64,000 nucleotides of DNA from Hyaloraphidium curvatum SAG 235-1 (GCA_025558095.1 JAIVFI010000012.1:558001-622000); one strand, 5' to 3'; shown: positions 1-64,000, counted from the stretch's first letter. Made by a program: numbers and translations. Notes: generated by a model not told the origin, from the sequence alone.

Positions 1-7
1 TCGGGTC

Positions 8-373
8 ATGGAGGTGATCGTGGACTCGGTCGACGATTTCAAGCCGATCGACGGCCCCTGCGTGCAGGCAAAGAAACTAACTGATCGCATTCTCGACGTC
101 GACTCCTCCGCCAAAGCCGGCGTCGGAAAAGCCCTCGATTCGCTTCCGGGCGCGGTTCTCGCCGCGCAGCTGCTCCGCGAGCCCACGGACAAGGACAAGC
201 TTGCGATCCCGTTCTTCGGCGAGGTCCTCGGTGGCGCCTTCCTTGCGGCCATGGAAGCTCTGGATCCGCAACCGCCATCCGAGCCGTACACGCGCGTGGT
301 CCGGGGGTGCGCTGATCTCTGCACCCGGCTCGGCCGTGCGGGGCAGGCGTCGCGGTTCGCGGCCAAGATCTGA
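8..373 (+). CDS. Hypothetical protein, probably the 3' part of a gene starting upstream of the window
   Basis: GC3-rich open frame ending FAAKI*; no recognisable motif. Confidence 0.45.
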   Translation: MEVIVDSVDDFKPIDGPCVQAKKLTDRILDVDSSAKAGVGKALDSLPGAVLAAQLLREPTDKDKLAIPFFGEVLGGAFLAAMEALDPQPPSEPYTRVVRGCADLCTRLGRAGQASRFAAKI

Positions 374-407
374 TGGTCTTTGTTGTTATCTCACATTTTG
401 AACGCAA

Positions 408-895
408 TGGGATCAAGTCCTCAATCGAACGGGCTTCCACGTGAAAGAAGGAAGGCGGAGCTCGGGTCATCATTGACCCGGGCGGACTTGGGACTCACCT
501 TTCCAGCGAAAGCGTGCTCGTTTCCCGCCAACACCAGCGTCCCAAACCATGGAGAATCTTTCCGTGCCCTCTGCCCCGTCCCCCACTTCGGCAGAATGTT
601 CCGTCAGCTGCACAGGCCTCGCGACAACGTTGTTCGGATCGAGAGGGACGGAAAGATCCCCAGGGGCAAGATCGGGATCCGAGGCAGCGGGACTGTCACC
701 ATGAGCGTTCACTTTTTCCGCCCCCCGACCCCCGGGTCCCGGTTCATCCTTATGGACATGGAGAGCAGCATGATGCAGGGAATTGCTGACCACGCGATTT
801 ACCTATTCGACGCCGGGATTGCACGTCAGATTCAGCACATGTGGGCTGTCCAGAACCCGGAGGACGAGGCCGCGGGCATCAAGCCCAAGCTCTGA
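408..895 (+). CDS. Hypothetical protein or gene fragment
   Basis: Open frame ending GIKPKL*; coding-like 3' half; no recognisable domain. Confidence 0.3.
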
Positions 896-1175
896 TACAG
901 GGCTGTGGTTAGGCCGTCTCTTGTAAGAGACGCCTCTCGGGCACGGCAGAGGACGATGGATTGTTGACTCGGACGTCACGCTCTAGGAGAGACACAGATT
1001 GCTTGCCATTTGTGCTAGAATTGCCATAGAATGAGACCATAGAATCAGTATGGAATCTCGCTCAGTGTCTGGACCCCGGATGGCATAGAGGCCATCGGGC
1101 TTTTTCGCAGAGCTTCGAACTTCCTCAGCAAGTAAACGAACAAGTCGCAATCTATTGATAGAGCTGGGCTGGAAG

Positions 1176-2108
1176 TCACTTGCTGCCGCCGAACCACGAC
1201 ATGGTCCACTCGTACCCTGCGAGCAGAGCGTCAAGCAAGTCGACAAGATCAGCGCCAGAGATCACTCACAAGTCCGACCCTGCTTCTCGGCGTCCGCAAG
1301 GGCCTTCTTGAACTTTTCCTCCACCGTCGGGTCGTCGAAAAGCTTCTTGCCCTGCGCCACGGCGTCATCGTAGGCCTTGCGGGCGCGCGCTACGAGCTCC
1401 TTCGAGTCGAGGTTGATGGACTTGGCGAATGCATCCAGCTGCTCGCTGCCCTCGGCCAGCAGCGAGGAAATCTTGCCGTCGAGGTCGCCGGCAGAGAGCA
1501 GCTCGTTGACCTTTTCCTTGCCGGACTTGAGCGCGGCGGCAATCTTGTCGTCTGTTGGGCGCGGGGCGGTGAGCGGTCGATCATTGTGCGACGTGGTGGC
1601 CCCTACCGATGTCGAGGCTGCCGAGGAACTCCTTGACCTTGGCCGTGCCGTCCTCAAACAGTGCAACGGCCTTCTCATCTGCGCAAGCGTCGCCATTTGA
1701 GCGGTGGCGGCAGTCCTAGCCCCTCAACTCCAACGCACCGAGATCGGTCTTGTCCAGCAACTCCTGAGCCTTGCCCTTTGCCGCCTGAAGCGCTGCCACG
1801 GCCTTTTCATCTAGATCCGTAGAGTCAAGCACCTAGGGGGCCCGATTGAGCACACGCCCGCATCCGCAGGACTGCTTGCACACCTGCTTGACGTCGGCAT
1901 CGACTTGCTTTTTGTTTACGTAGTAGTAGTAGCCTGCGCCTGCGGCGATTGCGAGAACGGCGATCCGGCCGGCTCCTCCGCCCCCGCCGCCGCTCTGCGA
2001 CGCATAGCCGCGCGCGACCTGCCGCGAGGGCGCCGCAACGCGCGATGACCGCGATGCAGCGCGGGCGGTGGCGATGGAACGGCGGAGGAGGACGCGGCTG
2101 GCCGACAT
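1176..2108 (-). CDS. Mitochondrial-targeted single-TM protein with 24-aa amphipathic (LEA/apolipoprotein-like) repeats; 5 exons
   Basis: Arg/Ser/Ala-rich presequence MSASRVLLRRSIATARAA...RGYAS; TM IAVLAIAAGAGYYYY; spliced repeats DLDEKAVAALQAAKGKAQELLDK / DLDEKAVALFEDGTAKVKEFLGS / DIDDKIAAALKSGKEKVNELLSA; last exon GYEWTMSWFGGSK*. Confidence 0.75.
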
Positions 2109-2325
2109 CGTGTGTGGTGTCAGCGGGCGGTGGGATCAGGGCCTGTGTTGGACGCGTGATCGACCGCAGCGTGGTCCAAGCGTTTTCCTCCCGCCCGTTT
2201 CCCAAACTGTTCCGCGACCAGAGCTCTATGGAAACAGTTCTACGTACAATGCAGACGGAGAGTGGGCACAGCAGCCCTCCTTTTTCGACCGTAGCACCAC
2301 AAGCCAAGGCACGATCAGTGGACGA

Positions 2326-2526
2326 TCACTTCGATATCTTCGACTTGAGCTCGTCGACCGAGGCAGCGGCCTCGTCCTTCAGCTTCTTCACGGCCCCCTT
2401 AATCTCGTCGATGTTGCTCTGGCTGAATGTGCGCGCCTCCCACTCCTTCAGGGTCTCACCGGCCGGCGTCAAACGGACGAGGCCGTAAATGATTGCCACG
2501 TTCAAGGCCAGGATGCCTGCGACCAT
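2326..2526 (-). CDS. Small membrane protein (5' exon uncertain)
   Basis: Hydrophobic segment VAGILALNVAIIYGLV followed by a charged helix; strong coding codon bias. Confidence 0.55.
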   Translation of the reverse strand: MVAGILALNVAIIYGLVRLTPAGETLKEWEARTFSQSNIDEIKGAVKKLKDEAAASVDELKSKISK

Positions 2527-3046
2527 GGCGTACTGAGTCCAGGAGAGCTTTGAGCTCTAGTGTCGCGAGACAAGCCGTCCGGGAAGGTAATCACGGCGCC
2601 CAAGAGCGATCCGCGAACGGAGTTGACCGAGCGATCCGAAGGTCCAAGCAAACGAATCGGAGCCATCAGCAAGACAAAACGAGCCGAAGAGAGTGAGCCC
2701 GCATCGCAGAGAGCCATCAGGCGTCAAAAAGCACCCGGATGGCGCGAAATCGGAGTTTGGCGGAGGGGGATCGCGTCAGCTCGAAACCGCGGGAGAATCG
2801 CAGCGGAGGTCGGACCTTGTCGCCTTTGTCGCTCATCTTGACGGTAGTGGATCCTTACGAACGACGCACCAGTCTTTCGGAAGGTCGTGGCGCCGGTGTG
2901 GATGAGGCGAGGCGCGCGCGCGCGGGCGGAATGTCCTTCGGCACAAATCGATCCGTGCCCAAGTGCACAGCGCTTTCGTGAGCCCGGGAAAAGCGGGTTT
3001 GCGGGCGCTATATATTCTAGCGCTTGCTGCGCTCCTGTACCAGTGC

Positions 3047-3979
3047 ATGGGAAGCGTCTTTTCGTCGAACAGACCCGCTGGACCGCCGATCCTGCCGATG
3101 AGCGAGACCGCCAACGGAACGACCCAGACCGGAGATATGGCACTGCAGAAGGCAACGTTTGCTGCGGGATGTGGGTGTCCGTGATCTGCAACGCAGCGTT
3201 GTGTCCTTGAGCTCGTGGGCCGACAGGTTTCTGGGGCACGGAGAAGTTCTTCCAGAAGGAGTTCGGCAAGGGCATTACGGTGCGTTGAGGCACATTCAGA
3301 ACCGCAGACGGGATCATTGGGCAGAGATCTTTGAGGAAAACGTTGCCGGCGATTCTCCCGGTGGTTGCAGGAGGCGATTCTCACCTGGGAAGACGCGAGA
3401 TCTCGTCTGCGCGGGAGACCCCCCATCGCAGCCGCTGACGCCCGCTGCCGCCGGCAGAGTATCATGGTCGGCTACACCGGAGGCCACACGCAGAACCCTA
3501 CCTACCGCGAGGTGTGCTCGGGCACCACGGGCCACGCCGAGGCCCTGCTGTTCGAGTACAAGCCCGACCTCGTGAAGTACGAGGACCTGGTCCACTTTTT
3601 CTTCAAGTTCCACGACCCCACGACGCCCAACCGCCAGGGCAATGGTGCGATTGCTTTGTTTGCCGGAGAGGACGCGGGTTTGGAGAGCTGACAATGTCGC
3701 CTCCAGACGTCGGCACCCAGTACCGCAGCGCCATCTTCTACCACACCCCGGAGCAGAAAGTGATCGCGGAAAGGGTCATCCCCGAGGCGCAGAAGAACTG
3801 GAAGCGCAAGATCATGACGGAGATCTCCCCCGCGACGGTGTTTTGGCCGGCGGAGGAGTATCACCAGCAGTACCTGGAGAAGAACCCTGGCGGCGTAAGT
3901 CCCCCAGCCTTCCCCCTCGCCCCCGGACGTGTCTAACAGGCGCTTTACACAGTACTGTAACCACTATTCGCGTTACTAA
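3047..3979 (+). CDS. msrA: Peptide methionine sulfoxide reductase A (5 exons)
   Basis: Spliced ATFAAG-C-FWG (GGA T|GT TTC TGG), [66 protein letters not shown]. Confidence 0.95.
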
Positions 3980-4396
3980 ACAAACAAGGACAAGAGCGCA
4001 GCGGGCAACGGGGCAGACTTCGAACGGCGCTGGTGCGACCTCTTCGATGGATCAGTCTTTTGTTTCTCAATACAACATTGCCTTCGATGAAGCATATTCC
4101 ATATGCGAGCTATACCAGCTAAAGCAGGCCAAGATGTGTCGAGTAGAATGGATCCATTTCGATGTCCTTCGGCATAAACGGGACACCGTTTGGCAGACCG
4201 CTAAGGTCAATTTGCTGCAACCTATCTTCCCACAACATCAATCATGGTTCACAGTTGATTTCGAATCGTAACCTTGAGGTATCTGCCACAACATCCTTCC
4301 CTAGTCCCCCTCCTTCCGCTACACCACAGCGCGCCAACGTCCCAGCTCTCCCTCCTCGGTGGTGTGCAACCAACCGCCCCGCTTTGGTATCACGAA

Positions 4397-7300
4397 TCAC
4401 AGAACGAAAAGAAACTGGCACGGCATGGCACGCGTCAGGCACCAAGGCATTACGGAGGGCGCGGCCAAAGGCGCACCTTGAGATCATCCTCGGTCAGCTT
4501 CGCCAGTGCGTCCATGTCCTTCCCGACCGTGCTCTCAAATAGCAGCTTCTTCTTTTCCTGGAGCTGGAGGATCCGGCTCTCTATCGAATTTTCGATGATG
4601 ATCCGCGTTATTCTAATCGAACGGGCGGTTAGATCGAGGCAACGACAGCTGCGGCCAAACGCACTTTATCGGACGGTGCTGGCCGAGTCGGTGAATGCGG
4701 TCCATCGCTTGATCTGCCAAGGAGACCACAGTCAGCTTGCGTCCCGCCCGAGGCAGCAATCGACATCGCGCACCCTCGACCGCCGGGTTCCACCAAGGGC
4801 TGCAGAGGTTCAATCAGCACAAGCAAGGCTACCAGAGACGGGCTCCACTCACTCGAGCATGAAGACGGCGGACGCCTCGGTCAGGTTGAGCGCGATTCCT
4901 GCGACGTCGGTTTAACAAAGCGTGAAGCGGACGTGCCGGAAAGACTCACCTCCAGCCTTGAGGCTGATCAGAAAAACGGTGATCTTCGGGTCCGTGTTGA
5001 ACGCGGTGATGATGTTGGCCCTCTAAAGAAAAAACGAAGCAGGCATTAATGCCGAAGAGCGAACGCGACCTGAGCGCGCAGGTTTCACCTGCTGCGGACT
5101 CATGCGGCCGTCGAGTTTGACGCAGGTAAACCCGGACCGCTGCAGCCTCCAGTGCACGAGGTCTAGGAAGTTGGTGAACTGGGAAAAGCAGATGGCCTTG
5201 ACCGTGGCGTCGTTGGACCGCAGGTTCTGGAGCTCCTCGACCAGGGCCTCGATCTTGGTGCTGCTCCTCCAGCGCGAAAAGTCCAGGTAGTTGACGATCG
5301 AGGCGCGCATTTTCTTGTCGGCCTCCGCGGCGTCCGAGAGCTGGACCCCGGGCTGCGACAGGTCGATGTTCAGGTTCCTGAAACACACTGCAGGTACGGG
5401 TCGCTCAAGGGGATGAAGACGGGGAGTCCAGCCAAGGGCCACCAACCGGGGCACTTGGGCGTGGGGTCGGCGCAGCCCTCCATGTACTGCGAGACATCCT
5501 CGCGGCAGAAGGTGTGCTTGCACGAGGAGACAACCGCGTCCTCCGCCGGCTCGTGGCCTGCAAACACCGCGGTCAGAAAGTAGGCAAGAGGACTGACAGC
5601 ATGCTTACAGATTCCGCAGACCAGGGCGTTGACCTTCTGGTTTCCGGAAACCAAGGCCTTCTTGGTGACGAGATCGGGATGGTTCGACGCCTGGCGCATC
5701 CGCATCAGCAGCTCGAAGATCTAGACGCAAAAGTCAGATCGGCTCGCGCAGCACCCTTTCGGTGACGGCAAGCTCACGTTCGCGTAGTTGTTCAGGACGC
5801 GATCCTCCGCCACGTAGGTATCGAACTTCCTCTTGGCGTCGCCGTAGAGGCTGTTGTACAGGTCCTCCTCCTCCTCCCCGAAGTAGTCGCGGCGGACGAT
5901 CACGACCCGCGGGGGCAGGCCCAGGTCGGCGGCGCGTTCCAGCTTGGTGCGGCGCAGCATGATCTTGTCGAGCAGGTGGGAAAGCTTGCGGAACGCAACT
6001 TGGCTGCGGTGGATGGCATGTCAGATCGATGGTCGATTCGATAACGAGAGCAACGAACCCGTCTTCCTGCTCCCCGCCGTAGTTCTGGATGGGCTTCAGG
6101 ATCTCGCGGTTCCACCAGCAAAAGTGGGCCATCGGCTTGTGCCCGCAGTCGTCGCAGTTCCGCCGGTCCGAGAAGGCCCAGGAGAGAGACTTGCAGCTGC
6201 ACCCGCTGCAGAAGTAGTATGCGAACGGATCGCACCTGGGGAAGGGGAGGTTCAGAATTGAGGCCGGACCGGCAGCGAATACCAATACCACTCACTTCAG
6301 GAAGCGGAGCAGGCTGTAGAGCTCCCCGACCCTGTTCTGCAGCGGCGTCCCCGACAGGCACCACTTCTTGTCGCACTGGAGCGCAAACACCGCGCGCGCC
6401 GTCGAGCAGCTCCTGTCCTTGATCGAATGCGCCTCGTCCAGCACGATGCGGTCGAACGCGATCGAGTGCAGGAGCGACTTCTCCTTGACCAGCTGCCCCT
6501 TGCGCCGGAAGCCGTAGTGCTGCTTGCGGTGCGAGGACTCGACGATCGAGTAGGTCGAGAGCACGACGTCGCAGGACGTCAGCTCCTCCGCCGTGGCCGG
6601 CCGGTCCGAGCCGTGGTAGACCATGACCTTGAGCGTGCCGGGCAAGGTGTGCTTGAGGATCTCCTCGTTCCACTGGAGCAGCGCCACGGTCGGCGTCAGG
6701 ATCAGGTTGGGTCCGAGCCGTTCCTGCGCGACCAAGAGGGCGATCGTCTGAATGGTCTTGCCCTGTTGAAGAGTCGACAGGACGGGATCAGTGCGAACTC
6801 GTTTCCTGGACTCGAGCCGTCAACGTACCATGCCCATCTCGTCCGCCAGGATTCCGCCCTTGAAAGCAGAGTCCTCTTGCTGCCTCATCCAGGCCAGCCC
6901 TTCGAGCTGGAAGGGCAGGAGCTTCGTCGTCAAGGCGGGCGGTTGGGAGGACGCCTCGCGCTTGGTCTTCGCCTTGCGATCGTATCGCACCGACAGGTCC
7001 ACGGCCGACCACACCTGGTGCACGGGACGCATCAGCAAAAGGAGATGGAGCTCCGCCACCACGAATTACCTCCTTCAGCTCGGGGTGGTGCTTCTCGACC
7101 TTTGCCTTGGTCGTCGCCTCCCTCTTCCGCCGCGCCTCTTCGAGCTTCTGCCGCCGGGCCGCGGTGTCGGCAGGAGTAGCCCTGGCCCTCGGTGCAACAC
7201 GTGCGACTCGCTCCTCCTCCCCCGATTCGCTGTCCGACGAGTCGGTGCCAGTGGATGAGCTTTCTTCGCTCGACGATGAATCCCCCGAGTCCGAGTACTC

Positions 7301-7711
7301 GGAAGCCGAAGTGCCCGCGCCGTCCGCAGCCTTCCTGCCTCCGCGAGCAGACTTCGCAGGGCTCTTTGCAGTCTTGCGCGGCGCATCGGGCTTCGCCCGC
7401 TTCTTGTGCCGATCCACCGGGCGCTCGGAGCCGGACGAAGATCCGCTGTCGTCCTCCGCCAGGCTGCGCTTCACGCCCTTGGCAGCCGCCGAGGATGCTT
7501 TGCGTGCGGCGACCTTCTTCTCCCGCACGCGCTTCTCGACCCCGCGGTAGGCCTCGATGGAGCTGCTCGATTCGGAATCGGAGCCCGACGTCAACGTGCT
7601 TTCGTCCGACGACGCCGTGGACGCGTCCCGCGCGGCCGCCTTGCCCGCGGCGCGTCCGGCGCCCTTTTTGGAAGCGCCCGCGGCAGTGGCCGCGCCATCG
7701 CGGCGGGGCAT
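4397..7711 (-). CDS. RAD16: DNA repair protein Rad16/Rhp16 (SNF2 ATPase with RING finger), multi-exon
   Basis: [63 protein letters not shown]...CKHTFC...[26 protein letters not shown]; final exon FLFVL*. Confidence 0.93.
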
Positions 7712-7828
7712 CGCGATGGCAGTGGGACGGGCGGCACGGCACTGTTTGTGTGGAGTCGGTAGCGTCGAGCGCGCGCATCACTCCTAGCCCGGCAACATCT
7801 CCGCGCGCGCGACTCAAGCCGGGGCACG

Positions 7829-10800
7829 ATGGAAAAGGAAAACGCGCCGGGTCCCGATATGGTGGTTTCGAACGGGCCCGGGGAGCCCGCGGCGGCGGAC
7901 GGCCCACCTGCGAGGCAGGATCTCGCCGAGAAGCTCGCCGCCTTGGGCATCGGCAGGGACATTCGGGTCGCGGACTACGTGCGGAAGCCGGACGTGGACG
8001 ACAGGCAGTACCGGTTGCTGGAGCTGCCGAACGGTCTCGAGATCCTGCTGGTCCACGATGCCGAAACTGAAAAGGCGGCCGCCGCCCTGGACGTGAACGT
8101 GGGACACCTCGCAGACCCCGACGAGTGGCAGGGTCTTGCGCACTTCCTCGAGCACCTCCTCTTTATGGGGACGGCCAAGTACCCGCAGGAGAACGACTAT
8201 TCGGACTTCCTGGCGAAGCACGCAGGCTACTCGAACGCGTTCACGGGCCCCGAGGACACGAACTACTACTTTGAAGTTTCTTCCGACTTTCTCGAGCCGG
8301 CCCTGGACCGCTTCGCGCAGTTCTTCATCTCGCCCCTGTTCAACGCGTCGGGTGTCGACCGGGAGATGAATGCCGTCGACAGCGAGCACAAGAAGAACCT
8401 GCAGAGCGACCCGTGGCGGCTGCATCAGATCGACTGCTCGCTTTCGGATCCCGGTCACCCGTGGTGCAAATTCGGGACGGGCTCCTTGGAGACCTTGAAG
8501 AGGGAAGGGCAGGACATCCGGGAAGCTCTGATCGCTTTTCACGCCAAGTGGTATTCGGCGAACCTCATGAAGCTCGTCGTCCTCGGCAAAGGTGGGGATA
8601 CTGTAACCGATTCCTTGTCTTGATCTAACGGAGTCTGTCTCGCTAGAATCTCTCGACGAGCTCACCCTGATGACGGTGCCGCTCTTCCAGACAGTGCCCA
8701 ACAAGAACCTTCATCCTCTCACCTTCTCCACGAACCCCCTGACGACGTACTTTCTCCTCAAGCGCGTGCATGCGCGTCCAATCAAGGACCTGCGGACACT
8801 GGAGCTCGTGTTCCCATTTCCCGACACCACCTCCCAATACCGGGTGCAGCCGGCCCGCTACCTTTCCCACCTCATCGGGCACGAAGGCGCTGGCTCGCTC
8901 CTGTCGTACCTTAAGACAAAAGGCTGGGGAATGGGGCTGTCGGCCGGCGAGGGACGGGGCGCCGCGGGTTTCGCGTTCTTCAGGATCCACATCGAATTGA
9001 CGCCGGAAGGACTGGAGAAGTGGCGCGACGTCGTCCTGGCCTGCTTTTCGTACATCGCCATGCTCCGTCGCGAAGGCGTGCACGAGTGGATCTGGCAGGA
9101 GACGGCGCGGTTGGCGGAGATCTCGTTCCGCTTCCGCGAGAAGAAGCAGCCGTCCTCGTTCGCCTCCCGGATCGCCGGCCAGATGCAGCTCTACCACGGC
9201 GACGAGATCCTCTCGGGACCGTACCTGATGCACGAGTTTGACCGCAAGGCGATCGAGGAGTGCGTGGAGGCCCTGCGCACCGATTGCTGGAGGGTCGTCC
9301 TCGTTTGCCGCGCGGACCTTCCCGACGACGGGGCGTTCGAGAAGGAGAAGCACTACGGCGTGGAGTACGCCGTGGCGGACGTTTCGGACCTCGTCAAGGA
9401 GATCGACGGGCTGGCGCCGGATCCGGCGTTTTTCCTCCCGATAGCCAACGAGTTCGTCCCGGACAACCTCTCCGTCGGGGACCGCGCCGAAGGCCGCCGG
9501 ACCCCGCGGCTGCTCCTCAACACGGACCGCTGCATGCTCTGGCACAAGAAGGACACGACGTTCCTGGTTCCCAAGGCCAACGTCTACATCCTCTTCCGAA
9601 CCCCGCTGGCGTACCTGGATCCTTTTGCGTCGGCCGCCGCGAGGATGTTCACGGAACTTCTGCGCGATTACCTGAACGAGCGCGCCTACTACGCCGAGGT
9701 CGCCGGCCTGTCCTACTCCCTCGAGGCGCAGGTCGACGGGATCGTGCTCTCGCTGCAGGGATACAGCGACAAGCTCCACGTGCTGCTCGCCCGCGTGCTG
9801 GAGGCGATCAAGTCCCTGGACTTCTGCCCGCCGGATCGTTTCAGCCTCGTCCGCGAGCAGCTTGAAAGGACCTTTGCCAACTACAAGCTCAACGCGCCCA
9901 ACTCGCACGCCATCTACAACCTCACGCGGATCGTCCAGGACGTTCTGTGGATGCACGAGGAGAAGCTGGCCGAGGTGCAATCCGAGGGCTTCACCCCCGA
10001 GGCGATGCGGGCCTTTGTTCCCCGGCTGTTTGAACGGTGCTCCGTGGAGATGCTGGTGCACGGGAACGTTGACGAGGAAGGAGCGCGGAAGCTCTTCGAG
10101 GAGGTGGACACCATCCTGCCGGGGAAGCCGCTGCCCGAGGCGGAGAGGAAAAAGAGCTCGCGCAGCATGGTCCTTCCGGACGGACAGAGTTGGACGCTCC
10201 AGCTGGACGTGCCCAACGTCGACAACCCGAGTAAGTCTCTGGTTGCGCCGTTGGAAGATGTGTTGCTGATTCGTTCCCAAGACTCTGCGATCGAGTACTA
10301 CGTCGAGTGCGGCGATCCTTACGACGTGGCGCTCAGGTGCCACGTCCAGATGCTCTCGCAGATCGCTTACGAGCCTTGCTTCGACCAGCTTCGGACCAAG
10401 GAGCAGCTGGGCTACCTCGTCTGGAGCGGTTCGCGCCGGCAGGCCGGCACAGTGGGCTTCCGTATCGTGGTGCAGAGCGAGAAGGAACCGACGTACCTGG
10501 AGACGAGGATTGAGGCCTTCCTGATCCAGCTCCGGACACTGATTGCCGAAATGTCGGACGAGGACTACGAGAAGCATGTCCAGGCGCGTGTGCTCTCGCT
10601 GCTCGAGAAGGACAAGACCCTGGCCGCGGAGTCGTCGCGTTTCTGGTCCCACATCGAAGGCCAGGGTCGGGCGTACGAGTTTGAGCAAGGTGGGTTTCGC
10701 GTCGCTATGTTTGCTGCTTGTCGGCGCTAAGTCCTATGGTGCAGAGCGTACCGACGCCGAGTTCCTCAAGAGCCTGCCGAAATCCTCGCTCCTGACCTTC

Positions 10801-11007
10801 TACGACGAGTACATCATGCCCTCTCCCGCGTCGCCGAAGCGACGGAAGCTCTCGGTGCACATGCGCTCGCAGCTTGCCAAGCCCGAGGAAGGGGCTGCGC
10901 TGCCGGAGGACACTCGCTTTATCAAGGACGTGGTGGACTTCAAGACTTCGCTGGCCATGTCGAAGGGGTCCACGCCGGTCAAGCCATTGGAGGAGTACAT
11001 GGCGTGA
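7829..11007 (+). CDS. STE23: Insulin-degrading enzyme / Ste23-like M16A metallopeptidase
   Basis: Inverted zinc motif GLAHFLEHLLFMGT, NAFT, REMNAVDSEH, HLIGHEG, FDQLRTKEQLGYLV, RRKLSVH. Confidence 0.93.
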
Positions 11008-11038
11008 TGTGCCATTGGAGGAGTACATGGTGTGATGT
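10983..11038 (+). repeat. 28-bp tandem duplication spanning the IDE stop codon
   Basis: gccattggaggagtacatggcgtgatgt followed by gccattggaggagtacatggtgtgatgt (1 mismatch). Confidence 0.9.
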
Positions 11039-11122
11039 GCTCTTTTGCCGGCATTACTGGAACATGGTGGATGACGTGACAACTACAACTTTTCTTGACA
11101 CCTCCGCGTCCACACCGCGCAC

Positions 11123-12846
11123 TCAGACCGACGCGGAAGGCTCCCCGCTTCCGATTTCGGCCGCCGAAGGAGATGTGACCACAACCTCGGGGGCATCATT
11201 GGGTGCCGCTGGGGACAGGGTTTCTGCATTCGCCGGCGCCGCAAGCACCTGGATCTCGTTTGCGTCCTCGTTGGTCGTGCTTAGAGTCTTGGCCGTCGAA
11301 GGGCTCGGACCAGGCTCGGAGTTGTCGGCCGCCTTGACTCCTAGCTTGGCGCCGTCCTCGGTTGGCTTCACGCTGGGCTTCGCGCTGTCCTCCCTCATCT
11401 CGGCCGTCTTGGCGATGGCCGCCTCGTGCATGGATTCGCGCTTGTTGGCTTCCGCGATCGTCTTTTGCCTGTCCGTGCGCGAGGCCACCGAGGGAGCCTC
11501 GCTGGGGCGGCGCGAGGCGCCCTCGGCCTCGGGCTTCTTTTGCTTATCCTTCTTCAGCAGCGCAGGACCGAACATCATGATGGCCTGGAGGGTGCCCAGG
11601 CCGTTCATGAAGGACTTGAACGAGATGAGCCAGAAAGTGTACCCGGGACCTTGGGGCGAAGAAAGGGAGCCAAGACCCCACAGGAACAGGGCAAAGTTCA
11701 TCGAGGCGACGATGATGGCCGTGCCGAGGGTCTGCTTTCCGGCAAAGCGGCGGAGCTGCGTGCGAAGGAGCTTGGTCAAGCACTTGAACGCGCGGACCTG
11801 CAGGGCGATTCACCTCCATGGCCTTGGCCTGCATCTTGTCGTAGGCGCTGCTGCTCTTTGCCCCGTTCTGCTCGCCGCTGGCCGGCTGGCCGGCGTTGGA
11901 GGTAGCGCGCGACCGGCCGCCCATCTTCTCCACAGTGTCCAAAATCATGTCTGCGAGCATGTAGCCGTACCTGGCAACACCGTCAGGTGGAGCATCTGGA
12001 CCTCGCCTTCGATGGGACTCACTTGACGACGAAGAACGAGAGGGTGAGCACGGACATGGCGGTCCATCCGTGCACGATCGACATTCCCGCCGTGGTCATT
12101 GCGTAAGCCGTAACGGCCTGGGGCACGGATCCCAGCGAACCCGCGTTGGCCTGCGCGGCGGCGTCCAGCTCCGCAGGCGGGATGTGGTGGAAGATGGTAA
12201 GGCCCGCCCCCGCGACGGCATATCCCACCAGCGAGACGATGCCGGTGCTGGCGATGACGATGCGCGAGCGTTTTCGCAGCTCGATGAGAACCTTGCCCGT
12301 CATGTCCTGGATGTTGGAGCCCGCAGAGCCCTTGGTGCCCTCGAGGGACTGGAACCAGGACTCGGAGGAGAGGTACAGGCCGTACTGCCCGAGCGTGGAG
12401 GAGATGGACATGAGGATAGGCGAGACGACGGGGTGCGGGTGGAAGAGGTAGAAGAAGTAGGTGATGGTGAAGACTGGGGAGGTGCGTAAGGTGAGTCGTT
12501 GTCGCGCCAGGGTGCCTCGGCACGCACCTGTCCCGCAGAGGGTGAAGAAGAGGAGGGTCTGCGCGGTGACCTTTTTCAGGAAGGAAAAGTCGCGGGTCTT
12601 GACCCAGAAACTGTAGATGGAGTGCCAGCCGATGCAGGCGGCGGTCCCGAACATGCCGAGGAGGACAGAGTACGTGGCAATCCTGACGTCCGGGAACGGG
12701 TCAGCGTACAACTGATGCGCCGATGCAATCTATGCGCACCTGCCGCTTGTCGGCAGGCAGCTCCCGGTGAGGTAGAGGTCATCCTCCCAGCTGTAGCCGG
12801 TCGGCTCCAGGAAGTTGTAAATCTCGCAGTCCGGGTGCACAATCAT
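11123..12846 (-). CDS. Seven-TM (GPCR-like) orphan membrane protein, multi-exon
   Basis: Spliced N-terminus MIVHPDCEIYNFLEP; about 7 hydrophobic segments; long loop between TM5 and TM6; acidic/Pro-rich C-tail. Confidence 0.7.
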
Positions 12847-13876
12847 CCTGGCGGTGCCTTCCGGGGACGGCCGCCGCGATGCACAGTCTTAGCTTCCGGT
12901 GCTTGCGTCGGAAGGCGGCCGCGGGCTCGGGTCGCCGGGAATTGCCCGCGGAATTGAGCAGGTGTCCGCGGAGTGTTTATTTCAACCAGCTTCGCCGGGC
13001 CGGGCGGCCATAAACAAACGTCACATCCCGCCCGCAGTTAACGTCGGAAATGACTAGTGACTATCAAATGTACTTAGTGGGTGGTGGGTGCCTGCATCTG
13101 AAAGTGGAAGAGCATTTCGCGCTCCACCTACGCCGCGGGCATGACCGCGGTGAAGCTAGCTCCACAACCAAGATAGCATTGACGAATCACACTCGAAACG
13201 GCTGCAAAAGCAGCAATCGTCTCAATCGGGACCATTAGTCGCGCTCTCGCCTCTAAGCGGCGGTGTCTCCCAGCCTCTGAGCCATTCGCTGCAACGCCAT
13301 CTGCCCCGCCGCCGCGACCCGCAAGAACGACGCGTTGTTTAAGCCCGGCGACGAGAAGAAAGCGTAGGTCGGGTGCCGCCGCGCAGGCGTCAAAGCTGAT
13401 AGATGCCTCCAGGGAATGGGTCACCCCGCTCGTTGCGTACCTTGCGAGCGATCTCTGCGATGCCACGGGCGGGCTGTTCGACACCGGGTTGGGGCAGGCG
13501 GGCGAGCTACGGTACCTCAAATCCCGCGGAGCATGTGGGTCCTTTGCACCGCGCCTTGATCGCAATCTGATTGCGGGCTGGCAGATTTCGATCCCGCGGG
13601 ATTCACCGCGGAGGATGTGCGGGATCGGTGGGGCGAGATCGAGGGCTTCGCCGGGGTGGTGCCGGCGTACACGGAGCACGGGAACCTGGAGATAATCGCG
13701 AGGAATCCATGGGCAAGAGGTGGGGCGGCGAAGATTTGAGGGCGTGGGAATAAACTGCTTTGCAGCTCGATTTAGGGGGGATTGCTGCTTGTTGCAAGCT
13801 TGATTGCGATGACTGTCCTGGTGGCTGGCTGCGAACAACACGACAAATCCCCATCCTCTGCTCGCCGTCGTCGGCC

Positions 13877-15060
13877 ATGAGTGGCCACAGCGACGACGAA
13901 GCCGCCACGATGTATCCGATTGCCGTACCGGAATCCGGCCAGCATCGTGCTCCCCCGATCCTGGGCGGCGATCCCGCACAGTCCTGCGACGGCCCGCGTC
14001 GCTGCTCGCAGGCCCAGGACGGCCCGAAACGGGGTTCTCCCTCCCCGGACGGAGGAAATGGGCGAAGAGAGCACATGGTGGTCAACTGGAGGGAACACGA
14101 GTGGCGATGGTGAGGACTCCGCGGTCCCCGAAGCGTCTGAACGCGGGCTGACGTGTCACTCCATGCTGACCCAGGTGGATCACCGAGGCTTTGGGCACGT
14201 TCTGGCTCGTATTTCTGCATGCTGGGCTCTCCATCATCTCTAGGACCGACGCGAATCCCGATCCCGTTCGGCGGCTGTCCTTTGGGGGGCAGGCGATGGG
14301 GGTTGGTTTGAGTCTGGTGCTGCTGATCTACTCGTACGGCGGGTTGAGCGGCGCTCAGTGGGTTCCGCGGCTCGGCATGATGTATGTGCCGACCTGATGG
14401 CTGCCGGACGCCTCGATTACCCTGTCGTTCGCGCTGGCAAATGACTTTCTCTCCGTCAGGTAAGACCCGAAGCCGAATTCCGCGGATAGCTGCCTGTGCT
14501 CAACTCCATTGCACCAACCAGAGTGCCTGGGTATTGGCTATCTCAGGGCGTCGGGGCGATGACCGCCGCCGGCGCCTTGTGGGGCTTCTTTGGGGGCGAC
14601 GACGTTGGTGTCCGATCGCCCTCCCCGCAAGAACCGTTTCACTCCGTTCGCCTTCACTCAGGCCCAACTCGGCTCCAACTACCCGGAAGGCCTCCTCAAG
14701 GGTTCACCCGAGCGGTGCTTCTTCCTCGAGTTCCTCCTCTCCTTTCTCCTCCAGTCCGTCGCCCTCCTCACTGCTTCCCGCGCCATGAGCGTAGGCGCCA
14801 ACGCTGCGCTGGCTGTGGGCGCCACCTTAGGCGTGTGCACGCTGGTGGGCGGGCCGTTCGGTGGGGGCTCGATGAACCCCTGGCGGTCGTTCGCGCCGGG
14901 GATCCTGGCGCCGAGGTACAGGGGTTGGCTGTGGATATACTGCTGCGCGCCCCTCGCGGCGGCACCAGTCACGGCGCTGGTGCGGATTGTGTTCAGGGAG
15001 GGGAAGGTGGAGGACGGGGAGAGGACGGCGGCGACGGGAGAGGGCGAAACCGAGCCGTGA
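13877..15060 (+). CDS. Aquaporin / major intrinsic protein, apparently damaged at loop B
   Basis: EALGTFWLVF, YGGLSGA, SITLSFAL, FFLEFLLSF, GGPFGGGSMNPWRSFAP, WLWIY; first NPA box and a splice acceptor are missing near 14359-14410. Confidence 0.8.
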
Positions 15061-15252
15061 TCGGGGGCGAGGTGGCGCGTGGGTGCTTGGTGCTGGGTTC
15101 CGCGTGTAGCTGCGGAGAGGTAGTTGCTTTGACATGTACATTCGCGTGTACTTGCCGACGGTTCTCGGCAATAGTTTTTCCGATGACCCAGTCGGAGTTT
15201 TCGCCACGTCACTCCCACCACTTCAGACAACTCCGCGCCCGCTCCGCAAACG

Positions 15253-15675
15253 ATGCCGCCCTCCATCCCGCCCATCGGCTTCCGCCTCCTCTCCCGCCGC
15301 CTCATCAACACCCCCTCTCCCGCCACCCCCCCGCGCCCCCCCGCGCAGGCCCCCGTCACTACGGACGTGCCGCCGCAGCCGTCGCCGACCAGGGAACGCA
15401 TTGCCGAGGCGTCGAGCGGGCCCGGTGCCGGTGCAGCCGGCTAGAACGGACACGGGCTGGTGAGTCGGCCGTCCGTTGTGCGTATGCGGAGCGCGGATGC
15501 TGACGTGTGCGCGCGCTCCGGCAGGTTCGCGAAGATGGCGGCCGGCGCGGCGTTCGTGGTGGGTTCCTTCCCGCACGGTCATGGAAAAAGGGAAATTGCT
15601 AACGGCAGGACGCCACGCTTGCTTCAGATGGTGGCGATCTATGTGGGAGTCCGCCAGCGCGAGGCACGCAAGTGA
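15253..15675 (+). CDS. Small putative mitochondrial single-TM protein (spliced; model uncertain)
   Basis: Presequence-like MPPSIPPIGFRLLSRRLIN; GTGAGT donor near 15459; exons FAKMAAGAAFV and MVAIYVGVRQREARK*. Confidence 0.4.
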
Positions 15676-15883
15676 AGATTCCGGCGCCTGCGGCTGCCCA
15701 CGCGCGGCTCTGCAATCTAGTCTCTGAATCTTGGAATCTCTAGCACGAAATTGACGGCATATGCGGTCTTCGAGCAGGCACATGCACAAGTCAGAGTCTG
15801 GTCCGCCGGTGCGAAACTCCGTCTTCCACCGTCTCCCTCCATATGATGGAGCCATGAAGTGTCCTCATGCGAAACGCCAAGCA

Positions 15884-18675
15884 TCAAACGTTGCTGATGT
15901 CCAGCACCGTGACGGTGTTCGAATTCGCGTTGCTGACAAACAGGCGGGTCCCTGCACCATTCGCGGCCACACCCCAAGGTGAAACGCCGACGGAGAGGCT
16001 GGTAAGGATGCTGTTCGTGGTAGCGGCGATCACTGCGACCGTGTTGGCCCCTGAGTTGGCCACAAAAACCCGGTCCTTGACCACCGTCAGCATCACCGGG
16101 TAGGTGAATCCAGCGATGGTAGCGAGCAACGAGTCCGTCGAAGTGTCGACGACGGCCACGCTCGATTGGTAGTTGCTGACGTACGCGCGCGTTCCAACGG
16201 CATCGACCGCCACGAACTGCCCGTAGTTCATGCCCCCAACTTGACCGGCCACGGAGTCCGAGGCGGAGTTGATCACCGCCAGGTTGGTCGTGTATCCGTT
16301 GGCAGCATAGGCCTTCGAAATAACCGGGTTGAACGCCACGCCTTGGGGATACCAACCAACCCCAGTAATGGTTGAAACAACGCTGTTGGAGGCGGTGCTG
16401 ATCACCTTGATCCAGTTGCTGGCCGAGACCACGTCGTTTGCAACGGTGATGTAGACCTTGCTGCCATCAGGGCTGATCGCGACGCCGATCGGGGAGTTTC
16501 CAACGGGAACGGTGCCGACCACCGAGCTGGTCGAGGTGTCGATCACAGACACTGTACCCGCGCCCTGGTTGGCAACGTAGGCAAAAGCCGCGCCCACGGC
16601 CACCCCAATCGGATTGCTGCCCACCGGGACGTTGGTGAGAATGGTAAAGGCAGAGTTGTCAATGATAGACACTGTGTTCGAGCCCCCGTTGGTAACGTAG
16701 GTGCGGGTTCCGTCTGGGCTGACCGCGATGCCGCGCGGATCGTTGAACACGGGAATCGTGACGGGAAAGGTTTGGGTGGTCATGGAAGACGTGAAAGATG
16801 TCGAGGAAGTGTACGAAGTCGTCGACTGGCTTGGCCGTCAACACGTGCGGCCAGCGTGCCCGGCGATCGGCTCACCGGAGTCTGGGTCTCGGAAGTGGAG
16901 CTGCTCGTGTAGCTGGCCGTCGAGCTAGTCTGGGATTCCGAGGTCGTGGATGACGTGAAGGACGTCGAGGAGGTGTACGAGGTCGTCGACTGGCCTGGCC
17001 GTCAGCCGGAACCGCCTTTCACCGTCAAGCGGATCGACCCACCGAAGTCAGGCTCTCCGAGGTCGTGCTGCTGGTCAAGCTCGCAGTGGACGATGTCTTG
17101 GTGTCGCTCGTCGAGGACGGAGTAAAGCTGGTTGTGCTTGAGGTGATCGAGGTGCTCGACGGGGTGAAACTCGTGGAGCTCAGAGTCTCCGATGAGGACG
17201 TGAAAGAGGTGCTGGATGGCGTAAAGCTCGTGGAACTCAGAGTCTCGGATGAGGAGGTGAACGAGGTGCTCGACGGGGTGAAACTCGTGGAGCTCAGAGT
17301 CTCCGATGAGGAGGTGTAGGAGGTGCTCGAGGGCGTGAAGCTCGTGGAGCTCAGAGTCTCGGAAGACGAAGTGAACGAGGTGCTGGATGGTGTAAAGCTC
17401 GTCGAGGTCCGAGTCTCGGATGACGAGGTGTAGGACGTGCTGGACAGCGTAGAGCTCGACGCCGTGAACGAGGAGCTCGTGAGCGTTTCCGAGGAGCTCG
17501 TCAGGGTTTCCGAGGTGCTGGACAGCGTAGAGGTCGACGCCGTAAAGGAGCTGCTGGTTGCCGTCGCGCTCGAGGAAGTGAGCGTGACGCTGGAGCTCGT
17601 GATGGTTGACGAGGTCGCAGTCCTCGAAGAACTGGACGTGCTCGCCGACGACGTCCTCGCCGCCGCGATGGCCACATCCAGGGTCACTACCTGCCCATTC
17701 GCAGTGAAAGTCTGCAGCACCGTGCAGTTCGGGAACCTGAGCTCCAGCCTCGTTCCCGCGGGCTGCGCGGGGAACGGGATGCCGAACAGGCCCGAGGCGT
17801 CCGTGGTCCCCTGCCCCAGCGCAGGGGGGCAGATCGGGGCGCGCGCGACCTGCTGCCGCGAGACGACGAGCTGGGCAAAGGCGAGGGGGATGTCGACGCC
17901 GGGGACGTAGTCGGCGGACGCGGAAACGTCGAAGAACACGCTGATTCGGGGATGGAGGGGTGGATGGGTGGCAAGTCAGCGACCAGAAGCTAGCCAGAAC
18001 GGTCGAGGCACCCACCGTCCCTTCACAGTCTGCCTCGGTGCCTTGGAACTGGTCACCGTCCGCGTCCGCGTGACGCGCTTCGTCGACGTGACCGTCCTGC
18101 GCTTCGTGCAGCACCACGCCGCGTTCCCGGTGCCACCGTTGGCGTTCGCCTTAGGAAGAAGCCGAGCGCCGGTGGGGCAGATGGGGCACAAGTGGTTCGG
18201 CACCAGCTCGCGGGGCTCCAAGGCACGCAGGGCGGCCCGTTCGCCGTGGTCCAAGTCCGCCGCGGCGGCGACCAAGTCCCCCGCCCCGGATTCCGCATCC
18301 TCGCGAGCAGCCAGTGCGCGGACGCGCCGGCGCACGGTGACCGTCCGCGTCGCCGTCAGGGTCTTGTACTTGACGGCGGGCCGGGCGTTCCCGGGCGGAC
18401 AGCAGCATCCCGAGACCTTGCGCCACGCAGTCAGCATCCCTGCATCGGCCAAACGCACGCAAGTAAACCCACATAAGAAGCTCCGGGAGTACTATTCCGC
18501 GGGATGAGGAGGGCGGCGAAAGCACCCGTCAGCGCCGGCGAACTGCGGCGACGCGGGGAACAAACCATGCCGGCGCCGCCGCCCACGACGGACTGGACCC
18601 CGTGGTCGGCACACACAGCGACGCGGCCAAAACGGTCGCGGCCCACAGCGTCAAGAGGAAGCGGGGGCCGGCCAT
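15884..18675 (-). CDS. Secreted adhesin-like protein: signal peptide, Cys-rich domain, SdrD/Cna-B-like domain, Ser/Thr stalk, YVTN beta-propeller
   Basis: MAGPRFLLTLWAATVLAA; GCCCP and CPICP...WCCT; GRVFFD...GTTDASGLF; S/T repeats; about 7 blades of PxGIAVSPDGTRTYVTNGGSNTVSIID type. Confidence 0.8.
17130..17560 (-). repeat. 60-bp coding tandem repeat (TSSSETLSSTSFTPSSTSF), about 5 good copies plus degenerate ones
   Basis: Visible 60-nt periodicity, e.g. gtaaagctcgtggaactcagagtctcggatgaggaggtgaacgaggtgctcgacggg. Confidence 0.9.
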
Positions 18676-19369
18676 CGAGCGGCGGTTCGGGCCGCCACCA
18701 CGATTCGGGGGCAGGGCGCTTCGGGCGGCGGTCCCGTCCTCCTCCGTCCGTCGCGGGCCAGCGTCTGTCCGATTCCGCACCCGACGTGCCTCCTTCCTCG
18801 TCCCCTCCATGGGCTCAGGGGGATCATCGGCGAGTGAATCAGAACCCGCGATCGGTTTCCTTGTTGCCTTGCTTGATCGGACCCGCGAATCAGCCGGATC
18901 CACTCCTGATTGAGCATCTGAACAAGTCGTCGTCGCATCCACCTCATCGCCCGGGCCGCAATCGGTTCAAGAAGAGCTCGACTTCTTCCATGCAGACTCT
19001 GTCCATGTCCTTGGATCGGATTCGGCGAAGCGGGGGAGTTCAGAATCATCTGGCCTCCTCATCCCGTCAATGTCATCCCATATGCGCTTGTAAGCTAACA
19101 GAGGACGACGTGCTCGATCGGCAGATTGTGGCAGCCCACGTAGGCGTCCGCAGCTCGAGGCGTGCAAGTGAGGGACTCGAGGGGGCTGCGGGCCTCAAAC
19201 GGCGGGGGGTGGAGCCGGCAAGCACGGCATTCCATTCTAGCTTTTGATTTTCGGCAACCGGAATACGGAATAGACGGCAGGTGCTGACATCGAGTTGAGT
19301 CGGTCGCCGCGCAAGTCGCGGGTTGGCAGGGTGGCGAAAACTCCGGCTCTCTCCGTCTCCCCTCCCACG

Positions 19370-20530
19370 ATGGAGCCCGCCGAGCCCGACGCGCCGGTTC
19401 TGCTTCCCGAGATCGTCGCGCTGATCGCCGACGCGCTGGCGGCCCGGGGCCTGCGGCGCACGCTCCTCCGTCTGGCGCTGTCGAGCCGGGAAGTGCACGC
19501 CAACGCGATGCCTTCGCTGCTGCGGGAAGTCACCATCGCCGCGCCGGCGTTCACCCCGCGGCGCGCAGCCGCGTTCTTAAACGACTGCATGGCGGCGGGC
19601 GGGTCGGCGGGCCGCGCGGATTCGCAGCACGGAGAGGGGTTCCGTGAGGAACATGGAGGAGGCCAATCCACGGAAGGCACGCTATCGAAGTTCCGGCACG
19701 TGCGGCGGCTGCGGATTGCGCCGACCGGCTACGAGGGCGAGCCACGGTTCGAGTGGCCGGCCAGCTACGCCGCCCTGCTCAAGGCCTGCCTCCCGTACGT
19801 CCGCCACCTCTCGGTGCGCTTCTTCCGCCGCGACGCACAGCTCCTCCGCGATTCCCTGCTCTGCAAACCCGGCCCCGACGGCCCGGTCTCCCCCGCCCCC
19901 AACCTGGCCCACCTGGACCTCGCCTGCGTCTACGTTCACAACCTGATCGCAGACGGATCCCTCCTCCCTCCGACCCTGCAAACGATGGACCTCGAGCTCG
20001 ACTCGGACCTGGACGCCTCCCCCCTCCTTTCAACCATGGACCGCGCCCCGCGCCTGGCGCAGGTCCGCCTCTGGGGCGCGTGGTGGCCGCACTGCGTGGA
20101 CCTGGCCCGCTTCCCGTCGCTCGCGGCGCGCGTGGTGGCGCTCAGGGCGGACTGCGAGGTGTTCCAGCGTCCGAGGTTGCTGCCGCCGATGCCGCTCAGG
20201 GAGCTGTCGCTCGCGGGCGCGGGCATACTGCACGGGGAGGACAGAGCGTGGCTGGCTTCCCTGGGTTCGCTGGCAAGGCTGGAGCTCATGGGGCTGTCGA
20301 CTTCCGATCCGATCCTGCGGGACCTGCCGCCGAATTTGGAGAGGCTGGTGTTGGTCAACCCCGCGTGCGGGGTGGGATCGCTTTCTGAATCGGAGAGGAG
20401 GGACCTGAGGCGGAGCGCGGCGCGGGTGCGGGCTGTGGTGATCCGGTGCAGGGCCGGGTGGGGGGACGCGGAGGAGAGGAGCTTCTGGGCGCTGCTGGAG
20501 AAGCCGCCGCGGTTCGAGATCGTGTACTAG
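19370..20530 (+). CDS. F-box-like / LRR (RNI-like) protein
   Basis: N-terminal LLPEIVALIADAL...LALSSR; LRR-like motifs LAHLDL, LQTMDL, LRELSL, LARLEL, LPPNLERLVL. Confidence 0.7.
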   Translation: MEPAEPDAPVLLPEIVALIADALAARGLRRTLLRLALSSREVHANAMPSLLREVTIAAPAFTPRRAAAFLNDCMAAGGSAGRADSQHGEGFREEHGGGQSTEGTLSKFRHVRRLRIAPTGYEGEPRFEWPASYAALLKACLPYVRHLSVRFFRRDAQLLRDSLLCKPGPDGPVSPAPNLAHLDLACVYVHNLIADGSLLPPTLQTMDLELDSDLDASPLLSTMDRAPRLAQVRLWGAWWPHCVDLARFPSLAARVVALRADCEVFQRPRLLPPMPLRELSLAGAGILHGEDRAWLASLGSLARLELMGLSTSDPILRDLPPNLERLVLVNPACGVGSLSESERRDLRRSAARVRAVVIRCRAGWGDAEERSFWALLEKPPRFEIVY

Positions 20531-20810
20531 GGCGCTCAATTGCACCGTCTGTTTTTCCAAGCACGTCGTTCGGCACAAGTCCGGACGGTGATAGAGCAGA
20601 CCGTTCCTTACGAAAGAGCTGCCCTTCGCATCGGAGCTGTATCCGTTCTGCCGGCTAAAGTGCCGTCCTCTTGCTCTTTTTGCGGGATCCGTATTGCCCC
20701 CTCGAAAGTGACAGTGGGCAACGTCCGATCGGGGGATGCGCACAGCCGCGCGGGTCCGCGCATCAGGCGCCCGCCGACACGCCGCAGCAGCGGCAACCCC
20801 GCCCCGCACG

Positions 20811-22064
20811 ATGCGCCCCCGTGGGCCGCTGCTCCTTCTGGTGTGCCTCCTACCGATATTCCATGCGCCGCCCGCCGCGGGCCAGCTCCCCGCCGGGCTG
20901 CCCCGCGGCGTCTCGGCGCGGCTGCTCAATGCGACGCTGCGGGGCCCCACCTCGGCCTGCCTCTTTTCGCCCTCGCCCGCCGGCCCGCGCGACACGCACG
21001 CATTCATCACCACGCAGCGCGGCGAGCTGTTCCTGCACGATGGCGCGGCGGGGTCGACGCGGCCGTTCGCCGATTTGAGGGGGCGGCGGAGGATCGACGA
21101 GACGAACGAGATGGGGCTGCTGTCCTGCGCCGTCGACGGCTCAAACGTCATCCTGTTCTATTCGGTGCCCGGGGCGCACATCGTCAGCCGAGTGCCGTTC
21201 ACCCTCGCCCCGCCGGTGCTGCAGCTCTGGCGGGAGCGGGTGCTCTTGCGAATGCCTCGCACGGACACCGCGAGGCACGCTGGGGGCTCGCTGGCGTGGC
21301 AGACGATCGGAGGAAGAAGGATGCTGCTGATAGGCAGGGGGGAGGATGCGGCTTGCGACTACAGGCAGGCGGGGTGCAACCTGACGCTGTCTACGAACGA
21401 CTACAGGGGCAAAATCCTCAGGAGTGCGTGTCTACCATGCGCCGGGTGCAACCACATTCTCACTTTCCTCCCCAACGCAGTCGATCCCGCGACGGGCGCC
21501 GGCGTCCCCGCCAACCCGTTCTACTCCGCCCGCGGCCCAAACTCCCCCGCCTCGCGCATCTTCCTCATGGGCGTGCGCAACCCCTGGGGCATCGCCCCCC
21601 TCCCCGCGTTCCCCGCCCGCGTGGCCGTGTTCGACCCCGGCGATACGCGCCGCGAGTCGATCCGGCTGCTCGGCAAGGGGGAGTTTGGCGGATGGCCGTG
21701 CTTCGAGGGCACCCTCCCTTACTTGCAGGGCATGTGCTCCCCCGCGCTCCTCCGGGCGCGCAGCACGCGGACGGTCGATTATCCGCACAGGAACGAGGAC
21801 TCGTGCATCGCGGGGGGCGTCTTCGTACCCGCCTCGTGGCGCGCCTCCCTGGGTGGCCGGATGCTGTTCGCGGACTACGGCTCGGGGGTGCTCCGGACGG
21901 CGGGCATCAGCGCGACGGGGTCCGCGGGGCCGATGACGGTGTTTGCCAGGGGCGCCTACGGCGTCGTGCGGGTTTCCAGCGGGGTGCTGGGGAGGGTATG
22001 GCTGATGAGCTTCTCGGCGTCGGGGATCGTGGAGCTGGCAGACACACAGCCCGGAGCGGGGTGA
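20811..22064 (+). CDS. Secreted glucose/sorbosone dehydrogenase family (PQQ-type six-blade propeller) protein
   Basis: Signal peptide MRPRGPLLLLVCLL; EMGLL, RHAGGSL, GKILR, PANPF, GVRNPW, FGGWPCFEG, FADY; one intron about 21423-21480. Confidence 0.8.
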   Translation: MRPRGPLLLLVCLLPIFHAPPAAGQLPAGLPRGVSARLLNATLRGPTSACLFSPSPAGPRDTHAFITTQRGELFLHDGAAGSTRPFADLRGRRRIDETNEMGLLSCAVDGSNVILFYSVPGAHIVSRVPFTLAPPVLQLWRERVLLRMPRTDTARHAGGSLAWQTIGGRRMLLIGRGEDAACDYRQAGCNLTLSTNDYRGKILRSACLPCAGCNHILTFLPNAVDPATGAGVPANPFYSARGPNSPASRIFLMGVRNPWGIAPLPAFPARVAVFDPGDTRRESIRLLGKGEFGGWPCFEGTLPYLQGMCSPALLRARSTRTVDYPHRNEDSCIAGGVFVPASWRASLGGRMLFADYGSGVLRTAGISATGSAGPMTVFARGAYGVVRVSSGVLGRVWLMSFSASGIVELADTQPGAG

Positions 22065-22326
22065 TTGGAAGCAACCGGTGATGCGGAGCTGCAGATCGCC
22101 TAGAATAGACATCGTGGCTTGGATGGACGCCGGGGATTCGGAGGGAGGCGTCCTCGTGATGGTTGCTCGGGCCGCCGAAGACCCTACGCCAACCACCCGC
22201 TTTTGACCCCGGCCGCACGCGCCGCCGCGCGTCTTTGGCGCCTTCCGCCGGGGCTGGCGCGACAAGGGGCTCGCTTTGATTGACTCTGCGGGCCGGCTCC
22301 GCGCCCAGCGGCCTTCCGGCCACGCG

Positions 22327-23478
22327 ATGCCCATTGGCGGGCGGACGCTCCCGCTGCTGGCCGTCGGCGCCCTCCTCCTCCTGTTCTACTTCTTCTTCCC
22401 CTCCGAGCCGCTCCTCGACGTGCGCACCGCGTCGGGCTCCGTCAAGTGCCCCGCCGGCCCCTCCCTCCCCGGCTCGGCGCCCTCCAAGGTCCACATCGCC
22501 TCCGCGTTCGACGCCGTGTACTCCAAGGGCCTCTGGGGCAAGGAGGGCCGCGGCTCGGGCGACGGCTCGTCGCTGGCCTTCACGCAGGGCGGTAGGGCCT
22601 ACCTGGAAAAGTTCGTCCGGCGGAACCGGATCAGGACGTTTGCCGACGTGCCGTGCGGCTCGGCGCACTGGATCCCGCCGCTGCTCGAGGCGATCAGGAA
22701 GTTCCAGCCGTGCTTCGCGTACCTGGGGCTGGACGTGGTGCGGACCGTGATCGAGGAGAACAGGAGGGGGTACGGGGACGATCCCCTGGTGCGATTCGAG
22801 GTGGCCGACGTTTCGCAGCAACCGCTGCCAAGGGTCGACATGATCCTGTCGAGGGACGCGCTACAGCACCTGCCGCTGGCGGACGCCATCAACGTGCTGG
22901 AAAACATCGCCAGGGCGCAGCCAAAGTTCCTCGTCGTGGGGAGCTACGTCTCGGTGGGCCGGCCCCCGCGATCACTGGCTTATTTTGGGGTTCGCTGACC
23001 CCTTTCCGGCAGCGGAGAAACAAGAACGTGGCAGCGGGGGGCTACTACGACATCGACCTCCTCGCGCCGCCATTCAACCTCCCCTCCCCGAGCGAGATCA
23101 CACCAGAGTGCTGCAACCCCACCACGCAGCCCCACCCGCAAAAGTACTTCTACACCTACACCACTGTACGTCCCCCCACCGCGCAAATTCCGCTCTCCCG
23201 CGCTCATCGCGCCTCCCCCCGCGAAACAGGCGCAGCTCCGAACCTTCGACTTCAAAGCCATGCGCAAGTCCCTCGCCGACGACATGGTCAACGGCGCCTT
23301 CGGCCCGGACCCGTCGCTCTTGGCGGCATTCGTGCCGCCCCCGAACATCGACGCCTCGCAGTTCGAGGACCACGCCAAGAAGCTGATTGCCAAGGAGGGC
23401 GCGGGCGCGCAGCCGGCAAACTGGGCGATGGGGGAGCCGGAGGTGGCGGAAAAGGGCAAGGAGGAGGAGGAGAATTGA
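22327..23478 (+). CDS. Type II membrane class I SAM-dependent methyltransferase-like protein
   Basis: N-terminal TM anchor; FDAVY..GLWG..SGDGSS, DVPCGS..W, YLGLDVV, DMILSRDALQHL; two introns toward the C-terminus. Confidence 0.75.
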
Positions 23479-23602
23479 ATCCTCGGCGCGAAAAAGGCCC
23501 GATTTGTGTGCCGCACGCAATGTTCTTGAGCATGGTGTATGGAGCCGTGTACTGGCCTACAGTAGAGAGATCTTGATGACCACGGAGCCGGACAAAGGAC
23601 GC

Positions 23603-24265
23603 TTAGCTCTTCTGCTGAGCGCGCAAACGGTCCAGCACCGCCCTCTTGGCCTTCGAATCCGCCAGCCCGGCCGCGGAAACGCCCGCAGTCTGGGCCACCG
23701 CGTCCCACTCCTCCAATGGCGCGTCGAACCGCGCCCTGTCCCGGGAAAAGGCCTCCCTGGCGACGGGATCCCTTCCTAGGTCGGGAACGGCGGCGAGGCG
23801 GGACAGTTCGGCCTCGATCGGGGCGCGCTTGTCGGCGGGGAGGGAGGCGATGGCGGTGCGGAAGTTCTCCAGGGCGCCCGCGCGGTCGGCCCCGGGCATG
23901 TCCAGATCGGATGAGTTGAGGTATCTGCATTCGAGGGCGGGACTGTGAGCTGCCGGCAAGGCAGCACGGCGGGCAATGCGCTCCGACCTCTCTCCGGGCG
24001 GGTTCCCCGGCGGCCCCGCGAAATACTCCGACCTGGCGTTCAGAGCCCGCTCGATCTCCTCAACCGTCCCGCCGAGGAACAGCGGCAGCTCCCCCGGTAC
24101 CTTGTCCAGCAGCCAGTGGACGAAGAACGTCAGGTTGTCGGTGGACTGTCCCGAAACCCAGTCCGCGGGCCGGAGGCACTCGGCGACTGCGGCCCACCAG
24201 CCCCACAGCTTGTTGAAGAGCAGCGTGGCGGCACGGTCCAGCTCGTCGGGCGGGCGGGGGGGCAT
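23603..24265 (-). CDS. Hypothetical protein
   Basis: 220-aa ORF with coding bias; possible short in-frame intron near 23930-23980; no motif recognised. Confidence 0.6.
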   Translation of the reverse strand: MPPRPPDELDRAATLLFNKLWGWWAAVAECLRPADWVSGQSTDNLTFFVHWLLDKVPGELPLFLGGTVEEIERALNARSEYFAGPPGNPPGERSERIARRAALPAAHSPALECRYLNSSDLDMPGADRAGALENFRTAIASLPADKRAPIEAELSRLAAVPDLGRDPVAREAFSRDRARFDAPLEEWDAVAQTAGVSAAGLADSKAKRAVLDRLRAQQKS

Positions 24266-24745
24266 CGCGGAATGGGCGACGGGGTTCCGTGCTCAGGGCT
24301 CGCCGTCCCTTGTTGAGGGCTCTATTGAAGTCGACGGACCACCGAATCCCGCCTCGCACGCCGTGCTACGACAAAAGAGAGCATTTGCAACGCCACATCT
24401 TGCCGGCGAGCGTCTGTCCGGGCGTGCGAGCTGCCGCATCCCTCGGCCGTGGCGTGCAAAGCATCCAGATCGAGATCCAATCGAGATCCAGCAAGGCGCC
24501 GAATCCCCGAATTACGTGTGCGGCGCAAGCAGGCTTAGCTGCGGCACGGTCGGCGGCTGATCCCGTTTTTCTGCTCCGGGGGAGCGGCCGTGGGGCGCTG
24601 TGAGGCTGAGCGGGGACCCAACTCCGCCCGGACTCGGTCCCTCCGCAATAAAAGGCGACCGGCCATCGATGGCCGCGTCCGGTCACCTCAGCAACGCGGC
24701 ATCGAAGCGATCTCATACGCTGACATGCGATCCGCTCCCCGCACG

Positions 24746-26007
24746 ATGCGATTCGCCACCGCCCTCGCCGCCGTCGCCGCGCTCGCGCTCGCGCATACCG
24801 CCGACGCGCACATCTCCATGTCCAGCCCGATTCCGCGGGGCTCGCCGCTGGGGCCGTGGCCCGAGAGCCAGAGGGACTACTCGCTCATGTCGCCGCTCGA
24901 CAACGGCGGCGTGGGTAGGACCTATCCCTGCCAGGGGAAGGTGGGGGGGCTCGACATCCCGGGATCGAAAAATGTCTGACCATCGCCCTCTTCTGTCCAT
25001 GCCTGCAGCCCAAGGGCGTCAACACCGCCAAGTGGACTGCCGGCCAGCAGGTCACCGTGACGTGGTCCGGCACGGCGACGCACGGCGGCGGGCACTGCCA
25101 GCTCGCCGTCTCGTACGACGCCGGCAGCACCTTTGTCGTGCTCGACACCATCCTCGGGGACTGCCTGATCCGCGGCATGTCGCACACCTTCACGCTGCCG
25201 GCCGATTTGCCGGCTTCGCCCTCGGCCGTCTTTGCCTGGACCTGGGTGAGTGAATCGATGCCGCATGTCAAACATCGGCTAACCTCACTCTGCGTCCTCC
25301 GTGCCCGAATCTCTCGACGTAGATGAATGCCATAGGTAATTCAGAAGCCGGAGTTTAGAAACTCGACCTAATAGTCCCTACCAATCAGGAAATCGCGAGT
25401 ACTACATGAACTGCGCGGACGTCGAGATCGTCTCTCCAACCTGCGGGCCCTTCACCGCCCCCCGTCTCTTTGTCGCCCAGGTCGTCCCGCCCTCGACCCA
25501 GGTCTTCCCCGAATGGAGCGCGACCGGCTACGACTACCGCAACGAGCTGCTAAACGGCAGGCCGATGACCACCGTGACGGGGGACGGGTGCGGGGCGCCG
25601 CCTCCGCCCGCGAGCTCGCAGACGCCGGCGAGCACCGCCCGCCCCGCGACCTCGACCGTCAGACCGCCAGCTGCAACCACCACCCGCGCAGCCAATCCCG
25701 TGACAACTGCCCTTGCCAGGACCTCAACCCGCCGCACGCAGACATTCACCGCCGCCACCCCCGCCGTAAGCCCGTCGCATCTCACCTCCGCTTCCATCTA
25801 ACCCGCCTTTCCACCGCACAGCCCCAGCCCACCGGTGGTCCCCTACCCCCCTGCACCCTCGCCAACAACGGGCAGCAGGCGTGCCCCGCTCCCCCCGGCC
25901 AGGGATATCTGTGGTGCGTGAATGGCGCATGGATCGAGAGGCCGTGCCCGGCGGGGACCAAGTGCAGGGCGCTGAGCGCGACGGACGTGGTGTGCGATTG
26001 GGTGTAG
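24746..26007 (+). CDS. Secreted AA11-like lytic polysaccharide monooxygenase with Thr/Pro linker and Cys-rich CBM19-like C-terminal module
   Basis: Signal peptide ending ADA then mature N-terminal His (HISMSSP); YPCQG, [29 protein letters not shown]; C-terminal C..GQQAC...WCVNGAWIERPCPAGTKC. Confidence 0.85.
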
Positions 26008-26209
26008 TGTGCGCGGGTGCGATCGGGGTGTATTTGGACACCATCGTGGGGAATCGGAAGTGTGAAGCCACAAGCGAGTGTCAATTGTAGCACCTGTGGT
26101 CAAGCGTCCGCCGATTCCTGCCCAGCTGATGCGCTCGTAATGAATCGAGTAAGACAATTCGGGCAATGAAGACATGAAACAAGAACCCTTCACTTTCATT
26201 CCCGTGGCC

Positions 26210-29200
26210 TCAGACTGCGTAACCCATGTCGCGGAGCTCCTTCTGCACCTTGTCCCAGCCCTTTGCGATCTTCTCGTCCAGCTCCCAACCCCGCCTCTCT
26301 CGCATCCTCTCCAGTTCCCTCAACACGACGGGTCCAAAGAACGTGAGCGCGAGCCCGTGCTGCTGCTCGTCCATCAATGGGGGCAGTCCCGCCCACAGCC
26401 TGTCGAGCACGGCGGGGAGCGCAGCGAGCCCGAGCTCGAGATCGATCGGCTCCCGGCCGCCCGAGGCGCGCCGCACGAGCTCGCATGCCGAGGCTGCCAA
26501 ATCACGAAAGTCCTTGCGATCGTCGATCCTGACGCCGATGATCTCCATCGCGGCCGCCAGAGCCTTGATGGCGCCGAGAGCCTCCCTGTTGGAGGGTGCC
26601 GAGGGACCTTTGTTCGGGCCCGGGCCCTCTGGAACGGCGACCTCCGAGTTCAGCTCATCCCGCCGCGCCTTGCCGAGTAATGAAACCGCCTGGGCGAGCT
26701 GCCCGTCCGTCAACACCTGAAGAACCAGCCCGCCCTCCTTCTGCAGCCACTCGATTGTGGGGTGATGGGGGTCCTGGATCCACACAACAGCGGCGTTCCT
26801 GCAACGCGTCATAAGGACAAGCCACGTCGTGAAGCCATCGCGACACCGATCCCGTTCGGCTTCGGCCAAATCTTCCCCGTTGTCCAGCTTGCGGATCAGC
26901 TTCGCGTCCGTGCCCAAAAAGGGCTGGTCCAGCACGCACAGCGTGTCAAATTCCAGGCCGCGGCAGTCTTCCAGCCCCAGCACTAGCAGCGGCTTGATCT
27001 CGGGGTCGTCCACCAGGACCGGATCTGGGGCTCCGGGCCCGTGGAGCAGGAAGAAGTTTTGCTGGCTGAGCTTGAGCAGCTTCTTGGCCGCTTCGGCGTC
27101 CGGGCACACCAGCACGGGCGGTGACTCCCACAGCGACGAGCGGACGACCTTGTCCACCGAGAAATCGTCGAACTCGGCCTTGAAGTGGCGCTTAAGCCAC
27201 CGCTGGAGCACCGAGTCTACGACTTTCAACACGCCGATCGGGCACCGGAAGTTGATGCTCAGCACAATGCTGCTGTGCTGCAGCGCAACTCCGGCCACGT
27301 CGCAGGCCTCGACGACAGCGGGACGGACCCCTCTCCGCCTAGCCGCCGTTTCTTTGCCGACGCTTTGCTTGGAATCAAGTCCAATGACGACGGATTCCGG
27401 GTGGCCGCTCGACAGGGCCAGAATTTTAAGCTGCACCGGCGTGATGGACTGCGCCTCATCGATCAGAAGGGGGCCGAAGTGCTTGCGCAGGGCCTCCATG
27501 TGCGCGGGATCGCCGAGCCCGGTGCGGTAGCCTTCCCAGATCCCCTTGAGGTGCTCCCAGAGATCCTCCTCGTCCTTCAGCCCCTCGGTCTTCTTCCAAT
27601 GCCGGTACCAATTGACTTCACCGGCGTCAAGCCTGTTTGCCCACATGCGTTGTAGCTTCGCGGGCGTCGCTTTTCGGTCCCTCCGCCGGGCCGCCTTCTC
27701 GAACTCGCACTGCGTGACCGGTTTTCGCCATTCCGAAGGCCACAAGAGGTCAATGCGGTCCTGCACCGTCACGGCATCGACGTGGTAGGTACGGCTGATC
27801 TTCTCCCGCAGCCGCGGTGTAGGAACAATGATCCTTGCGCCCGGGGTTGCACGAGCGATTTCTGACAGCACTGGTAGACATTCCGGTGCGTCAATTGGGT
27901 ACACATGCGGTATCGCGAAGCTTGTGCTCACCCGTTGTTTTGCCGTTGCCCGCGGACCCCTTGAGGAAAAGTGCCACCTGCTGCGATCTCGCGAGCTTGA
28001 TCGCCTGCGGCGGTCAAAACTGTTAGGAAGGATAATTCCGTTGACTGCGGGTGTCCAGCAATGCAGACCTCCAACTCCTGTCGAGTGAGAACCGGCCGGC
28101 TCCGCCCAGTTCCGAGATCGGTCTCGATCAGCATGTCGAGGTTCCCCAGGAACCTCCGCGGCAAGAAGAACCCGTCTCCAAGTTCCGGATTTGCAGAGGC
28201 TTCGCGCTTGAAAGCAAGCGCAGTGTCCCGCATGGCCACCGCCAGCAGACGGTCGTGGCGGAGCCCGTCGGCGTCCAGTTCCGCGGCAGTCGCGTCGCGG
28301 TCGTCCGACGCGAGGAAGTTGGGGCCCAAGCGGTCGATCGCATCACGGATTTCTGCTGCCCGATCGATGACGCGGTTGAAGCCCTGGATGGACGGGGAGA
28401 ATAAGCGCCAGTTCACGCGGATCTGGTCCGCGCAACCGACCTTGTGATCCAGCTTGATGGAAGTGATGAGGAACACCCCAGGTTCCAGCTCCACGTAGAA
28501 GACCCGTTCCTGCTTATTCAGCCGTCCCTCGAACGTTCGGTCGCGGACCTTCTTGCGGAATTGCCTGTCAACGACGTCAGTGATCACGGTTGAGAAAGGA
28601 GGCAATGCTAGACATACAGCTTCTGACGCCCGGAGAAGATGTCCAAGACCTTGCTCTTGATGTTCAGGCTCTCGATCAGCCTGTGTACCTGAGCCCGCAC
28701 AAGGATTCGACCCCGCGGGAGCGACAATGCAGCCTCTTCGTCGTCATCCGGAAGAGATTCTAATCCGCTGGCCGCAACACCGGGAATTGGCGTATCATCT
28801 GGCAGCTTCCAGTCCGGAAAGAGTGCCTTGAGCAGGTATTCTGGAGGCATCTCCCCCGTGATACTCTGATCCAGGGCCGCGAGCCACTCCTCCAGACAAG
28901 AAACGAATTGCAACTCGGTGGAACGCGATGCTTCTTCCGCCGAAAGGGGTCCCAGAACCGAAACAGGGGCCAGAGGGGCGACCGCCTTCACCGTCTCCCA
29001 AATGTCGACCCGGAGAACGACCCGAGCGCGACCTGCAAGGGGACGGTCTGCATGCCTGGGCGGCCTGCGCTGGCTCGATAGGGGACGCGTCCACCGAAAC
29101 ATCCAATCCATATCCTCGGCCGAAGGGCTGCTGCCAAGCGGGATCGGGCCCGTGAGACTCGCCGTCCGGTGTTGCGCCGCTGCGCCCGCTTTTCGCCGCT

Positions 29201-31690
29201 GTCGACCGAGAAGGCAAAGACATGCACCTCAAGTTCAGCAATCGGCTCGATCGGAACGATCTGGAATGACCTCGAAGCACCCTTGCCGGACACTTCCAGC
29301 TTGAGGCGCAGGTCCTTCCATTCCGCTTCAGGCAGATTCGGAGAGACCGTCGAATGCCCGCCGCGAGCGGCAAAAAGAACGTCGAACTCGACCCCGCGCT
29401 CATCGATCTTGACGGGGTCGACATCCGGCCACGGGGCCGCCCTGTACTCGAGCCACCGCTTGCGGTCGCGCCAGCGAGGCCACCGGCGCTCCAAAAAGGC
29501 GACCACGAGACGAGCCCTTGGATGCGAGACAAGTCGGGCCAGGCGCTGCTCCTTGAGCCTCCGACGGATCCGAGCAAGGTAGCGGGAAAAGACGGCGGCC
29601 CGATGGATCCTGAACGCCATCGCCGAGACCCTCGCGAACTCGTCCTTTCCCAGGCCCGCGAACTTTGCCCACGCCTGCTGCCGGCGGATGTCCTCCATCA
29701 GGCGGGTCACGTAGCCGTCGTCCGCGCTGGCGGGCATGTGGAGCTGCTCCCTGATCTGCCCGACCGTGCCCTCGAGCCGCGCCCGCATGTGGATGCGGTA
29801 GCACGAGTCTGCGATTTTCCCAGCCTCCGTCGCCAGTTCTTCGGAAGCTTTCCGGCCCAATGCGCCGTCAGCTCCCCCAGAAGCTTCGCAGAGAAGCGCG
29901 ACGTGCTGGGCAACGCGCAGGGCATGTTTTGTAGCCGATTCCAGCTCACTCAGCCTGTCCTTTGCACGGCCCTTTGCTGCGGATTCCGACAGGAGCGCGT
30001 CTGGTTTCTCGGCGAGCATGACCTCGACCAGCGACAGCACGCCGGAGACGGCCCTGCAGGCCTCGAGCAGCTCGACCTCCGGGACGCGGTCCAACGAGCC
30101 GTACGCCTTCTCCAACACCTGAACGTAGAGATCCGCCGTGCCGAGCAGGTCGCGGAGGAGCGCGCGCTCCGATGCGAGCACGCGGCGGGCTCCCTTGGTT
30201 TCGGCCAGGCCGGCCAGGTGCCCGCAGAGGGAGAAGCACACGGCCTGGAGCATGCCCGAAGCGAGGAGATTCTCGGCGTGCTCCACGGTGAGGCGGGCCG
30301 CGTCGACGATCTGGGAGCCGGAGAACCAGGTCCTTTTGGGCACCGCGCCGAGGAGCTCCACGAGCTTGCCGCCCAGGGCGGCGCCCGCGAACTCCTTGAG
30401 CAACGGGAGCCCCTGCCTGGCGAACCGCTCTTTGGCATCGTGGTAGAACGCTTGGTCCTCGTCCGTTGGAAACAGGTGTGGCTCCGCACGTGTGGTCTCA
30501 CCGCGGAAAGGGACCGAGGGAAAGCAGTCCTTCAGCTCCCTGGATCTGGGCAACTGCAGCAACGAGGCAAAAGGGTGCGCACGCGTCGTCAGAACCTTGT
30601 CAAAGTTACCCAGTTCCTCTCTGAAAGCACGCAGCCGCGATATCCTCGTCATCTGAGCCTTCTCCGTCTCGGTGGCAACGGGATCGTCGGTATCGACCGC
30701 GCTCCGGGTCGGCTTCTCCTGTCCGGCGGTCGCGGATGCCTGCCACGCTTCCTTGGTCGACTCGAGCTTCTTCCGCATCTCCGTTGCCTTGGCAGTTGAA
30801 TCCGTGAGCTGCGTCTCCGCTCTCGCTTTCGCCTCCGTCGCCCTGGCTACGGCATCCTCGGCCTTCTTCAGCCTCTCCGAGCTCTTGGTCGCACCGTTGA
30901 CCTTTGTATCCGTCCGTTTGCCGCCCGGATGATCCGGTGAAGGAGAACCGGCGCCGTCGGGCTTCGCCTCCGACGGCTTCCCGGCTTCGTCCGCATCCAG
31001 CTTCTTCAGCGCTTCCAGCTTCGCCGCCGCGTCCGCCAGCTTAGCCGTGGCCCTCTCCAGCTGCTGCTTGTGCTTGGCGACCGCCTCGTCCGCCCCGGCG
31101 ACGGTCACCCTCTTCTGCAGCTCCTCCTCCTTTTTGTTCCACGCCGTCTTCGCGGCCTTTTCGGCACCCTTCTTCGTTCGCTCCGCGTCGGTCTTGGCCT
31201 CCGCCTTCCGCATCCTGACCGCCTCCTCTCTGCCCTTCCTCTCCCGGTCGAGCCGGGGATCGATCGCATCCAAGGCCGCGGAGGCGTCCCCCAGCACAGC
31301 GACGTAGGCATCCGAAGCGTTCCGCGGGTCCAGATCCTGCCACGCGCACGTCGTGGCCCTGATCTCCGCTTCGGTTTTCTCCCTCTTCTTGTCGACCTTG
31401 GGCCTTTTGCGCGTCGGTTCGGGCCAGAGCGCCCCGGCCGCCCCTGAAACCGCCGACGCGACGACCTTCGCCACGCCCCAGACGCCCCCGGCGACCCGCT
31501 GCACGAACGACGGCCCGTCCGCTGCGCCGTCTCCCGGCTGGGTGGCGCCGGGGGCCGGCTCGTCCTCCGCCGCGGGAACCCGCCGAGCGTCCCCCGAGGG
31601 CCCGCCGCCGGGCTCGGACGCCCCCTGCTTGGGCTTGTGCGGCCGTCGCCGGCGGGGTGGCCGCGTCGGACGCGGAGACGCGGCGTCCAT
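26210..31690 (-). CDS. ~1,746-aa protein: N-terminal coiled-coil/helical region, RelE/ParE-like domain, SF1 (UvrD-like) helicase; proposed exons 31690-29095, 29032-28618, 28564-28069, 28004-27932, 27870-26210
   Basis: Four GT-AG introns of 53-64 nt keep the frame (5,241 nt total). Motifs: LKGSAGNGKTT, IVPTPRL, LLIDEAQ, GLDSKQS, LSINFRCP, CRGLEFD, VLMTRCR; RelE-like FEGRLNKQERVFY...VFLITSIKLDHK. Confidence 0.75.
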
Positions 31691-32071
31691 GGCCGGAAAC
31701 GGGGGGGTCGCACTTGCGGCGCGCGCACGCGTCATCACTCGGGCTGTCGATCGCCCCCGCGGTGCCTGTCGGACAGAACACGTCCCTCGACTCCCATTCG
31801 GCCATTCGTCTCCATTCTTTATTGGTCGACTTTGGCCACGATCGGGCACGATTGCCCCGATTCCATCGGTTAGAGGCGTTCCCATACCAGGTCGCCCAAG
31901 AATGGGCCCATCCACACAATCGAGGTCACAACAAATGCCAGCAGATGCGATAGAGCACTCTTGGCTTCGACGAGGTGCCACGGCTGGGGGAGTCAGCTAT
32001 ATCTCGAACGTGGTGACGCGGGACGCCCCGTGATCGCGGCCCGGGAGACCCCTCCACCAACAACGGCCGCC

Positions 32072-33064
32072 ATGCCGGGCAAGCCGCGGCGGCGGCAGCG
32101 CGAGCCCTCCGCCGACTCGTCCGCGCTCGCGGCGCAGCTCGCCACCCTCGGACTGGAGCGGCGCGACGTTGCGGGCGACGGCAACTGCCTCTTCCGCGCG
32201 CTGTCCGACCAGCTGCACGGCCACGACGGGCTGCACGCGCGGCTGCGCGCCGACACCGTGCGGCACATGCGCGACCACGCGGGCGACTACCGCGCGTTCA
32301 TCGACCCCGACGTCGACGCCGGGCTCGGCAGGAAGGGCCGCCGGAAACACACCGGAGACCCCGCGGAGAGCGGCTTCGCGCTGTACCTCGAGAACATGGC
32401 CCGCGACGGCGTGTATGCGGGCAACCTGGAGCTCGTGGCGTTCGCGAAGGTGGCCGGGAGGGACGTGGTGGTGCACCAGCTCGGCCAGGCGCCGTGGGCG
32501 ATCCGGTGCGAGGGACCGAAGACGGGGCCGGCGCTGCACATCGTCTACCGCGACTGGGAGCACTACGAGTCCGTGAGGAGCATCGCCGGGCACGCGGGGA
32601 AGGAGGGCGGGGTGGAGTGGCGGGACGTGGCGGATCCCGCGGCCCGGAGGGCGAGCGCCGAGCGGGAGGGACGGACAAAGTGGGGCCAGCCGGTGGCATG
32701 GGGCACCGACGACCCCGATGCCGAGGCGGAGGAGGTCGACGTGTCGGCGCTCATGTCCTCGTACGGCGAGGATTCGCCGTTGGAGGAGGACGTGCCGGCG
32801 CGGAGGGATTCGCTGGAGCACTCGCGCGGCCTGCCGCCGCTCCCGCCGCCGGAGTCGGCGCCGCCCGCGGGGAAGGAGAAGCGGCCGTCGAAGCAGCAGC
32901 TGCGCGAGGCCAAGAAGAGGGCGCAGAAGGAGGCGGCGTTGGAGAAGAAGCGGGGGCGGAGCTCCACGAACGCTTCGGACGCGTCGGCGTTTGCCCCCAC
33001 GGGGAGGGGCGACGCGGATGGGATCGAGGAGCTCGTGGGCGGGATGAAGGTCGTCTGCATATGA
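32072..33064 (+). CDS. OTU-domain deubiquitinase (OTUD3/Otu2-like)
   Basis: GDGNCLFRALSDQL, YAGNLELVAF, LHIVY..WEHYESVR. Confidence 0.92.
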   Translation: MPGKPRRRQREPSADSSALAAQLATLGLERRDVAGDGNCLFRALSDQLHGHDGLHARLRADTVRHMRDHAGDYRAFIDPDVDAGLGRKGRRKHTGDPAESGFALYLENMARDGVYAGNLELVAFAKVAGRDVVVHQLGQAPWAIRCEGPKTGPALHIVYRDWEHYESVRSIAGHAGKEGGVEWRDVADPAARRASAEREGRTKWGQPVAWGTDDPDAEAEEVDVSALMSSYGEDSPLEEDVPARRDSLEHSRGLPPLPPPESAPPAGKEKRPSKQQLREAKKRAQKEAALEKKRGRSSTNASDASAFAPTGRGDADGIEELVGGMKVVCI

Positions 33065-33312
33065 GTGCTTTTGTTGCTGTGCACGGTCGGGGACACGGTC
33101 GGTGATGTACAATGGCCATGAATGGGTTGATTGATTGCCGGGAATGGGCCTCGAACCATGAATCTCCCTCTCCAGCAAGAGACGCTCCTTCTCCAGCAAG
33201 AGACTGCTCGCTGGAAGGACCCTTCCTCGCCACCTGAGTGGACGAGGACGCGCCACGCACAGCACTTTGTTACAACTTTGAGACGGCCCAACCTCCACAT
33301 TCGCCGTCCGCC

Positions 33313-35105
33313 ATGGCGTCCGCCTCGGCCCTCCTGGGCCGCCACGAGTCCTCCCTCGCGCGGCTCAAGCGCAGCGACCTCCCCGCCGTGCTCTCCTCGC
33401 GGCTCGAGTTCAACACGCACCGCGGCGCGCTCGACGCCGAGCTCTCCATGTCGGCGGCCAACGCCCCCTACAACTCCCTCCGCAAGAAGCTGGTGGAGAT
33501 GCAGCTCGACGTGTCGTCGGTGGACGTGCCGCTGGACGACCTGGGGTTGCAGGATCGGAGGAACAATCTGGTGTTCGAGGTGCTGGAGTGCCTGCAGGAG
33601 CTGGACGACCTGCGGCTGGACCAGTTCGAGGAGCTCGCGGGGGGCGGGGCGGCGCCCGAGAAGGAGCCGGTGCAGGAGACGGAGTTCGAAAAGGCGCAGA
33701 GGCTGCGGGCCGAGGCGAGGGCCAAGCGGGACAGGGAGACGCTGGAACGGCGCAGGAGGGAGATGGCGGAGGACGCGCCGCCCGCCGGACCGAGGCGCAC
33801 GCCGACGCCCAAGGAGGAGCCGAAGCGGACGCCGACCCCCAAGGAGGACGACGCGGAGCTCAGGGAGCTCGAGCGGCTGCGGCAGGAAGCCGCGCGGCGG
33901 CGCGAGGAGATCGAGCGGCTGCGGCGCGAAGCCGAGGACCTCGAGAGGGCGGAGCGGCGCCGCGCGGAGGACGAGGCGAGGCGCAGGGCGGAGGAGGAGG
34001 AGAAGCGCAGGCGGAGGGAGGCGGAGGAGGCCAAGCAGAGGGAGGAGGAGAGGCGGGCGGCGAAGCTCAAGGAGCTCGAGGAGGCCGGGCGCAGGGCGGT
34101 GGAGGAGCTCCGGCTCGCGGAGGAGAGGGAGCAGCTGGACCGCGAGGAGGCGGAGCGGCGCGCGCTGGCGGAGCGGTGGGAGCGGGAACGGCGCGACCTG
34201 GAGCGGCGGGAGAAGGAGCGCAGGGACAGGCTGCTCGCGCAGCAGGCCCTCGCGCAGGAGGAAGCCGAGCGCAGGGAACGCCAGCAGCGCGCCGAGGCCG
34301 AAAGGCAGAGGCTCGAAGCGGAGCGGCGGCGCGAGGCGGAACGGCTGGAAAGGCAGCGGCGCGAGCAGATGGAGGAGGAGAGGAGGATACAGGAGGAGAT
34401 CGCGCGGCGGGAGCAGGAGCGGCGCGAGCGGGAGGCGCGCGAGGCGGCGGCGAGGGCCGCGAGGGAGAACGAGCGCAGGGAGGCGGAGCGGCTGGCTGCG
34501 ATGGCGAAGCCGCCACCTCCGGTGGTGGGCCGGGTCGGGTCCGGCGGCGTGAGCCCGATCTCTCCTTCTCCGAGCCCCAAGGCGCCGGAGCTCTCTCCTG
34601 AGGATGTGGAGAAGATCAAGGTGGGCCGCGTGGCTGCTTCCATCTCCGTTCGCTTCTGAAATGTCCTTTCCAGGCCAACGTCGCGAAGTGGCGCGCGCTC
34701 CGGACGAAGATGCCGAGGGAGGAGCAGTTCACCCGGGCCAAGAAGTTCATCGAGGAAGGCAAGGGCATGAAGAAAGCCGGCCACGGTCACCTGGAGGCCA
34801 ACAAGCTCGGCGAGCAGCTCCTGGAGGAGGGCTTCATCTGGATGCGGGACCTCGTCGTGATCAAGAAGGGCGAGCAGATGTTCGTCCCCGCGGTCCTGTA
34901 CCTCGCCAACGAGTACAGGGCCGACAACTTCAAGAGCATGGTCTCGCTGCTGACCTACTGCGCCGAGAGCACCGGCGACCCGGAGTGCTGCCGCCTCGGG
35001 TACGAGGCCTACATGAAGGGCGGACCCGGCGTCCCGGCCAACAAGCGCAAGGCCGAACAGTTCAAGCGCTGGGCCGGGAGCAAATGGAAGGCGATCATTA
35101 TGTAA
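33313..35105 (+). CDS. BAG-like N-terminal domain, long E/R-rich helix, Sel1/TPR-like C-terminal domain (paralog A; 1 intron)
   Basis: YNSLRKKLVEMQLDVSSVD...RRNNLVFEVLECLQELD; about 220-aa ER/K segment; VPAVLYLA...TGDPECC...GGPGVPANKRKA. Confidence 0.7.
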
Positions 35106-35151
35106 CCGGCCGGCCCCTACGGGCCTATCTAGTGGATCTATTGTTCGCTTC

Positions 35152-36462
35152 CTACTCGTCCACGGCATCTTTGCCGAGCGGCGGCTCGGGAAGGCATCCG
35201 AGCCTCACCTTCCCGTCCGGCCCGCGGATGCGCACAACCTCCAGGTAGTGCGGCGGCCTCAGCGGCCCGATGACCCGCCTGTTGCTGTACGGCGCCGGCC
35301 CCGCATAGGTCACGATCGCCCAGTACGTGTCCGGGTTGGGCCCGGGGTCCGAGTAGGCCGGCCACGCCGACTCGTAGTGCGAGTCGCTGAGCTTGCCGTC
35401 CTCGCCCCGCTCGAGCACGCGGAGCGTGTCCATGCTGCCGATGTCCTCCACGCCGATGAGGAGGGAGAGGTCCTGCGGCGCCGTGCCGTTCTCGCGGCCC
35501 TCGACGCGCTGCCCGTCCTCGCCCACGAGCTCCGCAGAAAGCATGGTGTCCTCGTCCCGGTGGAACACCGTCATGCCCCGCGAAAACCCCTCGTTCGACT
35601 CGTGGATCATCTTGAGCACGAACGAGAGCTCCGAGGCGGGCGGCATCGGGGCCGTCAGGGGGGGTACCTGGATGCTCTCGCACTTTTCGACGAGCCCGCG
35701 TTGCACCATCTCGGCGCCGATGCGCTCAAACTCCCTGGCGTGTCCGGGGCGGTCCTCGTAGATGCGCAGCTCTTTGGCCGAGGGGAATGTGAGGGCCAAT
35801 GCCTCCAGGAATGTCTTTTTGAACATCAGGGTGCCCATGAAACGCTGGACGCGCTCCCCCGCCTTGACTTCGTGCGTATACGTGAGCTTCTCCGGGAACT
35901 TTTTGGCCACCGCCACGGGCTCGAAGGGCAGGCTCCATGACCCGGTCGCGGGGTCGTTCGGCGGCTTCAACCCGAGGACATCAAACTCGAAGTTCCTCGA
36001 CTCGCAGAGCCTGCGCACGAGCTTGTTGAACTTGAGGTGCCCCCGGCCGGTCAGGAGCACCGTGAGGGCCTTGGGGTCGGCCATCGATTCGTAGACCTTG
36101 CCCGCCGTCTCCGCCGACCACCTCGATTCGTCCCAGACCCAGCCGCCATCGCGATCCCAGCCTTCGTCCCGCATCCCGACGAGCGATCTCGGGTCGGTCC
36201 ACCATCCGATGGCCGGGACGTATGAGCCCGTCAGGACGCGGAGGATGGTGCCGTCCCAGAGGTCCCGCGACGGCAGCGGGCTCCCGAATATGGTGTTGTC
36301 GAAGTCGAAGACGTTGATCTTTGAGATTTCGGCCGCGGCGCTCGCGAGCTGCGCCGCAGAGCCGTTGGCGAGGGCCGAAGAGTGCGTGGCTGCGACAGCC
36401 GACAGGGGCGCGCCGGAGAGGCCCGCGGGGCGCGCGGGGGGGAGCGCCGCGCCGTGCGACAT
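35152..36462 (-). CDS. HAD-superfamily phosphatase of the Swiss-Army-Knife RNA-repair-like type (HAD_SAK_1)
   Basis: VFDFDNTIFGSPLP, WW, VLLTGR, FDVLGLKP, TLMFKKTFL, IYEDRPGH. Confidence 0.85.
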   Translation of the reverse strand: MSHGAALPPARPAGLSGAPLSAVAATHSSALANGSAAQLASAAAEISKINVFDFDNTIFGSPLPSRDLWDGTILRVLTGSYVPAIGWWTDPRSLVGMRDEGWDRDGGWVWDESRWSAETAGKVYESMADPKALTVLLTGRGHLKFNKLVRRLCESRNFEFDVLGLKPPNDPATGSWSLPFEPVAVAKKFPEKLTYTHEVKAGERVQRFMGTLMFKKTFLEALALTFPSAKELRIYEDRPGHAREFERIGAEMVQRGLVEKCESIQVPPLTAPMPPASELSFVLKMIHESNEGFSRGMTVFHRDEDTMLSAELVGEDGQRVEGRENGTAPQDLSLLIGVEDIGSMDTLRVLERGEDGKLSDSHYESAWPAYSDPGPNPDTYWAIVTYAGPAPYSNRRVIGPLRPPHYLEVVRIRGPDGKVRLGCLPEPPLGKDAVDE

Positions 36463-36698
36463 TGCAAATGCTGCCGTGAGCTGCTGGACACGCTTCATAG
36501 GGGCCCCAGGCTCCCCTTCGCAGGTGTGCTGACGGAGGATCGGATTTCTTCCCGGAACTACCGCCAACCGGCCGGGGCATCACTTCGCTCGTCACGATCG
36601 GCTCAAAAGTGCTTCCAAAACCGCGGCTTCATACTTGCAACTGATTACATACTCAATAAGAAAGCATATGGATCCGGTCGAACGATTTCGACCGCGCG

Positions 36699-38284
36699 TC
36701 AGGCATCCGCAGGCAGGTCCAACGTGTTGCCCATGTTCATCCGAGAGAACGAGGCATACCTGTGATGAGACGCCGTCAGCTCCGAGATCGGAAGACAGAG
36801 ACGGGTAACACTCACATCGAATCGTTGGTCGACTTCATCACCTGCTGCAAGAACGCCGCGTAGTCAGGCACCTGGTTCGCCTGCGCCTCGAGATGGATGA
36901 CATTGAAAACGCCGTCGTGAATGGTCTGCACGTGCTTGGCAAAGAGCTCCTCGGTCCCTCTGGTAGTTTTGTTGAGGGGGAAGAAGAAGTAATGGACCTT
37001 CTTGATCGCGCAGAGCTCGCTCAAGATGTCGCGGTAGTCGGAGGGCTTGATCCCGGCGGGATCCGGCTTGTCGTCTTCATAGTACCTGTCTGCGGATCTG
37101 CCGACGTCCCTGAACATCTTGCCGTGCGGCGGAGCATCCAGGATGTGGATGAGAACCCGCGCCAACGAGTCACTGCGCCAGTCCAGAGCGATCGCCTTCT
37201 TGAGGCCGCCGAGGACATCCTCGGCCCAATCACCACCGAATCCCGAGAGAGCCTGCACGCTCTGCAGCTGCGGCGCGACGGCCTCGACCGTTCCGAACGG
37301 GATGACTTCGTAGTTCGGCCTCCCGCGATCGTCAAAGTCCCTGTAGCCGATGAACGCCATCCGAACGTTCACGTGAGGGAAACTCTTCTGAAGCTCGCCG
37401 AGGAGTTCGCTGACGATCTTTTTCGTGTAGCCGATGAGAGTCGTCATTGATCCCTGGTTGGTGGAAGCGACGGATCGTCAGTTTTCGGCAGTCCGTAAGG
37501 AATCTGCGCGGGAACGAACCGTGCAATCGACCATGAAGGCAATGTCGACGGTCACGTTCATGCTCGTTAGAGTTCGCGACGTCCGGTAATCCGCAAGGGC
37601 CTTCTTCAGGAAATCGCGTATGTCTCCATCCTCCATGGTCTTGACCGCCTCTTTGAGCTTCCTGATCTCGTCCGATAGCTTGTTGAACGGGACCTGGAGC
37701 TGAATCGCGAGGTTCTCGCGTCCCCCCTCTTCCATGCCATTCTTCCGCTCCCGGGCAACCTGCAACCATTTCTCCTCGTCCTCGGCAATGGCATCCTCCA
37801 TTCTGTCTGCCGCTGCCGTAAGGTCGTCCTCGAGGTTGTACATCTCCTGCCGCAGTCTCCGGCTCGCGTCATCTCCGTGCTCGGTCGCGAAGCACATGGT
37901 CCTAATCAGCTCCTTTTGGATCGCCATCTGAATCTCTGCGATGCTCTCGTGCTGGATTTTCCTTTGCCGCATATCGTCCGCGAGGTTGAGGAGGTTCTCC
38001 ACCACGTTCCGCGGCTGCAGCGACGTCAGGTACTTGAGTGTGACCTGTTGCGCGCTGTTGAGCCGCATGAGGCCACCGCGGACGGCGCTCTCGGCTTCGG
38101 GATCCATGGAAATGCCCTGCTGCTGGAGCTTCAACATCTGGGCCTCGAGGGTCCCGATGCACTCCGCCCATCGGTTCGCGAGCTGGAGGCACGACTTCTT
38201 CGCACCGGTGATGAGGTTTGCAACATTCTTGATGACCCGCGACGAGCTGCTGAGTGACTTGAGCGTTGCAAGAGGGTCGGCCAT
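36699..38284 (-). CDS. MLKL/RPW8-like N-terminal helical domain + coiled coil + vWA domain (VwkA-type); 3 exons
   Basis: N-terminal IKNVANLITGAKKSCLQLANRW; spliced MIDAS DIAFMVDCT|GSM, FIGYRD, GGDWAEDVLGGL, LDW, DAPPHG; last exon YASFSRMNMGNTLDLPADA*. Confidence 0.8.
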
Positions 38285-38534
38285 CCTTTCTCCTTCCTAT
38301 AGTCGGGCGAACCGCTCCCGCCTCGACGACGCCGCTTTCTGTCCCGCAGACCGTCACTGATAAGCGTCAGGATAACAATCGCGGTCCCAAAAGGCCGCCG
38401 ACAGCGCGAAAGCGGGCCCGACGCGTAATCAATCGAGCAGGTGTCTCGTCAGGGCGCGCAGAACCCGCGCGCGCGCCCCCCGCGTGCCGCGCTACTGCGA
38501 CCCGATCGTTCCATCGCCCGCGGCCGGAGCGGTC

Positions 38535-40637
38535 ATGGCGCCCGCCGATGACGATCTGCATAAGCTGCGTTCGCGTCTCGATGGCCTGCGGACGTCGGAA
38601 CTCCGCGCTGCGCTCGCATCGCCGCTCGATTTCCGCGTCGGCCGTGGCGCGCTCGATGCCGAGCTGACCAACTCGCCGATGGTGAGCCATCGCGCCTTCG
38701 GAACGTTCTCAAGAGGGGCTAAATGCGCGTCCAACCCGCAGAACGCGCGCTTTTCGAATTTGCAGCGGTCCCTGAACGACGTGCAGATGGAGCTCGCCGG
38801 CCTGGACATTCCTGTGGACAACCTGGAGCTGTTGGATCAGCGGACGGCTCTGATGGAAACCGCGCTGGACGCGCTGCAGAAGCTGGACGACTACAAGGAC
38901 AAGCAGTTCGGGGAACGGGGCAGTTCCGCCGGCGATTCACCCCCAAAGACTCCCGAGACAAGGTCCGCGGCCCCCAGCCCGCCGAAGGCCAGCAGCAGCA
39001 AGGACAAGACTGCGCCGAAAAAGAACGCCGCGGGCAAGAAGCTCGATGATGAGAATGATTTTCTGCGGCAGGACCACGAGAACTACCTGCGGTCTTACGA
39101 GCGGCAGAGGGAGCAAAAGGAAATCGAGGCGGAAGAGCGGAGAAAGCACGACGAAGAAAAGCTCCGGAAGATGAACGAGGAAAAAGCCCGGAAGCAGGCC
39201 CAGGCCGCCGGCAAGCAGGCTCTCGCGCCGCCGCCCAGTAGCGCATCCGCTCCGCTGACAGCGCAACAGAAGGACACCGCATTGGCCGTCAGCGCGAGCG
39301 CTGCCCTGAAGGGCATTGATCTTGCTACGTCGGCCGGGGGCACAGCTTTTACGACCAAGGGAGATACCGCTCCTCCCCGGAGCTCACTATCTGCTCCCTT
39401 GTCGAGCTCCCTCGCGAAGCAATCCGGATCCGGATCCGGTTCTGTTTCCTCTTCGAACATTGAGAAGTCTGTCTCAATCCCACGGCAACCGGATCCAACA
39501 GTGCCCGTCACATCCCCGGTATCCCCGGATGCCTCTTTGAGTCTAAAGTATACGTCTGCCTCGACGACGTCGTCTTCGACCAGCTCGGGTTACTCGGTGC
39601 CATTCAACGACGAGCCGCCTTCTTCCAGCGCGCTTGTGGAGAGTGCAGCTGCCCGGTCGGCGCTCGGTTCCCGTATCTCGGTCACGCCGCCGACCGTCCC
39701 TGCCGGTGCCTTGGCGACCAGTGTGTCTGCTCAGTATCCTCTGTCGAACAGCGTGACTGCTCAGTATCCTCCGTCGAACAGCTCGGCATGGGCGCCGCCT
39801 AAATCGACGCCGTCGGCGCCATTGGTCGCGCTGGCGAAACCGCAGAGCACTGAAGACTTTGGCCTGCGGCCCCCGTCGGCTCCCCCCGAACCCAAAACGG
39901 AACCTGCGATGAGCCAGCTGGTGCCAATGCTGGACAACCCCGACGCAAGAGCACTCTCGGTTCCCGGGCCCAGCGGTGCCCTCGGATCCACCGGCACGGT
40001 GGCCGATCGTCCGCCCATCCGGACCTCGTCTCTCCCTTCTTCCCCCTTGGGTGCTCCGCCACGAGCGGCAGACGGCCTTCCGGAGCCGCCCAAGGCCCCG
40101 CCAAAGGATGTGGGAGGTACCGTCCTCATGGATCCAAGAGTAGCGCAGGAACGGCGCGAGGTGCTCAAATTGCCGCCAAACAAGGTCTATGCGCGGGCGA
40201 TGGAGATGCGCGACCAGGCCGCGCGCCTCGCCCGGGAGCCCGATCCGGACGGCCGGAACGCGCAGACGATCCGGGTGCTCCAAGGCGAGGTCCAATTCTA
40301 CCTCGAGCTCTCCGCTTTGGACCAGAAGAGCCCCCATCTGCCCGCGGTCCAGTACCTCGCGGAGCTGTACCAGAACACGGGGCACACCAAGCAGGCGCTG
40401 ACCTTTTGGGAACACGGGGCAAAGTGGACCGGCGACCCCAACTGCGTCAAGAAGGCGGCGGACATTTGGGAAATGGGGATTCCGGGGCAGCTGCAGGCGG
40501 ATCCGGCGAAAGCCAAGGAGATTCGGAAGTGGGAGTCCAAGGGCGGGGATCCAAATCGGTTTAAGGAGCTGAAAGCCAAGCCGAAGAAGGACGAAGGCGC
40601 GACGGACACGCTCAAGAGGATGTTTAAGAAGGGTTGA
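38535..40637 (+). CDS. BAG-like N-terminal domain, Ser/Pro-rich disordered linker, Sel1/TPR-like C-terminal domain (paralog B)
   Basis: LDF..RGALDAEL shared with paralog A; FSNLQRSLNDVQMELAGLD...QRTALMETALDALQKLDD; LPAVQYLA...TGDPNC...GIPGQLQADPAKA. Confidence 0.7.
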   Translation: MAPADDDLHKLRSRLDGLRTSELRAALASPLDFRVGRGALDAELTNSPMVSHRAFGTFSRGAKCASNPQNARFSNLQRSLNDVQMELAGLDIPVDNLELLDQRTALMETALDALQKLDDYKDKQFGERGSSAGDSPPKTPETRSAAPSPPKASSSKDKTAPKKNAAGKKLDDENDFLRQDHENYLRSYERQREQKEIEAEERRKHDEEKLRKMNEEKARKQAQAAGKQALAPPPSSASAPLTAQQKDTALAVSASAALKGIDLATSAGGTAFTTKGDTAPPRSSLSAPLSSSLAKQSGSGSGSVSSSNIEKSVSIPRQPDPTVPVTSPVSPDASLSLKYTSASTTSSSTSSGYSVPFNDEPPSSSALVESAAARSALGSRISVTPPTVPAGALATSVSAQYPLSNSVTAQYPPSNSSAWAPPKSTPSAPLVALAKPQSTEDFGLRPPSAPPEPKTEPAMSQLVPMLDNPDARALSVPGPSGALGSTGTVADRPPIRTSSLPSSPLGAPPRAADGLPEPPKAPPKDVGGTVLMDPRVAQERREVLKLPPNKVYARAMEMRDQAARLAREPDPDGRNAQTIRVLQGEVQFYLELSALDQKSPHLPAVQYLAELYQNTGHTKQALTFWEHGAKWTGDPNCVKKAADIWEMGIPGQLQADPAKAKEIRKWESKGGDPNRFKELKAKPKKDEGATDTLKRMFKKG

Positions 40638-40674
40638 GGCGCATTACATTGCGCCGGCCACTAGTATATGTTGT

Positions 40675-42468
40675 TCAGAGTTTGGCCTGGTATAGATCTC
40701 CGTATTTCTGCCTCAGGTAGCCGAGGAAAACGTCCGCGTCGGCCTCGGTTCCGCACACGCGCCGGCACAGTGCGTCGATCCCGCCGTCGGCGCCGCCCCA
40801 GTCCCAGATGCGGTCGCGCAGCCAGTCCCGGATCGGCGCAAGATCGCCCGCCGCGATCTTGTCCAGGAGGCCGGGGATCTCGGCTGACGCACGCTGGAAG
40901 AACTGTGCGCACAAAATGGCCCCGAACGAGTAGGTCGGAACTTTAAACGGATTGGGGCTCGTTAGGGTGATCGGGGAGACGCAGGGAAGGCAATGCTCAC
41001 AGTAGCCGAAAGACCCGCTGCTCCAATGCACATCCTGCAGGCAGCCCAAAGTGTCGGTCGGGACTTCCACGCCGAGGTATTCCTTCATCTTGGCGTTCCA
41101 AACGGCCGGCACGTCGGCCACAGCGAGGGAGCCATCCATGAGCGCCAGCTCGATCTCGAACCGGAGGACGATCTGGGGTTCCACAAGGTCAGAAACACGA
41201 ATACATAGGCAGTACGGCTCTGCCTCACATGCAACGGGTAGGTAACCTCGTCCGCCTCCACGCGGATGAAGCCGGGCTTAACGTGGTTGATGCCGCGGTA
41301 GAACGCGTCGGCGTCCCAACCTTCCACCTCCACGCCCTTGGCCTCGAACGCTTTCCTGATCCCGTCCCAATCCCCCGCCGGCCCGGCCCAGAACTCCTTC
41401 CGGAGGCCGATCATGCGTTCAAAGAAGAGACTCTGGCTCTCGTGCGCGGCCATGCCCGCCGCCTCGCTGATCGGTTGCAGGTCGTTCCGGCGGCCCTGCT
41501 CGTAGAGGGCGTGCCCCGTCTCGTGCGTGGTTCCGGTCAGGGATTCCGCGAGCGACTCGGGGTCGTATCGCGTGGTCATCCGCACGTCGGTCGGGTGGGA
41601 AGGGCCGCCGGTGAAGGGATGCAGGGATTTGTCCAGACGGCCACGAGCAACGTCGAACCCGAGGCGGGTCGCGAGGGCGTCGTTGATCTCCTTCTGCAGC
41701 TCGACATCGAACTTGAGCTTCGTGCCATCGGGAGCGGTGAGAAGGGGGCGGGAGGAGGCATGGGCGGGGGAGGAGGTGATGGTCTTGATCCTGAATGTTC
41801 ACAATGAGGCAACGGAAGATGAGTAAAGTCCAACGGGCATCAGGTCGAGCTCACATCGGTATGAGCTCCGCCTTGAGCGTCTGGAACACGCTCCGCACGC
41901 GCTCGGTGGTCAGCCCGCGCTCGTACATGTCCAGCAGGAAGTCGTACACCGGCATGTCCGGCTCCACTAGCCGCGCCTGCTCCCTCCTGAGGTCCACCCA
42001 CTCCTGCACAATCGGCGCGAACTGTGCCCACGAGTTGCCCGCCCTCGCCTCAGCCCAGACCTCGTACCCGCGCGACTCGAGCTCGGCCATCTTCGTGGCC
42101 AGCGACCTCGGCGTCCGGATCAGGCGAAGATAGTTGCGCCGGGCCAGCAGCACGTTGGCGCGCTCTCGCTCGCCAAGCGCGTCGGCGTCCTTGGCGCACT
42201 CCTCGAGCAGACTGCCCAGGGCCGGGTCCGCGCTCTTGTCGTACGCGATGCCGGCGATGGCCTCCATCTGCTTCGATCGCACGTCGGCAGCCTTGGGCGG
42301 CATGTCTTTTCGGCGCGTCAGCGGGGATCCGACACGTCCAAAGGCGGTATACGTACAGGTGAGCTGGTCCCACGACAGGAGGCCCGAAACGCCGGAAAGA
42401 AGCGTCAACTCGGCAAGCTTCGCCGTCAATGCCGCGTAGGACGCGCGGACAGGTGCGGTGGCGGCCAT
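40675..42468 (-). CDS. Carboxypeptidase Taq family (M32) metallocarboxypeptidase, multi-exon
   Basis: LLSWDQ, HPF, DVRMTTRY, HETGHALYEQG, HESQSLFFE, IRVEADEVTYPLH, GCLQDVHWS.G.FGY.PTY. Confidence 0.93.
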
Positions 42469-42603
42469 TGCGACGGGAGACCAATGTTGTTTGTGTGCCT
42501 CTCCACGACGCGACTTTCGCCCAGCCTAGCAGCTACCGTGAATCAGGCGAGGCGTCTCCGACCAGTACGCCAGCATTCAAAGCAGAAGTGGCCCCAACAG
42601 AGA

Positions 42604-44058
42604 TCACTTGATCCCGAGATTCGCCATCCCCGGCTCGAGCCCCTCCTTCATCCTCGCCATCTCCTTGCCCAGGTCCCGCACCTGCCTCCTCAGCGTCCTG
42701 ATTTCGGCATCCCGTTCGGATATCTCGGCGCGGTGCCGCTCGATCTCGGCGGCGGGGAGCGCATCCACGGGCGTTGGTGCCTTGCGGGGCTTTTCCCGCT
42801 GCCCCTTGAGGGCCTCGTCGCGCTCCTTGACGGCGGCGTTGCGTTCCTTTGCGGCGGCGTCGCGATCGCGGACGGCCGATTCCCGCTCCCGCACCGCCGC
42901 GTCACGATCTCGCTCCGCGGCGGCCCGATCTCGCACCGCCACCTCCCGCTCCCGTTTCGCGGCGTCCCGCTCGCGCACTGCGGCGTCCCGCTCGCGCACG
43001 GCGGCATCCCGTTCGTGTGCCGCGGCGGCGTCCCGCTCCCGCCGGACCGAGTCGAGCTCCCGCACCGCGGCCTCCCGCTCCCGCACGGCCGAAGCCAGCT
43101 GCCCCGCCAGCCGATCGCGCTCCGCCTCGGCGACCCTCCTTTCCGCGACCAGCGCGTCGCGCTCCTTGGCGAGGAGCTCCCTGTCCCTGTGCCCTGCGTC
43201 CGATCCGCGGGCGAGGCGGTTCCTCAGCTCGTCGCACTTGGCCCGCAGCGCCGCGGCGTCCCTCTTGGCGTCCTCCGCGGCCAACAGCGCGGCGTCCCTC
43301 TCGCGCTCGGCGGCGGCGGCCCTCGCGAGCGCGTTGCCGGCGTCCGTGCCCCGCTGGGCCTGCTTGAGCAGGCCATTGTAGGCCACGCGGAGCTGCTCGT
43401 ACTGGGCCTCGAGCTCCTCGTGGTCCCGGAGCAGGTCGTTGTGGTTCCTTTGAAACACCCTGAATTGCTGGGTTTCCGTGCCCTCCTGCAGCATGTGGTC
43501 GATCGCCGCGCGGATCGAGGACGTCGGGGCCAGGAAGTCCGCCGGCGCCTTGCCCTGCTTGTTCAGGATCGCCGGATCGATGCCCGGGGCACGCAGCAGC
43601 ACGTCTGCGACATCCTCCCGCCCGTTCTGGCACGCCGCGTGCAAAGCCGTATCGCCCGTGTGCTTGTTCTTCAGGTTCAGGTCGACGCCGCGCTCGCTGC
43701 ACACGGCCCTGACGACGTCGACGAAGCCGGCGCGGCACGCGATCATGAGTCCCGTGTCGTCGTGCTTGTCGCGGCGGTTCGCGTCCGCGCCGGCCTTGAC
43801 GAGCAGCAGCGCGCAGTCAGGCGAGCCGGCGCCGCAAGCCGAGATGAACGCCGTGGCGCCGCCCACATCGGCGGCGTCGATGTCGCACAGCCCTTTGCGC
43901 GAGAGCAGCAGCCGCAGCACGCCGGCCTGGCGGTGGCGCGCCGCCGCGAGGAGCGCGGGAGCCGCGTCGCGCCGCGCCGCCGGCGTGTCGAGCAGCCGCC
44001 GCACGGCGTCCTCGCGGCCCGCAGCGCACGCCGCAACGAGTCCGCTGGGGTCCGCCAT
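42604..44058 (-). CDS. Ankyrin-repeat protein with C-terminal coiled coil
   Basis: GATAFISAC, DTGLMIAC, GDTALHAACQNG, GKAPAD; heptad AAVRERD repeats. Confidence 0.85.
   Translation of the reverse strand: MADPSGLVAACAAGREDAVRRLLDTPAARRDAAPALLAAARHRQAGVLRLLLSRKGLCDIDAADVGGATAFISACGAGSPDCALLLVKAGADANRRDKHDDTGLMIACRAGFVDVVRAVCSERGVDLNLKNKHTGDTALHAACQNGREDVADVLLRAPGIDPAILNKQGKAPADFLAPTSSIRAAIDHMLQEGTETQQFRVFQRNHNDLLRDHEELEAQYEQLRVAYNGLLKQAQRGTDAGNALARAAAAERERDAALLAAEDAKRDAAALRAKCDELRNRLARGSDAGHRDRELLAKERDALVAERRVAEAERDRLAGQLASAVREREAAVRELDSVRRERDAAAAHERDAAVRERDAAVRERDAAKREREVAVRDRAAAERDRDAAVRERESAVRDRDAAAKERNAAVKERDEALKGQREKPRKAPTPVDALPAAEIERHRAEISERDAEIRTLRRQVRDLGKEMARMKEGLEPGMANLGIK
42820..43100 (-). 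repeat. 21-bp coding tandem repeat (AAVRERD-like heptad), about 12 copies
   Basis: Repeated gcggcgtcccgctcgcgcac-type units on the + strand. Confidence 0.85.
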
Positions 44059-44649
44059 GCAATGGAGGCGCAATATGCAGTCGCCTGCCTCCTGTGTCCG
44101 TGACTGACTGATTTCCCCGGCCTGAGTTCTGGGAGGCGACGCCGGCGATGGACCCACTCTTTTCCTCCGCCCAACGTGACGCTGTCGGCCGACGATGTCT
44201 TGGAATCTTCATTCAGCGATTCACATCACCGGATTCCAGCAGTCAAGCACTGGATGGATGATGGCGACGGAAGGAAGTAAGCAACTTGCGATGCTCAAGG
44301 CCCGCATTCACAAGACAACCATGAGAGATTCATCAAAAACAGGAGCCTCGATGACTGATGCCTTGCCTGGTTCTCTTTGCGCCGGATTTCTGGCCCGGAT
44401 TTCGGAGTTTTGGCCACATCAAATGCCGAGAATCGATATACGGCCGCAGTTCTCAGTTCTCCATCGGTGGAGCGGGGATAGCTCCCGGACCTAGAATGGC
44501 AAGGAACACTTCGACCTGATCTCAATCCGGCTGCTGAAGTATTCCCTACCCATGAGAGAACCGTCCGGGGGACCGCAAAGAGTTGGGCCTACATTTTTCC
44601 GACCATCACGTCGGTCTGCCTGCCCATCCCCGAGCTCAGGCCACCTACG

Positions 44650-47600
44650 ATGCCGCCTCCGCAGCTCGTCGCGGCGCCGACGCCGCCCAACACGCAGGTC
44701 GCGCGCGGCGGCGACGCGGACGAGGAGGCGTTGGGCCGCGCGAAGCGCCGCCGCGCCGAGAACGGCGAGCCGCCCGGCGCCAAGCGGCCGCGCGACGACG
44801 AACCGCCGCCCGACGAGATCGACGCCGAGGGCGAAATGGAAATGGACTATTCCGACGGCGCGTCGGAGGAGGGCGCCGGCGGCGCGCGAAGGCCGTCGCT
44901 GTCGGGCGCCGTGCAGCCCATCCCCGTGCCCGAGACGCAGCCGCAGTGGCTGGAGACGCTGGAGCGCTGCGTGCGGAGCATCGTGGCGATCAGGTTCTCG
45001 CAGGTGGCCGCGTTCGACACGGATCAGGCCGGGAACAGCGAGGTGGGTCGGGCGGGCAGGATCCCAACGAGTTTCGGAGGCCGCGAGGGCCAGATCTGGG
45101 ACATCGACCGTTGCGGCGTCGATTGAAATTGGTCATGGGCCCGTGGACGATTTTGACGCGGTGCTTCGCGTCTCGGATGGCTGCGGGAAGTCGATGCGGC
45201 ACCGTTGTCAGTTGCCCCGGACCATCCTGGCAATCCTGGCCTTGAGAACTGCCGATTCGCGTTGTTTGCCCCTTTCAACGCCACTCTTGTGGATCTGGCG
45301 TGTTGTTTCATGGGGATTCTTCCCTGTCTTGCGGAATCGCTCGCTGACAGTTTCTCCTTGCTCTCGCCCGTTCTCACCATTAGGCCTCTGGCTTTGTCGT
45401 CGATGCCGAGCGCGGCATCATCTTGACCAACCGTCACGGTGAGGGAAGCCAGCTTGGCGCCAAGTTCCGTTCTGATGCGCCACTTTTGTCAGTCGTCTGC
45501 GCTGGTCCGTTTGTCGGCGAGGCCGTTTTCCACGATCACGAAGAGACGGACGTGTGGCCGATCTACCGGGATCCCGTCCATGATTTCGGGTTCGTTGCGT
45601 CGTTTTCCGAGCTTTGCTTCATTTCTGAACCCAGCCGCCGGCAGCTTCCTCCGCTTCGACCCCTCCAAGATCCGCTACCTCCCCCTCGCCTCCATTCCCC
45701 TCCGCCCTGACCTCGCCCGCGTGGGCCTGGACATCCGCGTCGTGGGCAACGACGCGGGCGAGAAGCTGTCGATCCTCGCGGGGAGCATCAGCAGACTGGA
45801 CAGGAACGCGCCGGACTACGGGGAGGGGACCTACTGCGACTTCAACACGTTCTACCTCCAGGTGGGGACAGGCACCGCCCGTTCAGCTTGCTTGTTTGCT
45901 GAACAAATTCGTGATCTTCTCCACAGGCCGCGGCGTCGACCTCTGGCGGATCCTCGGGTTCGCCCGTCATCGATATCAACGGCAACGCCGTGGGCCTGCA
46001 GGCCGGCGGCGCCACCCGGGCCGCTACGGACTACTTCTTCCCGCTGGACCGCGTCAAGCGGGCCCTGGAGATCGTCCAGAACGGCGGCCACGTTACCCGC
46101 GGGACGATCCAGGCCCAGTGGTAGTGAGTGTCCCTTGCCAGCTAGCGTTTGTCTTTGGTTGACAACCGCGTCTAGCCACCGCCCCTTCGACGAGATCCGC
46201 CGCCTCGGTCTCCGCCCCGAGACCGAATCTAAGGTCCGCTCCCTCTTCCCGACCGAGATCGGCATGCTCGTCGCCGAGACGGTGCTCCCCGGCGGCCCGG
46301 CGTCGGCGTTCCTCGAGGAGGGCGACGTGCTGGTGAGCGTCAACGGCCAGGTGTGCACCAAGTTCGTGCCGCTGGAGGAGATGCTGGACACGAACGTCGG
46401 GGGGAACCTCAAGTTCGTCATCGAGAGGGGAGGAGAGGAGATGGAGTTCGACATCGCGGTCCAGGATCTGCACTCCATGTGAGTTGCTCGCAACGGCTCG
46501 ACGGTCGCAAGATTGCTGATGAGTTTGCAGCACGCCCAACCGCTTCGTCGAGGTCGGCGGCGCCAAGCTCAACGACCTCAGCTACCAGCTCGCGCGGCAG
46601 TATTGCGTCCCCGTCTCGGGCGTCTACGTGGCCGAGGCCGCGGGCATGTTCCGCCTAGAGGGTGCCGACTCGGGCTGGATCATCACCAGCGTGGACGTGC
46701 ACCCGACGCCCAACCTCGACGCCTTTGTCGACGCCATCTCGAAGATCCCCGACCGCGAGCGGGTGCCCATCACGTACTACTCGATTGCCGACGTGCACAC
46801 GCAGTCGGTCGCCATCGCTTCGATGGAGAGGCACTGGAGCAGGTTCAAGATGTGGACGAGGGTGGACGACGTCAACATGGGATACTGGACGTGCAAGGAC
46901 CTCGGGGAGCCGCTGCCGCCGCGGGAGCTGGCGCCCGTGACGGCGCACTTTGCGGAGCTGGACGAGAGCCTCGGCAAGGCCAAGGATCTGATCCGGAGTC
47001 TGGTCAAAGTCTCGTACTACATGCCGTGCAGGTGGGTCGGACCGTGCTCGTTAGTTCCGTTTCTGACTCTTGTTCGGTGCCATCCCACAGAATGGACGGC
47101 TTCCCCAAATCCCGGAAAACCGGCGCCGGCCTCATCGTCGACGCGGAAAAGGGCCTCGTCGTCGTCGGCCGCAACATCGTGCCATTCGACATGGGCGACG
47201 TCTCGCTCACCTTTGCCGACTCGATCATCATCCCCGGCAAGGTCGTGTTCCTGCACCCCACCCACAACTTTGCCTTCGTCTCCTACGACCCAAAGCTGAT
47301 TGGCGAGACGCCGGTGACATCCGCCGTGTTCAGCAAGGCGCCTTTGGGGCAAGGTTGGTCGCCTTTACCTTTCGTTTGCCGTCAGCTCAACTCAATCGCT
47401 TCATTTGCCAGGCCACCACGTGACTCTCGTCGCCTTCAACCACAACCACCGCCCCATCTGCGTCGAGACCGTCGTCACGGACGTCTCCGCAGTCACCATT
47501 CCCCAGTCTGCCACCCCCCGCTTCCGGGCCGTCAACTTTGACGCCATCACCCTCGACACCCCGCTCGCGCAGCAGTGCTCCTCGGGCGTCCTGGCCGACA

Positions 47601-48568
47601 AGGACGGTCTGGTGCAGGGCATCTGGATTTCCTTCCTCGGCGAACGCTCGTCGTCGGGCCACGACAACGAGTACCACCTCGGCGTGCACGTCGACCGGAT
47701 CGCCGAGGTCGTCGAGCTCCTCAAGAAGGGCAGGACCCCCGTCCTTCGCGGCCTGACGATCGAGGTCATGCCCGTGCCGATTGCGCAGGCGCGCCACATG
47801 GGGCTGACCGAGGAATGGGTGGCCAAGGTCGAGGCCGCGAACCCCTCGCGGCGGCAGGTCTTCCTCGTCCGCCGCGTCGAGACGGGCACGAAGACGGCCG
47901 AGGTGCTCAAGGAGCTGGACCTGATCCTGAGCATCGAGGGCAAGACCATCACCCGGGTCACGGAACTCGACGTCGGGGCCGGTTGGAAGGAGGAGGTCGA
48001 GATGGTCATCATCCGGAAGAAGGAGGTGCTCACGCTCACGGTCCCGACAACGGAGCTGGACGGCGAGGGAACCAAGAAGTGCGTCAGCTGGGCTGGCGTT
48101 CTGCTTCAGGGTTGGTGTCGTACTCGCAGCGTTTGTTCTTGAAACGGGTGCTAACGGACCGTCTATAGAACCCCACAAGGCGGTGCTCCAACAGTCCAAG
48201 CACCTGCCCTCGCGCGTTTACATCTCCGGCCGCTCCAAGGGCTCGCCTGGGTACATGTACGGCTTTATCCCGACCCAGTGGATCCTTGCTGTCAACGGCA
48301 AGCGGACTTCGACGCTCGAGGAGTTCCTGGAGGCCGTCAAGGGCGTCAAGGACAACAGCTACGTCAGAGTGAAGACTATGTCGTTCGACCAGGTGCCCTG
48401 CATGCTGAGCGTCAAGATCAATCGCCACTACTGGCCCACCGTGCACGTGAGTTGGCGGTAGCAGTGCTGGGACGAGCGCAGGCGGCTGACTGGAACTGTC
48501 AGATGGTGAAGGACGCTTCGTCTCCCAACGGATGGCAAATGATCGACGTGGAGGAGGACAAGAGCTAG
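44650..48568 (+). CDS. NMA111: Pro-apoptotic HtrA-like serine protease Nma111, multi-exon
   Basis: [58 protein letters not shown], tandem second protease-like and PDZ regions. Confidence 0.95.
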
Positions 48569-48751
48569 GCTCGATCGTCTCCACACAGAACTGGACATGT
48601 GTACCCTGATACCGCTCACAGCCGCTCTGTCCAATCGCGATATAGAGAGAAAAATGAGAGTGACCGCTATGCTTGTCTCGGTTTCCTACCGACGCCTTGG
48701 TGAGGCGCTGAGCGGTGATTCGCCGGACGCTCCGCAAAAGCCCCCGCCGAC

Positions 48752-50580
48752 ATGGCGCGCACAAACACCCTCGCCGCCGCGGCGAGCAGCGCTCTACTGC
48801 TCATTTTGGTTGCCGTGTTGTTTGAAAGGCGATTCTGCGCCTTTTCGCCGTGCTTTGTCTCTCCAAACGAGCACTCGGCTCCTCAGAGAGGCGCCGCCGC
48901 CGCGGCGGGCCCAGAGCCATGGATAGACCATACGCCGGCCACTCCTGCGGTCCAAAAGGCGGTGCGGGTCAGCGACGACTTCGACAAGACGGCCGAAGCC
49001 CCGAGGGTTGCCTCAGCGACTGAGTTTCGGACCGAACCTCCGAAACCTGCGGCAGCGGCCGACGACGTCTTGGCTTCTCCGGAGGACGTTCCCGAGTCCA
49101 AAGCGGCATCGATGCTCCAAGCTGATAGGCGCGGATCGCACATGGCGACGGACATGATGCGTGCTACTGACTTGCAGGTCGGTGACGTGGCGCAGCCCGG
49201 CCTCAGTTTCCCTGACTCCATGGTCACTGCTGGCATCTACCTCCTCCTGCGAATAAACGCTCTCTTTGGGTTCTCTCCTATTCTCTTGCTTGGTCTCTGC
49301 GCTTCAGGTCCCATTCACTCGGGACTCTTCTGCGAAGGGCGCCTCGCCCGAAGCCAACGAGGGGCGCAAGGCGAACGCCACCATTCTGACTTTGGCGCGC
49401 AACAGCGACCTCGGCGGTGTCGTTCATAGCATTCGGCAGTTCGAGAAGACCTTCAACGCCCGGTTCCGATACCCGTACACCTTCCTCAACGATAAGCCTT
49501 TCACGGCCAGCTTCGTGTCCTCGGTCAAGGAGGCGATCGCGGAAAGCCGGGGCGTCGGTGCGGCCGAGGTCGTCGACGGCGTAGACATCGAGTTCGGATT
49601 GATTCCTTTCGAGCACTGGAGCTATCCGTACTGGATCAACCTCACCATCGCGGACCAGTGGCGGCAGGATATGAGCCGGGCCGGGGTCATCTACGGCGGT
49701 TCCGAGTCGTATCGGCACATGTGCCGATGGTTCAGCGGCTTCTTTTTCCGGCACAGCCTGATGAGGAAGTACAAATGGTGAGCACCTACAGGTCGAATCC
49801 GTTCGCGCAGTCTCATTTTGGACGCCACAGGTACTGGCGGCTCGAGCCCGACGTCGACTACTACTGCGATCTCGATTACGACGTCTTCAAGTTCATGGAG
49901 GCGAACAAAAAGCGGTATGGCTTTAACATGCTTATGAGGGAGATTCCAGAGACTGTGCCGTCGCTTTGGTTGGGGAGCGATCAGATCCCGCGAACGCCAA
50001 CTGACTTTCGCACAACCGGACGCCCCGCAGGCCCCTCAGCCTTCATTTTGCCAAGTACCGCGAGATCAACTCGACGCTCATCCGCTTTTTTGTCGATCCC
50101 AAGACGCTGGACTACAACTTCTGTCACTACGTGTGTGTTTCGCGCGGCGCATTGTTACCTCATCCCCTGATTCCTCGCTGCAGTGGTCGAACTTCGAGAT
50201 CGCCGACATGGATCTATGGAGAAGTCCTCAATACCTCGACTATTTCGACTACCTGGATAAGTGGGGCGGCTTCTTCTAGTGGGTTTCGTGGCCGCGATAT
50301 GTGCCGATCGCTGCGCCTGATGAACTTCGTCCGCAGCGAGCGGTGGGGCGACGCTCCCGTGCATTCCCTCGCCGTCGGCCTACTCCTCCGCAAGGACGAG
50401 GTCCACTTCTTCGAGGACATCGGCTACCGCCACACCGAGATGGTCCGTTGCCCGTCGGATCGGTCGAAATGCCGCTGCCCGACGAAGATGAAGAACTTTG
50501 ACTACTCGTCGGGGAGCTGCTTGCCGGCGTGGAACAGATACGAGCCGGCGGCGTTCTTGCCCGCAATTTCGAGGCAGTAG
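48752..50580 (+). CDS. Alpha-1,2-mannosyltransferase, GT15 (KRE2/KTR family)
   Basis: N-terminal TM; NATILTLARNSDL, YPYTFLND, YGGSESYRHMCRW.SGFF, YWRLEP, ERWGDAPVHS, DIGYRH. Confidence 0.93.
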
Positions 50581-50787
50581 TTCTTGTTGAGGACTATGGA
50601 TGGTTGGGCAAGTAGCTGGTCGCTTCATCGGCTCCGAATCTTTCGTCCTTTCCCCACCGACGAGTCCGGCTCAGAATGGACGCTCGACAACCAGGCGCAT
50701 GGAGATAGAAAACAAGCTTGATTACGTAGCCTTACATAAACCCCCGTTTGACCTTCCCAAACAACGCACCACGACCGACGGTAACGC

Positions 50788-53727
50788 CTAAGCCAGCTGC
50801 TGCAGCGCCAACCACCTCACCCGCGCCGGCGCTTTGCCGGCCAAGACGAGGTGCACCATGGGCGGGAACCCGCGGATCGCCGTGCCGCACTCGACGCCGT
50901 TCTTGCGGAACGCGAGCGTCTTGTGGTCGAGGTCCACGTCGACCATGATGACGTCGCCGTCCTTGAAGGCGCCGCCTTTGGCGCGCGAGTAGGGCACCGG
51001 CATGCCGTTGACGGAGACCATGTCACGGCCATCCCACGCGCAGCAGTCTGGAATCGACGGTTAGGGCGGACGCTTCCCGATCTCGGCCAACCGACTCACT
51101 TTTCTGCTGCCTCAATCCAACGCTAGGGTCGAAATCCCCGCCGATGAGGATGCCGACGTCCGGGAAATACGCCTCGGCCTTCTTCTTCCCGAACGGCATC
51201 GCCGTCCCTCCCCCGGTTCCCACCGTCTTCTCCATGAGCACCACCCACCGCCACGTCCCGCTCGTCAGCGGCACCGGCATCCTGATCGACCTCACGTTCT
51301 CCCCCGGGAACCCGAGCGAGTCGGCCAGCGGCTGCAGGTCCGGCGTCGTCTCCCACCCCGAGAAGCCGGGCAGCGGGAGCGGGCCCATGTTGTCCCCGGG
51401 CGTGCGCGCCGCGGCGGCGGCGCTGGCGGTCGCGACGGGGGGCGAGGTGCCCTGCGCCTGGGGCGAAGGCACCTGCTGGGGAGGGGCGTAGCCAGAGGGC
51501 GGAGGAACCTGCTGCGGCACCGGGATGATCTGGGCCTGGATTTGCTGCTGGGGCTGAGGGGGCACGGGGGAAGCCGGCGGCTTCTGCTGCTGCTGCTGCG
51601 CGGCCTGCTGCTGCTGGGCAGCCTGCTGCTGCTGCTGCGCCTGCACCGCCGGCGGGATCGCCGAGAGCGGCATCGTCTGCCCCGGCGGCGGCGGCTTCCC
51701 AGAGAAGATCGGGGGCACGACGACCGGCTGCGGCATGGCCTGCTGGGGCTGCCCTATCTGCTGGTTCGGGATGCCGGCGGCCTCCATGCTCGGGGAGGGG
51801 AACTGCTGCTGCTGCGGCGGCTGGCCCTGGGGCATGCGCTGCTGCTGCATGGGCAAGTTGGCCTGGCTCGAGGCCGCGGAGCCGCCCTGGGGCATGCCGG
51901 CCATGGCCGGCATCGCGAGGTTGGTCTGCGAGGGCATCTGCGAGCCGGCGAGGTTGCTCTGGCTGGGCATGGCCGAGGGCATGGTGCTGTTGGTACCGGT
52001 GCCGGGCACCTGCGGCATGCCTTGCGACGAGGTGGAGCGGTTCATAGCCGACTGCGCCCGGAGCCGTCGGGCCATGAGGGTGTACTGCCGCATGAGACGC
52101 TGCACGGGGACGATTCCCGAGGGCTGCGCGGCGTATGTACAAGTGAGCGAACGAACAGAAAGCGAGCCGCGGCGAACCCACCTCGACTTCCCGTTCCATA
52201 TCGTCCAATCCAATTCCTTCGAGATCAATGAGCCCGTCCAAAACCTGCCTCTCCTGCTCCCCAGCAGCGTTGCCCTCGGCCCAAGCCCGGATGAACCTGA
52301 ACTTCTGTATCTCCCCCCCGGGGAACTCGCTGCCCTTGACGGCCGCGACAAAAGTGTCCAGATCCACCCCCTCGAGCAGCCCCTGCAGCACGCTCCCCCC
52401 GTTCCGCCGCGCGTGGGACATGAAGAGCGGCATGCACCTGTCCAGGGTCTCCTTCATCCCCGTGGTGTTGAGCCGGGCGATGGCTTTGCCCGCCAGCTCG
52501 CTGTCCAGCGAGCCTGTGAGCTGTGCTTCCAGGTGCAGCTTGAGCTGCTCCAGGCGGGCGCGGTCCTGCGGGGCGCCCTGGCCGAAGTGGTCTGCCGCGC
52601 GGAGGCATTCGACCGCCATGAGGGGGTCGCCGCGGCAGTCTACGGCCTGGACAAGGCCGGTGTAGAAGTACCGCAGGAGGAGCTTGACCGCGGGGGGATG
52701 CAGATGGGGAAGGTTGTAGGGGAGAGGGAGAGAGTCGGGGTCTCGGGCGATTAAGAGGCGAAAGTGGTTCGATTGCGCGGCGAGGATAGCTCTGCGGGAG
52801 AGATGAGCACACGTTGTTAGAAATTGTTTGCCGTAGGCAAGGAACCGAAGGCCAGGACGCCAATAGGAGGCGGGGACAGACGAGAGACCCGCTCCGTCGC
52901 CGACCGCAATCTCAGGTGCCCGAACATCCTCCCAGCGGCCACGAAAAATCCAGCCATGCGACCGGCCCATCGCTGGCATTCCACATCGCCGCCTCGATCG
53001 GTTGTCCAGCGCCCGGAACCCCTGGGAAGACCGTGGCGGCGTCTCGCGCGAGAGCGAAATCCGCTGCGGCGAGATCCCCCACAGCCGAACAGGGGCTTCC
53101 GGACGCCCCCAGCGCGACCGACCGCCACCAATGGGTTCCAAATAGCCGCAGAATGCAGCTCTTCTGTCCCATTTGGCGTTTTGCGGGCCGGCGGATGGCT
53201 GCCGACGCCCATGGAAGGTCCAGGGTCTCGCCAACCGGACACCCAAGAACCCACACCAGGGGCCACCAAAGCCCCCCACCCGGCCCAATCCCGTGTAGTA
53301 GCACCAGAATGCCGGATAAAATCCCAAACGCCCCGGCCCGTGCTTTTTGGGCGTGGCCGCCCGAAGCTCACCTGTGCGCGCCAATCTCCTCGCCCTGCGG
53401 GCCCACGGTCATCTCGACGTCGGTCAGCGCCTGCTCCTCCAGCAGCTCCAGGAAGCCCTCGCGGAACGGGTCCATGGCCTGGCCCTGCGCGGGCGGCTGC
53501 TGGGGCGGCGGCTGCTGGGGCGCGGGGGCCGGCGGCTGCGCGGCGAAGTTCATCTGCGGCAGCGGCGGCATGCCGCCCATCTGCGGCGGCGCGCCCATCT
53601 GCGGCATCGGCGGCAGGAACGCCGGCGGCGGCATCGCGCCGGGCATCGGCGGCATCGCGCCCATCGGCATCATCCCGGGCAGCGGCACTCCGCCCGGGAC
53701 GCCGTTCGGCATGTAGCCCGGGTTCAT
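50788..53727 (-). CDS. BTB/POZ-domain protein with Q/P/M-rich regions and C-terminal SPRY-like domain
   Basis: TDVEMTVG...AHR|AILAAQSNHF, LLLRYFYTG; C-terminal GDVIMVDVDLDHKTLAFRKNGVECGTA. Confidence 0.82.
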
Positions 53728-54335
53728 CGTGGTACTGGGCTGCCTCGTAGACGCCAAATAGACAGCTTAAGCGGCACCGGCTACCGGCGCCGGCGCGCCA
53801 TCGGGTGCGGGGAGGTGGGGTTGTCTGGCGCTTAGGACCGAGCCGGCCGGGGGCCGCGGGCGGCGGAGGGGGTCAACGATCTCCGGCACACATCCCTGCG
53901 GGCTCATCCAGGTGGCCAATAAATTGCCAACGTGCAACCAGCAGGACCAATAAGCAGTTTCTCACGCTCGGAAGCGAGCCCGAAGCGGATGGAGACTTGG
54001 AGGCAGCACCGCGCGCCGTCGGCCACCTGCCATCCGCTCTCGCCCGCCTAAAAGTCAAACTGGGCGCCATACGACACATAATCCCGCGTTCAATAAGAGC
54101 CCAGGTAGCCATCGGGGCCCAGAGCGGGCGAGATGTGCGCGAAATCCGACCGCCAAGCGATCCCTCAAAGCGGCAAAGCTAGCCGCCGCCAGCAGCAACA
54201 CCAGCAGCCAAAAGACGTTTTGATTGCTCCGTGGGCACTTGCATCCATTTGGTGGATCATACCGACGTAGCATCCGCTGCGATTGACGCTCTGGCGGCAT
54301 TCCACAGGGAGCGTTGGACGAAACCCGCCCCGCCA

Positions 54336-55292
54336 TGATCATTGCAAACCTCGACATAGTCACCCTGTCCGTTCGGGTTTCCTCGAGCCGCCATTCGCTT
54401 GACCTTGAAGAGCCCCGCTCTGGTATCGAAAGTCATCATGTCGTGGAGCACCGTCCAGGTTGCCTTTTTTTGTCGACGACGTCAATCGCCAGCTCAATTC
54501 CTCGACTCGGACCTGCTTTTCCAACTGGCAATGTCCGGCTTTCGATCTGCCCGGCGTGTCGGACAAGGATGCGCGCGCCGGCTTCCTCTCGAGGAGCGGC
54601 TTCCGCGTCGATCGCTTCGAGCACATGCTCTGGAATCCCACGTTCGCATCACGTTAAAATTGGCTGTTAATGAGAGCCGCGGTGTAATCGGGGCTCTTTG
54701 GCGCCGGCTCGCCGAAGACACCGGCAGACATCGACCTGCCGGAGGGCTTGGCCCGATGCCAACCCCTCTCTCGTGAGGCTTCTCGCGACCGAACGGTGGC
54801 CGGAAACGGCCGCCACGGACGACTTCCGGATGGCGTTCTACCACGTTTCAACCCTCATAGCGCAATATGGCGGTCGTCATTTCGGAGCGCCCCACCCCGT
54901 GGCGCCGCAGCGTCGTTTCGTCCGGGCCGTCGGGGGCGCAAAGCCAGTCGGACGAGCCGTTCCGGAGGGCCGCGGCCGCCGCGGAGGAGACTCTCCCGCG
55001 TTGCGTCCCCATATCCCGGCTCGAGGAGGTCGACCTGGGGTTCTACGTGCTCGATCGCGCCAACCAGCAGCTGTTCGGTGCCATCCGCGTCGGGGATCCG
55101 ACGCAGATCCTGAAGCGGGACCAACAGCAGAACGTCACCACAGACGAGGACATGTGCGACCGATGCGGGAAGCTGCAGAGAGGCGCGAGGAAGCTGATGC
55201 GGTGCGGGCGGTGTGCGATCGCGAGGCGGCGTGGAAAAAGCACAAGAGGGTCTTGTATGCCGTGGGGCAGTTTGGGAAGATACCGCTCTTAA
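54336..55292 (+). pseudogene. Degraded MYND-type zinc-finger protein gene
   Basis: CDRCGK...LMRCGRCAIAR, then AAWKKHKRV in another frame with the YCxxxCQ core missing; upstream in-frame TAA stops (about 54655 and 54684) and frame changes without splice signals. Confidence 0.65.
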
Positions 55293-55789
55293 AGTCAGCG
55301 CTCCTCCCCAATGTAACAAAACTCAGTGGATGGCGGGTGGTTCCCGTGAGCTTGGCGAGGGATCCATATGCGAGAGGGGAAGGGATCGGAGCCGCCTGCG
55401 ATGCTGCCGCCGCGCGGTTGACAATAGGCAGCCGAACCAGTGTGACTTGCAACTCGCATTCATTGGGCCAGGTGCTGCGCAGGTCGGAGGCGCCGGAGGA
55501 TGTGGGATGGGGATTGAGGGATGGGAACAAAGGGACGGGATGAGGATGAGGGAACTGAGGGATGCGGCTTCCTGGAACTCAAGGGCGAAAGCGCGCGGAT
55601 CGCAGCAGCGCCTGCCGAGTGAATCTTCGTCGACAAAAGCGACTCTGCAACGCCTGAAGCCGCTGCGCCTGTTCGTTGGACCCTGCTGCGGGCTAGCCGA
55701 ATCGCGGGACTAAAGCCGCCCGCCAAGTCTTGCCAGGGCCCCGCCCCATACCCCAACCCACACCCGACAGCCCCACGCCCGCCGACACC

Positions 55790-57279
55790 ATGAAGGTCAC
55801 TCTCGCCGTCGCCGCGCTCGCCATCGCCGCCGCCGCCGTCCCCGCCGGGGCCCACCCGCACGGCAGGCACGCCGCGGACGTCATGGGGCAGCACAACTGC
55901 ATGGCGGATGTCATCACCGGCCAGCGGATGGGCGCGCTGAGGAAGAGGGCCGAGGCAAGAGTAAGTGTCTCGCGGACACTTTGCGGAGCAGCCGGAGCGC
56001 CGCCACGGCGTTGGCGCCGCTGGCGGGCGAACGGGCGAGCTATCCCCATTTGGGGGACAAGTGACTCGGTGGCGTCGTTGACAGGAAGCTGACCCATTCC
56101 GTCCTTTCCCTACTTCTTCGCGACGTTCAAGGTGTGGAGTTACTCTGCCAACGTGGGTCCGGCCTCTCCGGCTCTCCGTTCGACGCTTAAATTACACCGA
56201 CGGTTCTTCCGCCTCCCCACCCCACCCAATCACAGACCGGCCCTGCCTTCTGGGGCTCCCTCAAGGACACCTGTGGGTCCAGCGCTCCTGTCGTGACCCG
56301 GAAGCTGACGGCGCTTTCCGGCTCCAGACAAGCAGTGCTCGCTCGGCAGCAAGCAGTCCCCGATTGACTTCGGGAACAACGGGGACATCGTCGTTACCGA
56401 GACTGGCTCCACCCCGTGCGTTTCCTTCGACGCAGCTCCATAGCACTCTGCTAACGCCTCGTTCGACAGGTTCGTCTTCCAGTGGCCCGCCAAGCTCGAC
56501 GCCCCCGAGTTCGAGAACCTCGGTTACACTCTCGAGGTCGTCCCTGACACTTCCGCGTCCGGTGGTGTGCTCTACAACGGCAAGTTCGTGGGTGTCACCG
56601 CCTGCCGCTCTCGCTCAGACGGAGCTGATAGTTCCCGCCGCCTCCGCGAAACTGATCACCCCGACTGAACGGCCATTCGATCACTTCGCGCGCCGCGCCA
56701 TTCCGACAACCAGTTCGCGCTCCAGCAGTTCCACTACCATTTCGCCTCGGAGCACCGCTTCAACGGCCACGCCCACCCCGCCGAAGTCCACTTCGTGCGT
56801 CCTCTCGGCTCCTTTCACTGATCGTGCCCACTGACCCCTTTTCCGCCACGCGCAGGTCCACAAGGCCGCTGACGGCGAGCTCCTCGTCGTCGGCGCCCTG
56901 CTGGAGCTCGTGGACAACTCCAACGGCGCGAACAACGGCGCCGGATGGCAGGACTTCCTGATCGCCAACACGCCCCAGATCGAGGAGGAGGAGCAGAAGA
57001 CCGAGCTCGCCGCCGTGTGGATCCAGGGCGCGCAGCAGGCCATCCAGGCCGCCGGAGGGTTCCGCAACTACAAGGGCTCGCTGACCACGGTGGGTTGCCC
57101 GTTCGCCGGTGGCGGCGGAAGGCTGACGCGAGGAAAAGCCCCCCTGCACCGAGGGCGTCAACTGGTTCGTAGCTAAGGAGCCGATCCCGCTCAGCGTGCC
57201 CCAGTTCCGCGCGCTCTACGAGACCATGCCCTTCAACGCCAGGTTCACCATGCCTGGGCCCCTTGTCAAGTCCGGCTGA
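55790..57279 (+). CDS. Secreted alpha-class carbonic anhydrase, multi-exon
   Basis: Signal peptide MKVTLAVAALAIAA; WSY..TGPAFWG, C..G.KQSPID, QFHYH..SEH...EVHFVH, YKGSLTTPPCTEGVNW, NAR. Confidence 0.93.
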
Positions 57280-57443
57280 ACGGCTTCGGAGGATGTATTC
57301 AATAGCTCTGTCTTTCTATCGTGTTTGGACGTTTAGCTTAGTCTTCCAGTGTGCGCGGACCTCTGACTCGAAGGTCGCCCATCAAGAACCTTTATTTACC
57401 GGAATAACAACCGTCTACGACGTAAACCCCGCCCTTGCACCCA

Positions 57444-59136
57444 TTACTCGAAGCACGCCGCCGGGAGCACCCCCCTCGCCCCCGTCCTCGCGTTCCGCCC
57501 CTTGCACCACCCGTCCTCGTAAACGCTCTCGATGCTGACCGAGTCCCCCGGGCGCACCTCGATCTCGTCGTTCTCCCGCGGCAGGTAGCCCTTGGTCGCG
57601 ATCGCGACGGTGCCGGGCTCGATGACCACTGGCTGCGGAGGCGACGGGGCGATGGTGGGGATGGCGAGGGTTGGCATGGCCACGGTGGCGAGGGCGGCGG
57701 GGTGGTCCAGTCCCGATCCCTGGCCCGCCGCGGCGGCCGCGACGGGAGGGTCGGGGACGGGGATGGAGGGGGGTACCTTGTAGCTGGAGACGGTGGCCGA
57801 GTTGGGGGAGAGGCTGGCGCCGCGCTTGAGGGTGACGACGCGCGGAGGCACGGTCTCGTCCGAAGGGAGCGGCAGGGCGGTGGGGATCGGGGGAGGTGCG
57901 ACGGGAGGGGGAAGTGAGGGGGCGAGGGGCGGGAGGGCGGCGGGCGGAGGGAGGGCGGCAGCGGGCGGAGGGAGGGCCGCGGCGTTGGCAGATGCTGTGG
58001 CTCCAGCCGAGTAGCTGAGCCCTTCGGCAGGGGTGCCGTTGAAGGCAGTTGCGGGGGTCGCCGCAATATCGCTCACGGGCACCGGCGGCGGAGGGACGGG
58101 AGGGTAGCCCGGCGCCGGTTCCACAGATGCGGCGGCCACCATCTCCGGGCCCTTGCCTTCCTCGACGTAGACCGGTCCCGCCGACTTTTTCTTGTTCCGC
58201 GAGACGAGGAACCATGCCAGCCCACCGAGCAGCGCGACGCCCGCCAGCGCGCCGATCACGATCCCGACGATGGCTCCGGTGCTCAGACCGTCAGACGACG
58301 GTCCGGGCGTCGGCGACGCAGTCGGTGTCACGGTCGTGAGCCCGTTGACGGTGGCCGACCACGCGGCCTGGGCCGAGGAGCACGGTCCAATCTGCGCCGC
58401 GTTCCCGGCCGTCGTCACGACGCAGCTAGTCGGGGACGAGGCCACTTTAAGGCGCGAGGAGCCGTCCGATTCCTTGTCAAGGGTGAAGAGCTGGCGGTCC
58501 GCGACGGTAGAACTGCACTCCTGGAGAAACACGTTGGTCCGCGCCGCGTCCACGGTCATGCAGCCCGTGTCGTTGACGAGGTTGAAGGGCGTCGTGGCCA
58601 GGCCGGCCTCGGTGGGGGGCAAATTGCCGCTCGGGGCGCGGAGGCCGAAAGCCGAGTTCGGGTCGGCGACCAGCGAGCAGGAGCCGAGGTTGTAGGAGCA
58701 CGCGAGGGCCGCGGTGGCGTTGCTTCGGAGGATCATCTGGGCCGAGCTCGGCGTGGCCGTCGGCGAGCCCGTCGTCGTCGTGGTTGTCCCGGAAGTCGTA
58801 CTGGCCGCCGTCAGAGACGTCGTCAGAGAGCTGGCCGTGGTCGTCTGGGTCGTGGTCTGCGCCGTGGGGATGCAGAGCACGTTGCCGATGTCGAGGTTCT
58901 CGCAGGTGCCGGGCGGGTTCGCCGCCACGAGCTGTAGGGCGGGAAAGGCCAATCAGAACACCACTCTAAACGGAGTGCCGGTGACCCACCTGAGCGAGGG
59001 TGACCCCGAACCGCGTGGCGATGTCGAAGCAGGTGTCCCCGCGTTGGACCGTGTACGTCGTCCCCGCGCACTGAGCGGACACCGGCGACGTGGCAAAGAG
59101 AAATGCGGCAAAGATCGCTGCCAGCGCGGCGAACAT
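57444..59136 (-). CDS. Single-pass receptor-like protein: signal peptide, LysM, Thr-rich stalk, ricin-B-like module, TM, Pro-rich region, SH3 (alternative start 59175)
   Basis: YTVQRGDTCFDIATRFGVTLAQ|LVAANP...CENLDIGNVLCIP; GCMTV...LQEC...RQLFTL; LSTGAIVGIVIGALAGVALLGGLAWFLV; YLPRENDEIEVRPGD...YEDGWCKG...GVLPAAC. Confidence 0.88.
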
Positions 59137-59182
59137 CGCGGGCCGCCGCCCCGATAGACGCTCTTTGCGGGCCATCGTGTCA

Positions 59183-61935
<2,753 letters not shown>

Positions 61936-62218
61936 GCTGCGGGACGGTGAGCGGGCGCGCGGGGGGCGGGCTGGGCGACGCACCTGCTGGGGGGGCACGC
62001 GGGGACGGCGGAGGCAGGAGACGAGGGCGCGGGAACGAGTGGCCGGTCGGGGAAGGAGCTTGCCACGATTTTGTCGGGTCGGGCCGTTCGGGAGTCGATC
62101 CAACGCCCAACTTGTCTCCCGGGCCGGCGCACACTCGCTCGCATCACTCGCCGATATGTCCAGGAGACAGCCATATCCAGTGTCTATCAAAGCCAGAATA
62201 AGGACAATGAAGTGCCCG

Positions 62219-63502
62219 CTACATGAATGCCGCCGCGATGGCCGCCGCCGCCAGCGCCCAGACCATGCCCCCCGCACCTGCCTCCCTCCTGGCGGACGAC
62301 CCGATCTGGTCCACCAACCCCCCGGGAACCCCATCCAGCGCACCAGGGCGGCTCCTCGATGCGGTGCCCGTTGGCGCAACCTGCGTCAGCCTGTTCGGCG
62401 CGGTGGTTGTCGACGTCGGCCTGCCGAGCGACAGCGTGCGCCGCGTGCTCCGCGAGGTGGTCTCCACCGCACCGGTCGGTTCCTCCTCCGCCACCGTCGG
62501 CGCGGCATCCACCGAAGGGGAGGGCTCAGGAGGCCCCGAGGGCAGCTCGGTGACCGCCGGCGCCTCGCTCGTCGTCGTCGTCCCTGCACCGTCTTCGGGC
62601 TGCTCCGTCTCGGGCCCGGCATCGAACCCATCCGGCCTCACGCCAAGCGGCACCACCACCCTGCCCACGAACCCCGTGCAGCCGTCCGTTATCGACCCGT
62701 CGCCGTACACGGTCGCGCACCGCCCTCCGCACTGCGCCGCGGCGCTCTCGGCGATGTAGAAGAACCCGCAGGCGTCGGCGCAGGGCATGTCCAGGGGCGA
62801 GGGGCCGAAGACGGCGTCGCAGAGCGTGGCGACGTCGGCGAACTCGGCGGGGATGTCGGGGGTTGCCGAGGGGACGGTGGGGTCAACCGCTGGAGAGGTG
62901 GGCGTGGGGAGCAGGGTGGCGTCGGTGGTGGCCTCCGAGGTCGGTTCCTCCGGCGCCGGTTCGGGGCTGGGTTCCGGTGCGGGCTCCGAGGTGGCCTCCT
63001 CGGCGGGCAACGTCTGCGTGGCCTCGGCGGGCAGCGTCTCCGTAGCTTCGGCCGGCAGCGTCCCCGTCGCCTCCTCCCCGACCGTCGTCGTGGTCGTGTG
63101 CGTCTCGCTAGTCGTGCTCGTCGTCGCCGCCGTCGTGGTGCTCGTGGTCCGCGTCCGGGTGGGGAACCGCGTCCGGGTGCGGAACGACCTCGACGTCGTC
63201 GCGGCTGTCGAGCTCGAGGTCGACCGCGTGGCCGTCCGCGACAGCGAAGAAGACGTGCTCCGCGTCGACGAGGTCGCCGAGGTGGTCGACGGGCCGGGCG
63301 CGAGCTGCGTGGCAATCTGCCGCCGCGCGACGGCGACCTCCGCGGCGGCACCGCCCGGCCCCGCGGGGTCCGCGGCCCCGCTGGCGGCCCACGACAGCAA
63401 AGCAAGCAGCGCCGCCAGCAGCCGCGCGAGCCGCACGGTCCGCTTGCCCGCACCGCCGCGCGCCGGGCCGGCCTGCCGTCCGCGCAGCCGTCGGGTACTC
63501 AT
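62219..63502 (-). CDS. Secreted, probably GPI-anchored Thr/Ser/Glu/Pro-rich surface protein with a small Cys-rich domain
   Basis: Hydrophobic leader LARLLAALLALLSWAASG; mucin-like repeats (TLPAEAT); LCDAVF...CADAC...CGGRC...C; C-terminal SSA followed by hydrophobic tail MVWALAAAAIAAAFM. Confidence 0.75.
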   Translation of the reverse strand: MSTRRLRGRQAGPARGGAGKRTVRLARLLAALLALLSWAASGAADPAGPGGAAAEVAVARRQIATQLAPGPSTTSATSSTRSTSSSLSRTATRSTSSSTAATTSRSFRTRTRFPTRTRTTSTTTAATTSTTSETHTTTTTVGEEATGTLPAEATETLPAEATQTLPAEEATSEPAPEPSPEPAPEEPTSEATTDATLLPTPTSPAVDPTVPSATPDIPAEFADVATLCDAVFGPSPLDMPCADACGFFYIAESAAAQCGGRCATVYGDGSITDGCTGFVGRVVVPLGVRPDGFDAGPETEQPEDGAGTTTTSEAPAVTELPSGPPEPSPSVDAAPTVAEEEPTGAVETTSRSTRRTLSLGRPTSTTTAPNRLTQVAPTGTASRSRPGALDGVPGGLVDQIGSSARREAGAGGMVWALAAAAIAAAFM

Positions 63503-64000
63503 CGCGTCCTCCTGCCCGTCTGCCGACCCCGATATCCGATGAAGCAACCGCAGCGATTACAATGTGCTCCACGCAGTGCTCGTTAGAAGGTCAACGCGGC
63601 AGACGGAGCCGCGAGAAGCGCATGTGGGAGCAGGATCTCTCGCTGAGGCGAAGCCCGGGCTGGGGAGCGGCCAACCTTCCGCAGCTGGCTTCCCTAAACG
63701 GCGGGGCGCGACAAGGCCCGACCGGCGCGCGAGACCGAGGGGACCATGCGAGGTGCGAGTGGCATGCATGATGTAGGTGTCGTCGGCCCGGGGAAGCGAA
63801 ACGGTCGGGCACGGAGAACCGGCCCGCCTCCCCCCCCCGTGCAAGCCCCTCGCCAGAGCTGCCGACGGGGGCCTGGAAAGTCTTCTCCAATAAACACGGA
63901 CGAAGCTACACCTTCGCCAACCACTTCCCGCCCGACATGTGCATCCTCAGCGCCCACGCAAACCCCGCCGCCACCAGCATCACCGCTCCCGAGAACGCCA

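Follow-up and report, generated by a model that had tools for sequence, protein, structure and literature searches.

The locus at 26210-31690 on the minus strand of the chytrid-grade fungus Hyaloraphidium curvatum SAG 235-1 raises the question of whether a single spliced gene encodes a RelE-like nuclease domain fused to an SF1 helicase, as a sequence-only reading of the window (the whole stretch of 64,000 nucleotides that was analysed) had proposed. The gene comprises six exons and encodes a protein of about 1,727 residues, and this gene model, together with the domain architecture, is very probably correct. The explanation of the whole as a RelE/HigB-fold RNase-helicase effector, RNA-cutting mechanism included, is more tentative and falls a little short of an even chance. 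The gene is almost unannotated publicly: its annotation consists of one 478-aa model (P0001), which covers residues 75-552 of exon 5, and no coverage of exon 1 was found among public proteins of 548-1,745 aa.

The domain preceding the helicase spans 28318-28709, corresponding to about 92 aa of coding sequence. From 28709 onwards, exon 2 (28618-29032) encodes its first strand and first two helices, following the end of a beta-sandwich and a linker, LLKALFP. Its beta-sheet (QFRKKVRDRTFEGRLNKQERVFYVELEPGVFLITSIKLDHK) is encoded by exon 3a (28441-28564), which matches the family profile with an E of 7e-14 and is ~56% identical to the paralogue P0002. Exon 3b (28069-28383) encodes the C-terminal helix (GFNRVIDRAAEIRDAIDRLG, to ~28318), an acidic flexible linker and a conserved lead-in to the helicase (LPRRFLGNLDMLIE). 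The linker, which joins the two domains, is about 90 residues long; when the paralogue P0007 is modelled, its pLDDT there stays under 50.

The fold was tested on the domains of P0002 and P0007, the window domain itself being split by two introns. The AF2 model of P0002:1090-1200, built from an alignment of four sequences only, has a pLDDT of 79.8 and a pTM of 0.74, and its DSSP assignment is E12-15, H17-25, H28-37, E46-50, E53-57, E63-70, E73-80 and H86-103. This is the element order of the RelE/ParE (BECR) fold, and an independent model of P0007 exhibits the same order. The modelled domain is significantly similar to solved RelE/ParE (BECR) members, and these predicted structures of paralogue domains bear out the RelE/ParE-type fold that had been proposed just before the helicase. 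In a language-model search, the nearest named clusters were ParE_like (PF24732) and RelE/ParE (0.89). At the sequence level, no match was observed with the curated RelE/ParE families (PF05016, PF06296, PF05015, PF24732 and others): four domain sequences remained without a Pfam match up to an E of 10, the PF06296 HMM found no match across the genome, and a profile search of PDB sequences with the RelE-like domain returned nothing relevant.

Residues E55, R57, N59, R63, H83, K84 and K/R88 are kept in eight sequences of 36-63% identity, window copy included, and F86 is likewise invariant in the family. As judged from this alignment, the RelE/HigB-fold domain keeps a family-invariant E-x-R..N..R...H-K..(K/R) constellation, which in the P0002 model is spread over the last part of strand 2, the 2-3 loop, the first part of strand 3 and the loop joining strand 4 to helix 3. 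The catalytic residues are E66, R68, N73, R77, K95 and K99 in HigB(TAC) (PMC9098466), and R68, R73, F90 and K92 in pneumococcal HigB (PMC7984235). The active-site elements of both enzymes are those bearing the family invariants, as judged from pattern and secondary-structure register rather than from an inspected superposition; the residue equivalences rest on this register because there is no sequence match to RelE/ParE families. From these data, we infer that the RelE-like domain may be a nuclease, and a ribosome-dependent one.

Alternatively, the RelE-fold domain could be catalytically inert and act as an adaptor that binds RNA, ribosomes or proteins and thereby places or regulates the helicase, which would be the sole enzyme. 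This would agree with its lack of sequence likeness to any active toxin family, with the undecided activity of the RTL domain of the bacterial protein CnuH, left so by its authors (PMC11090510), and with HigB2 and HigB3 of M. tuberculosis, examples of RelE-fold proteins without toxicity (PMC9098466). Nevertheless, the charged and polar residues matching the HigB pocket do not vary between subfamilies with only ~36% identity, which is beyond what a simple scaffold needs, and an inert domain appears unlikely, albeit not negligibly so.

The claim of one long spliced gene is supported by full-length colinearity with paralogues of 1,816-1,859 aa and by the match of exon 1 to paralogue N-termini (hhalign probability 97.2%, E 2.9e-11, 349 columns). 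Coding periodicity is observed in every exon (GC3 0.66-0.81 vs GC2 0.27-0.51). Read on the minus strand, the four introns initially proposed all run from GT to AG and join the frames as claimed, whereas the 5,241-nt length of the frame did not hold. As an additional in-frame, stop-free intron of 57 nt at 28384-28440 (GTCGGT to CCATCCAG, ending in CCAG) is removed, the CDS is 5,184 nt long. The 19 codons of this newly recognised intron (VGCADQIRVNWRLFSPSIQ) correspond to an exact 19-aa gap relative to P0002, and the loci of P0002, P0003 and L019 have an intron at the same phase-0 site, after LNHK and inside the RelE-like domain. The exon 3 region is 43% identical to P0002 (168 columns, E 1e-35).

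The other intron interrupting the RelE-like domain (28565-28617, 53 nt, GC 0.49) exhibits a GTATGT donor, a CTGAC branch-like site and an ACAG acceptor. It is found in the window copy alone of the family, and its removal leaves a product without indels relative to P0002, P0003 and P0006, the last of which is coded by a single unbroken ORF. The intron at 28005-28068 (64 nt, GTCTGC..CTAACA..CGCAG, GC 0.53), with a CTAAC branch-like site, is also present only in the window copy, and its splicing yields QELE|AIKLA, the uninterrupted QELEAIKLA of P0002. Exon 4 (27932-28004, 73 nt), reading AIKLARSQQVALFLKGSAGNGKTT, encodes the Walker A motif GSAGNGKTT attributed to it, aligns with the paralogues and shows weak Pfam matches to AAA_30 and nSTAND. 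The position of the next intron (27871-27931, 61 nt, GTGAGC..CTACCAG) is kept in the family, the loci of P0002, P0003 and L019 having a phase-1 intron at the same site after GKTT. At the second, third and fourth of the junctions initially proposed, gap-free colinearity is regained with relatives that do not have those introns.

The first junction had been described as the least certain, and this is still the case. Intron 1 (29033-29094, 62 nt, GTGGAC to CCCCTTGCAG, ending in TTGCAG) is GC-rich (0.71), and its splicing is ambiguous from the sequence, as the frame is also kept by donors 29100 or 29094 with acceptors 29048 or 29033. The public model of the paralogue P0003 relies on a comparable donor, GTGGGC, and splicing of intron 1 restores a ...G-RARVVLRVDIW strand that resembles paralogue motifs such as G-RLVIRFRL. 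Upstream, exon 1 (29095-31690; 865 codons and 1 nt, GC3 0.81) lies within a 997-codon open frame, and its start codon at 31690, the choice of the first reading, is putative. The proposed helical N-terminus of ~950 aa was confirmed in part only: exon 1 starts with ~410 aa of low-complexity, Ala/Lys/Glu/Pro-rich and copy-specific sequence, followed by a helical domain of ~335 aa from 30466 and by a beta-sandwich, which begins at ~29395 (GVEFDVLF) and ends in exon 2. The helical domain and the beta-sandwich are common to the paralogues and probably serve in partner or target recognition. The paralogues carry IQ, TPR and CCCH modules; the TPR and the CCCH zinc finger are absent from the window copy.

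These features could also point to a paralogue that is split or in decay: junction 1 would remain unspliced, the N-terminal ORF would end at 28988 and a separate, shorter product would start at ~29111. The weak donor, 71% GC content and several alternatives at junction 1 would fit this scenario, as would the loss of the TPR and zinc-finger region, the 478-aa fragment being all that is publicly modelled, and the occurrence of family fragments elsewhere (C14 and the upstream copy of C12). However, 5.2 kb are open in the right frames over six exons, with ~50% identity to the paralogues, every helicase motif and every RelE-domain invariant has been retained, and the splice at junction 1 restores the last beta-sandwich strand at the right spacing. 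A decaying copy is therefore improbable, and a product starting at 29111 would still carry the RelE-helicase module.

The full-length gene is the third such member among the four divergent copies of the genome, which also contains a fragment; N-termini differ between the copies. The family comprises 14 clusters among 1.84 billion (1.84e9) representatives, all apparently eukaryotic, and the combination of a RelE fold with a UvrD-like helicase is almost absent from other sequenced organisms. No antitoxin-like inhibitor was recognised, the only neighbouring gene looked at being that of an OTU protease. The module had been regarded as a domesticated bacterial one, but a profile search of 5.8 billion proteins, a scan across bacterial genomes and tblastn against plasmids turned up no relative, bacterial or archaeal, of either the helicase or the fusion. 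With no bacterial relative found by sequence, the case for a bacterial origin is drawn from the fold and from a single published precedent in architecture, CnuH.

CnuH, of type II/III-A CoCoNuT systems, consists of an SmpB-like OB domain, a RelE/colicin D-like RTL domain and a UPF1-like SF1 helicase (eLife 2024, PMC11090510), and provides the bacterial precedent that had been claimed for a RelE-like domain N-terminal to an SF1 helicase. Its RTL domain was recognised from structure only and has no conserved sequence in common with known toxins (PMC11090510), as is also the case for the RelE-like domain of the window. In both proteins, a RelE-fold domain resembling RNase toxins immediately precedes the SF1 helicase, and both are predicted conflict proteins that target RNA. 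In contrast, CnuH is bacterial and encoded in an operon with McrBC-like CnuBC, HEPN partners and the CnuE effector, whereas the window gene is eukaryotic, monocistronic and interrupted by introns. Furthermore, the CnuH helicase belongs to the UPF1-like clade and that of the window is UvrD-like, and the place of the SmpB-like OB domain is taken by the helical domain and beta-sandwich, with TPR and CCCH in paralogues and no OB fold apparent. No sequence relationship between CnuH and the window family was found, and the two fusions may have arisen independently.

The ribosome-dependent RelE/HigB mRNA interferases (S. pneumoniae HigB, 6AF3/6AF4; M. tuberculosis HigB1/TAC, 7NBU; PF06296) show no detected sequence similarity to the window domain, which lies amid a eukaryotic protein of 1,700-1,850 aa encoded by a monocistronic gene with spliceosomal introns and no operon. 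Cami1 (CARF-RelE, 8PHB/8PHJ), a ribosome-dependent RNase ancillary to type III CRISPR, is bacterial and ~375 aa long, and is regulated by a CARF domain sensing cyclic oligoadenylate where the window family has a helicase. In group III Schlafens (SLFN11, SLFN13, SLFN14), the nuclease is a Schlafen core (AlbA_2-type) N-terminal to a PF09848 helicase. PF09848 passes for P0007 alone (29.8 bits vs 24) and does not match the window exon; membership of this group was rejected on the RelE fold and this missing match, and common ancestry of the fusion is not implied.

If its role were a housekeeping one, in RNA surveillance or ribosome quality control, the protein would be a lineage-specific analogue of either Upf1 plus SMG6 or Cue2/NONU-1. 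It would share their mechanistic components, with an SF1 helicase and an endonuclease acting at the ribosome, and the IQ, TPR and CCCH modules of the paralogues are typical of cellular regulators. Core surveillance factors, however, are normally single-copy and widely conserved, whereas this family has an extremely narrow phyletic spread and four divergent copies with fragments and variable N-termini; we consider such a role hardly probable.

The helicase is an intact UvrD-like SF1 enzyme. Exon 5 (26210-27870, stop codon at 26212-26210), which also encodes a C-terminal helical tail, contains all of the motifs on which the claim of an intact helicase had been based: Ia (VPTPRL, 27826-27809), II (LLIDEAQ, 27469-27449), III (LDSKQS, 27379-27362), IV (INFRCP, 27256-27239), V (RGLEFD, 26962-26945) and VI (LMTRCR, 26815-26798). 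These motifs and Walker A are conserved throughout the family, in which motifs Ia and II are also separated by a specific insertion of ~100 aa (W..R..WY..WK..KDE.DLW). Of the motifs, IV (NFRC) and V (RGLEF) belong to the UvrD type. With Pfam UvrD-helicase (PF00580), exon 5 alone scores 22.0 bits, for a cut-off of 23, and P0002 and P0007 score 34.1 and 23.1 bits, respectively. In the structural comparisons, UvrD, PcrA and Rep come closest to the modelled helicase; the UvrD family leads the best 50 VIA entries, which include no Upf1 chain, and Upf1 chains occur among the first Foldseek E-values with a TM lower than that of UvrD. The protein is very divergent from the UvrD/Rep/PcrA SF1A helicases, without any bacterial orthologue found, and PADLOC gave weak matches to AbiO, Nhi and GajB. 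A DNA-directed protein, with a ParE-like topoisomerase poison or DNA-end binder beside the UvrD-type helicase, in repair, recombination or foreign-DNA restriction, is highly improbable, even with ParE_like PF24732 as the nearest language-model cluster, the DNA helicases UvrD, PcrA and Rep as the best structural matches, and GajB and Nhi, both DNA-targeting defence helicases, among the weak PADLOC matches.

The reading that we favour, an RNA-cutting and translation-blocking effector, is plausible from the combined analysis. The helicase would most likely load on, or remodel, an RNA or RNP substrate with ATP; the tethered RelE/HigB-like domain would then cut RNA, most plausibly ribosome-bound mRNA, like its closest structural relatives, and cleavage would stop the target from being translated. 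DNA is the classical substrate of UvrD-like helicases, which counts against an RNA substrate, as may the lack, in the window copy, of the CCCH zinc finger, the only other hint of RNA binding in the family. A RelE domain within a 1,700-aa protein may also be poorly suited to the ribosomal A site; RelE of E. coli cleaves on eukaryotic ribosomes (PMC11980606). Because of the narrow and patchy distribution of the family, the turnover of its paralogues and their variable N-termini, a conflict role, antiviral or directed against selfish elements, would fit better than a housekeeping one. In H. curvatum, the protein may act through translation arrest, in antiviral action or in cell death.

The gene at 26210-31690 (-) extends over four open frames of the ORF track (31981-28988, 29111-28608, 28605-27928 and 27931-26210, all on the reverse strand). 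The sequence-only reading had joined these frames through four GT-AG introns, and all four junctions are present base by base, with compatible phases: intron 1 at 29094-29033 (62 nt; GTGGAC...CCCCTTGCAG), intron 2 at 28617-28565 (53 nt; GTATGT, CTGAC, ACAG), the intron after exon 3b at 28068-28005 (64 nt; GTCTGC, CTAACA, CGCAG) and the intron after the 73-nt exon at 27931-27871 (61 nt; GTGAGC...CTACCAG), each on the reverse strand. The 73-nt exon translates to AIKLARSQQVALFLKGSAGNGKTT, and exon 5 contains the motifs VPTPRL, LLIDEAQ, LDSKQS, INFRCP, RGLEFD and LMTRCR. Nevertheless, the count of four is incomplete, as the gene has five introns. The alignment of exon 3 with P0002, a full-length paralogue from Hyaloraphidium curvatum, shows an exact gap of 19 residues (VGCADQIRVNWRLFSPSIQ), and the fifth intron, at 28440-28384 (-), comprises 57 nt starting with GTCGGT and ending with CCATCCAG. 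As it is in frame and free of stops, it was invisible to the ORF track. The family-invariant H-K-G-F is regained once this segment is taken out, and a phase-0 intron after LNHK is found at the same position in each of the P0002, P0003 (a second full-length paralogue) and L019 (a related contig) loci. A phase-1 intron directly after GKTT is common to these three loci and the window. With the fifth intron removed, the CDS therefore comprises 5,184 nt, corresponding to 1,727 codons and a stop.

Every exon exhibits the coding signature of a GC-rich genome (GC3 of 0.66-0.81 versus GC2 of 0.27-0.51), and three of the introns are distinctly GC-poorer (0.49-0.54). Splicing of junctions 2, 3 and 4 and of the fifth intron leaves, in each case, zero indels relative to intron-less family members; the coding region of P0006, another family protein, is one unbroken ORF of 5,580 nt. 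Likewise, QELE|AIKLA across the window junction reads QELEAIKLA in P0002. Junction 1 is the weak point of the spliced model: the donor is poor, the segment has a GC content of 71%, and the frame is also kept by alternative combinations of donors (29100/29094) and acceptors (29048/29033). A similar GTGGGC serves as donor in the public P0003 model, and splicing at junction 1 regains the last strand of the beta-sandwich at the correct spacing (…G-RARVVLRVDIW versus …G-RLVIRFRL in P0003). The N-terminal domain of the paralogues is homologous to exon 1 and runs colinear with it (hhalign over 349 columns: probability 97.2%, E 2.9e-11). A possible further intron in frame within exon 5 (26641-26582) was not accepted as a sixth: the segment is flanked by GT/AG in frame, but its splice signals are poor, and for this reason 26582-26641 was judged to be a loop insertion, i.e. 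about 20 Pro/Gly-rich residues in the C-terminal tail that are absent from the relatives.

In the public record, the gene is represented by a 478-aa piece of exon 5 alone (P0001). The protein search with the exon-1 ORF gave no match, and none of the public proteins between 548 and 1,745 aa spans exon 1. Head-to-head with this gene, and with about 270 bp between the putative starts, lies a gene for an OTU-like cysteine protease at 31961-33064 (+) (Pfam PF02338, E 8.6e-12).

By sequence, the RelE-like domain showed no match in Pfam, in the PDB profile search or in the PF06296 HMM scan of the genome. The fold became apparent from structure comparison, for which an AlphaFold2 model of residues 1090-1200 of P0002 was used. 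Foldseek against the PDB returned almost exclusively toxins of the RelE/ParE superfamily (best E 8.3e-4), to which all 50 entries among the structural matches listed for the model belong. The highest scores were obtained with HigB of S. pneumoniae (10.2; rmsd 2.4 A over 94 residues), HigB1 of M. tuberculosis (9.9) and the RelE domain of Cami1 (9.4), and ParE toxins scored 5.3-6.6. Two further, independent lines point the same way: the nearest named clusters by language-model features are ParE_like and RelE/ParE (0.89), and the nearest ESM Atlas clusters by shape are RelE PF06296 and Gp49 (TM 0.66-0.67). The comparison of this paralogue-based model, including the Foldseek check, supports the RelE/ParE fold suspected from the sequence pattern.

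Among eight sequences of only 36-63% identity, the residues of the domain that never vary, most of them charged or polar, are E-G-R, N, R, E, and H-K-G-F with a subsequent K/R. The window copy retains all invariant residues, with N82 to D as the single change. In the model, these residues occupy the end of strand 2 and the loop after it, the beginning of strand 3, and the loop preceding the last helix. For the two best structural matches, the published active-site residues are E66, R68, N73, R77, K95 and K99 in HigB(TAC) (PMC9098466) and R68, R73, F90 and K92 in pneumococcal HigB (PMC7984235). Mapped by pattern and register, the family-invariant residues would fall on the same elements as these active sites.

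With regard to the helicase, the motifs indicate an intact SF1 enzyme, and the structural comparison of a family protein and the Pfam score of P0002 agree on the UvrD type. The model of residues 170-800 of the family protein P0007 (631 residues) has a pLDDT of 69.5, reaching 75-92 in the helicase core, and its structural matches are UvrD (24.2 and 22.8, over about 378 residues), HelD and SLFN11 (both 20.1), PcrA (19.6), SLFN14 (19.4) and Rep (18.5). Upf1 chains were among the first Foldseek E-values, with a TM lower than that of UvrD, and were absent from the best 50 entries of the re-alignment. In Pfam, where the cut-off of the UvrD-like helicase model is 23 bits, P0002 scores 34.1 bits and the window exon by itself 22.0 bits. 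For P0007, the Schlafen group-3 helicase model is passed as well, and PADLOC gave weak matches to AbiO, Nhi and GajB. The approximately 100 residues joining the RelE-like domain to the helicase have a pLDDT below 50 in the P0007 model, which is consistent with a flexible tether. In the paralogues, Pfam matches to IQ motifs, to TPR repeats and to a MATH-like beta-sandwich are weak and stay under the curated cut-offs; a C-x5-C-x4-C-x3-H zinc finger likewise has a weak Pfam match (Nab2 type). The N-terminus of the window copy is instead unique, a low-complexity stretch of about 410 residues, and this copy is devoid of the TPR and zinc-finger region.

Similarity searches were made with single window exons or with the public paralogues. 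Exon 5 matched 14 proteins by phmmer among 1.84 billion representatives, all of them family members, and a profile built on the RelE-helicase region and run on 5.8 billion proteins added solely a subfamily of 938-1,075 aa on AT-rich metagenome contigs. The latter search returned six family members and three canonical UvrD proteins (E >0.4) without the N-terminal domain. On the basis of these searches, the family is remarkably small. Two full-length relatives are hypothetical proteins of H. curvatum, with 100% identity to other contigs of the 31.9-Mb genome. In this genome the RelE-like domain occurs four times: on C11 (P0002), on C9 (P0003), in the window gene, and at C12:555588-558220 (+) in a shorter copy that reaches into the window with its 3' end (1-220). 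In long aligned blocks the shorter copy is about 33-35% identical to P0002 and P0006, and the identity rises to as much as about 50% where the blocks are short; its RelE-like domain is intron-free and is followed farther on by three frame changes, which could be introns or decay. Contig C14 carries a C-terminal fragment of the family. The window gene is the third full-length copy, divergent, essentially unannotated and with two extra introns within the module. In the public P0003 model (L003, local positions ~1700-1900), the tail after residue 1736 looks out of frame; as the genomic frame continues with RRARQDSEADAGGNTIF..., in agreement with the rest of the family, the last intron annotated for P0003 is probably wrong.

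The AT-rich metagenome subfamily was read as eukaryotic because an ORF with a zf-MYND domain, and with a further weak match of nucleotidyltransferase-like type, lies directly upstream of its member P0017 (840-1808 of contig ERZ27280226). This ORF stops 9 nt before the P0017 start and may be part of the same gene. At two other loci, a cytochrome c1 gene adjoins the family member (L018 4094-5080 and L019 2469-3419); these come from unrelated runs (SRR23967301 and SRR26194948), which suggests conserved synteny among related organisms. The family gene of L018 is one intron-free ORF of 1,859 codons.

No bacterial relatives were found by sequence in the phmmer search of 1.84 billion representatives or in the profile search of 5.8 billion proteins, no family locus was confirmed when bacterial and archaeal genomes were scanned, and tblastn of plasmids gave weak matches only. 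The best of these, a 719-aa helicase of Bacillus thuringiensis, was ruled out as an ordinary PcrA-like protein. In the ESM Atlas, an 849-aa bacterial UvrD-helicase cluster fitted the helicase as well as the domain model (TM 0.63); it may be a RelE-UvrD fusion and a closer bacterial analogue. The sequence-only reading assumed that fusions of RelE-like domains to SF1 helicases exist among bacterial conflict proteins, and this is correct: in CnuH of type II/III-A CoCoNuT systems, a RelE/colicin D-like "RNase toxin-like" domain, detected by structure alone and of uncertain activity, immediately precedes the helicase (PMC11090510). CnuH shares with the window family this order and the detection of its RelE-like domain by structure only. 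In contrast, CnuH is UPF1-like, operon-embedded and bacterial, whereas the window family is UvrD-like and apparently eukaryotic, and the profile, bacterial/archaeal genome and plasmid searches revealed no sequence link between them. Helicases go entirely unmentioned in a recent survey of RelE/ParE toxins, both mono- and multidomain, and the eukaryotic members it reports are limited to a few toxin-antitoxin fusions, whose provenance is doubtful (PMC11980606). The nearest functional eukaryotic parallel is found in the Schlafens of group III, with their layout of nuclease, linker and SF1 helicase, although their nuclease fold is unlike the RelE-like fold.

RelE-family toxins are a textbook prokaryotic means of halting translation. 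That the window gene is a domesticated bacterial module, and that it acts as a translation-arrest defence effector, are both plausible. It is rather unlikely that the family constitutes the first genuine eukaryotic example of a ribosome-dependent mRNA endonuclease of RelE/HigB type, nuclear, intron-bearing and present as several paralogues, covalently joined to a UvrD-like helicase and serving as an innate-immune effector of translation arrest or abortive infection in a chytrid-grade fungus, with a fusion independent of CnuH and of animal Schlafens. For the H. curvatum genome, the public annotation omits most of a 5.2-kb gene. The RelE-like fold is found here inside a clearly eukaryotic gene, whose spliceosomal introns have conserved positions and which comes with four paralogues and with eukaryotic partner modules (IQ, TPR and CCCH). 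Should the domain be active, the family would supply a eukaryotic protein, complete in itself, that may cut mRNA on 80S ribosomes, and immunity of the "RNase plus SF1 helicase" kind would have a testable example of convergence, or of transfer, between domains of life.
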